This document shows, in pieces, positions 1 to 64,000 of a DNA stretch of 64,000 bases. The stretch spans positions 32,001 to 96,000 of the forward strand of contig CAVPHD010000001.1 in NCBI GenBank assembly GCA_963704165.1, read 5' to 3'. Source of the stretch: an uncultured delta proteobacterium (GTDB lineage: Bacteria > Myxococcota_A > UBA9160 > SZUA-336). Under the pieces are notes generated by a model. It was not told where the DNA came from. It did no database searches and worked only from the letters and a program-made list of their open reading frames with translations. Position numbers and translations under genes: made by a program. Each line of letters begins with the position of its first letter. Within the stretch, counting starts at the first letter, position 1.

Positions 1-668
1 CCGGTCAGGAAGATGTGCTCGTCGGTCATGACGCGACCGCGCGAGTGCTCGATCGTGTCGCCGATGGCGAAGTCCTCGAAGTAGGTGTCGGAGTTCGAGA
101 GATGGGCCAGCTCCGCATAGCCGGCGTCCGCGTCGTACGCGGGGAGCTCGAGCTCCACGTCGACGTTCGCGGCAGCAAGCTCACCCTCGTCGAGCGCGGC
201 GTCGAGATCGTGCTTGAAGACCTGGACCTTGCGCTGGTAGGCGAGCACGATCTCGCCGGTCTGCTTGCGTGCGGTGCTCTGGACGTGGACGACACCGAGC
301 TCGGGACGGCTCGACGAGCTCTTCACGCCGAGCACGGTCGTCTCGGTCTCGATCGTGTCGCCGACGTAGACGGCGGCGCCGAACCGCATGTCGATGTACT
401 CGAGGTTCGCTCGCGCGTTCTCCGAGATGTCCTCGACGGTCTGACTGAACGCGACCGCCATCACGAGTCCCGGCGGAATCGGCATCGACGCGTACCCGTA
501 GGCGCGCGCGTAGCGGAGGTTCTTGTGCAGAGGGTTCGCCGTGAACGAGAAGTCGGTGAAGTGTGCGGTGAGGCCTTCGGTCACCGTACGCCCGCCCTTG
601 TGCCGGAAGATCTGTCCGAGGCGGAAGTCCTCGAGGAAGTTTCCGGTTTTCTTGCGAATCAGTGCCAA
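1..668 (-). CDS. Double MaoC/hotdog-fold dehydratase, mesaconyl-CoA hydratase-like (runs off the left edge of the window)
   Basis: Not in the ORF track. Manual minus-strand translation from TTG 668, preceded by AGGAGG, gives MALIRKKTGNFLEDFRLGQIFRHKGGRTVTEG...VEDISENARANLEYIDMRFGAAVYVGDTI...TYFEDFAIGDTIEHSRGRVMT. Two FEDF-x-x-G MaoC N-terminal motifs are present. Confidence 0.85.
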   Translation of the reverse strand, partial: MALIRKKTGNFLEDFRLGQIFRHKGGRTVTEGLTAHFTDFSFTANPLHKNLRYARAYGYASMPIPPGLVMAVAFSQTVEDISENARANLEYIDMRFGAAVYVGDTIETETTVLGVKSSSSRPELGVVHVQSTARKQTGEIVLAYQRKVQVFKHDLDAALDEGELAAANVDVELELPAYDADAGYAELAHLSNSDTYFEDFAIGDTIEHSRGRVMTDEHIFLT

Positions 669-696
669 GGGGGTCCTCCTTCCGCGGGGCCGGAGT

Positions 697-1992
697 CTAG
701 ACGCGCCCCCGTTCGGCCAGCAAGTCCGGGCGAAGAGCTCCAGCGAGGAAGATCGACCCGGCGATCGCGATTCCCTCGCCGGGGGCTTTCCGATCTCGCG
801 CGAGCGCGAGCGCGCGATTCGGATCGGGCTCGACCTCCACGTCCGGAATGCCTGCCGCCCAGGCCAGCGCAGCCAGCTCGTCCGGAGCGAGGGAGCGGAG
901 CTCTTCGGCCGATGTCACCACACACAGGCGTGTAACGCCGGCGAGCTCCGCGACGATGCCGGCGGCGTCCTTGTCCTTCGAGACGCAGAGTACGAGCGCG
1001 AACTTCCGGCCGGGCCAGATCTCCTCGAGGGTCCGACGCAGGCCACGCGCCGAGTCCGGCGTGTGCGCGCTGTCGAGAACGACGTCGGCGAAGCGCTCGA
1101 CGCGCGCGGGCAATTCGAGCGAGCGCAACCCCGAGATCTCGCTCTCGCGGAGGGAACGGCCGAGATGGACCTCGCTGGCGCGGAGCGCGAGCGCGAGATT
1201 CACGGCCTGGTGTGCGCCGAGCACTCCGCTCTCGATCACGCGACCGTCTTCGAGCCGGAAGCGGAGACCCGTTCCCGAGCTCCGCACGTCTCGCACCGAG
1301 ACGCCCTCGAGTGGCGCGCCGACGGCGATGCTCTGGGCCGCGATCGCGCCCCAGGCCTCGGGATCGAGCGTCCCGTGCAGCGCAGGCACGCCCGCGCGGA
1401 AGATTCCCGCCTTCTCGCGCGCGATCAGCTCGAGCGTGTGTCCGAGCTTGTCGGTGTGTTCGAGCTCGATCGTCGTCACGATCGACACGCTCGACTCGAC
1501 GGCATTGGTGGAATCGAGTCGTCCGCCGAGCCCGACCTCGATCGCAGCGACGTCGACCGCAGCTTCTCGGAAGAGCACGAGCGCGAGCGCGGTCGTGACG
1601 TCGAAGAAGCTCGGACAGAGCTCGGAATCCAGCCGCAGCCGCTCGATCTCGGGCTGCATTCTGCGCAGCGCCGAGACGAGGGTAGCTTCGCCGACGGGCT
1701 CACCGTCGATGCGAAAGCGCTCGCGCCAGCTGACCAGATGCGGCGACGTGAACGTCCCCACGCGAAGTCCGGAAGCGCGCAGCAGGCATTCGACCGCGAG
1801 CGTGACCGTGCCCTTCCCCTTCGAGCCCGCCACGTGCACGCACGCGAGGTCACGCTCGGGGTTTCCGATCGCGGCGAGCAGCGCGCGGATCGGCCCGAGG
1901 CCGAGCCGCTCGTAGTCGTACTGCGTCTTCTTCTCGCGGTTGATCAGTCGGTCGAGATAGCGCTCCGCGTCGCGCAACGTCTGGAGCTCCAT
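697..1992 (-). CDS. folC: Folylpolyglutamate synthase / dihydrofolate synthase
   Basis: Motifs HVAGSKGKGT, FTSPHL..WRERF, EVGLGGRLDSTN, EHTDKLG..LELIAREKAGI, DSAHT. Start taken at the ATG of MELQTL (1992). Confidence 0.95.
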   Translation of the reverse strand: MELQTLRDAERYLDRLINREKKTQYDYERLGLGPIRALLAAIGNPERDLACVHVAGSKGKGTVTLAVECLLRASGLRVGTFTSPHLVSWRERFRIDGEPVGEATLVSALRRMQPEIERLRLDSELCPSFFDVTTALALVLFREAAVDVAAIEVGLGGRLDSTNAVESSVSIVTTIELEHTDKLGHTLELIAREKAGIFRAGVPALHGTLDPEAWGAIAAQSIAVGAPLEGVSVRDVRSSGTGLRFRLEDGRVIESGVLGAHQAVNLALALRASEVHLGRSLRESEISGLRSLELPARVERFADVVLDSAHTPDSARGLRRTLEEIWPGRKFALVLCVSKDKDAAGIVAELAGVTRLCVVTSAEELRSLAPDELAALAWAAGIPDVEVEPDPNRALALARDRKAPGEGIAIAGSIFLAGALRPDLLAERGRV

Positions 1993-2010
1993 CTTTGCTA
2001 GCCTGACTCC

Positions 2011-3153
2011 GTGATGCCGCGCGCCGGTACGAGCGTCCGCTGGTGGGTGTACGGCTCGGCTACGCCAAAGCTCGACGCCCTGATGGCGGATCCCGACGCC
2101 GTTCTCGCGGGTCCGGGAATTCTTGCCCGCGAGCTGACCGGCCGCAAACGCTTCTTCCGCATCGACGGCCAGGCGGGCGAGCCCGCGCTGTACGTGAAGG
2201 TCTTCGCTCTCCCTCGGGGTCTGAAGCGGTTGCGCTACTTCCTCCTCCCGTCGAAGGCCCGCAGGGAACGTGCGATCGCCAGACGAATCGCGCGCCTCGG
2301 TTTCGAGGTCGCGGGCCCGGTCGCGGTGGGCGAACGCCGTCGTCTCGGGGTGCTCGAGTGCAGCTACTCGGTCGTTCCGGAGATCGATGCACGCGACCTG
2401 GTTCGGTTGCTTCGGGGCGACGCTCTCTCGAGCGGCGAGCGGCGAGAGCTTCTCGAGCGCTTCGGCGCTCTCGCTCGCAGGCTGCACGATGCGGGGGTCG
2501 ACCAGGACGACTTCGCGCCGAACAACTTCCTGATGCGACCCGACGGGTCCTTCGTGTTGATCGACTTCGAGCGCTGCAACGTCCGCCGGGGTCCGCTCGG
2601 TGCTTCGCGCTGGACACAGCTCGCGAAGCTGCACCGGAGGGATCTCGGCGTCTCGCGCAGCGATCGCCTGCGCCTGCTCCGCGCCTACCTCGGCGAGGCC
2701 AGCGGGCGTGGGGAGCGACGCGCGGCCTGGCAGCGGATCTGGCCCGAGTACCGCCGGATTCGCCGCCACGATGCGCGACACGCCGAGGCATCTGCCTTCC
2801 ACGAGGGGCGGAACCTCGCTCGCGAGGGAGCCGGCTGGGTGGTGCGCCCGCGGATCGCCGCGAAGACGATCGCGTTCGAGCTCGAGCCGGAGAGCGCACG
2901 CGTCTGCTGGCTACGCGCACTGCAGCTCGAGCGACTCGGCCTTCCCGCGCTCCGGCCCGTTCGCCTGGTCGGCGGGCGGGTCGAGCTGCTCGACCCGGGT
3001 GCGTCGGCCCCGCGTTCACCCGCCGATCAGCTGATCGCCCGCGCGCTTGCCGCGCTCGCGCCATGGGGACACTTCAGCGCGCCTCCGCAATGGCTGTTCA
3101 CCGAACACGGCGCGCTGCTTCGCAATCCGCACGCGTTCGAAATCGATCTCTGA
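2011..3153 (+). CDS. Lipopolysaccharide kinase (Kdo/WaaP/InaA family)
   Basis: LYVKVF, SKARRE, LHDAGVDQDDFAPNNFL, LIDFER and VSRSDRLRLLRAY match the LPS-kinase-like fold. Confidence 0.75.
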   Translation: MMPRAGTSVRWWVYGSATPKLDALMADPDAVLAGPGILARELTGRKRFFRIDGQAGEPALYVKVFALPRGLKRLRYFLLPSKARRERAIARRIARLGFEVAGPVAVGERRRLGVLECSYSVVPEIDARDLVRLLRGDALSSGERRELLERFGALARRLHDAGVDQDDFAPNNFLMRPDGSFVLIDFERCNVRRGPLGASRWTQLAKLHRRDLGVSRSDRLRLLRAYLGEASGRGERRAAWQRIWPEYRRIRRHDARHAEASAFHEGRNLAREGAGWVVRPRIAAKTIAFELEPESARVCWLRALQLERLGLPALRPVRLVGGRVELLDPGASAPRSPADQLIARALAALAPWGHFSAPPQWLFTEHGALLRNPHAFEIDL

Positions 3154-3196
3154 CGCGCGGATCGCGCGAGATGCCGCTAGGCGAACGCGAGCGGCG

Positions 3197-3517
3197 TCAC
3201 TGCGCCATGTAGCGGTTCGAGGCCCGGTACTTCGAAACGGCCTCGTCGTTGCTCGCGATCGCCGGATAGAAGTAGCGGACCGCGTGTCCACAGGTGCGGC
3301 AGATCTTGTAGCAGAACTTGAAACCGTCGATCTCCCGCGTGTTGCCGACGAGTTCCCGGTTCTCGTCCGTGCAGCAGTCCCCCGGCAACGGCGGGGAGAT
3401 GATCCGGCGCGGATAGTCATTGTCCGGCTTCTCGCTGGTCGAGTAGCGGATGATGCTGCGCAGGTTCCGGTGCGGCTTCTGGTCAGCCGGTCGTAGGTTG
3501 CTTCCGATTCGCTTCAT
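3197..3517 (-). CDS. Small Cys-rich hypothetical protein (possible zinc ribbon)
   Basis: 106 aa with protein-like composition, a CC pair and C-x3-C-x2-C-G-H. It follows the NRDE gene on the same strand after a 13-bp gap. Confidence 0.7.
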   Translation of the reverse strand: MKRIGSNLRPADQKPHRNLRSIIRYSTSEKPDNDYPRRIISPPLPGDCCTDENRELVGNTREIDGFKFCYKICRTCGHAVRYFYPAIASNDEAVSKYRASNRYMAQ

Positions 3518-3530
3518 GTTCGACTTACCC

Positions 3531-4286
3531 TCACGTTACGGCCCGCGGGAGTTCGTCCAGCAGGCTGCTGAAATCATGGTACTTGGTGTCGCACGGGGCT
3601 CCGTCCGCGTAGCGCCAGGTTCGATGCCGCGGCCCGACCGCGAGCACGGTCGAGGAGCGTGTCCCGTAGTCCGGGGTATGGACGCACGGGTTCTCGAGCG
3701 GATTCGAGCCGTGCGGATGCGCGGCGAGGAGGGCTCCGAGTCCTGAAACGAGGGCCTCGAGGTCTCCGGTCGGATCGAGAGCGCCGAGCATCGTCTCGAT
3801 CCGGCGAACCTTGCCAGAGCTCGGATCGTCCGGATCGCGATTGCAGACGACGTGGATCCCGGGATTCATGGGACGCGTCTCGAGGCGATCGTCCTTCATG
3901 CGGGCGAAGAAGGTCTCGCGACCGTCCGAAACCAGCAGGTTGAACGGCGTCGTGCGTTGCTCGCAGGCACGCTCGACCTCTTGCGCCGCCTCTGCCGCCG
4001 TGGAGCGACCGAGCGCGTCCACGACCAGAAGCCCGCGCGAGCGCGCAGCTGGATCGCGCACCGCGACCGGGCGATTGGTGAGCCCTACGAATAGACCGTT
4101 CGAGTTCAATCCCATCCACGTTCCGCCAGCCGCGAGATCCTGCGGCGCGACGAAGCTCAACTTTCCATCCCCGGATACGAAGCGACCCGGCGGCGCTGCG
4201 GGCCTCGCGAAGAACTCGTCCCGATTGGCCGCGACGACGAGCGGAAACTCAGGTACGACGCGGTCCAACAGGATCAGCGTGCACAT
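3531..4286 (-). CDS. NRDE/TANGO2 family protein
   Basis: MCTL N-terminus, AANRDEFFARP, DLAAGGTWMGLN, SRGLLV, YGTRSST. Confidence 0.93.
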   Translation of the reverse strand: MCTLILLDRVVPEFPLVVAANRDEFFARPAAPPGRFVSGDGKLSFVAPQDLAAGGTWMGLNSNGLFVGLTNRPVAVRDPAARSRGLLVVDALGRSTAAEAAQEVERACEQRTTPFNLLVSDGRETFFARMKDDRLETRPMNPGIHVVCNRDPDDPSSGKVRRIETMLGALDPTGDLEALVSGLGALLAAHPHGSNPLENPCVHTPDYGTRSSTVLAVGPRHRTWRYADGAPCDTKYHDFSSLLDELPRAVT

Positions 4287-4373
4287 GAATCCACGCCCTC
4301 TGCCCAGCCCCGCCGTGCATCGGCACCGCTCGAAAGCGGGGATTCCGCGGTTCATCCGCAGTGTTACGAGCGC

Positions 4374-4402
4374 AACGTACCATTTGAGGCGCTCTGACTC
4401 AA
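4374..4402 (-). promoter_or_regulatory. Putative sigma70 promoter for the NRDE operon
   Basis: TTGAGT-N17-TACGTT on the minus strand, with TG-n extension. Confidence 0.4.
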
Positions 4403-4438
4403 GCCGTGGGGCGCGGGGTCGGCCAAATGACCGGGCGG

Positions 4439-5755
4439 TCAGCCCGGGGCGTTGCTCGACACGACACGCAGGTTGGGAGCCTCGGAGCGCGGTGCGGGAC
4501 TCGGAATCGCCGCCCGGGTCGCGTCCGCGGGCGGCCGGAAATCGAGGCCGTAGCGCTCGAAGATCGGCTGGAGGACAGCGGCCGAGTCGAGCAGCGTGGC
4601 GCGCACGGACTCGAGGCCGTGCTTGACCGCGTCGGCGCGCCGCCAGAATTCGAGAGGGTTCAGGTCGAAGAACTTCTCGTCGCTCTCGCGCGCCTCGATC
4701 ACGACGATGTCGCCGCGGAACTGCTCGTCGTGCATGTAGCCGCGCAGACCCATGGCGAGCCGCGTATGGAGCATCGTGCGCAGCACCTGGTTCAGAACGG
4801 TCTGCAACCCGCGATCCGAAAGGTATCGGCTGCCGACGCGGTCGGCGGCGTGCGGGTCGTTCCAGTAGGGCCGGAACGGGTTGTAGCAGATGATCAGATC
4901 GGCCCCCTGCTCCACCGCGACGTCGATGTTCGCGGTCCGACGCACCCCGCCATCGACGTAGTCGACGCCGTTGAACCGGGCGGGCTTGAAGAAGCCGGGC
5001 AGCGCACTCGAGGCCTGCACGGCCTCCGAGATCGTCAGACCGTGGTCGTCCTCGGGACCGAAGACCACGCGCTCGGCGTTGTCGAGGTTGGTGGCGGTGA
5101 TGTAGAGCTTGCGACCGGTCTCGCGATAGAAATCCGCGAAGTAGTTCGGCACGCCCACCTTGGCCATGTTGGTCGCGAGCCAGCGCTCGAGCGGCGCGTT
5201 GTCGAACGCCCCGGACGGCAGCAGCGCGCCGAGCGGCGGGAACTGGCGCTTGGGCGAGATCTCCTCGTACAGCTCCATCAGGAACGCTTCGAGGTGCGTG
5301 TAGGTCGGCTCCTCGAGCAGCCGGCGGAAGTACGGCCCGACGCGCTCCGGCAGATCCGGCAGCACGGAGAGCAGGTCGAGCAGCAGCCCCGGGAGGTAGC
5401 CCGCCAGTCGCGCCCCGAAGACCGTCGTGCGACCGACGATCTCGCCGATGTTCGGGCTGTAGAAGTCGATCGGCCGAAGCTGATCGATTCGCCGCGAGGT
5501 GCCCTCGAGCGCCTCGATCATCTCGTCGGGCGTGATGCCGGCGGCGAGCGAGGTCGCGAGGAACGCGCCCGCCGAGAGCCCGACATACGTGTCGAGCTCG
5601 GTCACCTTTCGCCCGACGAGGAACTCGTCGAGCGCCTTCAGGCCCCCGACTTTGAACGCGCCGCCGGAGACGGCGCCGCCGGCGAGGACCAGCGCGATCT
5701 TCGGGTTCTTCGGAGGGCGAACGCCAGAGCTTCGCTGGATCAGGGTCAGGCCCAC
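4439..5755 (-). CDS. Patatin-like phospholipase
   Basis: LVLAGGAVSGG oxyanion loop, GLSAG nucleophile, ASSALPGFF, YVDGG. Confidence 0.92.
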   Translation of the reverse strand: MGLTLIQRSSGVRPPKNPKIALVLAGGAVSGGAFKVGGLKALDEFLVGRKVTELDTYVGLSAGAFLATSLAAGITPDEMIEALEGTSRRIDQLRPIDFYSPNIGEIVGRTTVFGARLAGYLPGLLLDLLSVLPDLPERVGPYFRRLLEEPTYTHLEAFLMELYEEISPKRQFPPLGALLPSGAFDNAPLERWLATNMAKVGVPNYFADFYRETGRKLYITATNLDNAERVVFGPEDDHGLTISEAVQASSALPGFFKPARFNGVDYVDGGVRRTANIDVAVEQGADLIICYNPFRPYWNDPHAADRVGSRYLSDRGLQTVLNQVLRTMLHTRLAMGLRGYMHDEQFRGDIVVIEARESDEKFFDLNPLEFWRRADAVKHGLESVRATLLDSAAVLQPIFERYGLDFRPPADATRAAIPSPAPRSEAPNLRVVSSNAPG

Positions 5756-5884
5756 GCGACGACCTCTCGGTCGCGATTCACATCCAGAGCGTCGGCGCCC
5801 CCCATCCCGAGGAAATCGGCCCTCGGGAACGGAAACTCCAGCCGCGCCAGATCCTTGAGGTGCGCAAGCATTCGACTGCGCCCG

Positions 5885-5912
5885 ACTTTACGCAGCGCGT
5901 CAGGCTTGTCAA
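5885..5912 (-). promoter_or_regulatory. Putative sigma70 promoter for the patatin gene
   Basis: TTGACA-N16-TAAAGT on the minus strand, about 130 bp upstream of GTG 5755. Confidence 0.55.
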
Positions 5913-6084
5913 CCAAACCAGCGGGGCCATCCTCAAGCGCGCAAGTCGGTCTACCGATCTCGGGACACGGACGCGGTGCGCGCTCCGGCCCGTCGCCGGG
6001 AGGCGAGGTCGGACCAAAATCCGGTATCGTCATCGTGCGCCGCACGTCCCATGTGGGACCGTGGGGTCCTGGAGAGGCGATCCG

Positions 6085-7428
6085 ATGAAGCGCAGCCGAG
6101 ATCGAGATGCCGCGACCCTGATCCTGGTCGGGGCGCTCTGTCTTTCGCTGGCGTGTGCGACATCGACCCCCCCGGTGACCGACCCCACTGCAGATCCGGC
6201 TCCGACCGCGATCGAGGACGACGCGGCGACCGGGGAGACGACCGCCGACGCAGATCCGGTCTCGGACGAGGCGCGGAAGAAGGCGCCCAAGACGCAGGCG
6301 CAGCGCAAACGCCAGAACGGCGTCGCTCGAAGAGCCGAGGCTGGACTCGAATCGCTGATCATCGGCACCGTGATCGGCGCGCAGGTCGGCGCGGGCGTCG
6401 GTGCGCTGGTCGGCGCGGTGACGTTCGGGCTCTACGGTGTGATCACCGGCGATGTGCCCTTCGAATCGGGACGGCGCTCGGCACCCGCAGGGCGGCCAGA
6501 CCACGACGCCGACGACCGAATGGAGAGCGAGGTCGAGGAGGAGGTCCGGAAGCAGAAGGACCTCGAAGCCGAGATCGAGGCCGAGCTCAAGCGACAGGAA
6601 GAGCTGCTCGCCGCGATCAACAAGCAGGAAGAGCTGAACTCCACGCTCGAGGACGAGGCACGCGACTGCGCCGGCGCCGTCAATCCGAGCGACCCGACCG
6701 CGGCGCCGGCCCGGCCGTGCCAGCGCGACATTCCCGATTCGATCTTCGAGACCCAGACGAAGAAGACCGGCAAGCAGGAAGAGATCGTCAAGACGCTCGA
6801 TGCCGACCGCGACGGACGACCGGAGATCGAGATCGTGATCGATCCGAAGTCCGGTCAGACGATCTCTCGCTCGGAGGACACCGACTACGACGGCACGCTC
6901 GACGCCGTGAATGCGTACCTGCCCGACGGCCGGCTCGCCTCGCGCGACGAGGACACGAACCAGGACGGCAAGCCCGATCGCTGGATCGTCTACGACGGTG
7001 GCGAGAGCGCGTCGCGCGTCGAGGTCGATCGGAACTTCGACGGCACGCGCGACGGCTTCTACCAGTACGAAGCGGGGGTGCTCGTGTACGAGGAGCACGA
7101 CACGAACGGCGACGGCAAGGCCGACCGCCGCGTCGAGTACGTCGCCGGCGCGCGTAGCGTCGAGATCGAGGACTCGAACCTCGACGGTACGATGGACGCG
7201 CGCACGTACTTCGACGCGAACGGCGTGCCGGGCCGGATCGAGCGCGACAAGAACCAGGACGGCAACACGGACGTCTGGGAGTTCTTCGAGGGCAGTGATC
7301 CGGCGAAGGTCGTGATCGTGCGCCGCGAGGAGGACAAGAACGGAGACGGCTCCGTCGACGTCACGTCCTTCTACGAGAAGGGAAAGCTCGTCCGCAAAGA
7401 GGTCTCCGACCCGTCCGTGCTGAACTGA
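6085..7428 (+). CDS. Lipoprotein with glycine zipper, coiled coil and eight Dx(D/N)xDG repeats
   Basis: GGAGAGG precedes ATG 6085. Lipobox-like LSLAC, GTVIGAQVGAGVGALVG zipper, E/K-rich heptads and C-terminal repeats. Confidence 0.85.
   Translation: MKRSRDRDAATLILVGALCLSLACATSTPPVTDPTADPAPTAIEDDAATGETTADADPVSDEARKKAPKTQAQRKRQNGVARRAEAGLESLIIGTVIGAQVGAGVGALVGAVTFGLYGVITGDVPFESGRRSAPAGRPDHDADDRMESEVEEEVRKQKDLEAEIEAELKRQEELLAAINKQEELNSTLEDEARDCAGAVNPSDPTAAPARPCQRDIPDSIFETQTKKTGKQEEIVKTLDADRDGRPEIEIVIDPKSGQTISRSEDTDYDGTLDAVNAYLPDGRLASRDEDTNQDGKPDRWIVYDGGESASRVEVDRNFDGTRDGFYQYEAGVLVYEEHDTNGDGKADRRVEYVAGARSVEIEDSNLDGTMDARTYFDANGVPGRIERDKNQDGNTDVWEFFEGSDPAKVVIVRREEDKNGDGSVDVTSFYEKGKLVRKEVSDPSVLN
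6799..7380 (+). repeat. Protein-level tandem repeat, 8 units of about 24 aa, each with a Dx(D/N)xDG loop
   Basis: DADRDG, DTDYDG, DTNQDG, DRNFDG, DTNGDG, DSNLDG, DKNQDG, DKNGDG, each followed by x-x-(D/E) and a hydrophobic or aromatic strand. Confidence 0.85.
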
Positions 7429-7435
7429 TCCGGGA

Positions 7436-8737
7436 TCAGCGGGCCGGTTTCGGAGCGTCCTCGGGCTTCTCGACCCCGATCTCGAGAACGCGCTCCCGTT
7501 CCTGCCTGCGGAACGCGTTCTGGCGCTCCCGCTCGAGCCTGAGCTGGATCTCGCGGTTTCGCTCTCGAATCCGGTCGCGTTCGGCCGTGAGTTCGAGATC
7601 GCTCATGCCCTGCTGTGCGAAGGTGAGGTCGAACTCGGTCGAGCCCCGGCTCCCGTCCGAAGCGAGAGCGGAGACACGGATCCGGTTCAGGCCCGCTCGC
7701 ACGGGAACGAAGCCCTGAAACGAGCCGTCCGGTGAGAGCAGGATGTCGTTCGGTCCCGCCCATTCCATGAGCGTCAGGTTCACCGCTACGACGTCCTCGA
7801 CGTTCGCGAACGAGACTCCCGAGAGCAGCGCGACGATGTCACCGGGGCGACGCACGGGTGTGTAGAGACCGCCCGTCGTCTTGGCCATCTCCGTCGCGGC
7901 GACCGGGTAGTCGATCGCGGAAGGTCCGAGCCCGTACACGTTCATCATCACGCCCGCGACCTTGGCGAGCTGGGCGGCGTCGATCGCCGCCAGCATGTCC
8001 TCCTTGTCCTCGACGTTCGCGAGGCCGAAGGGCAGCGACGGCTTTCCGTCGGTCAGGAAGAGAATGACCTTCTTCGCCTGCGGCCGCGGCCGCGAAACCG
8101 AACCCGGGAGTCCCGCGAGCTCGCGGAGTGCGAGCTTCACGCCCGCCTGCATGTTCGTCCCACCATTGGGTCCGCGCAGCAGCGCCGCGTCGAGCGACCG
8201 CCGGACCGCGCCGTAGTCGGGCGTCAGCGCCTGTTCGAGCAGCGCATCGTCGCCACGCCCGAGGCGGCGTTGCGTCACCGGATCGACTTCTCCCGAGAAG
8301 GAGATCACACCGACGTGAACGCGCGTCGGATCGAGTCCCTCGAGCAAGGCCTTGGACGCGGCGACCTCGGCCGCGAGAACCGAATCATCGGGGTCGGTGT
8401 TGGGCGTATCCGGCTGCGAAGAGATAGGTGATCGCTGCGTCTCGCCGAGAATTCCGTCGCCGTCGACGTCGATTCCGCTCGGATAGGCCGTGGAGCCGGA
8501 GACGTCCAGGACGATGACGAGATCGAAGCTCGTCGGCCGCTCACCGGCGATCGCAAGCCCCGCCAGCGGCGCCATGTCGGTCCTGTTGCGGATCGTCTCG
8601 CCCGAGCGCGGCGATCGGATCTCGATCTGGACGCCGTTTGCATCCTGCGCGCACGCCGGTGGTGCCGGCGAGACGCCGGCACCGAGCACGAGCGCGCCCA
8701 CCAGAGCCGCAAGCGGCCGATAGATGCGAAACGACAT
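7436..8737 (-). CDS. Secreted von Willebrand factor A domain protein
   Basis: Signal peptide; MIDAS residues VLDVSGS, GGTN, FLTDG; C-terminal beta-rich segment and charged helix. Confidence 0.88.
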   Translation of the reverse strand: MSFRIYRPLAALVGALVLGAGVSPAPPACAQDANGVQIEIRSPRSGETIRNRTDMAPLAGLAIAGERPTSFDLVIVLDVSGSTAYPSGIDVDGDGILGETQRSPISSQPDTPNTDPDDSVLAAEVAASKALLEGLDPTRVHVGVISFSGEVDPVTQRRLGRGDDALLEQALTPDYGAVRRSLDAALLRGPNGGTNMQAGVKLALRELAGLPGSVSRPRPQAKKVILFLTDGKPSLPFGLANVEDKEDMLAAIDAAQLAKVAGVMMNVYGLGPSAIDYPVAATEMAKTTGGLYTPVRRPGDIVALLSGVSFANVEDVVAVNLTLMEWAGPNDILLSPDGSFQGFVPVRAGLNRIRVSALASDGSRGSTEFDLTFAQQGMSDLELTAERDRIRERNREIQLRLERERQNAFRRQERERVLEIGVEKPEDAPKPAR

Positions 8738-8747
8738 CGCTCGGGTG

Positions 8748-9423
8748 CTACTGCGGCGCGCTGCCGCTCTGAATCACCTCGTCATCGGGTCGGATCTCGA
8801 CCTCGACGCGGCGATTCTGCTGGCGACCTTCGGCCGTGGAGTTGGTCGCGACCGGCATCTTCGACCCGAATCCGATCGCGGTGATCCGCGAGGACGAGAC
8901 GCCTTCCGACACCAGGAACGTCCGGACGTTGTTCGCGCGCTCCTCGGAGAGCGTCTGGTTGAAGCGGTCGTCGCCCTGCGAATCCGTGTGGCCCTTCACG
9001 ATCAGGCGCTGCTTCGGGTAGTTCTTGAGCGTCTGGGCGAGCGAGCGCAGTCCGGTCGTAGCCACCGGGCAGAAGCGAGGACGAGTTGGTGTCGAACAGG
9101 ATTCCACCCGCGAAGTTCACGACCAGGGAGTCGTCGCGGCGTTCGACATCGGCACCGGGAATCGCGTCGATCTCCTTGGCCTGCTTGTCGAGGTAGTTGC
9201 CGATCAAGCCACCCGCGATCGCGCCCGTCGCAGCACCGATCAACGCACCACCTGCGCGGTGCTTCTTGCCACCGATGGCCGCGCCCGCCGCAGCGCCTGC
9301 GAGGGTTCCGACGACCGCACCTTGCTTGGTCTTCGTGTCGAGCAGTTGACCCTCGGCGCAGCCGAACGTGGCAGACAGACACAGCAAGGCGACAGCGGTC
9401 GTGGTGCTTCGGAGAATGTGCAT
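8748..9423 (-). CDS. OmpA-family lipoprotein with glycine zipper (YiaD-like), one frameshift near 9052
   Basis: N-half: TFGC lipobox, GAVVGTLAGAAAGAAIGG, ILFDTNSS. C-half, in another frame: GHTDSQG..NQTLSEERA..GRQQNRRVE. Confidence 0.9.
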
Positions 9424-9474
9424 TCGGTCCTTCCTTCTCGTGGTTCGCATGAAGTTCCGCGCAGTGTAGGACGG

Positions 9475-10512
9475 CTATTCGTACGGCGCACGAGGAGCAA
9501 TTGCGCCGTGCCAATGGTCCTGGACCGAGCGCACGGTTTCGACCAGCACCTCGCCGACGCTATTCAGACTCGAAGCGGCGACCGCATCGAGGGAGTCACC
9601 CTCTGTATGCCAGAGGGGTCCGGGCGAGACGCGCGCGCCGAACTGGAAGTCGATCAGCGCGAGCACGTGCTCGACGCCACGACTCGCGAACGGCACATGG
9701 TCGTCGATCACCGTCATCGTCGCCGACCGGTCGATGATCCCGCCGTGACCGAGTCTGTCCGCCGCGCGCGCGAACAGGCCTCGAAGGAGCGGCGATGAGC
9801 CCTGGTCGACGACGAGATTCAGATCCACGTCGCCGACCATGTCCACCAGGATCACGCTGCGGACCCGCTCGAGACTCCCGTCCACCTGCATGCGTTCTGC
9901 GAGTGCCGTGCTTCCGTACAGACCGTCGCGCGAAGTGATGGAGGGTCCGAAGGCTTCTTCGCCATCGGCGAAGATCAGCTCCGTCGTGAGCGGCAGATCC
10001 TGCGCGCCGAGCACACGCGCGAGCTCGAGCAGCACGGCGGTTCCGGACGCGCCGTCGTTCGCGCCGACGAAGGCGATGCCCGGGAGCTCTTTGGTGTCGT
10101 AGTGCGTGATCAAGAGAATCCGCTCGGCGCTCGGGCCGACGCGTCGCGCGATCAGATTGACCATGGCGACCGGCTTCGCCCCCGGCGGATGCGCCTCGAA
10201 TGCGTGCTCCTCCACCACCCAGCCCGCCTGACGCAATCGATCGCGAATCAACGCGCGCGCGCGCGCCGAGCCGGGTGAGCCCGCAGGCCGGGGACCGATG
10301 CGCACGAGCGCTTCGAGGTCCGCGAACGCTCGCGCTCCGTCGAAGCCCGCGCGAGTGTCGGGCACCGATTCGACGACGGAGCGGTCGCCGCACGCGAAGA
10401 GCGTCGCGGCGAGGGCCACCGCTGCGACGCTCGCGCGGAGCCCGGCGCTTCCGCGAAGCTCTGATCCCGACTCGCCAGGCTCCAAGCCCACGAGGATACA
10501 CGGCAGGGACAC
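9475..10512 (-). CDS. M28 family peptidase / glutaminyl cyclase-like lipoprotein (start uncertain)
   Basis: GPRPAGS, THYDTK, GANDGASG, DGEE, LYGS, DMVGD, DDHVPF, WHT..D. Confidence 0.9.
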   Translation of the reverse strand: MSLPCILVGLEPGESGSELRGSAGLRASVAAVALAATLFACGDRSVVESVPDTRAGFDGARAFADLEALVRIGPRPAGSPGSARARALIRDRLRQAGWVVEEHAFEAHPPGAKPVAMVNLIARRVGPSAERILLITHYDTKELPGIAFVGANDGASGTAVLLELARVLGAQDLPLTTELIFADGEEAFGPSITSRDGLYGSTALAERMQVDGSLERVRSVILVDMVGDVDLNLVVDQGSSPLLRGLFARAADRLGHGGIIDRSATMTVIDDHVPFASRGVEHVLALIDFQFGARVSPGPLWHTEGDSLDAVAASSLNSVGEVLVETVRSVQDHWHGAIAPRAPYE

Positions 10513-10592
10513 GTCGCGGCCCCTCGCGTCACTTCCCGACCGATCGCGCGACCCATACGGAGCACGGTCTCTCGGTCCCGCGCGAGGTCGGC

Positions 10593-12113
10593 ATGCTCCT
10601 GCGCGTCTTCGGTGCGACGCTTCACGTGCTCGATGGTGTCCGGGTGACCGTCGAGGTCGAAGCGGGCGCAGGGTTGCCAGCCTTTCACATCGTCGGCCAG
10701 GCGGACCGGATCGTGAACGAGAGCCGCGATCGGATTCGCGCCGCGTTTCGCCACGCGGGACTCGACTTCCCACCGGGCCGGGTGACCGTGAACCTCGCTC
10801 CGACGGATCTGCCGAAGATCGGGTCGGCGCTCGACCTTCCGATCGCGGTCGCAATCGCGGGAACTCGCGTCGAGCTCCCCGAGGAACGCCTCCGCGAATC
10901 GCTCTTCATGGGCGAGCTCGGGCTCGACGGGGGGCTGCGGCCGGTACGCGGGGTGCTCGCGATGCTCGGTGCCGCCGAGGGCAGCGAGATCCGCGACGTG
11001 ATCGTGCCGAGCGGGAATCTGAACGAAGCGTCGCTCTGCCCCGGGATCACGCCCTCGGCGCGGGCGATCTCGAATCGGTGCTGCGCTGGCTCCGCGACGG
11101 CGCTGCGCTCGAAGCGCCGAACGCGCCCGTGCGGTCCGCGGAACGTGCGGACGCGGGTCCCGATCTCGCCGACGTACACGGCCAGGAGGGCGCGAAGCGC
11201 GCGCTCGAGGTCGCCGCGGCCGGTGCGTCACAACTTGCTTCTGGTCGGGCCGCCCGGCAGCGGGAAGACGCTCCTCGCGCGTCGATTGCCGGGAATCCTG
11301 CCCGCGCTCGAGACCGAAGCCGCACTCGAGGCGACGCGCATCCACAGCGCGGCTGGCACGCTCGGCCACGCGGGCCTGATCGATCGGCCGCCCTTTCGCG
11401 CGCCGCACCACAGCACGTCCGATGCGGGCATGGCCGGCGGCGGACGGCCGCTCCGGCCGGGTGAGATCTCGCTCGCGCACCGCGGCGTGCTCTTCCTCGA
11501 CGAGCTTCCCGAGTTCCGCAGGCCGGTACTCGAAGCCCTGCGTCAGCCTCTCGAAGAGGGCGAGATCCGAATTGCCCGCTCGCACGCGAGTGCGCGCATG
11601 CCGGCTCGCTTCCAGCTCGTCGCGGCGATGAACCCGTGTCCGTGCGGATGGAGCGGCTCGCCGGCGCGCGAGTGCCGCTGTCTCGAGCCCGAGATCGCGC
11701 GCTACCGCTCGAAGGTCTCGGGGCCATTGCTCGACCGCATCGACCTGCACGTCGCGGTCGCGGCCGTTCCGTGGAAGGACATGCTGCGCGAGAGACGCAG
11801 CGGCGAAACGTCCGATCAGGTCCTCGCGCGCGTCGTGGCAGCGCGCGGTCGCCAGCTCGAGCGGTATCGGTGCGAGTCCTGGGCCACGAACTCGGAACTT
11901 CCCGCCGCTGCACTTCCTCGCCACTGCGCGCTCCGCCACGACGCGCGCCCACTTCTGGAGCGTGCCGTGACGGCGCTCGGGCTCTCGATGCGCGCGGTCG
12001 TGCGCTGTCTGCGCGTGGCGCGCACGATCGCGGACCTGGCGGGCGCAGACGCGATCGACGTCGTGCACGTCGCGGAGGCGATCACCTATCGGGACGCTTC
12101 GCGAGCGAGGTAG
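10593..12113 (+). CDS. comM: YifB/ComM Mg-chelatase-like AAA+ ATPase, with two compensating frameshifts (about 11055 and 11227)
   Basis: ESRDRIRAA, TVNLAP, GELGLDG, GPPGSGKT, PFRAPHHS, PGEISLAHRGVLFLDELPEF, NPCPCG, SGPLLDRID. The conserved DLADVHGQEGAKRALEVAAAG segment lies in another frame. Confidence 0.93.
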   Translation: MLLRVFGATLHVLDGVRVTVEVEAGAGLPAFHIVGQADRIVNESRDRIRAAFRHAGLDFPPGRVTVNLAPTDLPKIGSALDLPIAVAIAGTRVELPEERLRESLFMGELGLDGGLRPVRGVLAMLGAAEGSEIRDVIVPSGNLNEASLCPGITPSARAISNRCCAGSATALRSKRRTRPCGPRNVRTRVPISPTYTARRARSARSRSPRPVRHNLLLVGPPGSGKTLLARRLPGILPALETEAALEATRIHSAAGTLGHAGLIDRPPFRAPHHSTSDAGMAGGGRPLRPGEISLAHRGVLFLDELPEFRRPVLEALRQPLEEGEIRIARSHASARMPARFQLVAAMNPCPCGWSGSPARECRCLEPEIARYRSKVSGPLLDRIDLHVAVAAVPWKDMLRERRSGETSDQVLARVVAARGRQLERYRCESWATNSELPAAALPRHCALRHDARPLLERAVTALGLSMRAVVRCLRVARTIADLAGADAIDVVHVAEAITYRDASRAR

Positions 12114-12138
12114 TCGCGAGTCGAAGCGCGCGAACCGA

Positions 12139-12648
12139 TCAGGGCTTGTAGCGGACCACGACACGCGAGCCATCGGCATGACCGGACTCGAAGCGCGGCT
12201 TCCACTTGTCCCATTCGTTCGGGTACTTGACGGCGAAGGCCGCGAGCAGTCGATCGAAGACCGCTCGATCGCTGTCGATGCTCGCATGTGCGACGAGGTT
12301 GGGCGCGGTCGCGACCTTCTCGGGTGCCTTCACATACGGCCCGAAGTCGCCGACCCAGATGCGCGCGCGATCCCGACCCGAAGCGATCGCACGCGCCTTC
12401 CAGGTCTTGGTGGCGGTCGCGATCACGACGTCGCCACCGTCGACGAAGAACCAGACCTCTCCGTGGCAGCGGCTCTCGCCTCCGTCCTTCGTGAGCGGCG
12501 AGATGTACGCGAGCGGGCTCCTCTTCGCGACGTCGAGCCAGCTGGCCGGAGCCTGCGCGTGAGCCATTCGTGGCCAGAGCGCCGTCGCACCCAGCGCGCA
12601 CGCTCCGGTGACGAGAAGCTCGCGGCGCGTGAGTTCCAGTTCCGACAT
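12139..12648 (-). CDS. Tat-exported split-barrel (pyridoxamine-oxidase-like) protein
   Basis: Twin-arginine TRRELL signal with AHA cleavage site; EVWF, TWKARAI and AFAVKYP motifs. Confidence 0.7.
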   Translation of the reverse strand: MSELELTRRELLVTGACALGATALWPRMAHAQAPASWLDVAKRSPLAYISPLTKDGGESRCHGEVWFFVDGGDVVIATATKTWKARAIASGRDRARIWVGDFGPYVKAPEKVATAPNLVAHASIDSDRAVFDRLLAAFAVKYPNEWDKWKPRFESGHADGSRVVVRYKP

Positions 12649-12689
12649 CGAGAGATTCCTCCGGGTTGTAGACGCGAGCGGGCGACGAC

Positions 12690-13271
12690 TCAGCTGCTGG
12701 TTCCTCGATTCCGCGTCCGGCGACCGGTTCGCTCCGCGACCAGGACCAGAGAGCGCGGCGGGGGCGGCTCGGACGGGGTGTCCGAAGCGGTCTGCGGCTC
12801 CGCGGCATCGACGAGTCGCAGGCCGGAGGTGCGCAATGCAGCGAGCAGCGCCGGAAGATTCGCGAGGGCCGGATGGGGTGTCGCGGAGTCCGACGGCGTC
12901 CGCCACGGGTGCGTGATCGCGAGCACGACACGCCCTCTCGGGTGGAGCAGCTTGCCCACCACCCGCAGGGCCGCCTCCGGATCCTTGCTGTCGTCGATGC
13001 AGTACGCCGCCGTGATGACATCGAACGGTCCACGCAGCGGCGCGGCCGGCTCGAGCAGATCGCGCGCGGTTTCGACGAGCGCCCCCTCCTGGGCGAGGCA
13101 GTCCGCGAGCGGACTCGATTCGGCTCCGACGTCGAGCACGCGGCAGCCGCGCACGCGGCCCGCGAGCTCGACCACGATCTGCAGCACGCGCTGGCGCTCG
13201 CTCGGCATCGCCTCGCGAAGCTCTGCCGTCTCGCGCAAACGCGCGGTCACGTGGCTCCAGGAATCCTCCAA
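12690..13271 (-). CDS. Class I SAM-dependent methyltransferase-like protein (start may be GTG 13250)
   Basis: RVLDVGA, GPFDVI, LLHPRGRVVLAITHP. The glycine loop is degenerate. Confidence 0.6.
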   Translation of the reverse strand: MEDSWSHVTARLRETAELREAMPSERQRVLQIVVELAGRVRGCRVLDVGAESSPLADCLAQEGALVETARDLLEPAAPLRGPFDVITAAYCIDDSKDPEAALRVVGKLLHPRGRVVLAITHPWRTPSDSATPHPALANLPALLAALRTSGLRLVDAAEPQTASDTPSEPPPPRSLVLVAERTGRRTRNRGTSS

Positions 13272-13329
13272 CCGGGTGCCGTGTCCGCCGTCGAGTCATC
13301 GCCTTCGCGAAGATAGCCAGACCGTCCGC

Positions 13330-13752
13330 TCACGTCTCGTCGGCGAGCTCCATCTCGACCATGCGCACTTCGACGTCTTCGCGCGAATGCACGGCGCCGC
13401 GACCGATCCCCTCGCAGAGCTTTCGGGCCGCATCGGTCCAACCCTTCGCATCGACCAGATCGCGCCAGAAGGGAAACGTCCGGCACTGCACCGGGCGTGC
13501 ACCGTAGACGGTGCAGCGCTTCGTGCCGGGTTCGAGGAAGACGCACGATTCGCTCTCGAAGCGAAGCTGCGTCCAGCCGAGGTCGTCCTTGAACGTGTAG
13601 CGGTGCCGGAACTCCGCGACGCCGAGTCCGAGCTCGTCGGCGAGCACGCGCACTTCGTCCGCGTTGAGGTAGACGTAGGCGTACTCGTCCCGCGCCGTGC
13701 AGCATTCGCCGCATTGCGTGCACTCGAAGCGCAGACCGGCTCGGGCGGTCAC
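13330..13752 (-). CDS. YkgJ family cysteine-cluster protein
   Basis: LRFECTQCGECC, CVFL, CTVYGARPVQCRTFPFW, CEGIG. The start overlaps the ltaE stop (GTGA). Confidence 0.92.
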   Translation of the reverse strand: MTARAGLRFECTQCGECCTARDEYAYVYLNADEVRVLADELGLGVAEFRHRYTFKDDLGWTQLRFESESCVFLEPGTKRCTVYGARPVQCRTFPFWRDLVDAKGWTDAARKLCEGIGRGAVHSREDVEVRMVEMELADET

Positions 13753-14763
13753 AGGCCAAGCTCTCGCATGACCGCGAGCGCCGCGTCGATCTCGGCCGCC
13801 CCGACATCCAAGTGTGTCACCGCGCGAAGCGCATCGCTCGCGACCGGATTCACGAGCACGCCGCGCGCGCGCAGCGCCGAGCTCCACGCGCCGGCACCCG
13901 CGCGCCGGAAGATCACGATGTTCGACTCGGGGGCCTCCGGCACGACGACGCCCGGAACCTCCGCGAGACCGGCAGCGAGCCGCCGCGCGTGCGCATGGTC
14001 GACCTCGAGCTTCTTTCGATTCTGCTCGAGCGCGAAGATGCCCGCGGCGGCGAGAATCCCCGCCTGGCGCATGCCACCCCCCTGTTGCTTGCGGAAGCGG
14101 TGGGCGCGCGCGATCAGCGCGCGTGATCCCGCGAGGAGCGAGCCGACCGGCGCACCGAGGCCCTTCGAGAGGCAGACGCTGACCGTGTCGAACGGCTCGG
14201 CCCAGCGCGCGGCCGGAATTCCGGTCGCGGCCTCGGCATTGAAGAGCCGAGCGCCGTCCATGTGCATGCGCAGGCCCAGCTCCCGCGCGGCATCGGTGAC
14301 CTGCCGAAGTCGTTCGAACGGGAATACGCGGCCCGCCGGAGCGGTTGTGCGTGTTCTCGACGAGCAGCACGCGCGTTCGGGCGAAATGATCGTCGGCGGG
14401 GTACACCGCAGCGCGTAGATCCTCGGGGCCGAACGCGCCGCCCACGCCGATCTCGACCAGCTGCACGCCCGCGAGCGCGGCCGCCCCGGCGGATTCGTAC
14501 AGGACCATGTGCGCGTCGCGCGCGGCGATCGCGGCGTCGCCCGATTCGCTGAGCGCACGCAACGCGATCTGATTCGCCATCGTGCCCGACGGCAAGAGCA
14601 GCGCCGCCTCCTTGCCGAGCAGCGTGGCCGCGAGCGCTTGGAGTCGATTGACGGTCGGATCCTCTCCGTAGACGTCGTCGCCGACCTCCGCCCGCGCCAT
14701 CGCTTCGCGCATCGCCGCGCTCGGCTTCGTGACGGTGTCGCTGCGCAGATCGATCGGATTCAC
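13749..14763 (-). CDS. ltaE: Low-specificity L-threonine aldolase, frameshift near 14335
   Basis: IDLRSDTVTKP, VGDDVYGEDPTVN, SGTMANQ, ENTHN; then in the next frame HMDGARLFNA, CLSKGLGAPVGS, GGGMRQAG. Confidence 0.93.
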
Positions 14764-15654
14764 GGCGCGGAGTATAGCTTCGGTTGCGCAGGTGGATTGC
14801 GCAGCTCGAGCACGCGCGCTTCGCCGTCGAGCCGCAGCTCCGATCGGCCCGACGGGAACTCGACCCGAATCGCCTCGCTCGCGCGCGACTCGTAGATGCC
14901 GTAGCGAATGGCGCAGCTCCCCGAGCGCAGCAGCTGCCCAGACCGCGCGAGGTTCGAGAGCCGCATCGGGACAGACCGTCTGCACGCCCCGGAACATCTG
15001 CAGGTACGGGTCGAGCTGCCAGCCGAAAATCGACACGTTGTTGTGGGCGTCGGCGCCCGCGAATCCGACGACGCGCCGTCCCGACGCCAGGAGCTCGTCC
15101 CACGCCTCGAGCTCGCGCGTCGGTCGGACCCAGAGGTCCTCGAGCTGCGCCTGTCGCGCGAAGCCGAAGCGAAGCACTCGAAACGGCAGAAGCGGACCGT
15201 AGAGCCGCGTGAAGTCGGACGCGTTGTTCTGCACCTCGAGGCCGTCGAAATCGGCGGCCCAGTCGCGCCAGCCTCCGTGCGAGAACGGGTGCGAGATCAC
15301 CGCGAATCCCCCCTGCTCGCGGATCCCGGCGATCACCTCGCGCCCCGGACGGCCGATCGCCGGCACGCTGCGCTCGATCTCGAGCCCGAGCAGGTGTCCA
15401 TCACGCGACGCGAATTCGGCGCCGACCAGCACGAGAATCCGCCGGCCATTCGGGGCGATCTGCAGCCCGGCGTGCTCGATGCCCGGCAGCGGCCCGGAGA
15501 CGTCGTCGTCCACGTGGTCGGTCAGCACGACGAAGTCGAGTCCGGCCTCGCCGGCCGCCTCGAGCACGGCTTCGAACGGGGCGTCGCTGTCGTGTGACGG
15601 TGCGTGGTGCACGTGGATGACGCCGACGAGCACCGCGAGCGCGAGCGCCTTCAC
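14760..15654 (-). CDS. PHP-domain metallohydrolase (CehA/McbA-like), frameshift near 14935
   Basis: IHVHH..SHD, VLTDH, GAE....GH, SHP, LEVQN, GADAH. The C-terminal part continues in ORF 14760..14966. Confidence 0.75.
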
Positions 15655-15667
15655 GAGGGCCGCTCGC

Positions 15668-15985
15668 TCAGCTCTTCGCGTTCATGCGCGCGGCGACCGC
15701 CGATGCCTCCTCGGCCTCGGGAATGCGGCCCTGGCGCTGGAGGAAGCGCGACAGGCTGGTGTGAAAGAGCGATTCGTCCGGGTCGCACTCGATTGCCTTT
15801 CGGATCGTTGCGACCGCATCGTCCATTCGGTTCAGCCGACTGTAGACCTCGGCGAGGCCCTGGTACGCGAGACCGAACCGCGGGTCGCGCTCGATCACAC
15901 GCCCGTAGGCCGCGACCGCCGCGTCGTAGTCACCCTTCACGAAGGCATCGAAGGCCTGCTGATACATCGCGCGAAGCTCGGACAT
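15668..15985 (-). CDS. Small tetratricopeptide repeat protein
   Basis: GGAGG RBS; TPR-like helices AVAAYGRVIERDP and AVATIRKAIECDP. Confidence 0.85.
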   Translation of the reverse strand: MSELRAMYQQAFDAFVKGDYDAAVAAYGRVIERDPRFGLAYQGLAEVYSRLNRMDDAVATIRKAIECDPDESLFHTSLSRFLQRQGRIPEAEEASAVAARMNAKS

Positions 15986-16028
15986 CCGCACCTCCGTGTG
16001 CGAGTCTAGCAAGTCGATGAAGACCGGC

Positions 16029-17048
16029 ATGAAGACGCTCGCGATCACGGAGCTGCTCGGCGACGGAATCGGACCCGAGCTGCGCGAGTCGATCCACACG
16101 GTGGCGCACAAGCTGCCGATCGAGTTCGCGTTCGAGTCCATCGACCTCTCTCTCGAACGGCGAGCGAGCGAGGCGGGAGCCGCCTACGACGAGATCGTCA
16201 CATCGCTCGGGCGGACCAAGCTCGGGTTGAAGTACCCGACGGTGACGTCGGGGACGAGTCCGAATGCGGCGCTTCGATCGCGGCTCGGACTCTCGGTGAT
16301 TCACCGTCCCGTGCACTCGATTCCAGGCATCGCCTCGATCTTCAAAGAGAACGTCGCGCTCGACATCGTCCGAGTGGCGACCGGCGGCACCTACGACGAC
16401 CCGGGGCAGCGGATCGGGCAGGACGTCGCGGTGTCGCTGCGCATCATCGAACGGCGGCCGTGCACCGAAGCCGCCCGCTTCGCGTTCGGCTTCGCGCGGC
16501 AGCGCGGCCTCTCCGTGACGTCGTCGTCGAAGCACACCATTCAGCGCGCGACCGACGGCTTCTTCGAGGCGATCGTTCGCGAGGTGGCCGCGGAGTTCCC
16601 CGAAGTGCCCCATCGCGTCGAGCTCTTCGACGCGTTGCTCGCGAAGATCTGCCTGCGTCCGCGCGACTTCTCGGTGGTGCTGACGTTGAACGAGTACGGT
16701 GATTTCCTCTCGGACATGGCGTGTGGACTGATCGGTAGCATGGGCCTGGGGGCGAGCGGGAACTACTCGTTCGCGAAGTCGGGCGAGATCGACGTCGCGA
16801 TCTTCGACCCGGCCGGCGGCACCGCACCCGACATCGCCGGCCGCGGCGTCTGCAATCCGACCGCGGCCCTGCTCGCGTTCGCGCTCCTGCTCGAACACGC
16901 GCAGCACGGCCCGATCGCGGGCGCCCTGCGCGGCGCGGTTTTCTCCACGATCGCCAGCGGCGAGACCACGTGCGACATCGGTGGATCGCTCAGGACGGCC
17001 GATTTCACCGCGCGTGTCTGTGACGCGTTCGCCGTCGCGACTGGCTGA
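16029..17048 (+). CDS. Isocitrate/isopropylmalate dehydrogenase family protein (divergent)
   Basis: GDGIGPE, NAALRSRL, NEYGDFLSD, GLIGSMGLGASGN, GTAPDIAG..CNPTA. Confidence 0.88.
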   Translation: MKTLAITELLGDGIGPELRESIHTVAHKLPIEFAFESIDLSLERRASEAGAAYDEIVTSLGRTKLGLKYPTVTSGTSPNAALRSRLGLSVIHRPVHSIPGIASIFKENVALDIVRVATGGTYDDPGQRIGQDVAVSLRIIERRPCTEAARFAFGFARQRGLSVTSSSKHTIQRATDGFFEAIVREVAAEFPEVPHRVELFDALLAKICLRPRDFSVVLTLNEYGDFLSDMACGLIGSMGLGASGNYSFAKSGEIDVAIFDPAGGTAPDIAGRGVCNPTAALLAFALLLEHAQHGPIAGALRGAVFSTIASGETTCDIGGSLRTADFTARVCDAFAVATG

Positions 17049-17058
17049 GGCCCGGCGC

Positions 17059-18018
17059 GTGCAGATCCGCGAGATGCGGGCCGGCGACCGCGAAGCGGTG
17101 CTCGACCTGCTCGAGCACGCGTTCGCACTCCGCGGGCTCTTCGAGGGCCACATGGACTTCGATCCGACCTTCTCGCACGCGAACATCCTGCTCGCGCTGG
17201 AATCCGGCCGACCGGTCTCGTGCGTGCAGATCTTCGAGAAGCCGATTCTGTTGCGGCGCGAACGCGTCACGCTCGGCGGGATCGGCAGCGTCGCGACCCA
17301 TACGTCCGCGCGCGGGAGAGGTCTCGCATCGGAGCTCCTGCGCGAGGCGATCTCGCGCATGCGCGCGCGGGGCATGGCGCTCTCGCTGCTCTTCGCGAGC
17401 CGATTCGGATTCTACGAACGGCTCGGCTGGCAGCAGATCTCGCTGCGCCTCTTCAAGATCGCGCCACCCGAGAGCGGGGCGGATCCGGACGACGGCACGA
17501 CGCTGCGCGCGTTCCGCCCCGACGATCTCCCGCGCGTCGCGGAGCTCTACGCCACCTACACCGAGCCGCTGTCGGGGCCTACCGTGCGAGATGCGAGCTA
17601 CTGGGCAGGACAGCTGCGCACGGCGGGGACTCCGGAAGAGGATTTCCGCGTCGCCGAACGCGACGGCGAGATCGTCGCGTACGCGCGCGCGGCGTCCTTC
17701 GGCGGGCGCCTGCGGGCGATCGAATACGCGCGTGGCGACGACGGCGCCAGGGCGCTCGCACACTTGCTGGCCGCCCTCGCACCGCAGGGTCGCAACTTCC
17801 CGGTGCCACTCGTTCGCGATCCCGAGCTCGGAGAGGCCCTGCGCGCGCTCGGACTGACGATCTCGCCCGGCGAGGATCCGTCGGCGATGTGGCGAGTGCT
17901 CGACCGGACCGTGCTCGCGCGGATCGCTGGTGCGTCCGAAGGCACACCCGACCGCGTGCTGCTCGAGGCCCTCGTCGGCGGACCGCTCGTCACCTACTGG
18001 CCTTCCGATCGCTTCTGA
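17059..18018 (+). CDS. GNAT N-acetyltransferase (Eis-like tandem GNAT)
   Basis: GGIGSVATHTSARGRGLA, LSLLFA, FYERLGW; a second GNAT-like lobe follows. Confidence 0.85.
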   Translation: MQIREMRAGDREAVLDLLEHAFALRGLFEGHMDFDPTFSHANILLALESGRPVSCVQIFEKPILLRRERVTLGGIGSVATHTSARGRGLASELLREAISRMRARGMALSLLFASRFGFYERLGWQQISLRLFKIAPPESGADPDDGTTLRAFRPDDLPRVAELYATYTEPLSGPTVRDASYWAGQLRTAGTPEEDFRVAERDGEIVAYARAASFGGRLRAIEYARGDDGARALAHLLAALAPQGRNFPVPLVRDPELGEALRALGLTISPGEDPSAMWRVLDRTVLARIAGASEGTPDRVLLEALVGGPLVTYWPSDRF

Positions 18019-18026
18019 GCTTTGCC

Positions 18027-18055
18027 TTGACGCGTGCGACGCACGCCCGTAACGT
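18027..18055 (+). promoter_or_regulatory. Sigma70-type promoter of the leu leader
   Basis: TTGACG-N17-TAACGT, ending 9 nt before the leader GTG. Confidence 0.7.
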
Positions 18056-18064
18056 CGGCGCATC

Positions 18065-18145
18065 GTGATTCACCGGACCCACACCGCGCTGCTTCTTCTC
18101 GGCCTTACCAGGGCGGGCGGGGTCCACCTGGTGCTCAGAGGCTGA
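18065..18145 (+). CDS. Leucine-rich leader peptide MIHRTHTALLLLGLTRAGGVHLVLRG
   Basis: 26-codon uORF with CTG CTT CTT CTC GGC CTT, lying between the promoter and a terminator upstream of leuA. Confidence 0.85.
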   Translation: MIHRTHTALLLLGLTRAGGVHLVLRG

Positions 18146-18169
18146 GCGCCAGGACAGTCGCAAGAAATC

Positions 18170-18208
18170 GGACCTCTCCCGCCGAACCGGCCGGAGGGGT
18201 TTCTTTTT
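18170..18208 (+). terminator. Intrinsic terminator (attenuator) of the leuA leader
   Basis: Stem ACCTCTCC-C-GCC/GAACC/GGC-C-GGAGGGGT followed by TTCTTTTT. Confidence 0.85.
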
Positions 18209-18274
18209 GTCCGCGGGATGTTCCCGCGACCTCCTCCGGCCGCTCGGCGGCCGAGACGTTCCGAGGAGGTCAGC

Positions 18275-19483
18275 ATGAGGATCGGGAACGGTTGCACCGA
18301 AGTGCGTCGCGAGCGTGTCGTCGTCTTCGACACCACGCTGCGGGACGGTGAGCAGGCGGCAGGCGTCTGTTTCTCGAAGGCCGCGAAGCTCGAGATCGCG
18401 AGTCTGCTCGACGAGATGGGCGTCGATGTGATCGAGGCGGGTTTTCCGGGCTCGTCCGTCGGCGAGCACGAAGCCGTGAGCGCGGTCGCGAACGCCGTGA
18501 AGAGAGCGTGCGTCTGCGGCCTCTCTCGCGCGATCCCCGCGGAGGTCGATCGCACCTGGCTCGCGCTCCGCGGTGCGCGAAGCCCGCGGATCCACGTCTT
18601 CCTGTCGAGCTCGGAGATCCACCTCGCCCATCAGCTGAACCGGGGCGCGGACGAGGTCGTCGAGATGGCGCGCGCGGCGGTCGGGCGGGCGCGGACCTAC
18701 ACCCCGGATGTCGAGTTCAGCTGCATGGACGCGACGCGCTCGGAGCCGGAGCTCGTCGCGCGGCTCGTGCGTGCGGCGATCGGCGCGGGCGCGACGACGA
18801 TCAATCTGCCCGACACCGTCGGGTGTGCACGCCCCGATCAGGTCACCGCGATGTTCCGCGAGCTGCGGCGACGCGTGCCGGAGATCCGCGGCGTCACCCT
18901 GTCGTTTCACGGCCAGGACGACCTGGGCTTGGCGACCGCGAACTCGCTGGCTGCGATCGCGGCCGGCGCGCGTCAGGTGGAGCTGGCCGTGAACGGACTC
19001 GGTGAGCGCGCGGGCAACACGGCGTTCGAAGAGGTGGTGATGGCGCTGCGCGTGCACGGCGAGGAGCTCGGGGTCGAGACCGGGGTGGACTCGCGTGGGA
19101 TCTGGGCGGTCTCGCGGGCGGTCGCGCGTCTCTCCGGCTTCGCCGTGCCAGCGAACAAGGCGATCGTCGGCGGAAACGCCTTCCGACACGCCTCGGGAAT
19201 CCACCAGGACGGCGTGCTCAAGCGCCGCGAGACCTACGAGGCGATCGATCCGGCCGAGATCGGGCATCCCGTGGGGACGGAGATCGTGCTCGGCAAGCTC
19301 TCGGGACGCGCGGGATTCGCTTCGCGCGTGCGCGCGCTGGGCCTCGAGCCGTCGGAAGCCGCGCTCGAGCGCGCGTTCGGACGCTTCCAGGCGTTGGCGG
19401 ACGGCCGCGGCGAAGTCGGCGACGAAGACCTGCGCGCTCTCTGTCGCGAGCCCGAGGCGAGTCCGCGGGCGGCGCTCGCTTGA
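18275..19483 (+). CDS. leuA: 2-isopropylmalate synthase, short form without the C-terminal regulatory domain
   Basis: FDTTLRDGEQ, VDVIEAGFP, TTINLPDTVG, NGLGERAGN, NKAIVG.NAF.HASGIHQDGVLK, LGKLSGR. 402 aa, GAGGAGG RBS, upstream Leu attenuator. Confidence 0.85.
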   Translation: MRIGNGCTEVRRERVVVFDTTLRDGEQAAGVCFSKAAKLEIASLLDEMGVDVIEAGFPGSSVGEHEAVSAVANAVKRACVCGLSRAIPAEVDRTWLALRGARSPRIHVFLSSSEIHLAHQLNRGADEVVEMARAAVGRARTYTPDVEFSCMDATRSEPELVARLVRAAIGAGATTINLPDTVGCARPDQVTAMFRELRRRVPEIRGVTLSFHGQDDLGLATANSLAAIAAGARQVELAVNGLGERAGNTAFEEVVMALRVHGEELGVETGVDSRGIWAVSRAVARLSGFAVPANKAIVGGNAFRHASGIHQDGVLKRRETYEAIDPAEIGHPVGTEIVLGKLSGRAGFASRVRALGLEPSEAALERAFGRFQALADGRGEVGDEDLRALCREPEASPRAALA

Positions 19484-19514
19484 TCCCGGCGACCGATCCG
19501 CGACCCTGCGCCAG

Positions 19515-20729
19515 ATGGCGATCGAGAGCACCCTGATGCGGCGCGCGGTCGGCTCGGTGCTGCGAAATGCGCGCTACTCGGCGCTGTTCCTGCTCGCCGG
19601 CTCGGAGGCCCTGATCGTGGAGTGGCTGCTGCGCGCCACGAGCGGGAGCGGACTCGGCCTCGCCGCGGGCGCCGCGCTCACTTGCGGGCTCGCGGCGCTG
19701 AACGTCGCGACGCTCGCGCTGCTGCCGCGGCTCGCACGCCGAACCCCGGGCGGACATCGCCTCGGACGGCTCTGGTTGGTCGGTAGCCTCGGCGCGCTGA
19801 TCAGCGGCCCGCCGCTCGCGCTCGGGTTCGCACTCGTCGCGCCGCTCGCGCTCGTGCATCCGCCGATCGCCGAGACGCTGCTTCTCGCGGGCGGTGGCGC
19901 CTCGCTGGCGCTGGGATTCGGGTCGATGTTCTGGGGCTGGCTCGTCGGCCAGCGACGCGTGGAGGTCGAGCGTCTCGACCTGCCTCTGCGAGGGCTGCCC
20001 GACGCCCTCGCAGGACTGCGCATCGCTCAGATCTCCGATCTTCACATCGGTGTGCAGATGCGCGCGCCGCTGCTGCGCCGCCTGCTCGAGCGCGTCAACG
20101 CGCTCGAGCCGGATCTGATCGTGATCACCGGCGACATCTTCGACTTCGATCCGCGCTACATCGAAGAGGGTTGCCGCGAGCTCGCATGCCTCGACGCACC
20201 GCACGGCGTCTTCGCGGTGCTCGGCAATCACGATGCCTACACCGGCGCGGACGCGGTCGCGCGCGGACTCGAGACGTGGACGCGGATCCGGCTGCTCCGC
20301 GACGACTGGGTACGCCTCGAGCTCGATGGTGGAGCGTTCGCGCTGGCGGGAGTCGAGGATCCGGGCCATGGCTGGAACGAACGAGACGCCACGCACGACG
20401 CGATCGAGCGGCTCGCCGCCGAGATCCCCGCCGACCTCGCGCGGGTGCTCTTGATCCATCGCCCGAGCTGGTTCGCGCACGCCGCACGGGCCGGTTTCCC
20501 GCTTGCGCTGGCGGGCCACACCCACGGGGGGCAGATTGCCCTACCTCGTCCGGGACAGCACCACAATGTCTCACGGCTGATCTCGCACTGGACCCGGGGC
20601 CTCTTCCGCGATGCGGCGACGGGATCGATTCTGTATGTAAATCGAGGACTTGGCGTTGCCGGGCCGCCTGTGCGCCTGAACTGCGCCCGAGAGATATCGC
20701 TACACCGGATGATCTCTTCCCGGGTGTAG
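19515..20729 (+). CDS. Membrane-anchored metallophosphoesterase (YkuE-like)
   Basis: N-terminal TM helices; ISDLH, TGDIFD, LGNHD, LIHRP, AGHTHGGQ, YVNRGLG. Confidence 0.92.
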   Translation: MAIESTLMRRAVGSVLRNARYSALFLLAGSEALIVEWLLRATSGSGLGLAAGAALTCGLAALNVATLALLPRLARRTPGGHRLGRLWLVGSLGALISGPPLALGFALVAPLALVHPPIAETLLLAGGGASLALGFGSMFWGWLVGQRRVEVERLDLPLRGLPDALAGLRIAQISDLHIGVQMRAPLLRRLLERVNALEPDLIVITGDIFDFDPRYIEEGCRELACLDAPHGVFAVLGNHDAYTGADAVARGLETWTRIRLLRDDWVRLELDGGAFALAGVEDPGHGWNERDATHDAIERLAAEIPADLARVLLIHRPSWFAHAARAGFPLALAGHTHGGQIALPRPGQHHNVSRLISHWTRGLFRDAATGSILYVNRGLGVAGPPVRLNCAREISLHRMISSRV

Positions 20730-20794
20730 AGAGAAAGCTCTGGACTCCTGGTGCCATTCGCCCTCAGACTGCCGACCGGGAAGGGAAGCCCACT

Positions 20795-21445
20795 GTGAAG
20801 AATCCCAAGATGCGTCGACTTGTCCGGGCCGTTCTGGGATTCAGCGCCACGCTGGTCTTGGCGGCGACTCCTGCCACGGCGGCGACGCTCGGTTTCGGCT
20901 GCATCTCGAACAGCTCACCCACGAACTGCACGGTCGGGCAGGCTCAGCTCTCCGTCGAGGTGACCGACCCGGGCGGCGGCGAGGTGCTGTTCACGTTCCG
21001 GAACATCGGCCCCGCGGCCTCGTCGATCGCGGACGTCTATTTCGACGACGGCTCGCTGCTCGCGATCGCGCTCGTCATCAACTCTACGGGCGTGAGCTTC
21101 TCGCAGTACGCGTCGCCCGGGAATCTTCCCGCGGCGAACAATGCGTCTCCGCCCTTCGTCACCAGCGCGGGCTTCTCGGCGGACTCCGATCCACCCGTCC
21201 AGCCCAACGGAGTGAATCCGGGCGAGCAGCTCGGCATCCGCTTCACCATCCAGGGCACCCAGACCTTCGCCGACGTCCTCGATGAACTCGCGGACGGCCG
21301 GCTGCGCATCGGACTCCATGTGCAGGGCTATTCCGGCGGTGGAAGCGAGAGCTTCGTGAACGTTCCCCTTCCCGAGCCCGCCTCGTTCGCGCTTCTCGGA
21401 CTCGGTCTCGGCGCTCTCGCGATCGTTCGGCAGCGACGGATCTGA
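20795..21445 (+). CDS. PEP-CTERM sorting-domain surface protein
   Basis: Signal peptide, S/T/N/G-rich body, and C-terminal LPEPASFALLGLGLGALAIVRQRRI (PEP, TM helix, basic tail). Confidence 0.9.
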   Translation: MKNPKMRRLVRAVLGFSATLVLAATPATAATLGFGCISNSSPTNCTVGQAQLSVEVTDPGGGEVLFTFRNIGPAASSIADVYFDDGSLLAIALVINSTGVSFSQYASPGNLPAANNASPPFVTSAGFSADSDPPVQPNGVNPGEQLGIRFTIQGTQTFADVLDELADGRLRIGLHVQGYSGGGSESFVNVPLPEPASFALLGLGLGALAIVRQRRI

Positions 21446-21551
21446 GCCGCACCCCGCATCGGATCGCGCCCACGCCTGCCGATAGGTGAGGTCCACCTTG
21501 GTCCGGCCGACGGCCGCGCGGTAGACTTCGCGCGTCACGCGAGAGGGATGC

Positions 21552-23252
21552 ATGCGGCGACCGATCATCTGGATCCTGTCGATCGCCGTCGCGGCGATGA
21601 TCGGCTCTGCGCTCTGGGCCGCCCGTACGCGCGTGCCCGAGAACTCCGTGCTCGTGCTCGAGCTCGGGGGCGAGCTCGAGGAGGCTCCGCCCCGCGACCT
21701 GCTCGGCAAGTGGCGAGCGACCGGGCCGGCTCTGCCCACGCTCCTGCTCCTGCTCGACATGGCCGCGGCGGACTCGCGCGTGCAGGCCGTGCTCGTACAC
21801 GTGCGCCCGCTCTCGATCGGATACGCGCGCATCCAGGAGCTCCGAGATGCACTGACGCGCGTCCGCTCTGCGGGCAAGCGCGTGATCGCGCTCGTCGACG
21901 AGACCAGCCTGAACGCGACGCGCGAGCTCTACCTGGCGGCGGCCGCGGACCAGATTTTCGTCGAGCCCGCATCCCTCGCACCCCTCGCGGGGATCGCGGG
22001 CCAGTACCTGCACCTGGGCGGCTTCTTCGAGAAGATCGGCGTCGAATGGCAGGTCGCGCGGGTCGGCGAGTACAAGTCGGCCGTCGAGCAGTTCGCAGCG
22101 AGAGAGATGAGTCCGAAGGCGCGGGAGATGACCGACGCGCTGCTCGACGGGATCTTCGCCCAGATCGTCGAGGGAATCGCGGCCGGGCGCGGACTCGACG
22201 CCGCGCGCGTGCGGACGCTGATCGATGCCACGCCGGGAACTCCGGGCGAGCTCGTCGAGGCGAAGCTCGCGGACGGCATCGCCGCACGCAACGACGTGCT
22301 GGAGAAGGCGGGACTCTCCGGCGCGAACGAGCTCGAATCGAAGACCTACCTGCGCGTCGATGCCAGCTCGCTCGGTTTGCGAAGCGGCCCGACGATCGCG
22401 CTCGTCTTCGGCGAAGGCACGATCGTCGAGGAGCGCAGCGACGGCTTCCGGAGGGTCTTCGCCGCGGACGAGACGGTGAAATCGCTCGACGAAGCTGCGA
22501 AGGACGACGAGGTGCGCGCGGTCGTGCTGCGGATCAACTCACCGGGCGGAGGCGCGCAGCCTTCCGACAAGGTCTGGCGCGCCGTCTCGCGCGTGCGCGC
22601 CGTGAAGCCGATCGTCGTCTCGATGGCGGACTACGCGGCTTCGGGCGGGTACTACATCGCGAGTGGAGCGACCGCGATCGTCGCCCAACCCGCGACGCTG
22701 ACCGGTTCGATCGGGGTCTTTCTGCTGCGCCCGTCGTTCGCGGGTCTGTATGCGAAGCTCGAGATCGGAACGGAGCAGATCGAGCGCGGATCGTACGCGG
22801 GTGTGATGGGCAGCGACCGCCCCTTCACGCCCGAACAACAGGCTCGAACCCAGAGCTTCATCGAAGCGAGCTACCGGGATTTCCTCGGCCGCGTCTCGAC
22901 GGGCCGTGGGATCTCGACCGATGCGGTCGACGCGCTCGGCCAGGGGCGTGTCTGGCTCGGGAGCGACGCCTTCGCGCGAAAGCTCGTCGACGAGGTCGGC
23001 GGCCTGCGGGCCGCCGTCGAGCGCGCGCGCAAGGAGGCCGGGATCGAGCACGAGCCCGATCCCGAGCGAAGGATCCTGCCAGCGCCGCGCACGTCCGCGG
23101 AGCAGTTCCGCGAGCTGATCCGCGGGGACGCCCGGGATCACCTGCTCCGCGCGCTGATCCCCGCCGATCTCCCGTTTGCGCTCGCTCTGGACTGGTTGCC
23201 GCTCGACGGCGCACTCGCGTACCTGCCACCGTACTGGATCGAGATCCGCTGA
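21552..23252 (+). CDS. sppA: Signal peptide peptidase SppA (long form)
   Basis: VGEYKSAVE, LRINSPGG, SMADYAASGGYYIA, TLTGSIGV, QGRVWLG. Confidence 0.95.
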   Translation: MRRPIIWILSIAVAAMIGSALWAARTRVPENSVLVLELGGELEEAPPRDLLGKWRATGPALPTLLLLLDMAAADSRVQAVLVHVRPLSIGYARIQELRDALTRVRSAGKRVIALVDETSLNATRELYLAAAADQIFVEPASLAPLAGIAGQYLHLGGFFEKIGVEWQVARVGEYKSAVEQFAAREMSPKAREMTDALLDGIFAQIVEGIAAGRGLDAARVRTLIDATPGTPGELVEAKLADGIAARNDVLEKAGLSGANELESKTYLRVDASSLGLRSGPTIALVFGEGTIVEERSDGFRRVFAADETVKSLDEAAKDDEVRAVVLRINSPGGGAQPSDKVWRAVSRVRAVKPIVVSMADYAASGGYYIASGATAIVAQPATLTGSIGVFLLRPSFAGLYAKLEIGTEQIERGSYAGVMGSDRPFTPEQQARTQSFIEASYRDFLGRVSTGRGISTDAVDALGQGRVWLGSDAFARKLVDEVGGLRAAVERARKEAGIEHEPDPERRILPAPRTSAEQFRELIRGDARDHLLRALIPADLPFALALDWLPLDGALAYLPPYWIEIR

Positions 23253-23256
23253 CGCC

Positions 23257-24798
23257 TCAGCGCTCGGCGCCCGCCGCGTCCTTCGAGCTGATGTGAGGGA
23301 GCGTGCCGGGGAGCAGACCCCGATTCCTCGCGATCACGACGGGCGTGTCGGGCTTTCTCGGGTCGTAGAGCAGGAGATCGTCGAGGCCGTCGCCGTTCCA
23401 GTCGCCGCCGCGCACACGGCCGGTCGTCGGAAGCGCCTGTCGGCCGGCCAGACTCGACGAGAGGCCCTCGGGTCCACCGAGCCAGACCTCGACGCGATCA
23501 CCGCCGCCGGGCGTGAGCAGATCGTCGTATCCGTCACCATTCAGGTCGAAGGCGCCATTCGGAACGAAACCCTTCGGACGACCGGTCTCGAAGCTGATCG
23601 AGACCTCGAGCTTGCGCTCGAACCACGGCTCCTTCGCGAAGGCCCCCGTCTCATCGGCCCGGTAGACGCTGATCTGCGCATCGATCGAACGCGTGACGAG
23701 CGCCTCGACCAGCTCGAGGACGCTGAACGGGATCGCGACGTGCAGGAGCTCCGGCCGTCCGTCCCGGTCGATGTCCACGAGCTGATCCGCTCCCCAGCCG
23801 GCACCGCCGTCGGCAAGGAAATCCGGCGTCGAGAGATCCCAGCCCCCGTCGCGGTTCAGATAGATCCGCGTCTCCGACTTCGCATCGGTGAGCCCCCCCT
23901 CCATGTGGGAGATCATCAGGTCGAGCCTGCCATCCCCCGAGATGTCGCGCGCGTCGCCGCGCACCGCGCCGGAGCCGCGGATGTGATCGCGTTCCGAGAT
24001 GAAGGCAAGCTTGTACTCGCGATCCGCGCCGCGGAGGAAGCTCCCGTCCTCTCGCTGCAAGAAGACCCGGATCCGATGGCGGCCGAGACTGACCACGTCG
24101 GCCTTGCCGTCCCCGTTCACGTCACCGACGGCGATCCGCGGTACGTCGAGCAGAAGCTGGATGTCGCTGTCGACGAGCAACGGACCGGGTCTCGGCGGAA
24201 GAAAATAGTTCGCGCGCGCACCCGCATCGAGCAACGCGCGCACGTCCCCGCTCGGCGAGAGGAAGATCGTCTGCGCGAGCATCGGCACGAGGAGGTACGG
24301 CTCGTCACCGAATTCGGTGTAGATCATGTGCAGCCGGTCGAGACCGCGTTCGTCCTCGCCGGGCACCAACGTCGAACCGTCGACGACGAGATCGCGGCTC
24401 GGCAGGTCGGAATTCGCGAACGACAGGATCGTGAGGCCGTTCGGGCGCAGGAGCACGAGTTCCTGCCCCGGCAGCTCCGTCACGTCTCCGACGTCGTAGG
24501 CCGCGCTGTGCTCGGGAACCGGCACCTCGTATTCTGGACGCGTCGAAATCGTCCCGTCCTCGGCCTGGACCCAGAGCCGAATGCTGCGGCTCTCGTTCGG
24601 CGGAACGCCGACGAATACGATCTGCAGCAGGTCCGTGCGGCCGTCTCCGTCGAAATCGCCGAGCTCGGCGGCGACGGTGCGCCCGTCGCCCGGATCGAGC
24701 TGCTGCAACTCGAAGATATCGTCCGGCGGAGCGGCGCGAGCGCTCGCCGATCCGAGGGACTGGAGCATGAGCAGCGCGAGGAGGATGCGCACCACCAC
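23257..24798 (-). CDS. FG-GAP/VCBS repeat secreted protein
   Basis: Repeated DFDGDGRTDL, DVNGDGKADV, DISGDGRLDL, DIDRDGRPEL, DLNGDGYDDL, DWNGDGLDDL; signal peptide. Confidence 0.9.
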   Translation of the reverse strand: MVVRILLALLMLQSLGSASARAAPPDDIFELQQLDPGDGRTVAAELGDFDGDGRTDLLQIVFVGVPPNESRSIRLWVQAEDGTISTRPEYEVPVPEHSAAYDVGDVTELPGQELVLLRPNGLTILSFANSDLPSRDLVVDGSTLVPGEDERGLDRLHMIYTEFGDEPYLLVPMLAQTIFLSPSGDVRALLDAGARANYFLPPRPGPLLVDSDIQLLLDVPRIAVGDVNGDGKADVVSLGRHRIRVFLQREDGSFLRGADREYKLAFISERDHIRGSGAVRGDARDISGDGRLDLMISHMEGGLTDAKSETRIYLNRDGGWDLSTPDFLADGGAGWGADQLVDIDRDGRPELLHVAIPFSVLELVEALVTRSIDAQISVYRADETGAFAKEPWFERKLEVSISFETGRPKGFVPNGAFDLNGDGYDDLLTPGGGDRVEVWLGGPEGLSSSLAGRQALPTTGRVRGGDWNGDGLDDLLLYDPRKPDTPVVIARNRGLLPGTLPHISSKDAAGAER

Positions 24799-24839
24799 GT
24801 TCGCATCGTAGCGCAGGCCGAAAGCGGCCGAAGACCATT

Positions 24840-26435
24840 TCACAGACGCGGTGCCGCGCCGACTTCTTCCAGGCGTTGTCGCACCTTCCCGCGCCGCGCG
24901 AGCAACTCGCGGTGGGTCAGCGACTCGACCTCGGCCGAGAATCCGAGCGACGCCTTCATGCCGGTGAGGTCGAGGCCGAGTCGTCCGGGATCGAAGCCGA
25001 GCTCGCTCGCGATCCGTTCGCCGTGCTGGCTCGCGAAGTGGGTCCAGATCCGCGTGACCTCGGCGAACAGATCGAGGTCGGGCGCGAGCTGCGCGATCGC
25101 ACCGTCGAGGAAGATCATGTTCTTCACGTAGAGCATCAGGTGCTTGGGCAGGCGCGCACCGTGCGCGAGCAGGCCCTTCAGCACGCCCTGGATCTCGGCG
25201 ACCAGCTCCTCGCCCGACATCGCGACCGGATCGCGAGGCGCCTGATCGAGCTTCAGGATCCCGATCAGCGCGGGCAGATCGGCGTCGTCGGGAAGCGCGC
25301 CGAGATCCCGAAACGCCTCGAGCTGTCCGCGCACGTCGTTCGCCGCACCCGTCACCATCATGCGCAGGAACGCCAGACGCTGCTTCTCGTCCATGCGGCC
25401 GGTCATTCCGAAGTCGAGCAGCGCCACGCGGCCGTCGCGCATCACGAACAGGTTCCCGCCGTGCAGGTCCCCGTGGAAGACGCCGTAGATCATCGCGCCC
25501 TCGAGGAACGAGATCATCAGCGCGCGCAGCACCGCGGCGGTGTCGATTCCGGCTGCGCGCATCGCGGGCGCCTCTTCGATTCCGAAGCCCTCGAGGCGCT
25601 CCATCACCAGCACGCGCCTCGTCACGAGCCCGGGGTGCGGGCGCGGCACGATCACGACGGACGATCCGGCATCGCGAAGCACGCGCGCGATGTCGAGCAT
25701 GTTCTCGGCCTCGAGCCGGAAGTCGAGCTCTTCGGAGATCGTCTCGGCGAAGAGTTCGACGAGCGCCGGCGGATTCGCGAGCGCGGCGACGGGAATCCGG
25801 CCGACCAGATACGGCGCGATCCAGGCCATCGCGCGGATGTCCGAGGCGACCAGCCGCTCGACCGACGAGCGCTGCACCTTCACGACGACACTCTCGCCGG
25901 AGCGAAGGCGTGCGGCGTGCACCTGGGCGATCGAGGCCGAGGCGAGACAGCTCGAGTCGAAGCTCTCGAAGACCTCGCCGAGCGGTCGGCCGAGCTCCGC
26001 TTCGACCACGCGGCGAACCTCGTCGAAAGGCTCGGGCGGCACCTTGTCGCGCAGCGAGCGGAACTCCGCGACGAGCTCCTCGGGAAAGAGCCCGCGACCC
26101 GACGAGACGATCTGCCCGAGCTTGATGTACGCGGGGCCGAGGGTTTCGAAGGCGAGCCGGAGCCGCCGCGAGAGACCGGCGCGAGAGATCGCGGACCCCC
26201 GGCCGCGTTCTCGCAGTGCCCAGAGCGCGAGCGCGCTACCGATGCGAAATCCCGCACCCGCGAAGCGCGCGAGCGGTGGAACGCGACGCCGCCGCACCAG
26301 CCCCGGAAGGCGCGCGAGCGTCTCGGCGCGAATGCGCCCGATGCCGCTTCGCCACGACATCTGCTCGGGCTCGACCCTCCACGGGTGCGCGTCGGAGAAG
26401 GAGCCCGGCTCGGGGGGTGGATCGATGGGGTTCAC
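24840..26435 (-). CDS. ABC1/AarF/UbiB family atypical kinase (start approximate)
   Basis: LGPAYIKLGQ, ASASIAQVH, VVKVQR, ELDFRLEA, FHGDLHGGN, LLDFGM. Confidence 0.93.
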   Translation of the reverse strand: MNPIDPPPEPGSFSDAHPWRVEPEQMSWRSGIGRIRAETLARLPGLVRRRRVPPLARFAGAGFRIGSALALWALRERGRGSAISRAGLSRRLRLAFETLGPAYIKLGQIVSSGRGLFPEELVAEFRSLRDKVPPEPFDEVRRVVEAELGRPLGEVFESFDSSCLASASIAQVHAARLRSGESVVVKVQRSSVERLVASDIRAMAWIAPYLVGRIPVAALANPPALVELFAETISEELDFRLEAENMLDIARVLRDAGSSVVIVPRPHPGLVTRRVLVMERLEGFGIEEAPAMRAAGIDTAAVLRALMISFLEGAMIYGVFHGDLHGGNLFVMRDGRVALLDFGMTGRMDEKQRLAFLRMMVTGAANDVRGQLEAFRDLGALPDDADLPALIGILKLDQAPRDPVAMSGEELVAEIQGVLKGLLAHGARLPKHLMLYVKNMIFLDGAIAQLAPDLDLFAEVTRIWTHFASQHGERIASELGFDPGRLGLDLTGMKASLGFSAEVESLTHRELLARRGKVRQRLEEVGAAPRL

Positions 26436-26520
26436 CAGCACAGAACCTATCCCGATCGCGATTCCGGTCCAAATGACGTGTCGGGTATGCTTCGGAGCCG
26501 GACCCTGTAGGAGACCGCAC

Positions 26521-26940
26521 ATGAAGTTCGAGAACGAATTCGTGGTGCGCCGACCGCTCCAGGCTTGCACGAGCGTGCTCGAGAGCGACGCGACGATCAC
26601 CGCGCTGTTTCCGGAAACGGAGATCGTCTCGAATGCGGGCGGCGTCCGAGAGACGCGCACACGCGTATCCGCACTCGGAACCGAAGCGATCGTGCGATTC
26701 AAGTTCAAGAGCCGGCCCGACGGGGGGATGCGCTTCGAGAAGATCTGCGACGGCAAGATCTGGCGCGCGCTCGAAGGCAACATCTCGCTCGCCGCGGTCA
26801 ATGCCGAGACGACGCGCGTCGTCATCACGATGGACGGCAGCACGCGCGCGCTCGTGCCGGAGTTCACGATCAAGGCGCCGATGAAGGACCAGCTGCAGCA
26901 GATGACACGCGCGCTCCGCTCCCGGATGGAGCAGGCGTAG
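26521..26940 (+). CDS. SRPBCC/START-fold (CoxG-like) small protein
   Basis: AGGAGA RBS; MKFENEFVVRRP start; beta-rich body with a C-terminal helix. Confidence 0.65.
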   Translation: MKFENEFVVRRPLQACTSVLESDATITALFPETEIVSNAGGVRETRTRVSALGTEAIVRFKFKSRPDGGMRFEKICDGKIWRALEGNISLAAVNAETTRVVITMDGSTRALVPEFTIKAPMKDQLQQMTRALRSRMEQA

Positions 26941-26942
26941 CC

Positions 26943-27767
26943 GTGCCCTACGTCGAGTCGAGCGACGGTGCGAAGATCTTCTGGCACGCGCAGGGCTCGG
27001 GCCCGCCGCTGCTGCTCTCGAACGCCTCGTTCTCGACGCATCTGCACTGGGCCGGGCAGATCGAGGCGCTGTCCCGGTTCGCGCGCGTCGTGACGTGGGA
27101 CTACCGCGGTCACGGTCTCTCCGACGCCCCGGAGCCGCTCGAGCGCTACTCGCTCGCGCAGGTCGTCGAGGATCTCCGGCGGGTGCACGACGCGGCCGCG
27201 GACGGCGTGCCCGCGTTCGTCGCGGGGCTCTCGGTCGGGGGAATCATCTCGCTCTCGTACGCGCGCGCGCAAAGCGACCGGGTGAAGGCGCTCCTGCTCT
27301 TCAATACGGGGCCCGGCTTCAAGAACCCCGAGGCGCTCGCCCAGTGGCAGGCGATGCTCGAGCGCGCGGCCGAGAAGATGGGCGAGGTCGGGCTCGAGAA
27401 ATACCTGGAGGGATCGCGTGCCCAGGCCGAGCTGCTGGGCCTCGATCCCGGCACCGCGCACGCCGCGGAGGCGCGGCGGGGGATCCTGCGCGCGGCCGTC
27501 CCCGGTCTGCAGCGATTCGCCCGGGGCGTCGCCGGGCCGGTGCCGAACCTGGTCGATGTCCTGCACGAGATCGACGTGCCCGCGCTCGTCCTGGTCGGCG
27601 AGCACGACGCGAACTTCCAGCGCGCCTCCCACGTGATGGCCGCGAAGCTCCCTCGCTCGGTGCGGGTCGAGCTTCCCGGTGCCGGGCACGTCTTGAACCT
27701 CGATCAGCCAGAGGCCTTCGTGCGAGAGGTCGAGCGCTTCATGTTCTCGACCTGTCCGACCCTTTGA
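26943..27767 (+). CDS. Alpha/beta fold hydrolase
   Basis: WDYRGHGLS, GLSVGG nucleophile, LVGEHD, GAGHVLNLDQP. Confidence 0.92.
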   Translation: MPYVESSDGAKIFWHAQGSGPPLLLSNASFSTHLHWAGQIEALSRFARVVTWDYRGHGLSDAPEPLERYSLAQVVEDLRRVHDAAADGVPAFVAGLSVGGIISLSYARAQSDRVKALLLFNTGPGFKNPEALAQWQAMLERAAEKMGEVGLEKYLEGSRAQAELLGLDPGTAHAAEARRGILRAAVPGLQRFARGVAGPVPNLVDVLHEIDVPALVLVGEHDANFQRASHVMAAKLPRSVRVELPGAGHVLNLDQPEAFVREVERFMFSTCPTL

Positions 27768-27821
27768 CCCTTCGCCCGCGCCTGTGGTCTACTTGGCCCG
27801 CCTTTCACCTAGGAGAAGCCC

Positions 27822-28028
27822 GTGGAGTTCATCTTCCTGGTCATGCTCGGCATGATCGTCGGCTCGATCGTGATCGAGAAGATCCTCCCTCAGGGGACCA
27901 AGGACCGGCTCGGCGCGATGATCTGCTGGGGAATGATGGCGATCACGATGACGGTCCTGGGGCTTTCCACGGTCGGCCTGCTGATCGCCACGTGGATCCA
28001 GTTCATCCAGCCCGCGATTTCGGGCTGA
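27822..28028 (+). CDS. Small two-helix membrane protein
   Basis: AGGAGA RBS; 68 aa with two hydrophobic segments. Confidence 0.7.
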   Translation: MEFIFLVMLGMIVGSIVIEKILPQGTKDRLGAMICWGMMAITMTVLGLSTVGLLIATWIQFIQPAISG

Positions 28029-28109
28029 TCGCGCGGAGCTGGTCGCGCAACTCGAGCGAGTTCGGCCGGTTTCACCGCTCGAAGGACGCTCGGGGGTGTG
28101 CGGCGGCGG

Positions 28110-28665
28110 ATGGTCGACGATGACGCCCGGCTCATGCTGGCCTTTCGGGACGGCGACCGGCGCGCGTTCGAGGCTCTCTTCACGCGTTACACCCCGCGAG
28201 TTCTGACCTTCCTCACGAGGATGGTGCGGGATCGCGCCCGCGCCGAGGAGCTCACGCAGGACGTGTTCGTGCGCATCTACAACGCCGCGAGTCGCTACGA
28301 GGCAAATGCACGCTTCTCGACCTGGATCTTCGGGATCGCGCGCAACCTGGCTCTGAACGAACTGGCCCGAGCCCACCGCCGCTACGAGAAGCCCGCCACC
28401 GAGCTCGATCTGCTCCGCTCGGCCGACCCCGCGCCCGGCGCGGATGTGCAGCTCGAGGGCGAGCGCGCGCGCCAAGGAGTCGAGCGGGCGCTCGCGAAGC
28501 TGCCGGAGCGTCAGCGTGCGGCCCTGCTGCTTGCGCAGCGAGCAGGGGCTCGACTACGCCGAGATCGCATCGGCGCTGGAAACGACCGTCGCGAGCGTGA
28601 AGAGCCTGATCCATCGCGCCCGGGAAACCCTGCTCGCGGAGCTGGGCGACGAGGACGCGCGATGA
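28110..28665 (+). CDS. ECF RNA polymerase sigma factor, frameshift near 28531
   Basis: GDRRAFEALF, AEELTQDVF, FSTWIFGIARN, LPERQR; region 4 GLDYAEIASALETTVASVKSLIHRAR is in the next frame. Confidence 0.92.
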
Positions 28666-29123
28666 CCTGCGCCGAGCGCCGGGCGGAGTTCGCGGCCTAC
28701 CTGGACGGAGAGCTGGGGCCGAACGAGCGCTCCGAGCTCGCCTCCCACCTCGAGGGCTGCGTGGTCTGCCAGGCGGCCCTCGATTCGGAGCGCCAGCTCT
28801 CTCTCGCACTCGGCGACCTGCCTCCGGTAGAGCTGCCGCCCGATTTCGAGGCGCGCTTCTGGGCGCGAATCGCCCACGAGCAAGATGCGCCGAAGGGATG
28901 GACCGCTCGACTCCTGAGTCGGCGTCTGGCTCTCGGTCTGGGAGGGGCCGCGGCGGTGGCCGCCGCGGCGGTGCTCATGCTGCGCAACCGGCTCCCGGCC
29001 GAGGTCGAAGCCGACCTGCCGATCGTCGCGAGCGCCCGGGACTTCGAGCTGCTCGAGGACCCCGACCTCGAGCTGATCGAGGTGGTCGATCTGCTGCTCG
29101 AGATGGAGGGGGACCAGGGATGA
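28662..29123 (+). CDS. Zinc-finger (HxxxCxxC) anti-sigma factor
   Basis: AYLDGEL, HLEGCVVC, one TM helix. ATGA overlap with the sigma gene. Confidence 0.9.
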   Translation: MTCAERRAEFAAYLDGELGPNERSELASHLEGCVVCQAALDSERQLSLALGDLPPVELPPDFEARFWARIAHEQDAPKGWTARLLSRRLALGLGGAAAVAAAAVLMLRNRLPAEVEADLPIVASARDFELLEDPDLELIEVVDLLLEMEGDQG

Positions 29124-29530
29124 GGATCCCGAACGTCGTGCACCGACGTGCCTTCCTGATCTCGTGCGCGGTTGCGCTCGGAGTTGCCGCGCTACCCGTG
29201 CACGCCCGCGCGGACGAGAAGGCGCCGGCGAACTCGGCGAGGGAACGCTGGCGGAAGCTCTCTCCGAAGCAGCGTGAGAAGCTGCGCGAGCGCTACCGCG
29301 ACTTCAAGAAGCTCCCGGCCCAGGACCAGGCTCGCGTGCGCAAGAACTTCGAGCGCTGGCAGAAGCTCTCCCCGGAGCAAAGACGAGCGGCGCGCGGCCA
29401 GTACAAGCGCTGGCAGGAGCTTCCGCCCGAGAAGCGCGACAAGCTGCGCGAGCGCTGGCGCTCGCTCACGCCCGAGCAGCGCAAAGAGCTGCGCAAGCGC
29501 CGCGGTGGACGCCCTCCCAAGCCGTCCTGA
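29120..29530 (+). CDS. DUF3106-like periplasmic protein
   Basis: Repeated (W/F)xxL(S/P/T)PxQ/K units; RRAFL signal peptide; third gene of the sigma module. Confidence 0.8.
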   Translation: MRIPNVVHRRAFLISCAVALGVAALPVHARADEKAPANSARERWRKLSPKQREKLRERYRDFKKLPAQDQARVRKNFERWQKLSPEQRRAARGQYKRWQELPPEKRDKLRERWRSLTPEQRKELRKRRGGRPPKPS

Positions 29531-29566
29531 CGTAGAATGGCTGCAAGAACCAGGGAGGACTTCGCG

Positions 29567-30475
29567 ATGGGTGTGCTCGATGGAAAGGTAGCGATCGTGA
29601 CGGGCGCAGGACGCGGCATCGGCCGTGAGATCGCGCTCGACTTCGCCCGCAACGGCGCGAGCGTGGTGGTGAACGATCTGGGCGGAAACGCAGACGGCAC
29701 CGGCTCCGGGCGCATCGCCGACGACGTCGTCGCCGAGATCGCGAAGCTCGGCGGCAAGGCCGTGGCGAACTACGACTCGGTCGCGACGATGGCGGGCGGT
29801 CTCGCGATCTTCCAGTCCGCGCTGAAGGCATTCGGCGCCTGCGACATCCTGGTGAACAACGCCGGGATCCTGCGCGACAAGACGATCTTCAACATGGACG
29901 AGAGCGACTGGGATACGGTCATCGCGGTCCACCTGAAGGGTCACTTCTGCTGCACGCAGCCGTTCGCGCGCTACATCCGCGAAACGAATCGGCGCGGCTG
30001 CCGGATCATCAACTTCTCGTCGGTATCGGGCCTGTTCGGCAACTTCGGGCAATCGAACTACGGCGCGGCGAAGTCGGGCATTGCCGGTTTCTCGCGCGTG
30101 TTGGCGCTCGAGCTCGCGAAGTACGGCTGCACCGTGAACACGATCTCGCCGGGAGCGGCCACCCGCATGACGATCCCACTGATGGAGGGCCGCGGCGCGC
30201 AGGTGGACCCGGAGAACCCGCTCACCGGCCCGCAGCAGATCGCGCCGGTCGTCAGCTGGCTCAGCTCGGCCGCAGCGCAGGAGTGCACCGGGCAGATCAT
30301 CCACGTGATGCGCGGACAGCTCGCGATCATGCAGCAGCCGGCGCTGATCCGGGATTTCTCGACCGACCACCTCTGGACGCAGGACGATCTCGACCGCGTC
30401 ATTCCGGCGCTTCTGGCCGCCAAGAAGGCGCACGACGAGCGGGTGAAGAAGGAAGCCGAGCCCGAGCCGATCTAG
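29567..30475 (+). CDS. Short-chain dehydrogenase/reductase (hydroxyacyl-CoA dehydrogenase-like)
   Basis: TGAGRGIG, VVVNDLG, NNAGILRD, GNFGQSNYGAAK. Confidence 0.93.
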   Translation: MGVLDGKVAIVTGAGRGIGREIALDFARNGASVVVNDLGGNADGTGSGRIADDVVAEIAKLGGKAVANYDSVATMAGGLAIFQSALKAFGACDILVNNAGILRDKTIFNMDESDWDTVIAVHLKGHFCCTQPFARYIRETNRRGCRIINFSSVSGLFGNFGQSNYGAAKSGIAGFSRVLALELAKYGCTVNTISPGAATRMTIPLMEGRGAQVDPENPLTGPQQIAPVVSWLSSAAAQECTGQIIHVMRGQLAIMQQPALIRDFSTDHLWTQDDLDRVIPALLAAKKAHDERVKKEAEPEPI

Positions 30476-30499
30476 CCGGGGTTGCGTTAGCCTAGGGCG

Positions 30500-32041
30500 A
30501 TGGCCCTCCCGCTGATCCAAGTCATGGACACGACGCTTCGCGACGGCGAGCAGACGCCGGGCGTTGCGTACACGCCATCGGAGAAGCTCGAGCTCGCGCG
30601 GCTTCTCCTGGACTCGGTGCGGGTCGATCGGATCGAGATTGCGCAGGTCTTCGTCTCGGAGGGCGAGGTCGAGGCGGTCCGGCGGATTTCGAGCTGGGCG
30701 CGCAAGAACGGCCACGCGGAGAAGAGCGAGATCCTGGGTCTGGTCGATGGTCGACGGTCGGTCGATTGGATCGTCGATCACGGAGCTGGCGCCCTGAACC
30801 TGTTGACGAAGGGCTCGCGCCGGCATTGCGAGGGACAGCTCCGCAAGACCCCCGAGCTGCACTTCAAGGAAATCGCGGAGACCGTCCGCTACGCACGTTC
30901 TCGAAAGCTCGTCGTGAACGTCTACCTCGAGGACTGGTCGCAGGGCGTCCGCGACAGCTTCGACTACGTCTTCGGCCACGTTCAGAACCTGAGCGGCCTG
31001 GGCGTGAAGCGCGTCTACCTTCCAGACACCCTCGGCGTGATGACACCGGACGACGTCACGCGCTACGTCGGCTTGATGACGCGAACCTGGCCGGATGTCC
31101 ACTTCGAGTTCCACGGTCACGGCGACTACGGACTCGCGACGGCGAACTGCCTGGCCGCGATCGCAGCGGGAGCGCGCGGCGTGCACACGAGCGTGAACGG
31201 CATGGGCGAGCGCGCGGGCAACACGCGCCTCGCGGAGGTCGTCGCAGCACTCCACGACTTGACGGATTTCCGAACGGGCATCGACGAACGCCGACTGGTC
31301 GCGGTCTCCGAGATCGTCGCGACGCTCTCGGGCAAGACCGTCGCCGACAACGCCCCCGTCGTCGGCCGCGACGTATTCACGCAGACGGCCGGCATCCACG
31401 CGGACGGGGACGCGAAGGCCGATCTCTACCTGACGCGGCTGTCCCCCGCGCGCTTCGGGCGGCGACGCCGTTACGCGCTCGGCAAGATGGCGGGCAAGGC
31501 CTCGATCGATCAGAACCTGAAGACGCTCGGCATCAAGTTGCCCGCAGAGAAGCGCGACCTGGTGCTTCGACGCATCGTCGAGCTCGGCGACAAGAAGCAC
31601 AACGTCACACCGGAAGATCTGCCGCTGATCATCGCCGACGTCCTGAAGACCCCGAGCGAGTCACTCGTTCGGATCGAGCGCTACGAGTTCCACTCCGAGA
31701 GCGACGGCGAACCGCGAGCGTCCGTGTCGATCCGGTACCGCGGCAAGGTCGAGTCCGCCGCCGCCGCGGGCGACGGCGGCTACGACGCCTTCATGAAGGC
31801 GCTCGCCAAGGCCGTGCGCGCCTTCGACCTGAAGCTGCCCCAGCTGGTCGATTACAAGGTCCGGATCCCGCCCGGCGGGAAGACCGGTGCGCTCGTGGAA
31901 ACCCTGATCAGCTGGCAGACGAGCGCGCGAGCGCAGCCCTTCAACACGATCGGCGTCGATCCGGATCAGCTCGCGGCCGCGGTGATCGCCACAGAGAAGA
32001 TGCTGAACCTGCTCGCTTCCCGGCGGAAGCCGCGACCTTGA
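30500..32041 (+). CDS. cimA: (R)-citramalate synthase, Leptospira/Bacteroides-type, with regulatory domain
   Basis: MDTTLRDGEQT, RVDRIEIA, LNLLTKGS, NVYLEDWS, FHGHGDYGL, VFTQTAGIHADGD, YALGKM, GDGGYDAF, DYKVRIPPGG.T.ALVET. Confidence 0.8.
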   Translation: MALPLIQVMDTTLRDGEQTPGVAYTPSEKLELARLLLDSVRVDRIEIAQVFVSEGEVEAVRRISSWARKNGHAEKSEILGLVDGRRSVDWIVDHGAGALNLLTKGSRRHCEGQLRKTPELHFKEIAETVRYARSRKLVVNVYLEDWSQGVRDSFDYVFGHVQNLSGLGVKRVYLPDTLGVMTPDDVTRYVGLMTRTWPDVHFEFHGHGDYGLATANCLAAIAAGARGVHTSVNGMGERAGNTRLAEVVAALHDLTDFRTGIDERRLVAVSEIVATLSGKTVADNAPVVGRDVFTQTAGIHADGDAKADLYLTRLSPARFGRRRRYALGKMAGKASIDQNLKTLGIKLPAEKRDLVLRRIVELGDKKHNVTPEDLPLIIADVLKTPSESLVRIERYEFHSESDGEPRASVSIRYRGKVESAAAAGDGGYDAFMKALAKAVRAFDLKLPQLVDYKVRIPPGGKTGALVETLISWQTSARAQPFNTIGVDPDQLAAAVIATEKMLNLLASRRKPRP

Positions 32042-32970
32042 TTCGAGCGCGAGCGGGGCTTGCGGCGCGGGCCTTGGCTTGCGCCGCGCTCGCGAGCGCG
32101 TGTGCGAGCACCGAGCCACCGCCCGCGCTCGTGCCGACCCAGGACCTGCTCGAAGTCGTCGCGCTCGTTCGGCTGCACGTCGATGACGACACCTATCGCT
32201 TTCCTCCGGCTCGCGACTTCACCGGCAAGAACGTCTTCCGCGTGTCGTTCGAACGGCTCGAGAGCCTCGAGACCGCGAACCCCGAGAAGCTCTCCTCCGG
32301 CTACGCGATCGATGTCGTCTGGTTCACCAAGGCGCGTGCGCTCGAACGCATCGGCGAGTACGACCTGGCGATGCGCCACTACGCGCGCGTGACGGAGCTC
32401 GACTCGGAGCTTGCAGACGCCGCACGCGCCGGACGCGACGTGAATGCGCGGCTCTCGGGCGCGCGGGCGCTGGCGCCGCCAACGCGAGCGACGGCCGAAG
32501 AGGCCGTGAACGCTCACGCGCGCCAGCGCGAAGAGCTCGAGGCTCTACGCGCCGAGGTCGCGACGACGCACTGGCGCTACGTCGTCGATGAAGAGCTGGA
32601 GCGTGTCGATGCTTTCGAAGCCTCGACGCTCGCCGCGCACGCTGCCCTGGACCCGGGCTACGGCACCGCCGCGCTGCAGAGCGCGCAATCGCTCGTGCAA
32701 GCGCATCGGCAGAGCAAGTACCACAACCGCCACCTGCTCGCGCTCGGGGATCTGTACGCCGCACTCTCACGCAGCTACGCGCAGCGATTTCCCCCGCCTT
32801 CTCTCGGCTTCGACCCGGCCACGTTCGACGAGTACGCGCACGGCGCGACGCGCGTCTACGAGGTCGTCGCGCAGCAGGACGGCACCGTCGAGAAGCTCGA
32901 AGGGGCGCACAAGCTCGAGGCATTTCTCGGCTTCACCATGCAGGTCTACGAGGAACGTGTCCCCCGCTAG
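32038..32970 (+). CDS. Hypothetical helical/TPR-like lipoprotein
   Basis: The TTG start overlaps the cimA stop. ASAC lipobox; TPR-like KARALERIGEYDLAMRHY. Confidence 0.75.
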   Translation: MIRARAGLAARALACAALASACASTEPPPALVPTQDLLEVVALVRLHVDDDTYRFPPARDFTGKNVFRVSFERLESLETANPEKLSSGYAIDVVWFTKARALERIGEYDLAMRHYARVTELDSELADAARAGRDVNARLSGARALAPPTRATAEEAVNAHARQREELEALRAEVATTHWRYVVDEELERVDAFEASTLAAHAALDPGYGTAALQSAQSLVQAHRQSKYHNRHLLALGDLYAALSRSYAQRFPPPSLGFDPATFDEYAHGATRVYEVVAQQDGTVEKLEGAHKLEAFLGFTMQVYEERVPR

Positions 32971-35209
32971 GTGCATCGTGGCGATCGCGATCGCTCTGTG
33001 CGCGTGCACGCGCGCGCCGACGCCCGCGGAGCTTCGACCGGTGCTGGACGGTCGGCCTGCGCGTGAGCCCCTGCCCGACGACGCCGAGCGCTTGGCCGCC
33101 CGTGTCGCGGCGGCCGCACTCGCGGGTCGGACCGATCAGGCGCTCTCTCTCGGCGAGTCACTCGCCGACGAGGACGAGCTGCGCGAGGCGAGAGGGGAGC
33201 GCCCATCGGGTCTCGCCGACAACGCGGCCGAGATCGCCGCAGCGTGCGACGGAAGCGAGGCGTTTCCGGCACATGCGCGCGTCCTGCTCGACCGCAGCGA
33301 TCTCGACGCCGCGTCGCGGCTTCGCCTCGAGCGGGCGATTGCGAGTGAACCGCTCGAGAGCGCCGATGCCGACGTATCGGCCGACCGACGCGGGAAGGCG
33401 GGTGCGATCTTCAATCGCATCATCGAGCCGGTTTCGAAGACCCTGCTCACCGGCATCCTGAATCCGATCGACGCGACACGCTCGACGATCGGAACGTTGC
33501 TCACCGCTCACCGCTTTCCCGGGGCGAGCGTGCGCGAGCGTCGAGCGCTGCGCACGTGGGACGACTGGCTGGCGCGACATCCGGACGATCCGCGGGCCCC
33601 CGAGGTCGCCGAACGCGCGCGACGTTTCCGGATGAAGCTCGCGGACGAGCGCTACGACCGCGCGATCTCGGGTGCGCGATCCGCGCTGGATTCTCGAGAA
33701 CTCGAACGCGCGCGGATTCTCGCCGGGCGGGCACTGCAAAGCCGGCCCGACAGCGAGACGGCCGCGAAGCTCTTCGAGCACGTGACCTCGGAGCTCGAAG
33801 TCCGCGATGCGCGCGTGCGCGACTCCCTCGAGATGCGCGATCTCGAGCCAGCTGGCCTCGACGAGAACTCCCGAGCCATCTATCTCGATCTCACGCGCGG
33901 AACGCTCGTCTCGCGGGCGGACGAGGTCGCCAGCCGCGCGAGCGCCTGGCGCACGCACGCCGCGCCACGGGAACTCGGAGGCGAACTCAGACTGCTGGAG
34001 AGCTTCGGACCGCGCTCACGCGGCGACGAGGACGGCTTCTTCGCTGGCTTGCGCAAGGTCGTCGAAGCGGCACCGCCGGGTGACACCGTGTCGCGTCAGG
34101 CCGTGTCGATCATGGCGGACCCGGACCAGAATCCGTACGCCTTCTACGTCGCCGCCCGGAGTGCAGACCGTCGCGCGCGGCTCGGCTGGCTGGCGCTCGG
34201 CCCGCACGCGAACGGACCGCGGAACCGCGACCTGCCGCGGCCGCTCGAGTACGTGCTCGATCTTCCTGCCGCGGCAATCTCACTCGTCACCTTCCCTTTG
34301 CGACTCCTGCAGTACCCGAACGCGAGCGTGAAATTCGGACAGGGCGTGCTGATCGCCGGCGAACGCTACACGGAACGGCATCCGAACGGACAACACGCGC
34401 CCGAGGTCGGCCGCGATCTCGCCGACCGCTTCGCTTCGCGGGGTCAGTTCAACGCGGCGCTCCGGCACGAGCAAGCGCTCGCCGATCCGGATCCTGCTCT
34501 GGTCGCGCGCTATCGCGAGAAGATCTCCGAGCAGATGCTCGGCGGCGTCGACCGCGAGCGACGCATCGACATGAAGCTCGCCCTGCTCGCCGCGATTGCG
34601 CGCGACTACCCGGAGACGAGCGCGGGCGAGCGGGCGCGGACGCGGTTCATCGCCGAGAAGAGCGCGATCACGGCGCAGAGAATCCGACTCACCCACGGAT
34701 TTCTCGTCGAGCATCCGGAACTCTGGGCGCCCGGAACGCTCGAGCTGAACCCCGAGCTTCTGGACGGCTCGCTGCGCAACGGAGAGATCGCGGAAAGCGG
34801 CGTCGTGCTGATCGGCCGGAACTCGATCGAGATCGCACTCGAAGGCCGCGACCCCGTCGTACGCCAGATCTCCGCCGAGGACTTCGCGCGATTCATCGCC
34901 CGCCTCGAGCAAGCCAGCTACGCGACGCTGACGCGCGACCCTCGGGAGTCCCCGATCGCCGACCCGGCGCGCGATTCCTTCTTCGCATCTGCCCGTCTCG
35001 GAGTCGTCGATGAGTCGGATCTGCGCCCGTCTGCGCGCTCCGAAGCCATCTACCGAAGCACGCACGAGAAGCACGGCTTCGTGAACGCGCGAGAGAGCAT
35101 CTTGCCGGTCGATCTGGTCCTGCGCGGCGACATCGAGTCCCTCGGCCTGGCCGCGTTCCCGCGCATCCGGATGCCCGACGCTCCCGCCGACTCCCTGCTC
35201 TACGACTGA
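32957..35209 (+). CDS. Large hypothetical helical lipoprotein (~750 aa)
   Basis: IVAIAIALCAC lipobox-like signal; long ORF overlapping the previous gene; no family recognised. Confidence 0.75.
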   Translation: MSPARCIVAIAIALCACTRAPTPAELRPVLDGRPAREPLPDDAERLAARVAAAALAGRTDQALSLGESLADEDELREARGERPSGLADNAAEIAAACDGSEAFPAHARVLLDRSDLDAASRLRLERAIASEPLESADADVSADRRGKAGAIFNRIIEPVSKTLLTGILNPIDATRSTIGTLLTAHRFPGASVRERRALRTWDDWLARHPDDPRAPEVAERARRFRMKLADERYDRAISGARSALDSRELERARILAGRALQSRPDSETAAKLFEHVTSELEVRDARVRDSLEMRDLEPAGLDENSRAIYLDLTRGTLVSRADEVASRASAWRTHAAPRELGGELRLLESFGPRSRGDEDGFFAGLRKVVEAAPPGDTVSRQAVSIMADPDQNPYAFYVAARSADRRARLGWLALGPHANGPRNRDLPRPLEYVLDLPAAAISLVTFPLRLLQYPNASVKFGQGVLIAGERYTERHPNGQHAPEVGRDLADRFASRGQFNAALRHEQALADPDPALVARYREKISEQMLGGVDRERRIDMKLALLAAIARDYPETSAGERARTRFIAEKSAITAQRIRLTHGFLVEHPELWAPGTLELNPELLDGSLRNGEIAESGVVLIGRNSIEIALEGRDPVVRQISAEDFARFIARLEQASYATLTRDPRESPIADPARDSFFASARLGVVDESDLRPSARSEAIYRSTHEKHGFVNARESILPVDLVLRGDIESLGLAAFPRIRMPDAPADSLLYD

Positions 35210-36438
35210 CGCGGATCCGCGTAGGCGCGCGCGAGGAGCTCCACGGGATGAAGCACTTCGACCGAAAGACGCGAAGCGCGCACACCCGCACCGATCTGAA
35301 GCAGACAACCCGGGTTCCCCGTGGCGACGGCATCGGGTGCCGAATCGCGGATCGCCTGGATCTTGCGCTCGAGCAGGCGTGCCGACATCGCGGGCTGCGT
35401 CAGGTTGTAGATTCCGGCGGCACCACAACAGTCGCGACAACCCTCCAGGTCGAAGAGCTCGAGCTCCGGGATCGCGCGCAGTAGCGCGCGCGGCGCCGAG
35501 GCGACGCGTTGACCGTGCAGGAGATGACACGGATCGTCGTAAGCCACGCGCATTCGAAGCGGTCGGGGGATCTCTCGCAGTCCGGCATCGGCGAGGAATT
35601 CGGTCACGTCGCGGACCTTGTGCGCGAGGTCGTCCCCCATGTCGCGCAGCGCGGCGCCGCAGCCCGCCGAGTTCAGGATCACGGCGTCGATCCCGTCGAT
35701 CCGGAAGGCCGCTCGATTCGCAGAGTGCAGGCTCTCCGCGGCTTCGTGATCACCCGCGTGGCGATGCAGCGCACCGCAGCAGACCTGCCCCGCTGGTACG
35801 TCGACCTCGAAACCGTTGCGCGCGAGCACGTCGATCGTCGCGGCGTTCACCGGACCGAACATTTCCGGCATGATGCAACCCGAGAAGAAGGCGACGCGCC
35901 CACGTCGCACACCGCGTGCAGGGACCCGAAGCGGTGCGCGGTGGGCATCGGGAATCCGCGGCAGCATCTGCTCCATCCGGGCCAACGGCGGAACGATCGA
36001 GAGCAGGCGCGACGCGCGCAGCGCTCGCTGGAGACCACTGCGCTGGTACGCGCGCAGCGCTCCACCGAATGCGTGCAGCACGCGCCTCGATGCGACGACC
36101 CGGCGCAGGGCGATCCGAGAGACGAATCGACGCACGCGCCCGCGAGCCCCGCGCACGTCGATCTCGGCGCGCATGCTCTCGACCAGGTGGCCATAGCGCA
36201 CGCCGGCCGGACAAGCCGACTCGCATGCGCGGCACGCCAGACAGAGGGCCATCTCATCGACGACCAGGTCATCGAGCGGAATGCGCCCCTCGGCAACGCC
36301 GCGCATCAGGTAGATGCGTCCGCGCGGAGAGCTCGATTCGCGCCCGGTCTCCTGGTAGGTCGGGCAGTGCGGCAGGCACAGACCACAGTGGACACAATCG
36401 AGTGTCGCCTGGTAGTCGAGCAGGCCGTACTCCGCCAC
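35200..36438 (-). CDS. glcF: Glycolate oxidase iron-sulfur subunit
   Basis: CVHCGLCLPHCPTY, SPRGRI, CLACRACESACP, two CCG domains. Confidence 0.92.
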   Translation of the reverse strand: MAEYGLLDYQATLDCVHCGLCLPHCPTYQETGRESSSPRGRIYLMRGVAEGRIPLDDLVVDEMALCLACRACESACPAGVRYGHLVESMRAEIDVRGARGRVRRFVSRIALRRVVASRRVLHAFGGALRAYQRSGLQRALRASRLLSIVPPLARMEQMLPRIPDAHRAPLRVPARGVRRGRVAFFSGCIMPEMFGPVNAATIDVLARNGFEVDVPAGQVCCGALHRHAGDHEAAESLHSANRAAFRIDGIDAVILNSAGCGAALRDMGDDLAHKVRDVTEFLADAGLREIPRPLRMRVAYDDPCHLLHGQRVASAPRALLRAIPELELFDLEGCRDCCGAAGIYNLTQPAMSARLLERKIQAIRDSAPDAVATGNPGCLLQIGAGVRASRLSVEVLHPVELLARAYADPRQS

Positions 36439-36441
36439 CGT

Positions 36442-37638
36442 TCAGATCCCTCCGACGAAGCGGCCCGGTGAGAGCACGCGGCGGGGATCGAAGCGCGCCT
36501 TGACCGCGCGCATCAACGCGAGTGAATCCGGCGCAGGCCCGAAGACGTCACAGGGCGGCGACCCGGCGTCTCGCGCGCGCTCGGCGAAGAACAGCGCATC
36601 GAGCCGCTCGGCGGCCGCGAAAAGCCGCGGCAACGTTCCATCGTCGGCCTCGACGACGACCGAACCCGCGATCGGGAAGATCGCACGGAGCGAATCGGCG
36701 CCCGCTGCTTCGCCGGCCGCTCGGCACAACGCGGTGACGTCGCTCGGACGCGCGGAGAGACGCACTCGTGCGCCGCCCGCCGAGGGCGGAGTCGCAAACG
36801 ACATCCGAAGCTCCACCCAGCGCAGGGACGACACCGCATCACCCGGAATCCGCGCCGCTTCCCGTGCGACGGATCGCGTGTCCCCGGTCAGTCGGTAGAG
36901 AAGCTCGACGCCGTTCGCGTCCGTGAGCAGCGCCGCGCCGACGGGTGGCGAAGAAGCCGCCACGCCGGTGAACGCGAGAATCCCGCTCTCGAGCGACGGA
37001 AATCGGGCCGAGATGACGCGCTCGCACTCCGGTGCGGCGCGTAGACGGAACGTCGCACGCGTGATCACGCCGAGTGTTCCGAATGATCCGCAATAGAGCC
37101 TCGCGAGATCGAAGCCGCTCACGTTCTTCACGACCCGCCCGCCGGCGAACGCGATCTCGCCGTTCGCGAGCGCGATCTCGATGCCGAGTATCTCGTTCGC
37201 CAACCGCCCGTCGAGCGACCAGTCCGGCCCGAACGGATCTGCGGCGAGCGCGCCACCGATCGTCCCGTGGGAAGCGAGCTCGGAAAGCGCGCTCGTCTTG
37301 CCGAGAGCCTCGAGCCGGCGCGCGAATTCGGCGGTGCGCACGCCCGCATCGAGCGTCGCGATGCCCTCGTCGGCATCGATCTCGATCGCCTCCGAGATGC
37401 GGCCGAGATCGAGCCGGATGATCGAGCTCGCGGCGAGCGGGTTTCCGAGGTGCTGTCGTGTTCCCGCGCCATGTGCGACGACGGGGAGCGCCGCCTCACC
37501 GGCGATGCGCAGGCACGCGGCGAGTTCGCGCGCGTCCTTGGGCCGAACGATCGCGGCGACGCGCGCACCCGCGAGCGTGAGCGACCCCGGTCGCTCGACG
37601 TTTGGAACGCCGACGACCGCCTCGAATGCGTCTCCCAC
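36442..37638 (-). CDS. glcE: Glycolate oxidase FAD-binding subunit
   Basis: GTIGG, GGRVVKNVSGFDL, GSFGTLGVI, KARFDP..VLSPGRF. It lies between glcD and glcF. Confidence 0.88.
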   Translation of the reverse strand: MGDAFEAVVGVPNVERPGSLTLAGARVAAIVRPKDARELAACLRIAGEAALPVVAHGAGTRQHLGNPLAASSIIRLDLGRISEAIEIDADEGIATLDAGVRTAEFARRLEALGKTSALSELASHGTIGGALAADPFGPDWSLDGRLANEILGIEIALANGEIAFAGGRVVKNVSGFDLARLYCGSFGTLGVITRATFRLRAAPECERVISARFPSLESGILAFTGVAASSPPVGAALLTDANGVELLYRLTGDTRSVAREAARIPGDAVSSLRWVELRMSFATPPSAGGARVRLSARPSDVTALCRAAGEAAGADSLRAIFPIAGSVVVEADDGTLPRLFAAAERLDALFFAERARDAGSPPCDVFGPAPDSLALMRAVKARFDPRRVLSPGRFVGGI

Positions 37639-37640
37639 GG

Positions 37641-39089
37641 CTAGAAGCTCACGTGCTCGTAGCCGCGGTGACGCGGATTGCTCTCCGCACACGCCCGCGG
37701 TGCGGGGATCTGCTTGCCGGGATTGCAGCGATCATCCGGATCGAACGCATCGTGCACCCAGCGCATCGGCAGGAGATCCACCTCGGAGAACATCAGGCAC
37801 ATGTAGTCGCGCTTCTCCAGCCCGATGCCATGCTCACCCGAGAGCACACCGCCCGCGTCGATGCAGATGCGCAGGATCTTCTCGCCGAGCGCGCGGACCG
37901 TGCGCAGCTGCTCCGGATCGCGCCGGTCGAAGCTGATGTTCGGGTGCAGATTTCCGTCACCGGCGTGCAGGATGTTCGCGATCCGGATGCCGCAGACCTC
38001 GGCCGCGCGGCCGATGGCATCGACGACTTCCGGGAGCTTCGTCCGCGGCACGACGGCGTCGTGAACGTAGAGGTCGGGCGCGAGCCGCCCCATCGCACCG
38101 AACGCGCCCTTGCGACCACGCCAGAGCGCGAGCCGCTCCGCCTCGTCGCGCGCGACGCGGACCTCGACGGCGTTGCCCGCGGCGCAGATCTCGCTGATCC
38201 GCTCGCGTTCGCCAGCGACCGCGATCTCCGGACCGTCGAGCTCCACGAGCAGCACGGCTCGCGCATCCCGCGGGTAACCGGCCGCGTACACCGACGCCTC
38301 GACCGCGTCGATCGTCCGGTCGTCGAGCAGCTCGAGCGCCGACGGCACGATCCCACGCGCGATGATCGCGGAGACCACGGCGCAGGCGTCGCGCAGGCTC
38401 GTGAATCCAGCGAGAAGCGTGGCGACCGTCTCGGGCAGCGGGACGAGCCGGACGGTCGCCGCACAGACGATGCCAAGCGTTCCCTCCGAGCCGACGAAGA
38501 CACCACGCAGGTCATAGCCGTGCGCGTGCCCGTCTCGCCGGCCGAGCCGCACGATGCTGGCGTCCGGCAGCACGACCTCGAGTTCGAGCACGTGCGGGCT
38601 CGTGGTTCCGTACTTCAGCGTGTGCGGGCCGCCGCTGTTCTCGGCAATGTTCCCGCCGATCGTGCACGCGGATTGGCTCGACGGATCCGGGGCGTAGAAC
38701 AGGCCGAGCGGGCGCACCACTTGGGAGAGATGCTCGTTGATCACTCCCGGCTGCACGGTCGCGGTGCGATTGCTGGCGTCGATCGCGAGCAGTCGATCCA
38801 TGCGCGCACATTCGATCACGACGCTGCCGTACACGGGCGTCGCCCCGCCCGAGAGGCCCGTGCCCGCACCGCGGGGCACGTACGGCACGCCCGCCGCATT
38901 GCAGGCGCGGACGATCGCGGACACGGCTTCGCTCGTCGTCGGAAATGCCACGCACAGGGGTGCGCCTCGCTCGAGCGTCAGCCCGTCGGACTCGTACGCG
39001 AAGAGCTCTCCGGGGCGGGTCAGGACCTCGACGACGTCGGGGAGCGCGCGCAGACGCTGCGCGAGTTCACCCGCATCGGCTGGAGCCAC
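37641..39089 (-). CDS. glcD: Glycolate oxidase subunit GlcD
   Basis: PRGAGTGLSGG, YAPDPSSQ.ACTIGGN.AENSGGPH.LKYG, GSEGTLG, HAGDGNLHP, GEHGIG. Confidence 0.93.
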   Translation of the reverse strand: MAPADAGELAQRLRALPDVVEVLTRPGELFAYESDGLTLERGAPLCVAFPTTSEAVSAIVRACNAAGVPYVPRGAGTGLSGGATPVYGSVVIECARMDRLLAIDASNRTATVQPGVINEHLSQVVRPLGLFYAPDPSSQSACTIGGNIAENSGGPHTLKYGTTSPHVLELEVVLPDASIVRLGRRDGHAHGYDLRGVFVGSEGTLGIVCAATVRLVPLPETVATLLAGFTSLRDACAVVSAIIARGIVPSALELLDDRTIDAVEASVYAAGYPRDARAVLLVELDGPEIAVAGERERISEICAAGNAVEVRVARDEAERLALWRGRKGAFGAMGRLAPDLYVHDAVVPRTKLPEVVDAIGRAAEVCGIRIANILHAGDGNLHPNISFDRRDPEQLRTVRALGEKILRICIDAGGVLSGEHGIGLEKRDYMCLMFSEVDLLPMRWVHDAFDPDDRCNPGKQIPAPRACAESNPRHRGYEHVSF

Positions 39090-39097
39090 GGTCCGGC

Positions 39098-40135
39098 TCA
39101 GGCAAGTCCGAGGCGCTCGACCTCTTCCTCGTCCATACCCAGGAAGTGACCGACCTCGTGCTTCACGGTGATCTGGATCTGCTCGATGAGATCCTCGTTG
39201 TCCTTCGCGATCCGCTCGAGATTGCGCTTGAAGAGCAGGATGCGATCGGTGTCGGTGCGTTGGAGGGTACCCAGGGTCGGGCTGGCACCGGCTTCGGTCG
39301 CGGGCACACCCAGGAAGACCCCGAGGACTTGGGGCGAAACGTATTCCCGCCGCACCAGCTCGTCGCCCGGCAGGTCCTCGATGATCACGGGGCAGTTCTC
39401 GATGTACTTGTGGATCGGCTCGGGCAGGCCTTTCAGCGCCTGCTCGGCCGCCGCCTCGAACTCGGCTTCGCCGATCCGGATCGGCAGCGGGTAGAGATCG
39501 GGAGCGAGGTGCGCCGCCCTGGCGAAGAGCTTCTCCGCCTCTTCGAGCCGGCCGCCGTGCTCGGTGACGAGCGCGAGGTGGTAGGTGCTGTGGGCGCACT
39601 CGTGCTCGAGGGCGAGCGCTCGCTCGAGCGAGCGTCGCGCCTCGTCGAACTGCCCGATCTCGAAGAGCACCTGGCCTTCGAAGCCCCGGTAGATGCCCAC
39701 CTCGCCCTGGATCTTGATCGCCCGGCGGAGCAGGAAGAGCGCGCCCTCCAGGTCGTCCAGGTAGAAGAGCGCCTTCGCCTTCAGGTAGTAGACCTCCGCC
39801 TCGACGGGCTTCTCGAGGGAGGTCTGGAGCAGGTCGTCGGCAAGGTCGAGGGCCTCTTCGAACTCCTGGAACTCCTCGATCATGATCTCGATCCGGTTCA
39901 GCTGGCCGGGCTGGTAGTCGGCTTCGGCCTCGAGCGCGCGCTCGAACTCCTGGAGCGCATCCTCATGCCGGCCGCAGTCCCAGAACAGCTCGCCGCGGCT
40001 GTTGTGGGCCTCCGCCCCTTCGGGGTTGGCCTTCAGGGCCTCGTCCAACCAGGCCATCGCCTCATCCGGCTGCCCGTTCGAGGAGGCTTCCATGGCCTGG
40101 TCCAAACAATCCCAATACCGATCTCGATCGAGCAT
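39098..40135 (-). CDS. TPR repeat plus Zincin_1 (minimal zincin) metallopeptidase
   Basis: N-terminal TPRs; C-terminal RILLFKRNL...ITVKHEVGHFLGMDEEEV. Confidence 0.9.
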   Translation of the reverse strand: MLDRDRYWDCLDQAMEASSNGQPDEAMAWLDEALKANPEGAEAHNSRGELFWDCGRHEDALQEFERALEAEADYQPGQLNRIEIMIEEFQEFEEALDLADDLLQTSLEKPVEAEVYYLKAKALFYLDDLEGALFLLRRAIKIQGEVGIYRGFEGQVLFEIGQFDEARRSLERALALEHECAHSTYHLALVTEHGGRLEEAEKLFARAAHLAPDLYPLPIRIGEAEFEAAAEQALKGLPEPIHKYIENCPVIIEDLPGDELVRREYVSPQVLGVFLGVPATEAGASPTLGTLQRTDTDRILLFKRNLERIAKDNEDLIEQIQITVKHEVGHFLGMDEEEVERLGLA

Positions 40136-40284
40136 GTCGTTGCCCCCTGGACCGCGCGCGATTCTAGCAAACCGCGCTCTCGCGCTGCTCGCGAGGCCAC
40201 CGTCGATGAAATCCGGTAACTAATGGATAATAAAAGAGAATTTGCATCCCTGGCGAAGCCGGCCGAGACGCCTCACGCAGATTC

Positions 40285-40992
40285 TCAGCGACTCGCCTCA
40301 CCGGGCACGAGGATGCAGTGGCAGCTTGCGCAGGCGTGGACTTCGCCCGCGACGACTCGATTCATCACTTCGGGTGGCAGCGTGCGGTGACATGCCGAGC
40401 ATCCGCCGTGTTCGATTCGCGCGATTCCGTTCGCACGCGTCTTCAGCACGCGTGAGTACAGCGCCTCGACCCTCGGTCCGAGCCCGACGAGGAGCGCGCC
40501 GCGCTCTTCGACGCGCTGGGTGAGCTGCTTCTCGACCTCGGCGAGCTGCACGCGCAGCTCCTCGATTTCCTTGCTCGACTCGCGATCCGTCTGACTCGCG
40601 ACCGCTTCCGCGTGCTTCAGCTCTTCGGTCGCACCCTCGACCGATTCCATCGCGAGCAGGATCGCGTCCTCGATCTCGGCGATGCGTTGGGTGTGCGTCT
40701 CGATCTCGTGGAGCAGGGTCGTGTACTCCTTGTTCGTCTTCACGACCGCGGACTGCGCTTGGAACTTGCTTCGCCTCGCGCCGAGGTCCTGTGCCTCGGC
40801 CTCGTGCGTGCGGCGATCCTTCTCCGCGGTCTCGAGGCGCGCTCGTACCTGCGCCGCCGAGTCGCGCGCCGCTGCCGCACGCGCCTCCGCGGCGGCGATG
40901 GCCTGCGGCAGACGGGCGCGCTCGCGCTCGAGAGCCAGAATCGCGGACTCGGCTTCGGCGAGCTGCGACAGGCTCGGATTCGAGGCATCCAT
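40285..40992 (-). CDS. Coiled-coil plus C4 zinc-ribbon protein (DUF164 / CT398-like)
   Basis: VKTNKEY..L.HEI, long coiled coil, CSACH...CASCHCIL. Confidence 0.88.
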   Translation of the reverse strand: MDASNPSLSQLAEAESAILALERERARLPQAIAAAEARAAAARDSAAQVRARLETAEKDRRTHEAEAQDLGARRSKFQAQSAVVKTNKEYTTLLHEIETHTQRIAEIEDAILLAMESVEGATEELKHAEAVASQTDRESSKEIEELRVQLAEVEKQLTQRVEERGALLVGLGPRVEALYSRVLKTRANGIARIEHGGCSACHRTLPPEVMNRVVAGEVHACASCHCILVPGEASR

Positions 40993-41054
40993 CGCGGCGA
41001 ACCTCTCATGTCGCCCCGCGCCGGTCAACCGATTCGACTAGACTCGAGACTCGC

Positions 41055-41888
41055 ATGGTCGAGCCTCGCCCGTTCGCGAAGTTCCCGTTCGCCCCGGACC
41101 TGCTCGAGGGGCAGACGGCGCTCGTCACCGGAGGTGGAAGCGGACTCGGGCGCGTGATCGCCGAGGCCCTCGCGCGCGCCGGCGCCAACCTGCTTCTCGC
41201 CGCGCGGCGAGTCGAGCGCTGTGAGATCGCCGCCAAGGAGATCCGCGAAGCGACCGGCCGCCGCGTCGAGGCTGCATTCGTGAACATCCGCGAGCGTGAC
41301 TCGGTCGAGGCGCTCGATGTGCACGCACACGATCTGTTCGGGCGGATCGACATCCTGATCAACAATGCGGGCGGTCAGTTCCCGCAGCCGGCGCGGGAAT
41401 TCAAACCGAAGGGCTGGCAGGCGGTGATCGACACCAATCTGACCGGCACCTGGAACATGATGCAGGTCTTCGGAAACCGGATGCTCGATGGCTCGGGTGG
41501 CGTGATCACGAACGTGATCGCCGTCGTGGGAAGGGGTTTTCCGGGGATCGCACACACCGCAGCTGCACGCGCGGGCGTACTCGAGCTCACGCGGACGCTC
41601 GCCTACGAGTGGGGGCCGAAGCTGCGGCTGAACTGCGTCGCTCCCGGTCCGGTCTCGACCGATGCGTTCCAATCGACCTACGACCCCGACATCGCGCGGG
41701 TCTTCGAAGGCATTCCGCTCGCGCGCCTCGGCACACGGGAGGAGATCGCGAACTCGGTCGTGTTCATCTCCTCGCCGGCGGCGAGCTACGTGACCGGAGA
41801 GGTCTTGTTCGTCGCCGGCGGCCAACAGAGCTACGGCCGCAACCAGGCGCTCTTCGACCACCAGCTCGGCAAGAAGGAAGGGATCTGA
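41055..41888 (+). CDS. SDR oxidoreductase (trans-2-enoyl-CoA / 2,4-dienoyl-CoA reductase-like)
   Basis: TGGGSGLG, INNAGGQF, AHTAAARAGV, NCVAPG, SYVTGE. Confidence 0.9.
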   Translation: MVEPRPFAKFPFAPDLLEGQTALVTGGGSGLGRVIAEALARAGANLLLAARRVERCEIAAKEIREATGRRVEAAFVNIRERDSVEALDVHAHDLFGRIDILINNAGGQFPQPAREFKPKGWQAVIDTNLTGTWNMMQVFGNRMLDGSGGVITNVIAVVGRGFPGIAHTAAARAGVLELTRTLAYEWGPKLRLNCVAPGPVSTDAFQSTYDPDIARVFEGIPLARLGTREEIANSVVFISSPAASYVTGEVLFVAGGQQSYGRNQALFDHQLGKKEGI

Positions 41889-41891
41889 ACG

Positions 41892-42605
41892 ATGCCGGAC
41901 GATCGCTACGCACCGCCGCAGGCCAACCTCCAGCAGGCGTCGGCGCGCGTCGCCGGGACCGGCAGCTTCGATCTCGGCCTCGCGCTGAACGAGGCATGGG
42001 CGACGACCTGGGCGAACTTCGGACTGCTGCTCGGCGTCGGAATCGTCGGCGGGCTTCTGATGCTCGCCTCGGCTTTCACCGTCGTCGGGATCTTCCTGCT
42101 CGTGCCGGTCCTCGCCTGGGGTGGGATTCGCTTCGTTCTGAACGTCGTCGACGGCGAGGCGGAGTTCGCCGACCTGTTCAGTGGCTTTCAGGACTACGGG
42201 CGCTCGCTGCTCTCGATGCTTCTGCTCTTCGTGCTGAGCTCGCTGATCAGCCTGCTCGGTCAGTCACTGAACCTGATCGGCAGCGCCGCGGACCTGCCGC
42301 TGCTCGAAGGGATGGGGACGATCGTGAACCTGGCCTGGACCTTCCTGGTGATGGCGCGGCTCAACTTCGCGTGGTTCTTCGCGGTCGATCAGGGACTCGG
42401 ACCCGTCGAGGCCCTGCAGGCCTCGTGGGACGCGACTTCCGAGCTCAAGGGAAACTGCGCGGCCTTGATCGTCATGTCCGTGGCCGTGATCGGAATCGGC
42501 GTTCTGTGCCTGATCGTCGGGGTGATTCCGGCAGCGATGATCGCGTACTTGCTGCCCGTCTCCGCGTACCGGCAGATGGTGGGCCGCCAAAGCGTCGCTT
42601 CATGA
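41892..42605 (+). CDS. Integral membrane protein
   Basis: YAPPQA N-terminal motif, several TM helices, DLFSGF, EALQASW. Confidence 0.8.
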   Translation: MPDDRYAPPQANLQQASARVAGTGSFDLGLALNEAWATTWANFGLLLGVGIVGGLLMLASAFTVVGIFLLVPVLAWGGIRFVLNVVDGEAEFADLFSGFQDYGRSLLSMLLLFVLSSLISLLGQSLNLIGSAADLPLLEGMGTIVNLAWTFLVMARLNFAWFFAVDQGLGPVEALQASWDATSELKGNCAALIVMSVAVIGIGVLCLIVGVIPAAMIAYLLPVSAYRQMVGRQSVAS

Positions 42606-45600
42606 ACGCGTACTCTTCGGCAAACGCGCGATCGTCGGGGTAGGCGTTCGCGGCCGACTTCGCGACGAAGAGCGCGTGGTCGGTGGCGCCGGTGAGCGCG
42701 GCGCTCCAGGCGATCCAGAACCACATCGGCTTGTAGTCGACCTCTTCGCGCCAGATCGAGACCACGCGCTCGAACCGGTCATCGGACTGGAATCGAGACG
42801 CGGCGGCGATCCAGCTCGCGGCGTTCATCCGAACGCGGCGATCGTTCTCGAGCTTGATGTCGCGGAGCTCACGGCGAAGCGCGACGTCGTCGCCGGTCGC
42901 GAGCGCCTCGATCAGGCGGAGCTCGCGCGCCTCACGGTCGAAGCTCCGGTGGTCGAGCCCGAGCGAGCGCGCTTCCTCGCGCGCCTGCCCGCTCCGTCGC
43001 GTCAGTTGGACGACTCGCGCCATGTCGAGCGTTCGGTGCTGCTCCGAGAAGAGCGACGCGACCTCGCTCGCCCAGAACGTCGGCGAGACACGCGCGAAGG
43101 AAAGGTCTCTCTCGGTCTGCGCGTCGCCCGCGAGGCGGGACGCGTGGTCGATCGATCCGCTTCGCGGAAGAGGCGCGGCTTCGATGCGAGCCAGGATCGC
43201 ATCCGGGCCGAAGCGAGCCTCGTAGAAGCGCGCGATCACCGCATACCGCGTGAGCGGAGCGTCGGATGGATCGAGCTCGCGGAACGCGATCGTCGCGATC
43301 CACTCGGAGATGCCCGACTCGATCGCCGCGCGCTCCGAGCGCGCACTCGACTCCGGGCCCCGCGTTTCGAGAAGCAACGAGATCCCGCTCGCCACGAACC
43401 AGCGAAGCTGACCGCGCACGGGCTCGGTCTGCACGCGCCAGAGGTCGAGTGCGAGCCCCTCGCCCGCGAGCGATGCGTCGAGTCGGGAGATCTCCTTCTC
43501 GATCGCGGGCACGACCTCCTCCGCCATGATCTCCAGCGCGAGCGGCAGATCGGCACGCTCGACCTGCAGCGCATCGACGAGCGCGAGGCGCGGGTCGAGG
43601 AGTGGCTTCCCGACTTGATCCTCGAGCGCCGGGATCTGGTCGCTGCGGAGCTCGCGTGCGAGCGCGCGCCCTTCGTCGATCCGGCCCGCCTTGAAGAGCG
43701 CGATCACCCGATCGATCGACATCGACACGAGCGTTCCGCCCGGAGACACGTGCGCACTCGCATCCGCGAGGGCCTGGGCGGCGAGATCGTACTGGCCGGT
43801 GTAGTGGTACAGGCCGGCGAGCTCGGTGTAATTCGACTCGTTTCGGTCACCGCTCGCGATCAATCGCTTCATCTTCTCGATCGCGCGCTGATACGTCTGG
43901 AAGTGCCAATCGCGCTGCACGTCGATCATGGTCCGCGCGTACTGTGGATCCTCGAAGATCCGCGAGGAAAGGAACCAGCTCGAGCGCGTGTTCTCGCCGG
44001 AGAAGCGCAGCAGCACCTCGAGCTTGGTCAGATCGACGAGCTCCCCGCTGCCGAAGCTCTTGTAAGCGAGCTCGAGGCTGTTCTGCAGCGACGTACCCGG
44101 AAACACGAGAGGTTGGCCGGTCTGCAGCACGTAGGTGAGCCACGTGCCCTCCGCTCGCGGCTCGGACCAGGCGAGGGCCGCGTGCGCTGGCAGTCCGATC
44201 ATGTGCGCGACACGACCCTGGCGCGCGGCGATCTCCTGGTAGAGCTCCGAGAGATCGTCACAGTCGCCACGCAACATGCCGCCGGCCTGCGCCGACAGCG
44301 TCTGCGACGCGGTCTGGTGTATGTCGCCCGAGATCGTCCGAGTACCGATCAGCAGCGGGTTTCGCGGATCCGGGCTGTCGAAGGTGTAGACGAGCAGGTA
44401 TTGACCGATCAGGTCGAGGTGCGCGGCGTCGGGCAGGACTCGCGCGGCCTGGAGGTACCAGGCCTCGGCGTCGGCGCTTCTTCCGCTCTTCGCAGGGTCG
44501 AGCCGGCCGTGTGCGGTGACGAGCGCGAGTACGTCGGAGTTCGGCGCGGTCACGACGATGTGCGGCGGGAGTGCGTCGCGCAGCGCCGCCCATTCGACGC
44601 CGGGACCGGTGGTCGGGAACGCCTGGCGCCAGGTCTCCTCGTCGGACCGCAGGCCGCGCTCGGAATCCCAGGCGGCAATTCGATCCGGCCCGCTCCAGAG
44701 CTCGGCTTCGACCCAACTCGCCGCGTCGCGCAGCGGGTCCGATCCGTGCGGGAGGCGGACGACCAGCCGAGTCACGACTCCGTTGGTGTAATAGGCCGGA
44801 AGCGGCGCGAATACCGCGTAGCCGACACGTTCTCGTGTCGCCAGCGTCCAGACGCGCTTCCCGAACGCGTCCTCGACGAGCTCCATCTTCGCACCCGACC
44901 CCTCGAAGGTCGCGATCGGGAGCATGCGTTCGGATCGGAGGACGGCATCTCGAACCGCGTCGGTCGCGCCGCGCTTCGCCTTCAGAACCGAGAGCCAACC
45001 GGCCCGAACGAGCCGACGTGCGAAGCTCGGCGGTACCAGATCGAGGCTGTACTGCGTGTCGTCCAGCGTGATCTGCATCAGGATCTCTGCCACCGCCATC
45101 CGCGTCTCCGGCGTGGTCGCGGTCTCCGGCAGCGAAGCGATGAGCGCATCGACCGCCCGGGCGAGCTGCTCTCGGCTCGCGGAATGAATCGCGCGCGTCG
45201 CCTGCGTCAGCGGCTCGCGCGGGATCTCGCGCAACACGCCTTCGCGTACCACGTACAGGTCACGACCGACGAGATAGGCGCCGGTGAGCTCTTCTTCGTA
45301 GAGCACCAGAGCCTCGGCACGAAGCCCGGCCGTACGCGCCCGGGCGAGCATCGCCGGCAGATCGACGAGCGGCGCGGTGTTCCAGTTCGCGAGCAGACCC
45401 CAGCTCGCGCGCAGATCGCCGATCTCGGTCGCGAGCGCGAGCCAATCCCCTTCGCGCGCACGCACGATCTCGTACTCGTAACCCGGGGCGGCGCGCCAGA
45501 ACACGTGTGAGTCGCGCACCACGAGGTCCGGGCGGGCGGGAAGGATCGATCCGACCTCGACGCCCTCCACCTCTCGAGGCGCGAGCGCGGGCGGCGGAGC

Positions 45601-45693
45601 GCCAGCTTCCGCGCCGGGATCCGGCGGGAGGGTCTGCGCGGTCGCGCACGCGACCAGGAACACGGCGAGGACGGCGGAAGCGAAGCGACGCAT
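42472..45693 (-). CDS. Large lipoprotein with transglutaminase-like Cys-protease core and TPR region
   Basis: LVAC lipobox; HQTASQTL...GDCDDLSEL...LPAHAA; TPR-like ELAGLYHYTGQYDLA. Confidence 0.75.
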   Translation of the reverse strand: MRRFASAVLAVFLVACATAQTLPPDPGAEAGAPPPALAPREVEGVEVGSILPARPDLVVRDSHVFWRAAPGYEYEIVRAREGDWLALATEIGDLRASWGLLANWNTAPLVDLPAMLARARTAGLRAEALVLYEEELTGAYLVGRDLYVVREGVLREIPREPLTQATRAIHSASREQLARAVDALIASLPETATTPETRMAVAEILMQITLDDTQYSLDLVPPSFARRLVRAGWLSVLKAKRGATDAVRDAVLRSERMLPIATFEGSGAKMELVEDAFGKRVWTLATRERVGYAVFAPLPAYYTNGVVTRLVVRLPHGSDPLRDAASWVEAELWSGPDRIAAWDSERGLRSDEETWRQAFPTTGPGVEWAALRDALPPHIVVTAPNSDVLALVTAHGRLDPAKSGRSADAEAWYLQAARVLPDAAHLDLIGQYLLVYTFDSPDPRNPLLIGTRTISGDIHQTASQTLSAQAGGMLRGDCDDLSELYQEIAARQGRVAHMIGLPAHAALAWSEPRAEGTWLTYVLQTGQPLVFPGTSLQNSLELAYKSFGSGELVDLTKLEVLLRFSGENTRSSWFLSSRIFEDPQYARTMIDVQRDWHFQTYQRAIEKMKRLIASGDRNESNYTELAGLYHYTGQYDLAAQALADASAHVSPGGTLVSMSIDRVIALFKAGRIDEGRALARELRSDQIPALEDQVGKPLLDPRLALVDALQVERADLPLALEIMAEEVVPAIEKEISRLDASLAGEGLALDLWRVQTEPVRGQLRWFVASGISLLLETRGPESSARSERAAIESGISEWIATIAFRELDPSDAPLTRYAVIARFYEARFGPDAILARIEAAPLPRSGSIDHASRLAGDAQTERDLSFARVSPTFWASEVASLFSEQHRTLDMARVVQLTRRSGQAREEARSLGLDHRSFDREARELRLIEALATGDDVALRRELRDIKLENDRRVRMNAASWIAAASRFQSDDRFERVVSIWREEVDYKPMWFWIAWSAALTGATDHALFVAKSAANAYPDDRAFAEEYAFMKRRFGGPPSAGTRRRAASTRSSLPESPRRSGTERRFRSRPRT

Positions 45694-45767
45694 CGGCTGC
45701 CGGTACCTTACCGAGTCCGGCTGAAGTAAGCTCCGCGTCTCCGAACCAAACTCTCACCGAGGGGGAA

Positions 45768-46034
45768 ATGAAAGTTCCGAAGCTCGCGCTCTACCACTTC
45801 GACAGCTGTCCGTACTGCGAGCGCGTTCGCGCGGCCCTGGGCCGCCTCGATCTCCAGATCGAGCTGCGCGACGTCCACAGCGAACCCGAGTGGAGACAGG
45901 AACTCGTGCGCGCGACCGGGAAACAGATGGTGCCCTGCCTGCGCATCGAGCAGGAGGACGGCCGCGCCCGCTGGATGCACGAATCGGCCGACATCATTCG
46001 CTATCTCGAAACGGAGGTGGCGCGTCGGGGCTGA
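45768..46034 (+). CDS. Glutaredoxin / GST-N-like thioredoxin-fold protein
   Basis: CPYC, TGKQMVPCL, ESADIIRYL. Confidence 0.92.
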   Translation: MKVPKLALYHFDSCPYCERVRAALGRLDLQIELRDVHSEPEWRQELVRATGKQMVPCLRIEQEDGRARWMHESADIIRYLETEVARRG

Positions 46035-46053
46035 TCGCCCCGCGCGCACGCTC

Positions 46054-46884
46054 ATGTCGACCACCGATGCGCGCGAACGCTTCATCGACATCTTGCGCCT
46101 GCCCGACGAGAGCGTCGATCTGGCCGAGGCTGCGCTCTGGGTCGCGGCCGAGCAGTACGAAGGACTCGACGTCCCGGGTTACCTCGCGCGACTCGCCGAG
46201 CTCGCCGAGACGGCGCGGCCGCTCGTCGATGCCGCCGAGACGATCGAGCAGCGAATCACGGCGCTGAATCGATTCCTCTACGACGAGCACGGCTTTCGAG
46301 GCAATCGCAGCGACTACTACGACACGCGCAACAGCTTTCTGAACGACGTCATCGATCGCCGCACCGGCATTCCGATCACGCTCGCGATCGTCTATCTCTC
46401 GGTCGCCAGGCGCCTGGGTCTGCCGGTCTCCGGCGTCGGATTCCCCGGCCACTTCCTGCTCCGCTGTCATGCGCAGGACGAGATCGTGATCGACCCGTTC
46501 GAGGGCACCTTTCTCTCGCGGTCCGACTGCGAGGAGCGCTGGCGCGCGACGCTCGGCGCCGACACTCCGTTCGACGTTCGCGCACTCGAACCGGCGCCCG
46601 CGCACGCGACGCTCTCTCGCCTGATCGGAAACCTGAAGCAGATCTTCCTCGCGCAAGAGGACTGGCCGCGCGCACTCGCGTGCATCGAGCGGATTCTCCT
46701 GCTCGAACCCGACGAACCCCTCGAGCTCCGCGACCGCGGCCTTCTCTACGCTCGCCTCGAATGCTTCGAAGCCGCGAAGGCGGATCTTCACCGTTTCCTC
46801 GAGCTCGTGCCGGATGATCCGAGCTCGACCGGCGTTCGCCAACGACTGATCGAGCTCATGCGGAGCTCGCCGGCGCTTCACTGA
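46054..46884 (+). CDS. SirB1/YchA family (transglutaminase-like core plus TPR)
   Basis: GFRGNRSDYYD.RNSFLN.VI.RRTGIPITL, GVGFPGHFL, IDPF, ELRDRGLLY. Confidence 0.92.
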   Translation: MSTTDARERFIDILRLPDESVDLAEAALWVAAEQYEGLDVPGYLARLAELAETARPLVDAAETIEQRITALNRFLYDEHGFRGNRSDYYDTRNSFLNDVIDRRTGIPITLAIVYLSVARRLGLPVSGVGFPGHFLLRCHAQDEIVIDPFEGTFLSRSDCEERWRATLGADTPFDVRALEPAPAHATLSRLIGNLKQIFLAQEDWPRALACIERILLLEPDEPLELRDRGLLYARLECFEAAKADLHRFLELVPDDPSSTGVRQRLIELMRSSPALH

Positions 46885-46889
46885 CGGGA

Positions 46890-48176
46890 ATGGGAGAAGT
46901 CGACATGCCGGTGCCCGACGAGCGAGCAGGGCCCGCATCCGACGCCGGGTGCCGATCGGGAGGAGCGGACTCGATCGGGTACGAGCACTCGCCGATCCCG
47001 GTGCGCGAGGATCTCCGCGCTGCGCATCGCCGCGCATGGCGACGGCTCGCATCCGCGGGCACGTGGTGGACCGGTGCAGAGCGCGTCGCGATCGCGCGCG
47101 AGGTTCGACGCGAAGCGAGCTGCGCTCTCTGCGCGGATCGACGACATGCGCTCTCGCCGAACGCAGTCGCGGGCGAGCACGCGCCGGCCACGCCGCTCGA
47201 GGCCGCTGCGGTCGAGGCCGTCCATCGCATCGCGGGCGATCCCGGCCGGCTCTCGAAGCGCTTTCGCGACGGACTCGAAGCCGCCGGACTCGACGATGCC
47301 GCCTACGTGGAGCTCGTCGGTGTCGTCGTCACGGTCGTCAGCATCGATGCGTTCTGTCGGGGGATCGGCCTTCCGCTGCACGCGCTTCCGGCACCGCTCG
47401 CGGGCGAGCCCTCCCGGTACCGACCGAGTCAGGCTCGCGACGACGGCGCCTGGGTGCCGATGATCCCCGCGTTCGGCACGACCGGGAAGGAGGCGGATCT
47501 CTGGCGCCGCGGCGCGACGGGAAACGTGATCCGCGCGCTCAGCCTCGTGCCCGAAGAGGTCCGGACTCTGAAGGACCTGAGCAACGCCCATTACCTGCCA
47601 CCAGAGCAGGTCGCCGACCCGAGAGCGCAGCTTGGCGCGCTCTCTCGCGCGCAAGCGGAGTTCCTGGCCGCTCGTGTCTCCGCGCTGCGCGAGTGCTTCT
47701 ACTGAACCAGTTCGCACGCGCTGCTGCTCCGTGCGAGTGGCGAGATCGAGGGTGAGGCGTACGACATCGAGACCGTCACGACGGGGGATACGACCGGATC
47801 GAGCGGCGTTCCGAACGGGCCGGCGCTGAGCGCCTTCGCCGAGGCGCTGGTCAGCGGCGACGGGAATGCACTCGCGCACGCGCGAGATCGCGTGGCGCTG
47901 GAGCTCGGGCCGGACGGCTTGCTCGACGTGGCCGCCGTCGCGTCGAACTTCGAGCGCATGGTCCGGATCGCGGATTCGACGGGCATTCCGCTCGATGCGC
48001 CCGTCGCGGCGCTGACCTCCGACCTGCGCGACACCCTGCACCTCGATCGCTTCGAATCGGCCGCACGGACCCGACGACTCGGGCGCTTCGGCCGGGGGCT
48101 CGCGTCCGTGCTGCGTGCGGCGCTCCCCGTCGTCCTGCGCCGCCTGCCCCGGCGTCGGGATCGCGCGAAGGACTAG
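46890..48176 (+). CDS. AhpD/CMD-like alkylhydroperoxidase-related selenoprotein (UGA 47703-47705 read as Sec; alternative start ATG 46905)
   Basis: ORF 46890..47705 ends at ECFY-TGA. The frame stays open (TSSHALLLRASG...) into ORF 47892..48176, giving CxxUxxxH. A hairpin follows the UGA directly. Confidence 0.85.
47707..47740 (+). promoter_or_regulatory. Candidate bacterial SECIS hairpin
   Basis: TCGCACG 47712-47718 pairs with CGTGCGA 47730-47736; CCA 47707-47709 pairs with TGG 47738-47740; G-containing apical region. Confidence 0.65.
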
Positions 48177-48541
48177 TCGCCGCCGCCGCGGAAGCGCTCG
48201 AGATCGCGGCGCTCGCGCTTGGTCGGGCGCCCGGCCCCCGGATCGCGCTGCGGCATGCGCACGCGCACCTTTCTCGGCTCGGGCGGCGGGGAGTGATCGT
48301 CGAAGAGCTCGCGCGCGAGCGCGGCGGAGAGGCGCTTCTCGGCGAGCGCCTTCACCTCGAGGATTCGCGGTCCCCCCTCGGTCTGCGCGCGCACGCGATC
48401 ACCGACGCGCAGTCCGTAATGCGGCTTCACGTTGTCGTCGTTGACCTTCACCCGGCCACCCACACACGCCTGTGTCGCTTGCGTTCGCGACTTGTAGACC
48501 CGCGCGGCGCAGAGCCAGCGATCGATCCGCACGCTCTCCAT
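48173..48541 (-). CDS. hslR: S4-domain ribosome-associated heat shock protein Hsp15
   Basis: VRIDRWLCAARVYKSRTQA, GAGRPTKRERR. Confidence 0.92.
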   Translation of the reverse strand: MESVRIDRWLCAARVYKSRTQATQACVGGRVKVNDDNVKPHYGLRVGDRVRAQTEGGPRILEVKALAEKRLSAALARELFDDHSPPPEPRKVRVRMPQRDPGAGRPTKRERRDLERFRGGGD

Positions 48542-48564
48542 CACCGGCAGTCTAGGCGGCTCGG

Positions 48565-50337
48565 TCAGATCTCGTACTGCCAATCGTCGTCCGACTCGAA
48601 GCGGAAGATTTCCGAATCCGGTCGCGGACGCAGACGTGCACGCGCGAGATCGAGCGCACGCTCGAGGCCCTCGAAGATCCGGCCGCCCGTGAGCACGAGC
48701 GCATCGGGACCGACGACCGCCCCGAGCTCGGTACTCGCCAGCAAGCCGTGAAGCCGCTCGGAGAGACCACAGAGCACGAGCGAAGCGCCGCGAGATCGCA
48801 GATCCGCCGCGAGATGCCGCAGGACCTCGAGCACGGTCGCGTCGAGATGCCGCGCGCGTTTCAGCCGCAGGACGACGACCTCGGTTCCGCGCGAGGCGAC
48901 TTCTCGGAGACGATCGGCGAGCTCGGGCGCGACCGCGAAGTTCAGGTCGCCCTCGAGGTGCAGGATCACGGCGGGCATCGCGCCGGTCTGCGCGTCGATC
49001 GGAAGCTCTCGCAGGCGGCGTTGTCCGCTCTGCGCGAGCTCGACCATCTGCAGCCGACCTGCGCGCCGCACGAGCAGCGCGAGCGAGAGCAGGAGTCCCG
49101 CGTACACGGCCGGCACCAGATCGAGCCAGAGCGTGACGGCGAGCGTGACGGCCAGCACCGCCGCATCGCCCGGCGTCGAAGCGGCGCGGCGGATCTGCGT
49201 CGGCGAGATCGAGGCGAAGCCCGTCAGCACGATCAGCCCCGCGAGCGCCGCCATCGGCACGCGTTCGAGTCCGGGGGCGAGCACCGGCAGGAAGAGCGCG
49301 ACGAGCGCCCCCGCCGTCACGCTCGCGAGCCGCGTGCGGGCTCCGGCGAGACGCGAGGTCAGCGACCGCGTGAGCGAGCCGCTCGTGCACTGCGCCCCCA
49401 CCAGCGCCGCAGTCACGTTCGCAACGCCTTGGGAGAACAGCTCGCGGTCGGGGTCGAGCGCGGGACCGCGCGCGGGCTCGAGCGCTCGAGCGGACGCCAT
49501 CGCCTGCACGGTGATCAGCAGCGCGAGCGCGAGCGCGGGCGGCAGGATCTCGGCCGGGTCGAACGCGCGCGGCGCGTGAAGGGCGGGCAGATCGAGGGCA
49601 AGTGCCGAAAGGCGCGGGAGCGCTCCCTCCCCTTCCGTCCAGCCGAGAAGCGCCGAAGCGAACGCGGCCAGCGCGAGCGCCGCGAGCGCGGCCGGAAAGC
49701 GCGGACCGGCCCGTCGGGTCGCGAGGATCAGCACCGGAACCGCGAGTCCCACCGCGAGCGAGTGCGGATCGGCGGCAACGAGCGCACCCAGAGCGTCGCT
49801 GAGCGCCCACCACGCGTTCGGTATCAGCATCGACGTCTCGTGCGGCGCGGGCTCGGTGCCCGCGAGCATCGGCAGGTAGCGGAGCGCGATCAGCAGGCCC
49901 ACACCGATGTTGAAGCCGCAGATCACGGAATCGGATAGGAAACGCGACGCCCGTCCGTAGCCCAGCGCGCCGAGGCCGATCAGCATCACGCCAGCGCAGA
50001 GGCCGGTGGCGAGCGCGGCCGCGATCGGATCGTGACCTCGGGCGATCGCGGGCGCGACCACCGAGACGCCGAGCAGGAGCGCGGTGGGATTCGTCGGCCC
50101 GGTCACCATGAAACGGCTCGAGCCGAAGAGCGCCCCTACCAGGGCGGGCAGCGCGGCCGCCGCCAGGCCCATCTCGGCAGGAAGCCCGGCCACCAGTGCG
50201 TACGCGACCGCCTGTGGAATCGCGAGCGCCGCGATCGCCACGCCTGCGAACAGGTCTGGAGAGATGTCCGCGCGACCCGTGCCGCGCAGATGCGGCGCGA
50301 ATCGGGCGAGCGCGCCGCGCAGCAGACTCCGCCCCAA
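48565..50337 (-). CDS. SulP/SLC26 anion transporter with STAS domain
   Basis: IPQAVAYALVAGLP, LFGSS, TGPT, SGSLTRS; STAS LEGDLNF..HLDAT. Confidence 0.92.
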   Translation of the reverse strand: MGRSLLRGALARFAPHLRGTGRADISPDLFAGVAIAALAIPQAVAYALVAGLPAEMGLAAAALPALVGALFGSSRFMVTGPTNPTALLLGVSVVAPAIARGHDPIAAALATGLCAGVMLIGLGALGYGRASRFLSDSVICGFNIGVGLLIALRYLPMLAGTEPAPHETSMLIPNAWWALSDALGALVAADPHSLAVGLAVPVLILATRRAGPRFPAALAALALAAFASALLGWTEGEGALPRLSALALDLPALHAPRAFDPAEILPPALALALLITVQAMASARALEPARGPALDPDRELFSQGVANVTAALVGAQCTSGSLTRSLTSRLAGARTRLASVTAGALVALFLPVLAPGLERVPMAALAGLIVLTGFASISPTQIRRAASTPGDAAVLAVTLAVTLWLDLVPAVYAGLLLSLALLVRRAGRLQMVELAQSGQRRLRELPIDAQTGAMPAVILHLEGDLNFAVAPELADRLREVASRGTEVVVLRLKRARHLDATVLEVLRHLAADLRSRGASLVLCGLSERLHGLLASTELGAVVGPDALVLTGGRIFEGLERALDLARARLRPRPDSEIFRFESDDDWQYEI

Positions 50338-50340
50338 CGA

Positions 50341-50814
50341 CTAGCCCTGCTCCGCGGCGGGCGGGAACTCGACCTCGAAGCGCTCGAGCAGTCCGAGCGC
50401 ACAGACCGCATGGCTGGGCTCGAGCAGATAGATCTCGACCCCGGGACGCGCGACGAACACCTTGGCGCTCGGGAGCTTCGCGACGTAGGTGTCGAGCGCC
50501 TGGGCGCGCTCCGGCTCGGCATCGAGCTTGCGCAGGTGACCCTGGATCGTCACGCGCGCGAACTTGCTCATGTTCTCGAGCCCCACGGCGCGCGTGTCGA
50601 TCTGCGCGCAGACGCCGTTCCCGCTGCCGAGGTAACGCCCCTTCATGGAGCCCGGCGAGGTGCCGAAGATCAACCGCGCGGCGCCGGCCTCGGCGAAGAA
50701 CATGACGGAGCTGTACGGTGGATCCCCCGCTCCGGGGCCGGCGAACGAGAAGACCGCGAAGCTCTCGTCGCGAAGCACCGAAGCAATCGTCTCGAGCTGC
50801 TGGTCACGGGTCAT
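50341..50814 (-). CDS. Pyridoxamine 5'-phosphate oxidase-like split-barrel protein
   Basis: PPYSSVMFF, LIFGTSPGSMK, VTIQG. Confidence 0.7.
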   Translation of the reverse strand: MTRDQQLETIASVLRDESFAVFSFAGPGAGDPPYSSVMFFAEAGAARLIFGTSPGSMKGRYLGSGNGVCAQIDTRAVGLENMSKFARVTIQGHLRKLDAEPERAQALDTYVAKLPSAKVFVARPGVEIYLLEPSHAVCALGLLERFEVEFPPAAEQG

Positions 50815-51025
50815 GAACGCCCGTCTAGCACGCGCGCCTCGGCATTGTAAATCCGCTTCCGGGACGTGCAGTTGTGCGCATGTCGACCGGGCAGGTCCGC
50901 GCTCCGTATCGGGACCCGGGAACGCCGGCTCAGGCTCGCGCGGCGGATCCCCGAAGAAGGACGGGCGCTTGCCTCGGGCGGAGGCGAGGGCTACTACGGT
51001 CGATTCCCAGAGGTCGGGAGGAGCA

Positions 51026-53780
51026 TTGGCAAAGTCACTCGTGATCACGGAGAAGCCCAGCGTCGCGCGCGACATCGTCGCGGTGCTCGGCGGCTTCACC
51101 GAACACGATGGGTACTGGGAATCGAACGAACACGTCGTCACGTTCTCGGTGGGGCACATCGTCGAGCTGCTCGCGCCCGAGGACGTCGATCCGCTGTACA
51201 AGCGCTGGACTCTCGACACGCTCCCCATCCTGCCGAGCGAGTTCAAGCTGAAGCCGAAGTCCGGGCAGTCCGAGCGCATCCGCACGATCAAGAAGCTGCT
51301 CGCCCGCGATGACGTCGAGATCGTCGTCAACGCCTGCGACGCCGGCCGCGAAGGTGAGCTGATCTTCCGCGAGATCCTCGAGTACCTCGAGTGCACCAAG
51401 CCGACGAAGCGCCTGTGGCTGCAGTCGATGACCGCGAATTCGATCCGCGCCGGATTCGAAACGCTCGTGGACGGCTCGAAGTACGACGGACTCGGCGCTG
51501 CGGCGTCGTGCCGATCGAAGTCCGACTGGCTGATCGGCATGAACGCGACGCGCGCGCTGACGCGGCGGCTGAAGGCACGCAAGGAGAAGACCGCCTGGTC
51601 GGCCGGGCGCGTGCAGACACCGACGCTGGCGATCGTCGTCGATCGCGAGCTCGAAATCCTCGCGCACGTTCCCAAGCCGTACTGGCAGCTGCAGGGGCGC
51701 TTTCGCGCGGCGGATCACGAATACGTCGGGATCTGGTTCGATGCGGACTTCCGCGCGCCCGAGGGCGAGGAGCGGGAGAACCGCGACGATCGGATCTTCG
51801 ACAACGCGCGCGCGAATTCACTCGTGGACCAGATCGGCGGCCAAGCGGCCGTAGCGAGCGAGACACGCAAGCCGAGCCGAGAGACCGCGCCGCCGCTCTT
51901 CGACCTGACGAGCCTGCAGCGCGAGGGCAACCGCCGCTTCGGCTGGTCGGCGCGCCGCACGCTGAACGCCGCGCAGCGCTGCTACGAGGCGCACAAACTC
52001 CTCACCTACCCGCGCACCGACTCGCGCTGCCTTCCGAACGACTACCGCTCGACCGTGGACGAGGTCTTGCGCTCGTTCGCCGAGGCCGGCCCGTTCCAGG
52101 CCGAGGCGACCCACCTGCGCGAGAAGGGTCTCGAGAACACCGAGCGCACCTTCGACGACGCGAAAGTCTCGGATCACTTCGCGATCATCCCGACCGGGCA
52201 GAATTCCCGAAACGAGCCTGTCCGGCGACGACGAACGTCTCTTCGATCTGGTCTCCCGACGATTTCTCGCGAACTTCTACGAGCCCGCGGTCTGGAACCG
52301 TGTCGAGCGCGTGACCGAGGTGGCGGGCCAGAAGTTCCGCTCCCGCTCGCGCACCCTCGACGAACCCGGCTGGCGCGCGGTGCTCGGGCAGGTCGAACAG
52401 GAAGAGCAGGTGCTGCCCGCGCTCGTCCCCGGTGCGACCGAGGCCGAGGCGGTCGACGTCTCGATCCTCGGCGTCGACCTCGAGACGGATCGCACGAAAC
52501 CGCCCCCGCGAATCACCGAAGCGCGACTGCTGTCGCTGATGGAATCGGCCGGAAAGGACATCGAGGACGAGGAGCTCGCAGCCGCGATCTCCGAGAAGGG
52601 GATCGGGACCCCGGCGACGCGCGCAGACGTGATCGAGAACCTGATCGCGAAGAGCTACCTGATGCGCGCGAGCAAGTCGCTGCGCCCGACGGTGAAGGGC
52701 ATCCGGCTCGTCGACGTCCTGCGACGGATCCACATCGACCGACTCGCGTCCCCTTCGCTCACCGGCCAGCTCGAGTTCGACCTGCGCCAGGTCGAACGCG
52801 GGGCGATGCCCGCCGAGCAGTTCATGGACGAGATCGTCGAGTACACGCGCCAGATCACCGACATCGCCAAGACCTTCGAGTACGAGGATCTCTACCCGGA
52901 CGAGGAGCCGCTCGGGACCTGTCCGCTCTGCTCACGCCCGGTCTTCGAGCGCTCCTGGTTCTATCGCTGCCTCGAGGTTCCTGGCGTGAGCGGCGACGAC
53001 GATTGCCGCATGCGGATCTGGAAGGACAAGTCGGGACGGTACATGGACCGCCAGACCGTCCGAACCCTGCTCGAGAAGTTCGAGACCGACGAGCTCGAGG
53101 GTTTTGCCGCCCGCGATGGCCGCACGTACAGCGCGCGTCTCACGCTCGAAGACGGTGAAGTCGTGCTGCACCCGATCGCGGGAAGCTCGAGCGATCGCGT
53201 CAGTGAGTCCCCGGAGTACGAGGTCAACGAAGAGCCACTCGGGGCGTGTCCGATGGGCTGCGGAAGTCAGGTCGTCGAGACGCAGACTCACTTTCAGTGT
53301 CAGGCCGGGATCGCGAAGCAGGCGGAGAACGACATCAAGGCGCGTGAGTTCGAGGCCGAGCACAACGAGGCCGGGAAGCGCCGCAAGCGCTACAAGGTGC
53401 CCGACGAGGACAAGCCCTGCGGCTTCCTGATTCCGCGCACGGTGTGCAAACGCGAGATCACCCGCGACGAGGCGATGAAGCTCCTCGGTCCCGAGCGGAA
53501 GACCGACCTCCTCACCGACTTCACCTCGCGCTTCGGCCGGCCGTTCTCCGCCATGTTGTTCCTGAAGGAGAACGGGCGGCACGGATTCGAATTCGCGCCG
53601 CGCCAGCCGCGCGGCAAGGCCGCAGCGGAGGCGGCGGACGCCGAGCCCGGCGAGGGAGCCGAGGCCGGCACCGAAGCGGCGGCTCCGAAGAAGAAGCGGT
53701 CCACGCCCAAGACGGCCCGGCGCAAGAAGGCGGCCGCGAAGAAGACACCCGCCAAGAAGGCATCGCGGAAGAAGGCGTGA
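51026..53780 (+). CDS. topB: DNA topoisomerase III (type IA), frameshift near 52196, Lys/Ala-rich tail
   Basis: ITEKPSVA, NACDAGREGELIF, DWLIGMNATR, SAGRVQTPT, LTYPRTD, SDHFAIIPT; next frame GIGTPATRA, LASPSLTG. GGAGGAG RBS before TTG. Confidence 0.92.
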
Positions 53781-54643
53781 GCAGGGTCCGGCGCATCGGC
53801 CTCGTGCAGCAGGCGGTCGGCGACGACCTCGATCGGAATCTCGCTCGCGCCGAGGAGGCGATCCGCGAGGCGGCGTCGGGCGGCGCGCAGATCGTCTGTC
53901 TTCAGGAGTTGTTCCGCAGCACCTACTTCTGTCAGCGCGAAGACGCATCGCTCTTCGATCTGGCGGAGCCGATTCCCGGGCCGACGACCGAACGCATGTC
54001 GAAGATCGCTGCCGACTGCGGCGTGGTGCTGATCGTGCCCGTCTTCGAGCGACGCGCCGCCGGCCTGTATCACAACTCGGCGGTCGTGATCGAGCGCGAC
54101 GGGACGATGATCGGTCACTACCGGAAGATGCACATTCCCGACGATCCCCTCTTCTACGAGAAGTTCTACTTCACGCCCGGCGATCTCGGCTTTCACGGCG
54201 TGGACACCTCCGCGGGCCGGATCGGCGTTCTGATCTGTTGGGATCAGTGGTTCCCGGAGGCCGCGCGGCTCCTGGCGCTCGACGGCGCGGAGCTTCTCTT
54301 CTACCCGACCGCGATCGCATACCTCGACGGCGAGACCGACGAAGAGAACGCGTCGATGCGCGAATCGTGGCTGACGGTGCAGCGCGGGCACGCGATCGCG
54401 AACGGCGTCTTCGTCTGCGCCGCGAACCGCGTGGGTCGCGAGGGAAGCTTGCGCTTCTGGGGCAGCTCGTTCGTCGCGGATCCACGGGGGCGACTGATCG
54501 GCCAGGCCGGCGATTCGTCCGAGCAGGTGCTGATCGTCGACTGCGACCTCGAGACCATCGAGAGGCAGCGACGAGGTTGGCCGTTCCTGCGCGACCGCCG
54601 CATCGATGCGTACGGCGACCTGCTCTCGCGTTTCCGTCGCTAG
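53777..54643 (+). CDS. aguB: N-carbamoylputrescine amidohydrolase (carbon-nitrogen hydrolase)
   Basis: CLQELF, YRKMHIPDDP.FYEKFYFTPGD, ICWDQWFPEAAR, YPTAI. Adjacent to agmatine deiminase. Confidence 0.9.
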   Translation: MSRVRRIGLVQQAVGDDLDRNLARAEEAIREAASGGAQIVCLQELFRSTYFCQREDASLFDLAEPIPGPTTERMSKIAADCGVVLIVPVFERRAAGLYHNSAVVIERDGTMIGHYRKMHIPDDPLFYEKFYFTPGDLGFHGVDTSAGRIGVLICWDQWFPEAARLLALDGAELLFYPTAIAYLDGETDEENASMRESWLTVQRGHAIANGVFVCAANRVGREGSLRFWGSSFVADPRGRLIGQAGDSSEQVLIVDCDLETIERQRRGWPFLRDRRIDAYGDLLSRFRR

Positions 54644-54644
54644 C

Positions 54645-55664
54645 ATGAACTCACGCCTTCGCATGCCCGCCGAATGGGAACCACACGCTTCGACGTGGCT
54701 GGCCTGGCCACACGCGATCACGACCTGGCCGGGTTGCCTCGACGACGCCGAACGCGAGTTCGAGTTCCTCGTGCGCACGCTCACGCGGTTCGAGCGCGTG
54801 GAGCTCCTGGTCCAGAGCGAGTCCCATCGCGGGCGGATCGAGGAGCGGCTCGGCGCGATCGTTCGCGGTGGCGCGCTTCGCCTGCACGTGATCCCGACCG
54901 ACGACGTGTGGATGCGCGACATCGGGCCGACCTTCGTTCGCGCCGACCGACGAGCTCATCGCGCTCGACTGGACCTTCGACGCGTGGGGCGGGAAGTACG
55001 CGCCGTGGGACCGCGACGACGCGGTCGCCGCGCAGGTCGCGAAGCTCGCGGGTGTTCGCCGTGAGCGTCCGGGAATCGTTCTCGAAGGCGGCGCGATCGA
55101 GGTGGACGGTGAAGGGCACGCTTCTCGCGACCGAGCCGACGCTTCTCGATCCGAAGCGGAATCCCGGCATCGACCGGCGGGCGATCGAGACGCTCGTCCT
55201 CGAGTTGCTCGGCGCGCGCACGACGATCTGGCTCGGTGACGGCATCGAGGGCGACGACACCGACGGACACATCGACGACATCGCGCGCTTCGTCGCACCC
55301 GGACGCGTGGTCTGCGCTCGCGAGCGGGATCCGCTCGATCCAAACCACGAGCCGCTCGAGGACTGCATCGCACGCCTGCGCGCGGCACGCGATGCCGCCG
55401 GGCGCGCGCTCGAGGTGATCGAGCTGCCGATGCCGCCGCCCGTGCACGCGGGCGAGGATCGTCTGCCCGCAAGCTACGCGAACTTCTACGTCGCCAACGG
55501 AGCCGTGCTCGTGCCCGATCTTCGACGCGCCCACCGACCGGCAGGCGCTGGATCTGCTCCGTCCGCTCTTTCCGGCCCGGGAGATCGTCGGCATTCCCTC
55601 GCGCGCGCTCGTCCGCGGACTCGGTGCCGTGCACTGCCTGACGCAACAGCAACCGCTGACATAG
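54645..55664 (+). CDS. aguA: Agmatine deiminase, three frameshifts (about 54947, 55112, 55518)
   Basis: RMPAEWEPH, DDVWMRDIGP, AWGGKY, LEGGAIEVDG, GDDTDGHIDD, ASYANFY and GAVHCLTQQQP, spread over several frames. Confidence 0.9.
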
Positions 55665-55673
55665 AATCGTGTC

Positions 55674-56529
55674 ATGCCACGGGCGGCGGCTCTGAAGCGA
55701 TATGAGTTCGCGAAGTACCATGCCCTCGGGAACGATTACCTGGTGGTCGACGGAGACCTCTTCCGTCCCCAGCTGAACGGCGAGCGAGTGCGCGCGCTCT
55801 GCGACCGCAATACCGGGATCGGGAGCGACGGCGTTCTCTCGTTGCATCGGCCGGACCGCGGCGCACTCGTTCTGCGGATCTGGAACCCCGACGGCTCCGA
55901 GGCCGAGAAGAGCGGAAACGGCATTCGGATCTTCGCCCGCTTCCTCTGGGACTTCGGCTACGTGAGGAAACGCGAGCTCGAGATCGCGACGGGTGGAGGT
56001 CGGGTCGTGGCCCGGCTCTTCCTCGTCGGAAGAGAGGTGCGGAGCATCCGCGTCGACATGGGACGTGCGACCTTCGCGAGCTCCGAGATCCCCATGCTCG
56101 GCCCCGAGCGCGAGGTGATCGACGAGCCGCTGCGGGTCGGCTCCCTCGATCTTCGTGTGACCTGCGTTTCGGTCGGTAACCCGCACTGCGTCCGCTTCGT
56201 CTCCGAGCTCCATCCCGAGGCCCTGCGCAGCTCTGGGACCACAGCTCGAGAACCACGCGATGTTTCCGAACCGGATCAACGTCCAGCTCGCGCGGGTGCG
56301 CTCTCGATCGGCGATCGACATGCTCGTCTGGGAGCGGGGCGCCGGTGAGACGCGGGCCTCCGGCTCGTCGAGCTGCGCGGTCGCCGCCGCCGCGCACCGG
56401 CTCGGTCTGGTCGATCGCAAGGTGGACGTGCGGATGCCGGGCGGAAAGCTCCGGATCGAGGTCTCCCCCGACTACGCGCTCCGGATGACCGGCTCGGCGA
56501 CTCCGGTCTATCGCGGGAGACTTCTCTAG
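55674..56529 (+). CDS. Diaminopimelate epimerase-like protein (Ser/Ser active site), frameshift near 56232
   Basis: KYHALGNDY, GIGSDG, IWNPDGSEAEKSGNG, VDMG, SVGNPHCV, FPNRINVQ, WERGAGETRASGSSSC, MPGG.L, MTG.A. Confidence 0.85.
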
Positions 56530-57874
56530 ACCGAGAGACTCCGGCCCGACGGCCGCAGCGCGTTCGCCAGCGCGTCCGCGACCCGGCCGGCGTTCTCGGC
56601 ACGCAGCGTCGCGGTCGTGATCCGCAGCGCCGGACCGCTCTGGATTCGAAAGCGCGCGCCGGCGGAGACCGCGAAGCCCGCCTCGAGCAGCGCCGAAGCG
56701 GCGGAGGCTTCGTCGGGCACCGGCACCCACACGTTCATGCCGGAGCGGCCAAACGCCACGATCCCTCGCTCGGCGAACGCGGAGATCAGCGCGCGTCTCC
56801 GCTCGGTGTAGACCCGATCCGCAGCGCTGCAGTCCACGTATGATTTGCTTGTCCGCCGAGCAACGCCGCCACCGTGCGCTGCAAGAGGTGACTCACCCAA
56901 CGAACACCGAGCGCGAAGCGGCCCTCGATGCGCGCGACCGTCACCGCGTCGCCGCACAGAAACGCGAGACGCAGGTCGGGGCCGAGCGATTTCGAGACCG
57001 ACCGCACGACGGCCCACCGCTCCACTCCGCCCGCGCAGAGCGTCCGCGCGGGCGCACCCGCCACGCTGCCGCCGTGGTCGTCCTCGAGCACGAGCACGTC
57101 GGGATGGGACCGCAGCGTCGCTCGAAGCTCGCGCACGCGCCGATCGTCGAGCGCGGATCCGAACGGATTCTGCGCTCGCGTCGTGACGACGAGCGCCTCG
57201 ATGCCGGAACGCAGCGCGCGCTCGGTCGCGTCCGGCAGCGGTCCCGCGTCGTCGACCTCGATCGGCACGGGCACGAGGCCGAGCGCGGAAACGAGATGGA
57301 AGACGGCCGGAAAGCCGGGATCCTCGACCCCGACGCGATCGCCGGGCCGAAGCCAGGCACCGAGCGCGCGCTCGATCCCGTCGAGCGCGCCGCTCACCAC
57401 GGTGAGGGAGTCGGCCGGAATCCCGTCCGCGCGAGATCCGCGGCGCGCGAGCTTCATCAGCTTCTCGTCGCAGAGGTCCTGCCCGTACACCACCGGGCTG
57501 GTGTCGATCCGGCGCAGGGCGGGTCCGATGTCGGGGAGAAGAGCGGGGTCGGGGTTGCCGCTCGCGAGATCGATCGCATTCGCGGGTACGCGCGAGACGG
57601 CGATCGTCTGCGCGATCGGCGGGTGATGGCTGATCGCCGAGCCGCGGCGCCCTTGGGCGACGACCAGACCGCGGAGACGGAGAGTCCGATAGGCCGCCGC
57701 GACGGTCGTCGGGCTGACACGCAGCCGCATCGCCAGCTCGCGCACGGTGGGCAGCCTGGCGCCCGAATCGAGGACGCCGTCGCGCAGCGCGGCCTCGACG
57801 CTCGCGGCGATCTCGACGGCTGTCTTCCCCGTGATATGCTGTGCCAGTACAGACTTCTTTTTGTTCTGTAACAA
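56526..57874 (-). CDS. MocR/GabR family regulator (GntR HTH plus PLP aminotransferase, PtsJ-like); indel(s) at about 56820-56860; start uncertain
   Basis: RLPTVRELA..L.VSPTTVAAAY, DLASGNPDP, EDPGF, RAQNPFG, EDDH, RSVSKSLGPDLR, GMNVWVPV. Confidence 0.9.
57839..57874. promoter_or_regulatory. Two TGT-N6-ACA palindromic boxes, putative MocR operator
   Basis: CTGTGCCAGTACAG (57839-57852) and TTGTTCTGTAACAA (57861-57874), starts 22 bp apart, in an AT-rich divergent control region. Confidence 0.6.
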
Positions 57875-57904
57875 AATAACCGAGCCGGACCGGAGGCGTC
57901 AACC

Positions 57905-58567
57905 ATGGCCGATCTCACCCCCACCCCGCGGACGCGACTGAAACGCCGGCCGCAGCGCGCGAGCTACGACCGCGCAGTCGTGAACGCGATTCTCGACGAG
58001 GGCTTCCTCTGTCACGTCGCGTTCACCCACGACGGCCAACCCGGCGTGATCCCGACCGTGTACGCGCGAGGGGGCGACGCGCTGTACCTGCACGGCGCGC
58101 GCGCGAATCGTGCACTGAACGCGATGATCGAACCCGGGCGCGATTCCTGCCTCTCGGTCACGCACGTCGATGCGCTCGTGCTCGCGCGCTCCGCGTTTCA
58201 TCACTCGGTGAACTACCGTTGCGTGATCGTCTACGGGCAGGCCGAGGAAGTCACGGATCCGGGCGAGAAGCACGAGGCGCTGCGACTCCTCGTCGAGCAC
58301 GTGATTCCCGGCCGCTCGAAGGACATCCGCTCGCCCAGCAAGGACGAGTTCGAACAGACACTCGTCGTGAAGCTCGCGATCACGGAGGCTTCGGCGAAGG
58401 TCCGCGCGGTCGGCGTGATCGATGACGAGTCCGACCTCGAGCAAGGCTGCTGGGCGGGACTGCTGCCGATCGCCACGAGCTTCGGACCGGCTCTGCGCGA
58501 CCCTGCACTTCCCGAAGGCATTCCCCTGCCCGCCTATCTCGAGAGCTACTCGCGAGTGGCCGGCTAG
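57905..58567 (+). CDS. Pyridoxamine 5'-phosphate oxidase family (NimA-like flavin-binding) protein
   Basis: RASYDR..V.AILDEG..CHV, LYLHG, LVLARSAFHHSVNYR, WAGLLP; GGAGG RBS. Confidence 0.92.
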   Translation: MADLTPTPRTRLKRRPQRASYDRAVVNAILDEGFLCHVAFTHDGQPGVIPTVYARGGDALYLHGARANRALNAMIEPGRDSCLSVTHVDALVLARSAFHHSVNYRCVIVYGQAEEVTDPGEKHEALRLLVEHVIPGRSKDIRSPSKDEFEQTLVVKLAITEASAKVRAVGVIDDESDLEQGCWAGLLPIATSFGPALRDPALPEGIPLPAYLESYSRVAG

Positions 58568-58576
58568 GATTTCGCT

Positions 58577-60115
58577 TCAGTAGTGCGGATTCGTGCCGGA
58601 GGCGAGCGGATCGGGCGCGATGGAGGCCCCGCTCTCGCCCGGTGCCCCGGCCATCATCGCCTTCCGACGCTGCTCGAGGGCACGGCGGATGTCTGCGTGC
58701 ACCGCTCGCGTGATCTTGTACCGCGTGATCAGGCTGATCGGAATCAGGTACAAGAGCGGAACACCGATCCCGACGACGAGTCCCAGACGCATGAGCGTGT
58801 CCGGGGGTACATCCGCCGGCGCGATGCCGCGCGGAAGATCGATCATCGCGAGAATGAGGCCACCGAGAACGATCCCGACGCTCGACACGGCCTTGCCCGA
58901 GAACGAAAGAGCCGCGCTGAACATCGCTTCCTGGCGGTAGTGGGTGCGGAGTTCGTGATCGTCCAGAACGTCGGCGACGAGTGAAGCGCCGATGATGCCC
59001 TGGATCACCGCAATGCCCGCACCGAAGACCCCCATGCCGATCAGGATCACGAGCAGCTTTGGATCTCCGTTCGCGGGCAACACGTCGAGAAAGCGAAGTG
59101 ACACCAGGAGGATGCCGTCGATCAGATTGACCGACGCGCAGACCAGCAGGACGTGCTTCTTGTCCCAGCGCTTCTGCGTCGCGGCGACGAGCGGAAACGC
59201 CACGAGCGCACCGACCGAGACCAGCGCGAACCAACGCAAGTCCTCGGCGGTGAGTCCCCAGAAGAACGTCGTCATGTAGATGCCGATGTTGGCCGTGGTT
59301 CCGCCGATCGCGGAGGTGAGCAGGACGATCACGAAGATCAGCGCGAACTGGCGATTCGACAGCGCCCGGATCAGCTCCCGGATCGTGCCCATGAAGCTGA
59401 ATCCCCGGGGCGAAACGGCGTGCTGACGCAGATAGGGGATCTCGCGGCGGGTCAAGAGGGTCGTCGCGACGGCACCGACGGTGAGCAGGAATCCGGCGCA
59501 CAGCGCCATCGTCGGGTAGTGAGCGGGATTGAGCTGGCCGATCGCTTGCTCGGGGGTTGCCCGCATGACGAGGCCGTAGGTGAAGAGCGGGAACGAGACG
59601 CCGACGATCCAGCCCGCCGCGAAGCGATGGGCCATCACGCTGGTGCGCTCGTCGTAGTCGTCGGAGAGCTCCGCGGCGATCGCCGCCCACGGCACGAAGA
59701 AGAGCGTCATCAGGCCGCGCGTGAGCATGACGAAACTCATCAACCAGAGAAACAACCCCGTCTCGCCGAACCCCGCCGGTGGCACGAACACGAAGTACAG
59801 CGCGCTGCCGAGCGGTAGCGCTCCGATCAGCATCAGCGGATGTCGCCGCCCCCATCGCGTCGAGAGATTGTCGGAGAGCGAGGCGACCATCGGATCGGTA
59901 ATCGCGTCGAAGACGATCGCGACGGCGAGCGCGATCGATACGAGCGTCGGATCGACCCCGAGGATCTGGTTGTAGTACAGGAGGATGAAGGTGTTGAACG
60001 TCCAGTTCTTCACCGTATCCGGAATCGCGCCGATGCCCTGGTAGAGCTTCGTCGAGAAACGCAGCCGACCTACCCGCTCTCGACGGACATAGGTCGGAGC
60101 GGCTTCATCCTGCAT
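58577..60115 (-). CDS. MFS transporter, glycoside-pentoside-hexuronide (MelB-like) family
   Basis: DAITDPMV..LSD...TRWGRRHP, ELSDDYDERT, ADVLD..EL.T..RQE. Confidence 0.92.
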   Translation of the reverse strand: MQDEAAPTYVRRERVGRLRFSTKLYQGIGAIPDTVKNWTFNTFILLYYNQILGVDPTLVSIALAVAIVFDAITDPMVASLSDNLSTRWGRRHPLMLIGALPLGSALYFVFVPPAGFGETGLFLWLMSFVMLTRGLMTLFFVPWAAIAAELSDDYDERTSVMAHRFAAGWIVGVSFPLFTYGLVMRATPEQAIGQLNPAHYPTMALCAGFLLTVGAVATTLLTRREIPYLRQHAVSPRGFSFMGTIRELIRALSNRQFALIFVIVLLTSAIGGTTANIGIYMTTFFWGLTAEDLRWFALVSVGALVAFPLVAATQKRWDKKHVLLVCASVNLIDGILLVSLRFLDVLPANGDPKLLVILIGMGVFGAGIAVIQGIIGASLVADVLDDHELRTHYRQEAMFSAALSFSGKAVSSVGIVLGGLILAMIDLPRGIAPADVPPDTLMRLGLVVGIGVPLLYLIPISLITRYKITRAVHADIRRALEQRRKAMMAGAPGESGASIAPDPLASGTNPHY

Positions 60116-60980
60116 GTGCGCTCGAAGGCTCGATGACGAGCGTAGCCACGCCGTGTGTGCCGCTCTCGATCGCGAACACTCTCGTGCCCGGCTTGTGTCC
60201 CGCCCGAACTCCGCTCACCTCGACACCCGCGGCTGCGAGTCGGGCGTGGCAAGCGTCCGCATCGGGAACCTGCCAGGCGAGTCCAAAGAGGCGATCTCGC
60301 GCCGATGGATCCGGCTTCGTCTCCAGCCGGCTCGCGATCTCGACGGTGACGCCGCCGATGCGAAAGAACATCAGTCGCACGCCGCGGTTCTCGAACGTAC
60401 GGTCGAGCGCCAAACGCAAGCCGAGCTTCTCCCCGTAGAACTCGCGGGTCACCTCGGCGTCGAGTGTCTGCACGACGACGTGGTCGAGCGCCGCCACGGC
60501 CGAATTCGATTCCACGTGCGGGGCGACGAGCGGGAGGGCATCGGGCGACGAGAGATGCTCGACCGCGATCACCAGCGGACCCCGTGAATCGCCGCGCGGA
60601 AGGATCACGGTCTTCCACTCCCGCTCGGCGGAGGTCGCACGGTCGCGCCCGCTGCCGGAAGTCGGACCGGTCGGCGACAGGCCGCGCGCGCGCAGCTCGC
60701 GCGCGCACGCTTCGGCGTCGTCGGTGCCGAAGGCAATTCCGACCACGCCCTCGCCGTTCTCGTCGAGCACCGCGCGAAGCATCGTGGCGGTCGGGCCGTC
60801 TTCGACCGGCGCGAGCAGCTCGAGGTAGGTGTTCGACACGCGGAAGAGCGTGTTTGCACTGCCCATGCCCGGGTGTGCGCCGCGCCACGAAGGCTCGCGG
60901 CCGAGCAGCGTGGTGTACGTCGAGGTCGCTTCTTCGAGATCGCGTACAGCGACGATGACGTGATCGAGCGAGTGCAGCAT
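60105..60980 (-). CDS. Two-domain VOC/glyoxalase family protein
   Basis: LDHVIVAVRDL, TYLELL, a second LDHVVV, THGVATLVIE. Confidence 0.88.
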   Translation of the reverse strand: MLHSLDHVIVAVRDLEEATSTYTTLLGREPSWRGAHPGMGSANTLFRVSNTYLELLAPVEDGPTATMLRAVLDENGEGVVGIAFGTDDAEACARELRARGLSPTGPTSGSGRDRATSAEREWKTVILPRGDSRGPLVIAVEHLSSPDALPLVAPHVESNSAVAALDHVVVQTLDAEVTREFYGEKLGLRLALDRTFENRGVRLMFFRIGGVTVEIASRLETKPDPSARDRLFGLAWQVPDADACHARLAAAGVEVSGVRAGHKPGTRVFAIESGTHGVATLVIEPSSAHAG

Positions 60981-61003
60981 CGCGCGAGCTTACCAGAGGC
61001 GAT

Positions 61004-62812
61004 TCAGCCCGGTCGCTTCCTCAGATTGGCCGGCAGCATGCGCTTGCGCAGGCGAAGGCTCTGCGGAGTCACTTCGAGCAGCTCGTCGCCCTCGATCCAC
61101 TCGAGTGCGGACTCGATCGTGAAACGGCGCGGCGGGGTGAGGACCTCTGCCTCGTCCCGTCCGGCGGCACGCACGTTGGTGAGTTTCTTCGGGCGACACA
61201 CATTCACGTTCATGTCGTTCGCGCGACGGTTCTCGCCGACCACCTGTCCCTCGTAGATCGGCTCACCGTTGCCGATGAACATGGTCGCGCGGTCCTGGAT
61301 GTTGAAGAGCGCGTGCGCGGTGGAACGACCGGGGTCGCTCGCGACGATCGCACCTACACCACGACCGGTCAGTGCGCCCGCGAGCGGCTCGTAGCCCCGC
61401 ACGCTGCGATAGAGGGTGCCCTCGCCGCGCGTGTCCGTCAGGAACTCCGTCCGGTAGCCGAACAAACCGCGGGACGGAACGACGAAGTTCAAGAGCGTTC
61501 GCGCGCCACGGCTCTCCATCTGTACGAGCCGGCCGCGCCGCGAGCCGAGCTTCTCGAGCACCGCGCCGGTGGCCTCCTGGGGCACTTCGGCGACGACGTC
61601 CTCGACGGGTTCGCAGCGCTTCCCATCGATGGTGCGCTCGATGATCTGCGGTTGCGAGACGGCGAACTCGAAACCCTCGCGCCGCATGGTCTCGATCAGC
61701 ACCGCGATCTGCAGCTCGCCGCGACCGGCGACCTCGAACGTGTCGGTCGCCTCGCCGGTGCCGATCCGGATCGACACGTTCGTCAGTGCCTCACGGCGCA
61801 GGCGGTCGCCGATCTGGCGGCTGGTGACGTACTTGCCTTCCTGTCCGGCGAACGGGGAGTTGTTGACGGAGAAGCGCACGCTGACCGTGGGCGGATCGAT
61901 GGCGATTCGCGGAAGAGGCTCCTGCGCGTCGGGGGCGCAGATCGTGTCGCCGATCTCGATCGTGTCGACACCGGCGATGATCGCGATCTCGCCGGCCGAG
62001 GCGCTGTCTCGCTCGACGCGGTCGAGCCCCTGGGGCGCGAACAGCTTGGTGATTCGGAAGCTCTGAGCCGTGCCCGTTTCGGGGATACGCACGACGGTGA
62101 CACCGCGGCGCAAGGTGCCGCGCTCGACGCGGCCGATCACGAGCCGGCCGACGAACTCGTCCCAGCCGAGCGTCACGGCCTGGAACTGCAGCGAGCCATC
62201 GACGTCGACCTCGGGTGCGGGCGCCTGCTCGAGGATCAGATCGAGAAGCGGTCGCAGATCCTTGCGCTCGCCATCGGGAGAAAGGGAAGCGGTGCCCTGC
62301 TTCGCCGAGGTGTAGACGATCGGGAAGTCGAGCTGGCGATCGTCGGCACCGAGCTCGACGAGCAGATCGAAAACCTCGTCCACGACCTCGTGCGCGCGCT
62401 GCTCCGGCCGGTCGATCTTGTTGACGACGACGATCGGCTTCAGGCCGCGCGCGAGCGCCTTGCCGAGCACGAAGCGCGTCTGCGGCATCACACCCTCGAC
62501 CGCGTCGACGAGCAAGAGCACCGCATCGACCATGCCCATCACGCGCTCGACCTCGCCACCGAAGTCCGCGTGGCCCGGCGTGTCGACGAGCTGAACCTTC
62601 ACGCCCTGATACTCCACGGCCGTGCTCTTGGCGTGGATCGTGATGCCGCGCTCGCGCTCGAGGTCCTCGCTGTCCATCGCGCGCTCCTGCACCTCTTGGT
62701 TGGCGCGGAACGTGCCTGTCTGGCGCAGGAGACCATCGAGCAGCGTCGTCTTGCCGTGATCGACGTGCGCAATGATGGCCAGGTTGCGGATGTCTTTACG
62801 GGGGCCACGCAT
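61004..62812 (-). CDS. typA: Translational GTPase TypA/BipA
   Basis: [69 protein letters not shown]. Confidence 0.97.
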
Positions 62813-62844
62813 CGGGGCGGCGAGGCTAAGATGCCTTCCGCCGG

Positions 62845-63813
62845 ATGTCCACAGCTCGCATCGCTCGAATCCACATCTATCACGGAATCTCGCGAGAGCT
62901 TTCCGAGGCACTTGCGCGTCCGCTGCGTGAACGCCTGCCCGATCGCGAGGTGATCGTCTGGACGCGCGAGGACGAGCTTCGCGCCGGAATCGGCGAGGTC
63001 GAGGTGCTGCTCGCCTACCGCCCGCCCCGGGGACTCTGGGCGGGAGCGAGGCGGCTTCGGCTCTTTCAGATGATGGGCGCGGGTGTAGACGCGCTCTTGC
63101 CGGCGCCCGATCTGCCGGCGAGCGTGCGGATCGCGAACGCGCGCGGCATCCACGGGCCGCAGATGAGCGAGTTCGCGGTCGCCATGATGCTCGCGCTCGC
63201 AAAGCGCGTTCCGCGGGCGATCGAGCAGAGTCGCGAACGACTCTGGAAGCAGTATTCGGTCGACACCATCGCGGGTCGGACGGCCGGAATCCTCGGGCTC
63301 GGCGCGATCGGCACTGCCGTGGCCGAGAAGGCGAGCGCGCTCGGCATGCGCGTGATCGGCACCCGGCGCGAGCCGAAGCCGACTCCCCACGTCGTCGAAG
63401 TCGTCGGCCCCGCTCACACCGATCGCGTCCTGCGCGAGTCGGATTTCCTGGTCGTGCTGCTCCCGCTCACGCCCGAGACCCGCGGATCGCTCGGCGCGCG
63501 CGAGCTGACGCTGCTCCGGCCGAGCTCCTACCTGGTGAACCTGGCGCGGGGCGGGATCGTGGACGAGGACGCACTCGCCAACGCCCTGCGCGCGGAGCGA
63601 CTCGCCGGCGCGGCGATCGACGTCTTCGCAGAGGAGCCACTCCAGGCGTCGAGCCCGCTCTGGAGCGCTCCGAACACGATCCTGACGCCGCACGTATCGG
63701 GCCTGGGACCCGGCTACATGGACCGACTCACCGACATCGTCGTCGAGAACCTGGAGCGGATCGAGACGGAACGGCCGCTGCGAAACGAGGTCGATCGCAC
63801 GCGTGGCTACTAG
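62845..63813 (+). CDS. D-2-hydroxyacid dehydrogenase
   Basis: GLGAIG, LPLTPET, VNLARG, DVFAEEPL, LTPHVSG. Confidence 0.93.
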   Translation: MSTARIARIHIYHGISRELSEALARPLRERLPDREVIVWTREDELRAGIGEVEVLLAYRPPRGLWAGARRLRLFQMMGAGVDALLPAPDLPASVRIANARGIHGPQMSEFAVAMMLALAKRVPRAIEQSRERLWKQYSVDTIAGRTAGILGLGAIGTAVAEKASALGMRVIGTRREPKPTPHVVEVVGPAHTDRVLRESDFLVVLLPLTPETRGSLGARELTLLRPSSYLVNLARGGIVDEDALANALRAERLAGAAIDVFAEEPLQASSPLWSAPNTILTPHVSGLGPGYMDRLTDIVVENLERIETERPLRNEVDRTRGY

Positions 63814-63911
63814 AGATCCGGGAGTGGAACTGCCCGGGCCGGAAGCACATGATCGCAGCACCTGAGACGGGCTCGCTGCAAGAGCATCGCCTGCGATCGG
63901 AGGAGGGAGCC

Positions 63912-64000
63912 ATGAAGGATCATCGGGCAGGTACGAGGCTCGCGGGCAAACGCGCGATCGTCACGGGAGCGGGGAGCGGAATCGGGCGCGCGTCGGCGGT
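63912..64000 (+). CDS. SDR oxidoreductase, N-terminal fragment (runs off the window)
   Basis: GGAGGGAG RBS; MKDHRAGTRLAGKRAIVTGAGSGIGRASA. Confidence 0.85.
   Translation, partial: MKDHRAGTRLAGKRAIVTGAGSGIGRASA

Follow-up and report, generated by a model that had tools for sequence, protein, structure and literature searches.

The leader of a short leuA gene in the window (the whole 64,000-nucleotide stretch of DNA analysed, from an uncultured delta proteobacterium) is probably a leucine-codon attenuator, in which the 3' arm of a transcription terminator and the leuA ribosome-binding site (RBS) compete for one segment, 18228-18242, so that a single stalled ribosome would control both read-through and translation. 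This gating of two layers by one ribosome had been proposed in a preliminary description of the window, and it is now supported by cognate-specific covariation among related leaders and by folding predictions. At the level of sequence, the leader open reading frame (ORF), the mutually exclusive helices, their conservation and their cognate-specific covariation are established.

In the proposed mechanism, when leucine is plentiful the ribosome would reach the stop codon at 18143, the terminator would form and most transcripts would end at the U-tract; in read-through transcripts, the anti-Shine-Dalgarno (anti-SD) sequence would fold onto the Shine-Dalgarno (SD) sequence of leuA (the OFF fold), resulting in poor translation. 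When leucine is scarce, the ribosome would pause on the Leu codons, the last of which is the rare CUU at 18104, leaving the RNA free from 18112. The antiterminator would then capture the terminator 5' arm, the polymerase would read through, and the freed 3' arm would bind the switch segment (the ON helix) and open the SD. Later, the ribosome would presumably move on and melt the antiterminator, and 18244-18250 could take the distal 5' arm, giving an ON helix of ~19 bp that would keep this transcript translatable, in the manner of a latch. In a leader carrying no ribosome, the Leu-codon run would cover the SD.

Architecture of the leader and its gene

Table 1. Features of the leuA leader, with positions in the window
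Feature	Position	Strand	Remarks
sigma70-like promoter (by sequence)	18027-18055	+	TTGACG 18027-18032, spacing 17 nt, TAACGT 18050-18055
Leader peptide ORF	18065-18145	+	26 codons, GTG start, stop at 18143
Protector arm	18075-18080	+	6 bp with 18120-18125; in the MFE of the whole leader
Antiterminator arm	18112-18125	+	18112-18117:18178-18183 and 18119-18125:18170-18176; kept in relatives
Terminator hairpin and U-tract	18171-18208	+	18171-18184:18188-18201, loop 18185-18187, U-tract 18200-18208
Terminator 3' arm, putative anti-anti-SD	18188-18199	+	pairs with 18231-18242
Linker hairpin closing the ON helix	18212-18228	+	18212-18218:18222-18228
Switch segment	18228-18242	+	anti-SD 18228-18236 overlaps the 3'-arm target 18233-18242
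Antisense to the terminator distal 5' arm	18244-18250	+	forms part of the long ON helix with 18179-18185 and part of the nested hairpin in the OFF fold
leuA SD GAGGAGG and flank	18263-18271	+	leuA ATG at 18275
leuA, short 2-isopropylmalate synthase	18275-19483	+	402 aa, without the LeuA allosteric domain

The promoter-like motif matches 8 of 12 consensus positions, which is under the scan cut-off, and a promoter/terminator scan picked up neither a promoter motif nor a terminator, both being marginally outside its rules. Its -10 box ends 9 nt ahead of the leader ORF start. Such a motif is present in 53 of the 80 anchored leaders and sits 7-10 nt ahead of an in-frame start in 48 of these 53, so translation of the leader ORF is predicted to begin almost at the 5' end of the mRNA.

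Five Leu codons lie within 18089-18106 of the leader ORF, ahead of leuA, as a run at 18089-18100 and a CUU at 18104-18106. This codon is rare (5.4% of Leu codons in a gene set serving as proxy for the genome), and in 73 of 75 leaders it occupies the place nine bases ahead of the Ala codon that is conserved in the antiterminator, under an anchor rule that accepted any Leu codon; from this count, as from the state model below, six long spacers and four leaders without an anchor were excluded. When a ribosome holds CUU in its A site, the RNA is free from about P-site +12, so that with CUU 18104 as the A-site codon it would be free from ~18112, the first position of the antiterminator arm.

The antiterminator and the terminator are predicted to be mutually exclusive and are positioned for ribosome control. 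The terminator hairpin (-21.6 kcal/mol, z -3.1) carries a C-C mismatch at 18180/18192 in its stem and is followed by 8 U in 10 nt, compared with 8-9 U of 10 in its genus. A 12-bp hairpin at 18127-18153 spans the leader stop codon, caps the antiterminator and may act as a pause hairpin; by eye, its arms vary in concert among close relatives. Rfam, with its leader families including the Leu leader, gave 0 matches at gathering, the only others being two chance miRNA-hairpin matches far below it.

The complementarities first described downstream of the terminator are borne out. The anti-SD 18228-18236, GACCTCCTC, is the exact reverse complement of the SD-bearing 18263-18271, GAGGAGGTC, and 18233-18242 is that of 18188-18197, where G-U pairs lengthen the helix to 12 bp; the nested hairpin is found at 18237-18243:18247-18253, with 7 bp. 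The linker hairpin said to bring the partners together is also present, but conservation of its structure is weak (median z -0.8; z < -1 in 34 of 78). Moreover, the account of a switch segment complementary to the terminator 3' arm is right but incomplete, since the spacer is also antisense to the loop and the distal 5' arm. The helix that had been overlooked, 18179-18185:18244-18250, comprises 7 bp and stacks on 18233-18242:18188-18197, and the spacer as a whole reads as an imperfect antisense copy of the hairpin 3' arm, loop and distal 5' arm. Complements to the own loop are longer than those to the loops of others (p 0.002), and they are plain in the single leaders L012, L026 and L027.

Both folds are far more stable than expected by chance, with z -4.7 for the OFF fold of 18212-18277 and z -6.5 for the ON fold of 18179-18250, and 0 of 200 dinucleotide shuffles as good in either case. 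Among the 443 SD-upstream regions of the genome, the terminator's own spacer alone binds it at -40.6 kcal/mol, and none of the remaining 442 goes beyond -33.7; this comparison is to be read with the caveat that the 3' arm has GGAGG, with which any anti-SD pairs partly, and that CGGCCG is self-complementary.

The region 18227-18243 looks like a second copy of the terminator 5' arm 18171-18184, and the translational layer may have arisen by local duplication of that arm. The 5' arm can itself pair with the SD (18171-18176 with 18266-18271). No further copy of the hairpin was found in the genome: the search gave 1 exact match and, with two mismatches, 4 matches compared with 5 in the control.

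The best NCBIfam matches of the leuA product are 2-isopropylmalate synthase models, under their full-length cut-offs, and Pfam gives HMGL-like and HCS_D2 only. A full-length leuA in the same genome has the allosteric domain and is without such a leader; its neighbours are ORFs resembling ilvC, pssA and leuB, as named by eye. The controlled enzyme is thus the short one without the feedback domain, while the full-length enzyme has the domain but not the leader, an arrangement that would explain tight control of expression. Since the leader also precedes other leuA types, the missing feedback domain is not the whole reason. At about 30515-31654 of the window (G000:C1:62515-63654), 12 kb downstream, there is a third gene of the isopropylmalate/citramalate synthase family, which is distantly related (37% identity) and without the leader. 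Directly upstream on the same strand, 15996-18018 holds a gene of the isocitrate/isopropylmalate dehydrogenase family and an Eis-like GNAT acetyltransferase, and, judged by eye, the leader follows the same GNAT gene end in most of the genus members inspected.

Conservation and covariation among related leaders

The first set was drawn from 32 loci, of which 24 bear the hairpin and make up the set, L019 is without the gene 5' end and seven are other paralogues without the hairpin. Short leuA itself was found at 25 loci from 61 genomes, 24 with the leader and one without the gene 5' end. With a strict pattern for the whole leader, 20 of 225 genomes of the class were recovered, which is an undercount, and a genome-wide scan for the hairpin gave at least 120 loci, a lower bound on the range of the family. 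Among the matches listed, together with five loci from the strict pattern, 75 of 125 lie ahead of a leuA, whichever of the two sequence types it has, and most of these are in records that carry Myxococcota, Deltaproteobacteria, Binatia or Anaeromyxobacter in the title. After removal of 50 loci not linked to leuA, 12 duplicates and 2 without a start by the rule, these 125 loci provided a held-out set of 61.

The spacers range from 49 to 158 nt in length and have little sequence in common, and each nevertheless fits its own hairpin. In the swap test, every hairpin was paired with its own and with others' spacers and scored as a double-centred residual, because raw swap ranks are confounded by hairpin strength. 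The residual was -2.42 kcal/mol in the first set (n=24, p 5e-5; -2.94 after thinning to n=18) and -2.61 in the held-out set (n=61, 53/61 negative, p 5e-5), where p-values, like those for covariation, are overstated because kin are not independent. With one leader per distinct loop (n=45), it was -3.05. As the 3' arm has GGAGG, the tests were rerun without SD-like letters and the result held (-1.60, p 1.5e-4, in the first set; -2.00 in the held-out set). Coding-sequence controls were null in both sets (+0.10, p 0.58, and +0.07).

The SD region shows the same preference for its own spacer (-1.62, 65/85 negative, p 5e-5), and in 59 of 85 leaders the sequence that pairs with the SD shares nucleotides with the 3'-arm site, whereas shuffles give 22.6 +/- 3.6. 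One 3'-arm position has no partner within the terminator; where its C is replaced by U, the spacer shows the matching replacement of G by A in 4 of 5 leaders, compared with 4 of 80 (Fisher p 1.7e-4); the U/A double change has one or two origins only, on a tree of rough support, and four leaders have the spacer A without the matching arm U. There are also poor fits: L010 and L015 did no better than shuffles, and L007 and L014 are without a switch in the RBS-opening test described below. Orthologous leaders had been named at the outset as the place to look for an absence of the complementarities, and both pairings turned out to be conserved and cognate-specific there, in 24 leaders of the first set and 61 of the held-out set.

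These comparisons bear on the reading that the complementarities are a by-product without a regulatory role, left by an old duplication of the 5' arm or by GC-rich or SD-like sequence. The likeness of 18227-18243 to the terminator 5' arm and the GGAGG and palindrome of the 3' arm would suit it, whereas spacers that diverge this much stay cognate-specific even when SD-like letters are removed, and the coding controls are null. The by-product reading is largely refuted by the swap tests and can be considered very improbable.

Predicted switching of the two layers

The claim that the antiterminator takes the 5' arm and that the 3' arm then frees the RBS agrees with the predicted cost of opening the RBS as well as with the covariation. 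In the first set (n=24), the median cost was 13.0 kcal/mol with the terminator forced and 5.3 with the lower 5' arm held. The difference was 6.4 kcal/mol, against 0.55 with shuffled spacers, and exceeded the shuffles in 22 of 24 leaders. The held-out set, from which six long spacers were excluded, behaved likewise (12.5 vs 5.9 kcal/mol; 54 of 55 above shuffles). The OFF cost as such is not extreme: among 322 control genes, 45% have a cost of at least 9.0 kcal/mol and 16.5% one of at least 12.2.

In a state model of the window leader, a ribosome at the stop codon gives the terminator P 0.99 and the anti-SD:SD pairing P 0.92, with the SD paired at 0.99. With the ribosome on CUU 18104, the antiterminator is predicted at P 0.98-0.99 and the terminator, at the U-tract, at 0.018, while the 3' arm pairs with the anti-SD at P 0.71 (all ten pairs), anti-SD:SD falls to P 0.07 and the SD is unpaired at 0.76-0.84. 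The outcome is sensitive to the ribosome footprint, since 3 nt more of cover brings the terminator back at the U-tract (P 0.999). In the ribosome-free fold, the SD is paired to the Leu codons (P 0.84); the Leu-codon run 18091-18102 can pair with the SD region 18261-18270, a pairing predicted to be dominant only without a ribosome.

Unforced equilibrium folding with a ribosome mask gave the ON helix in just 34 of 75 leaders with the ribosome at CUU (9 of 75 at the stop). At the U-tract, the terminator was still dominant in 50 of 75 leaders and the flip was supported in 25 of 75, and in an earlier unconstrained mask test of 23 leaders, opening of the SD did not change consistently. Given this limited flipping at equilibrium, a co-transcriptional order of folding must be assumed.

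In the window leader, the distal helix is practically absent from all three equilibrium states (P 0.00-0.01) and competes with the antiterminator, so that it is likely to be used after the ribosome has melted the antiterminator. The 18244-18250 antisense is possibly an ON latch, to judge by its covariation. The same antisense narrows the margin of the second layer. It had been expected that leaky transcripts with an intact terminator would stay silent, and the predicted pairing of the SD is in line with this, but the margin is thin because the spacer is antisense to the loop and distal 5' arm as well: when the RNA is folded from the start of the hairpin only, the forced terminator is within 0.5 kcal/mol of the free ensemble and P(ON helix) is 0.51.

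It is conceivable, though doubtful, that the downstream antisense is only a post-read-through latch or an aid to the antiterminator, keeping the terminator unfolded and opening the SD on any full-length transcript, and that the OFF hairpin represses nothing. The long ON helix is indeed very stable alone (-51 kcal/mol) and near-isoenergetic with the OFF fold when the antiterminator is absent (median P(ON helix) 0.47, 24 leaders), and in the vmlR leader of Bacillus subtilis, as far as the accessible text of PMC9226507 goes, disruption of the SD-sequestering hairpin SL-4 did not raise uninduced expression. Repression by the OFF fold is favoured by the anti-SD:SD pairing, which is itself cognate-specific, by the opening cost under a forced terminator, higher than in shuffles in 23 of 24 leaders, and by the terminator state, which dominates in 65 of 75 leaders with the ribosome at the stop.

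Lineage variants and known systems

The U-tract varies widely among these leaders. In the 10 nt after the hairpin motif, at least 7 U are present in 21 of 85 leaders and at most 3 in 11 of 85. In Anaeromyxobacteraceae, the hairpin is matched in 13 of 92 genomes, with 12 matches preceding leuA; all 12 of these leaders have 0-3 U after the hairpin, i.e. no U-tract, and all 12 have kept the anti-SD, with a predicted drop in RBS-opening cost of 2.5-11.3 kcal/mol. Folding predictions suggest that the element likely acts on translation alone in this family, where Rho-dependent or U-less termination may be the alternative. Extended to all leaders, such a view would make the element mainly translational, its hairpin holding the anti-anti-SD and terminating little, and the U-tract a lineage-specific addition. 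The low share of U-rich leaders and the retention of the switch in the U-poor Anaeromyxobacteraceae are consistent with it, but the window leader and its genus, with 8-9 U of 10, have a standard intrinsic terminator, so this view is unlikely and the dual reading fits the window leader better.

The scaffold is also seen ahead of other genes. In L093 (match 501-527, minus strand), an Ile/Leu-rich leader with the same scaffold lies ahead of a Glu/Leu/Phe/Val dehydrogenase (PF02812), and in L067 (match 501-527, minus strand), the leader contains two Trp codons and the gene behind it encodes an MFS transporter (PF07690). L155 has the scaffold and a U-tract behind a Thr/Met-containing leader, and the first 60 residues of its next ORF are without a Pfam match. 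L093 and L143 share an assembly prefix, which places two scaffold leaders in one genome, one for the amino-acid dehydrogenase and one for leuA. Tentatively, these leaders might make up an RNA family, so far uncatalogued, that is spread over Myxococcota and Binatia and has the translational relay as its conserved core, with termination as an option. The loop-antisense latch would then hold a transcript ON once the ribosome has left, giving each mRNA a record of the leucine level under which it was made, and the same scaffold would serve further genes with different sensing codons. As part of the same tentative reading, the hairpin would be a terminator in some lineages and a mere holder of the anti-anti-SD in Anaeromyxobacteraceae. 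If true, this would provide a natural series linking transcriptional and translational attenuation within an amino-acid pathway.

A literature search for this leader, or for a dual switch in an amino-acid leader-peptide attenuator, found neither described. These leaders could already be listed in the attenuator survey that Lopatovskaya, Seliverstov and Lyubetsky published in 2010, which reportedly includes delta-proteobacteria. In addition, ermK of Bacillus licheniformis is said, in work attributed to Choi et al. in 1997, to combine transcriptional and translational attenuation in response to a macrolide signal. In the available text of PMC5418344, ermK is listed as transcriptional, and a survey from 2010 (PMC2965389, in its accessible part) treats as hypothetical the idea that a terminator covering the RBS attenuates transcription and translation in concert.

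By analogy, the two-layer logic supported here is not new as logic, its precedents being the Bacillus resistance leaders vmlR and tlrB. For vmlR, antitermination has been proposed to let a competing pairing disrupt SL-4 in read-through transcripts (Takada et al. 2022, PMC9226507). According to the accessible part of this source, vmlR shares with the window leader an upstream ORF (uORF), an anti-antiterminator, an antiterminator, an intrinsic terminator and the downstream SL-4; the likeness is one of layout, the phylum differs, and the signal there is antibiotic-induced stalling, whereas here it would be a shortage of aminoacyl-tRNA. SL-4 covers the SD only partly, its mutation gave a moderate defect in induction with the leak unchanged, and neither a terminator-loop antisense nor a terminator-less variant is mentioned for vmlR in that part of the text (PMC9226507). 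In tlrB (yxjB) of B. subtilis, one stalled ribosome likewise relieves both termination and SD sequestration, and read-through transcripts are translationally repressed, but tlrB is without an antiterminator, the ribosome blocks both hairpins directly, the signal is tylosin and a NusG pause takes part, as the accessible text of PMC6851288 has it. The window leader does have an SD-sequestering hairpin 3' of the terminator, and release of the SD by antitermination is predicted and agrees with covariation. It has no antibiotic arrest peptide before a resistance gene; its leader peptide is Leu-rich and its gene encodes a 2-isopropylmalate synthase. The sequence comparisons support placing it in a covarying family of dual-layer leucine attenuators with terminator-less members, and not among the vmlR/tlrB resistance leaders.

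The classical attenuators, exemplified by trpL and leuL of E. coli, are by description transcription-only. The window leader differs from them in its second layer and, moreover, is predicted to be nearly leaderless and is without an Rfam match. It shares with them a uORF of Leu codons, an antiterminator and terminator predicted to be exclusive, and a GC-rich hairpin with a U-tract, the last of which is absent from 12 of 12 Anaeromyxobacteraceae homologues. A cognate-codon leader peptide, a protector, an antiterminator and a terminator with a U-tract make up the classical layout, whose general scheme is summarised in 10.1101/834739. The actinobacterial LEU element (Seliverstov et al. 2005, PMC1262725) and the mycobacterial polycysteine leaderless sORFs (10.1101/834739) are alike in that a uORF of amino-acid codons controls a downstream SD. 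In both, as the accessible parts of these sources describe them, the sensing codons are themselves the anti-SD and a terminator is absent, whereas the window leader has a terminator, at 18171-18208, and a separate anti-SD that would be freed by a relay from antiterminator to 5' arm, 3' arm and anti-SD. A stem of the LEU type, between the Leu run and the SD, is predicted for the window leader solely when no ribosome is present, and any CUN codon inherently resembles an anti-SD.

In the usual teaching, attenuators with an amino-acid leader peptide switch transcription, and those acting on translation, represented by the LEU element and the polycysteine sORFs, form a design apart. The conserved scaffold described here appears to combine the two modes by using the terminator arm a second time in a relay, and its natural variants keep or lose the U-tract. 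It has therefore become a testable question what a second layer contributes to an attenuator, and how one mode of attenuation becomes the other.

Follow-up and report, generated by a model that had tools for sequence, protein, structure and literature searches.

An in-frame UGA with a conserved SECIS hairpin in a predicted two-repeat, AhpD-like selenoprotein gene of the CFYUT family from an uncultured delta proteobacterium

We analysed an in-frame TGA that joins two open reading frames within the window, by which we mean the whole 64,000-nucleotide stretch of DNA studied here, and found that this codon is very likely read as selenocysteine (Sec). The gene belongs to a known selenoprotein family, first predicted in 2005 and since curated by NCBI. 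The fuller reading, which we hold with moderate confidence, is that the UGA and its SECIS hairpin are decoded to give a two-repeat, selenol-dependent hydroperoxide reductase. As a Sec assignment it goes no further than NCBI and the 2005 survey had already gone; the contribution of this analysis is the predicted two-repeat fold and Sestrin2 as the best whole-chain structural match. The features discussed below are collected in Table 1.

Table 1. Positions of the gene and its predicted elements in the window
Feature	Position	Strand	Basis
Whole CDS through one UGA	46890..48176	+	Translation; NF041238 match, residues 38-390 to model 1-357/357
Predicted Sec codon, in-frame TGA	47703..47705	+	TGA in 112/113 distinct loci; Cys in 25 full-length homologues
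Bacterial SECIS hairpin	47723..47741	+	7-bp stem; 5-nt loop CGUGC (47730-47734) 24 nt past UGA; -9.1 kcal/mol
N-terminal AhpD-like repeat (residues about 31-165), predicted	46980..47384	+	Folded alone, pLDDT 94
C-terminal AhpD-like repeat (residues about 184-378), predicted to be catalytic	47439..48023	+	Straddles UGA
C78-A-L-C81	47121..47132	+	At AhpD CxxC position (weak profile alignment); V66 and R85 replace relay Glu and His
H97 (47178-47180) and H112 (47223-47225)	47178..47225	+	Invariant in 31/31
E257, predicted relay Glu, 12 residues ahead of first Cys	47658..47660	+	113/113 loci
Predicted active-site motif C269-F-Y271-U272-T-S-S-H276	47694..47717	+	Translation, homologue alignment
Basic amphipathic C-terminal helix (residues about 399-418), predicted	48084..48143	+	Helix in AlphaFold model

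Results

The coding frame across the UGA

The upstream ORF (46890-47705, forward strand) comprises 271 codons and its last residues, ARVSALRECFY, are followed directly by the TGA. Past this codon the frame stays open for a further 156 codons, up to a TAG stop at 48174-48176, and takes in the second ORF (47892-48176). The initial annotation of this DNA had placed the UGA in frame with that downstream ORF, and the offset of 1002 nt with no stop between them bears this out. When the TGA was translated as Sec, the product was a chain of 428 aa carrying C269-F-Y-U272-T-S-S-H276 and, near its N-terminus, C78-A-L-C81, in agreement with the earlier proposals that a single protein of about 428 aa is encoded and that the UGA occupies the place of the second Cys, with a His at +4. 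The length is 428 aa from the ATG at 46890 and 423 aa from the ATG at 46905; the public gene call (P0002, 266 aa) uses the latter, five codons later, and ends at the TGA. The true start codon is uncertain. Homology to relatives starts near residue 31, and a GGAGGA (window 46959-46976) stands 9 nt 5' of an ATC codon just ahead of this onset; a non-ATG start at that ATC codon is possible. A search of 45500-48600 gave no match to a sigma-70 promoter or an intrinsic terminator.

In this genome of 68% GC, 1483 of the 5195 stop-free stretches of at least 250 codons that end in TGA are then followed by at least 150 open codons, and an open frame past the TGA is, taken by itself, no more than chance would give. 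The case for Sec therefore rests on homology, on the SECIS element and on the decoding machinery.

Family membership

The read-through protein scored 468.7 bits against the full length of the NCBIfam model NF041238 (AhpD_rel_CFYUT), whose curated cut-off is 175 bits, and the CFYUT motif of that family is present as C269-F-Y-U272-T. Generic models stayed below their cut-offs (TIGR00778, 23.9 versus 27.8; PF02627, 20.9 versus 23; TIGR01926, 39.9 versus 81.8). A table in a 2026 review equates NF041238 with the Sargasso Sea 'hypothetical protein 1' (PMC13188914), and the passages of the 2005 Sargasso survey that introduce the family describe it from four sequences, without functional evidence (PMC1088965). 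The initial annotation had missed that the family was already named and curated as NF041238. Among 151 same-class genomes, 82 had a match over the cut-off. The family is thus common in the class, yet our literature search found no experimental or functional study of NF041238, only catalogue mentions or unrelated reviews, and selenoproteome-survey supplements may say more. Three of the papers, in the parts that bear on the family, give catalogue context only (PMC2398784, PMC13326102, PMC9312934). The same search found no link between NF041238 and Sestrins.

A second NF041238 copy, 41% identical and likewise with a TGA, is present in the genome (G000:C5:172035-173081, locus L009). Its hairpin is stronger, and its tail is different and less helical-looking.

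The codon at the Sec position in homologues

We fetched 127 loci, of which one could not be parsed and 13 were removed as duplicates, leaving 113 distinct loci. The codon at the Sec column was TGA in all but one of these, the exception being CGA, and TAA or TAG occurred in none of the 113. In the aligned set of 31 homologues the column was TGA in 31/31. The labels among the loci include Myxococcota, Acidobacteriota, Gammaproteobacteria and Binatia, and labels of this kind make the genome of the window a likely Myxococcota. The best 109 rows of the class search (E 6e-80 or better, counted by eye) had one TGA each. The CGA locus (L114) encodes Arg at the Sec position and keeps its SECIS stem intact; either an assembly error or a loss-of-function change would account for it.

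Protein databases present the family in truncated form. Among the close homologues listed, 119/120 end at CFY or CYY, as expected from the earlier suggestion that standard gene callers would split the gene. Of 150 more distant representatives, 103 end there, 25 go on with Cys, one goes on with Gly and 21 were unparsed; the Cys forms are known here as protein sequences. A cluster of Cys forms from Microbulbifer, which NCBI names 'alkylhydroperoxidase-related (seleno)protein', aligns through the junction with 39% identity in 416 columns. We also searched the DNA of 301 genomes from a different order for Cys-codon copies, and the 16 matches obtained, in 14 genomes, were all TGA. The homologues thus have TGA or Cys at this column and are conserved on both sides of it, the pattern that had been named beforehand as the check on the Sec call.

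These results bear on the simplest alternative, namely that the TGA arose by sequencing error or is a genuine stop codon separating two genes. The split in nearly every listed database record would fit such an explanation. However, the same TGA recurs in 112/113 loci, a single domain straddles the codon, the homologue alignment revealed no conserved start codon 3' of the TGA, and unsplit Cys forms exist. The unsplit forms and the recurrence of the TGA largely refute this alternative, and we consider it extremely improbable.

The SECIS hairpin

The bSECIS criteria quoted in the 2026 review are a loop of 3-9 nt, a stem of 4-16 bp, a G in the first two loop positions, a spacing of 16-37 nt and an energy of -7.5 kcal/mol or lower (PMC13188914). 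The hairpin downstream of the UGA lies inside these published limits on every count (5 nt, 7 bp, C-G-U, 24 nt and -9.1 kcal/mol). The stem was picked by eye from the same 31 homologues in which its pairing was then counted; all 217 of 217 cells were paired, compared with 28-58% in controls in which the stem was slid, and RNAalifold returned a stem identical to the one picked by eye. One pair of the stem is compensatory (CG in 21 homologues, AU in eight and GC in two), and the covariation score was reached by 0/500 shuffles. Synonymous codons are fixed at positions on which the stem depends: Leu+8 is CTC in 31/31 (background 47%) and Arg+9 is CGT or CGG in 31/31 (background 34%). Across the wider set, a G falls within the first two loop positions in 113/113 loci, and 109 of them can form the upper four pairs. 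The peptide that the hairpin encodes, L-R-x-S, is found in 112/113 loci versus 1/25 Cys forms. In this comparison both the pattern and the hairpin columns had been selected using the TGA forms, and related sequences are not independent.

The hairpin in this gene is the weakest of the 31 (-9.1 versus -10.0 to -13.2 kcal/mol). In naked RNA another fold is more stable and the SECIS stem has a pair probability of 0.01, rising to 0.13-0.98 when the leading 9-18 nt are trimmed. Folding of the single sequence in this region did no better than shuffles (z +0.9 to +1.4), so that the signal appears only in the comparative test.

Sec machinery and assembly quality

The genome holds selA (508.6 bits), selD and selB over their cut-offs, and a tRNA-Sec (72.9 bits) with a TCA anticodon. 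The initial annotation had expected selA, selB, selC and selD to be encoded; this held for selA, selD and tRNA-Sec, while selB is present but split over two frames. Both selA and tRNA-Sec look whole, and selD is interrupted only by its own Sec-type TGA. SelD (G000:C3:421287-422210, locus L004) is itself a predicted selenoprotein, with the sequence GGG-U-ARK and a strong downstream hairpin.

The selB frame changes at about positions 287209-287253 of contig G000:C1 (L002:2898-2942), between the barrel domain and the SECIS-binding winged helices, whereas the congeners G014 and G016 have an intact selB frame of 630 codons. All parts of the gene are present in the two frames, and both pieces are 82-87% identical to the congeners. 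In a comparison built on 175 congener ORFs, 15/82 testable orthologues changed frame relative to a congener (0.17 per kb), which corresponds to a chance of about 27% that a gene the size of selB would show a frame change in this assembly. Within the window, a topoisomerase (50645-53780), a peptidyl-arginine/agmatine deiminase (54606-55705) and DapF (55674-56529) are each split over frames. Since the assembly is rich in indels, an assembly error is the likelier cause, and the selB frameshift is probably an assembly indel; findings of split genes from this assembly need care in general.

The frameshifted selB would also fit a rival reading, in which the family is a true selenoprotein family but this strain is losing Sec decoding, so that its copy yields a truncated, inactive product of 266-271 aa. 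The weakness of the hairpin agrees with such a loss, as does the finding that 7/11 other congeners have no selA match. Against it stand the indel rate, with three housekeeping genes split in the window, the whole appearance of selA and tRNA-Sec, the strong hairpin of a selD broken only at its Sec codon, and the close identity of both selB pieces to the congeners. We judge loss of the trait to be very unlikely. Because selB is frameshifted, working read-through in this strain can be called only likely; weighing all of the above, we place Sec read-through in this strain at a high probability.

Across class genomes the gene follows the Sec trait. It was found in 80/130 selA-positive versus 2/21 selA-negative genomes, and the two exceptions are 85-88% complete, both with tRNA-Sec and one with selB. 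Within the genus, a match over the cut-off occurred in 4/4 other selA-positive genomes (one of them partial) and in 0/7 selA-negative genomes, counts that come from related, non-independent genomes. The Sec trait is patchy in the genus, with selA in 5/12 genomes searched, although most other families of the class have it almost throughout.

A predicted two-repeat fold

Residues 31-428 were modelled by AlphaFold with Cys in place of Sec. The result was a single confident, all-helical model across the junction (pLDDT 93, pTM 0.92). AhpD-like structures (Z 12.5-8.3) and Bmp8 match mainly the C-terminal half of this model, straddling the UGA: 2pfx aligns to model 154-348, in the C-terminal repeat, with Z 12.5, and a profile match to 6k40 covers 156-335 (E 2e-12). 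When the N-terminal 150 residues were folded and searched alone, the top eight structural matches were all of AhpD/CMD fold, with Z from 8.7, which is modest for a helical domain, to 4.8, and the next, unrelated match scored 4.2. Because the N-terminal half matches AhpD/CMD folds when treated separately in this manner, the predicted chain is best described as two AhpD-like repeats. A profile comparison of the two halves gave a 127-column alignment that matches CxLC to CFYU but is non-significant (probability 0.6%, E 0.093). Foldseek returned nothing at E 0.001 or better; its best match, at 0.017, was AhpD-like.

The predicted relay residues E257, C269, Y271, U272 and H276 lie on model helices 223-236 and 240-257 and, in the sequence, are spaced exactly as the AhpD proton relay. 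In the first repeat, the Cys pair is invariant in 31/31 aligned homologues, and a CxxC occurs within the first 110 residues in 120/120 of those listed. Counted over non-gap rows, conservation is 132/137 for C78, 136/139 for C81, 134/142 for H97 and 139/147 for H112. The CALC pair had been described as an extra one; it is indeed present, but it is family-wide and part of a further AhpD-like repeat. On the strength of residue conservation, C78, C81, H97 and H112 possibly form a putative Cys2His2 metal site. The predicted C-terminal helix has the highest hydrophobic moment of the chain (0.74 versus a mean of 0.24), and may be a putative membrane anchor. A long C-terminal tail occurs in 85/113 loci and is optional in the family.

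Gene neighbourhood and other selenoprotein candidates

A glutaredoxin-like CPYC protein (window 45768-46034) and a SirB1-like transglutaminase/TPR protein (46054-46884, ending 5 nt 5' of the gene) are encoded upstream in the same orientation. A role as local reductant is conceivable for the glutaredoxin. This arrangement did not recur in other loci. Our neighbour scan covered 111 loci, 31 of them with only 1.5 kb flanks, and may miss short proteins; it revealed no conserved operon, the largest cluster being a short-chain dehydrogenase in 14/111 loci, and the window's own neighbours belonged to none of the 40 clusters listed. No redox partner emerged from the neighbourhoods scanned, and the arrangement decides no functional reading.

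Two peroxiredoxin-like genes elsewhere in the genome have an in-frame TGA and a downstream hairpin (G000:C9:338398-338763, reverse strand, TPG-U; G000:C7:167297-167578, forward strand, W-U-PPC). Both are likely to be further selenoproteins.

Discussion

Proposed mechanism

In the mechanism that we propose, SelB-tRNA(Sec) would bind the hairpin and insert Sec at codon 272. The U272 selenolate would then act as the nucleophile on a peroxide, with E257 and H276 relaying protons, and the substrates may be organic or lipid hydroperoxides. C269 would resolve the Sec intermediate to give a selenenyl-sulfide, and a lipoyl protein or another dithiol could re-reduce it. The first repeat would be non-catalytic and take the place that the second subunit has in dimers of the AhpD type, and its C78, C81, H97 and H112 may serve as a metal or redox-sensing site. 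A product ending at the UGA is likely inactive because it would be without H276 and half of the catalytic repeat.

The peroxide-reductase reading is drawn by analogy with several AhpD-fold proteins. PA0269 is described as having weak activity on H2O2, and in the same account the relay Glu118 of Mycobacterium tuberculosis AhpD lies 12 residues before Cys130 (PMC3141380). The second Cys of M. tuberculosis AhpD is reported as exposed (PMC6626918), recycling of AhpD-type proteins is described as lipoyl-dependent (PMC8945050), and Sestrin2 is credited with activity on cumene hydroperoxide (PMC4674687). Two cases run counter to the second Cys as the key residue: in B. thailandensis AhpD the first mattered more, and in Sestrin2 the first is the only one kept. 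Taking these analogies together, that peroxide reduction is the main job of the protein may be put a shade more firmly than the complete reading, as fairly probable. A more elaborate version would make the protein an inverted-Sestrin selenoenzyme, in which the C-terminal CxxU repeat, anchored by the amphipathic tail, reduces lipid hydroperoxides at the membrane, and the former active site of the N-terminal repeat serves as a Cys2His2 metal or redox switch that controls it; as a whole this seems to us unlikely.

Two other functions would leave the Sec assignment in place. The protein might chiefly reduce disulfides as an adaptor, with lipoyl proteins as electron donors and a peroxiredoxin as acceptor, in the way that M. 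tuberculosis AhpD serves AhpC. No role of AhpD is better established, and the two TGA-bearing peroxiredoxin-like genes would supply possible clients, but in this genome, which is 84% complete, no AhpC exceeded the TIGR03137 cut-off, and no peroxiredoxin appeared in the 12 recurring neighbour clusters scanned. We therefore rate the adaptor role as rather unlikely. The AhpD fold might instead be used for other nucleophilic chemistry, for instance reductive dehalogenation of the Bmp8 kind or detoxification of reactive electrophiles. Among structural matches Bmp8 ranks second (Z 13.2), a specific substrate pocket is suggested by the many invariant residues that the family has outside the AhpD motif, and the recurring neighbours are mostly small-molecule enzymes. 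However, the full relay and the resolving Cys are retained, the scores of peroxidase-related proteins (Z 12.5 and 12.0) tie with that of Bmp8, the recurring neighbours belong to large common families found in at most 14/111 loci, and no halogenated-product gene cluster was seen in the neighbourhoods scanned. Such chemistry is a doubtful explanation, and hydroperoxide reduction is the reading that we carry forward.

This gene and its paralogue should be annotated as full-length selenoproteins because public gene calls truncate the family in 119/120 listed records. Function is made testable by the Sestrin-like build of two repeats, by the conserved Cys2His2 set and by a Cys orthologue from cultured Microbulbifer, WP_252082156.1 of Microbulbifer variabilis; the first two of these merit experimental work.

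Comparison with known systems

This copy shares the CFYUT motif, the N-terminal CxxC and the position of the SECIS element with the rest of NF041238. It differs in a longer N-terminal leader and in a hairpin that is weaker than most, with one extra G-U pair; otherwise we found no substantive difference. Like the AhpD peroxidases (1gu9; PA0269; DR1765, 6k40; the TIGR01926 structures 2pfx and 2prr), the predicted protein has the repeat fold and the series Glu(-12), Cys, Tyr, second-Cys position and His(+7). Unlike them, it would have two repeats per chain and Sec at the second Cys, and it is about twice as long.

Bmp8 (6ohi) is likewise of AhpD-type fold (rmsd 2.8, 174 aligned) and is a chain of 187 residues with 15% identity to this protein. 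By its PDB title it is a tetrabromopyrrole debrominase, and reductive dehalogenation is the chemistry associated with it; our literature search found no paper on it.

Sestrin2 (5cuf) is the best whole-chain match (Z 16.6, rmsd 3.5, 239 aligned, model 1-337 to 76-477), at an identity of 11%. The presence of two AhpD-like domains in one chain, as in the predicted protein, is described for Sestrin2 and for a number of bacterial fused dimers, YciW among them (PMC4674687, PMC11429811). The N-terminal repeat here keeps its CxxC, whereas the degenerate domains of the Corynebacterium and Comamonas fused dimers are described as being without one (PMC11429811). The DDYDY hinge of Sestrins, which replaces the C-terminal helix-turn-helix there, is absent from this sequence. 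The intact predicted relay and the CxxU lie in the C-terminal repeat of this protein, while the catalytic Cys of Sestrin2 lies in its N-terminal domain.
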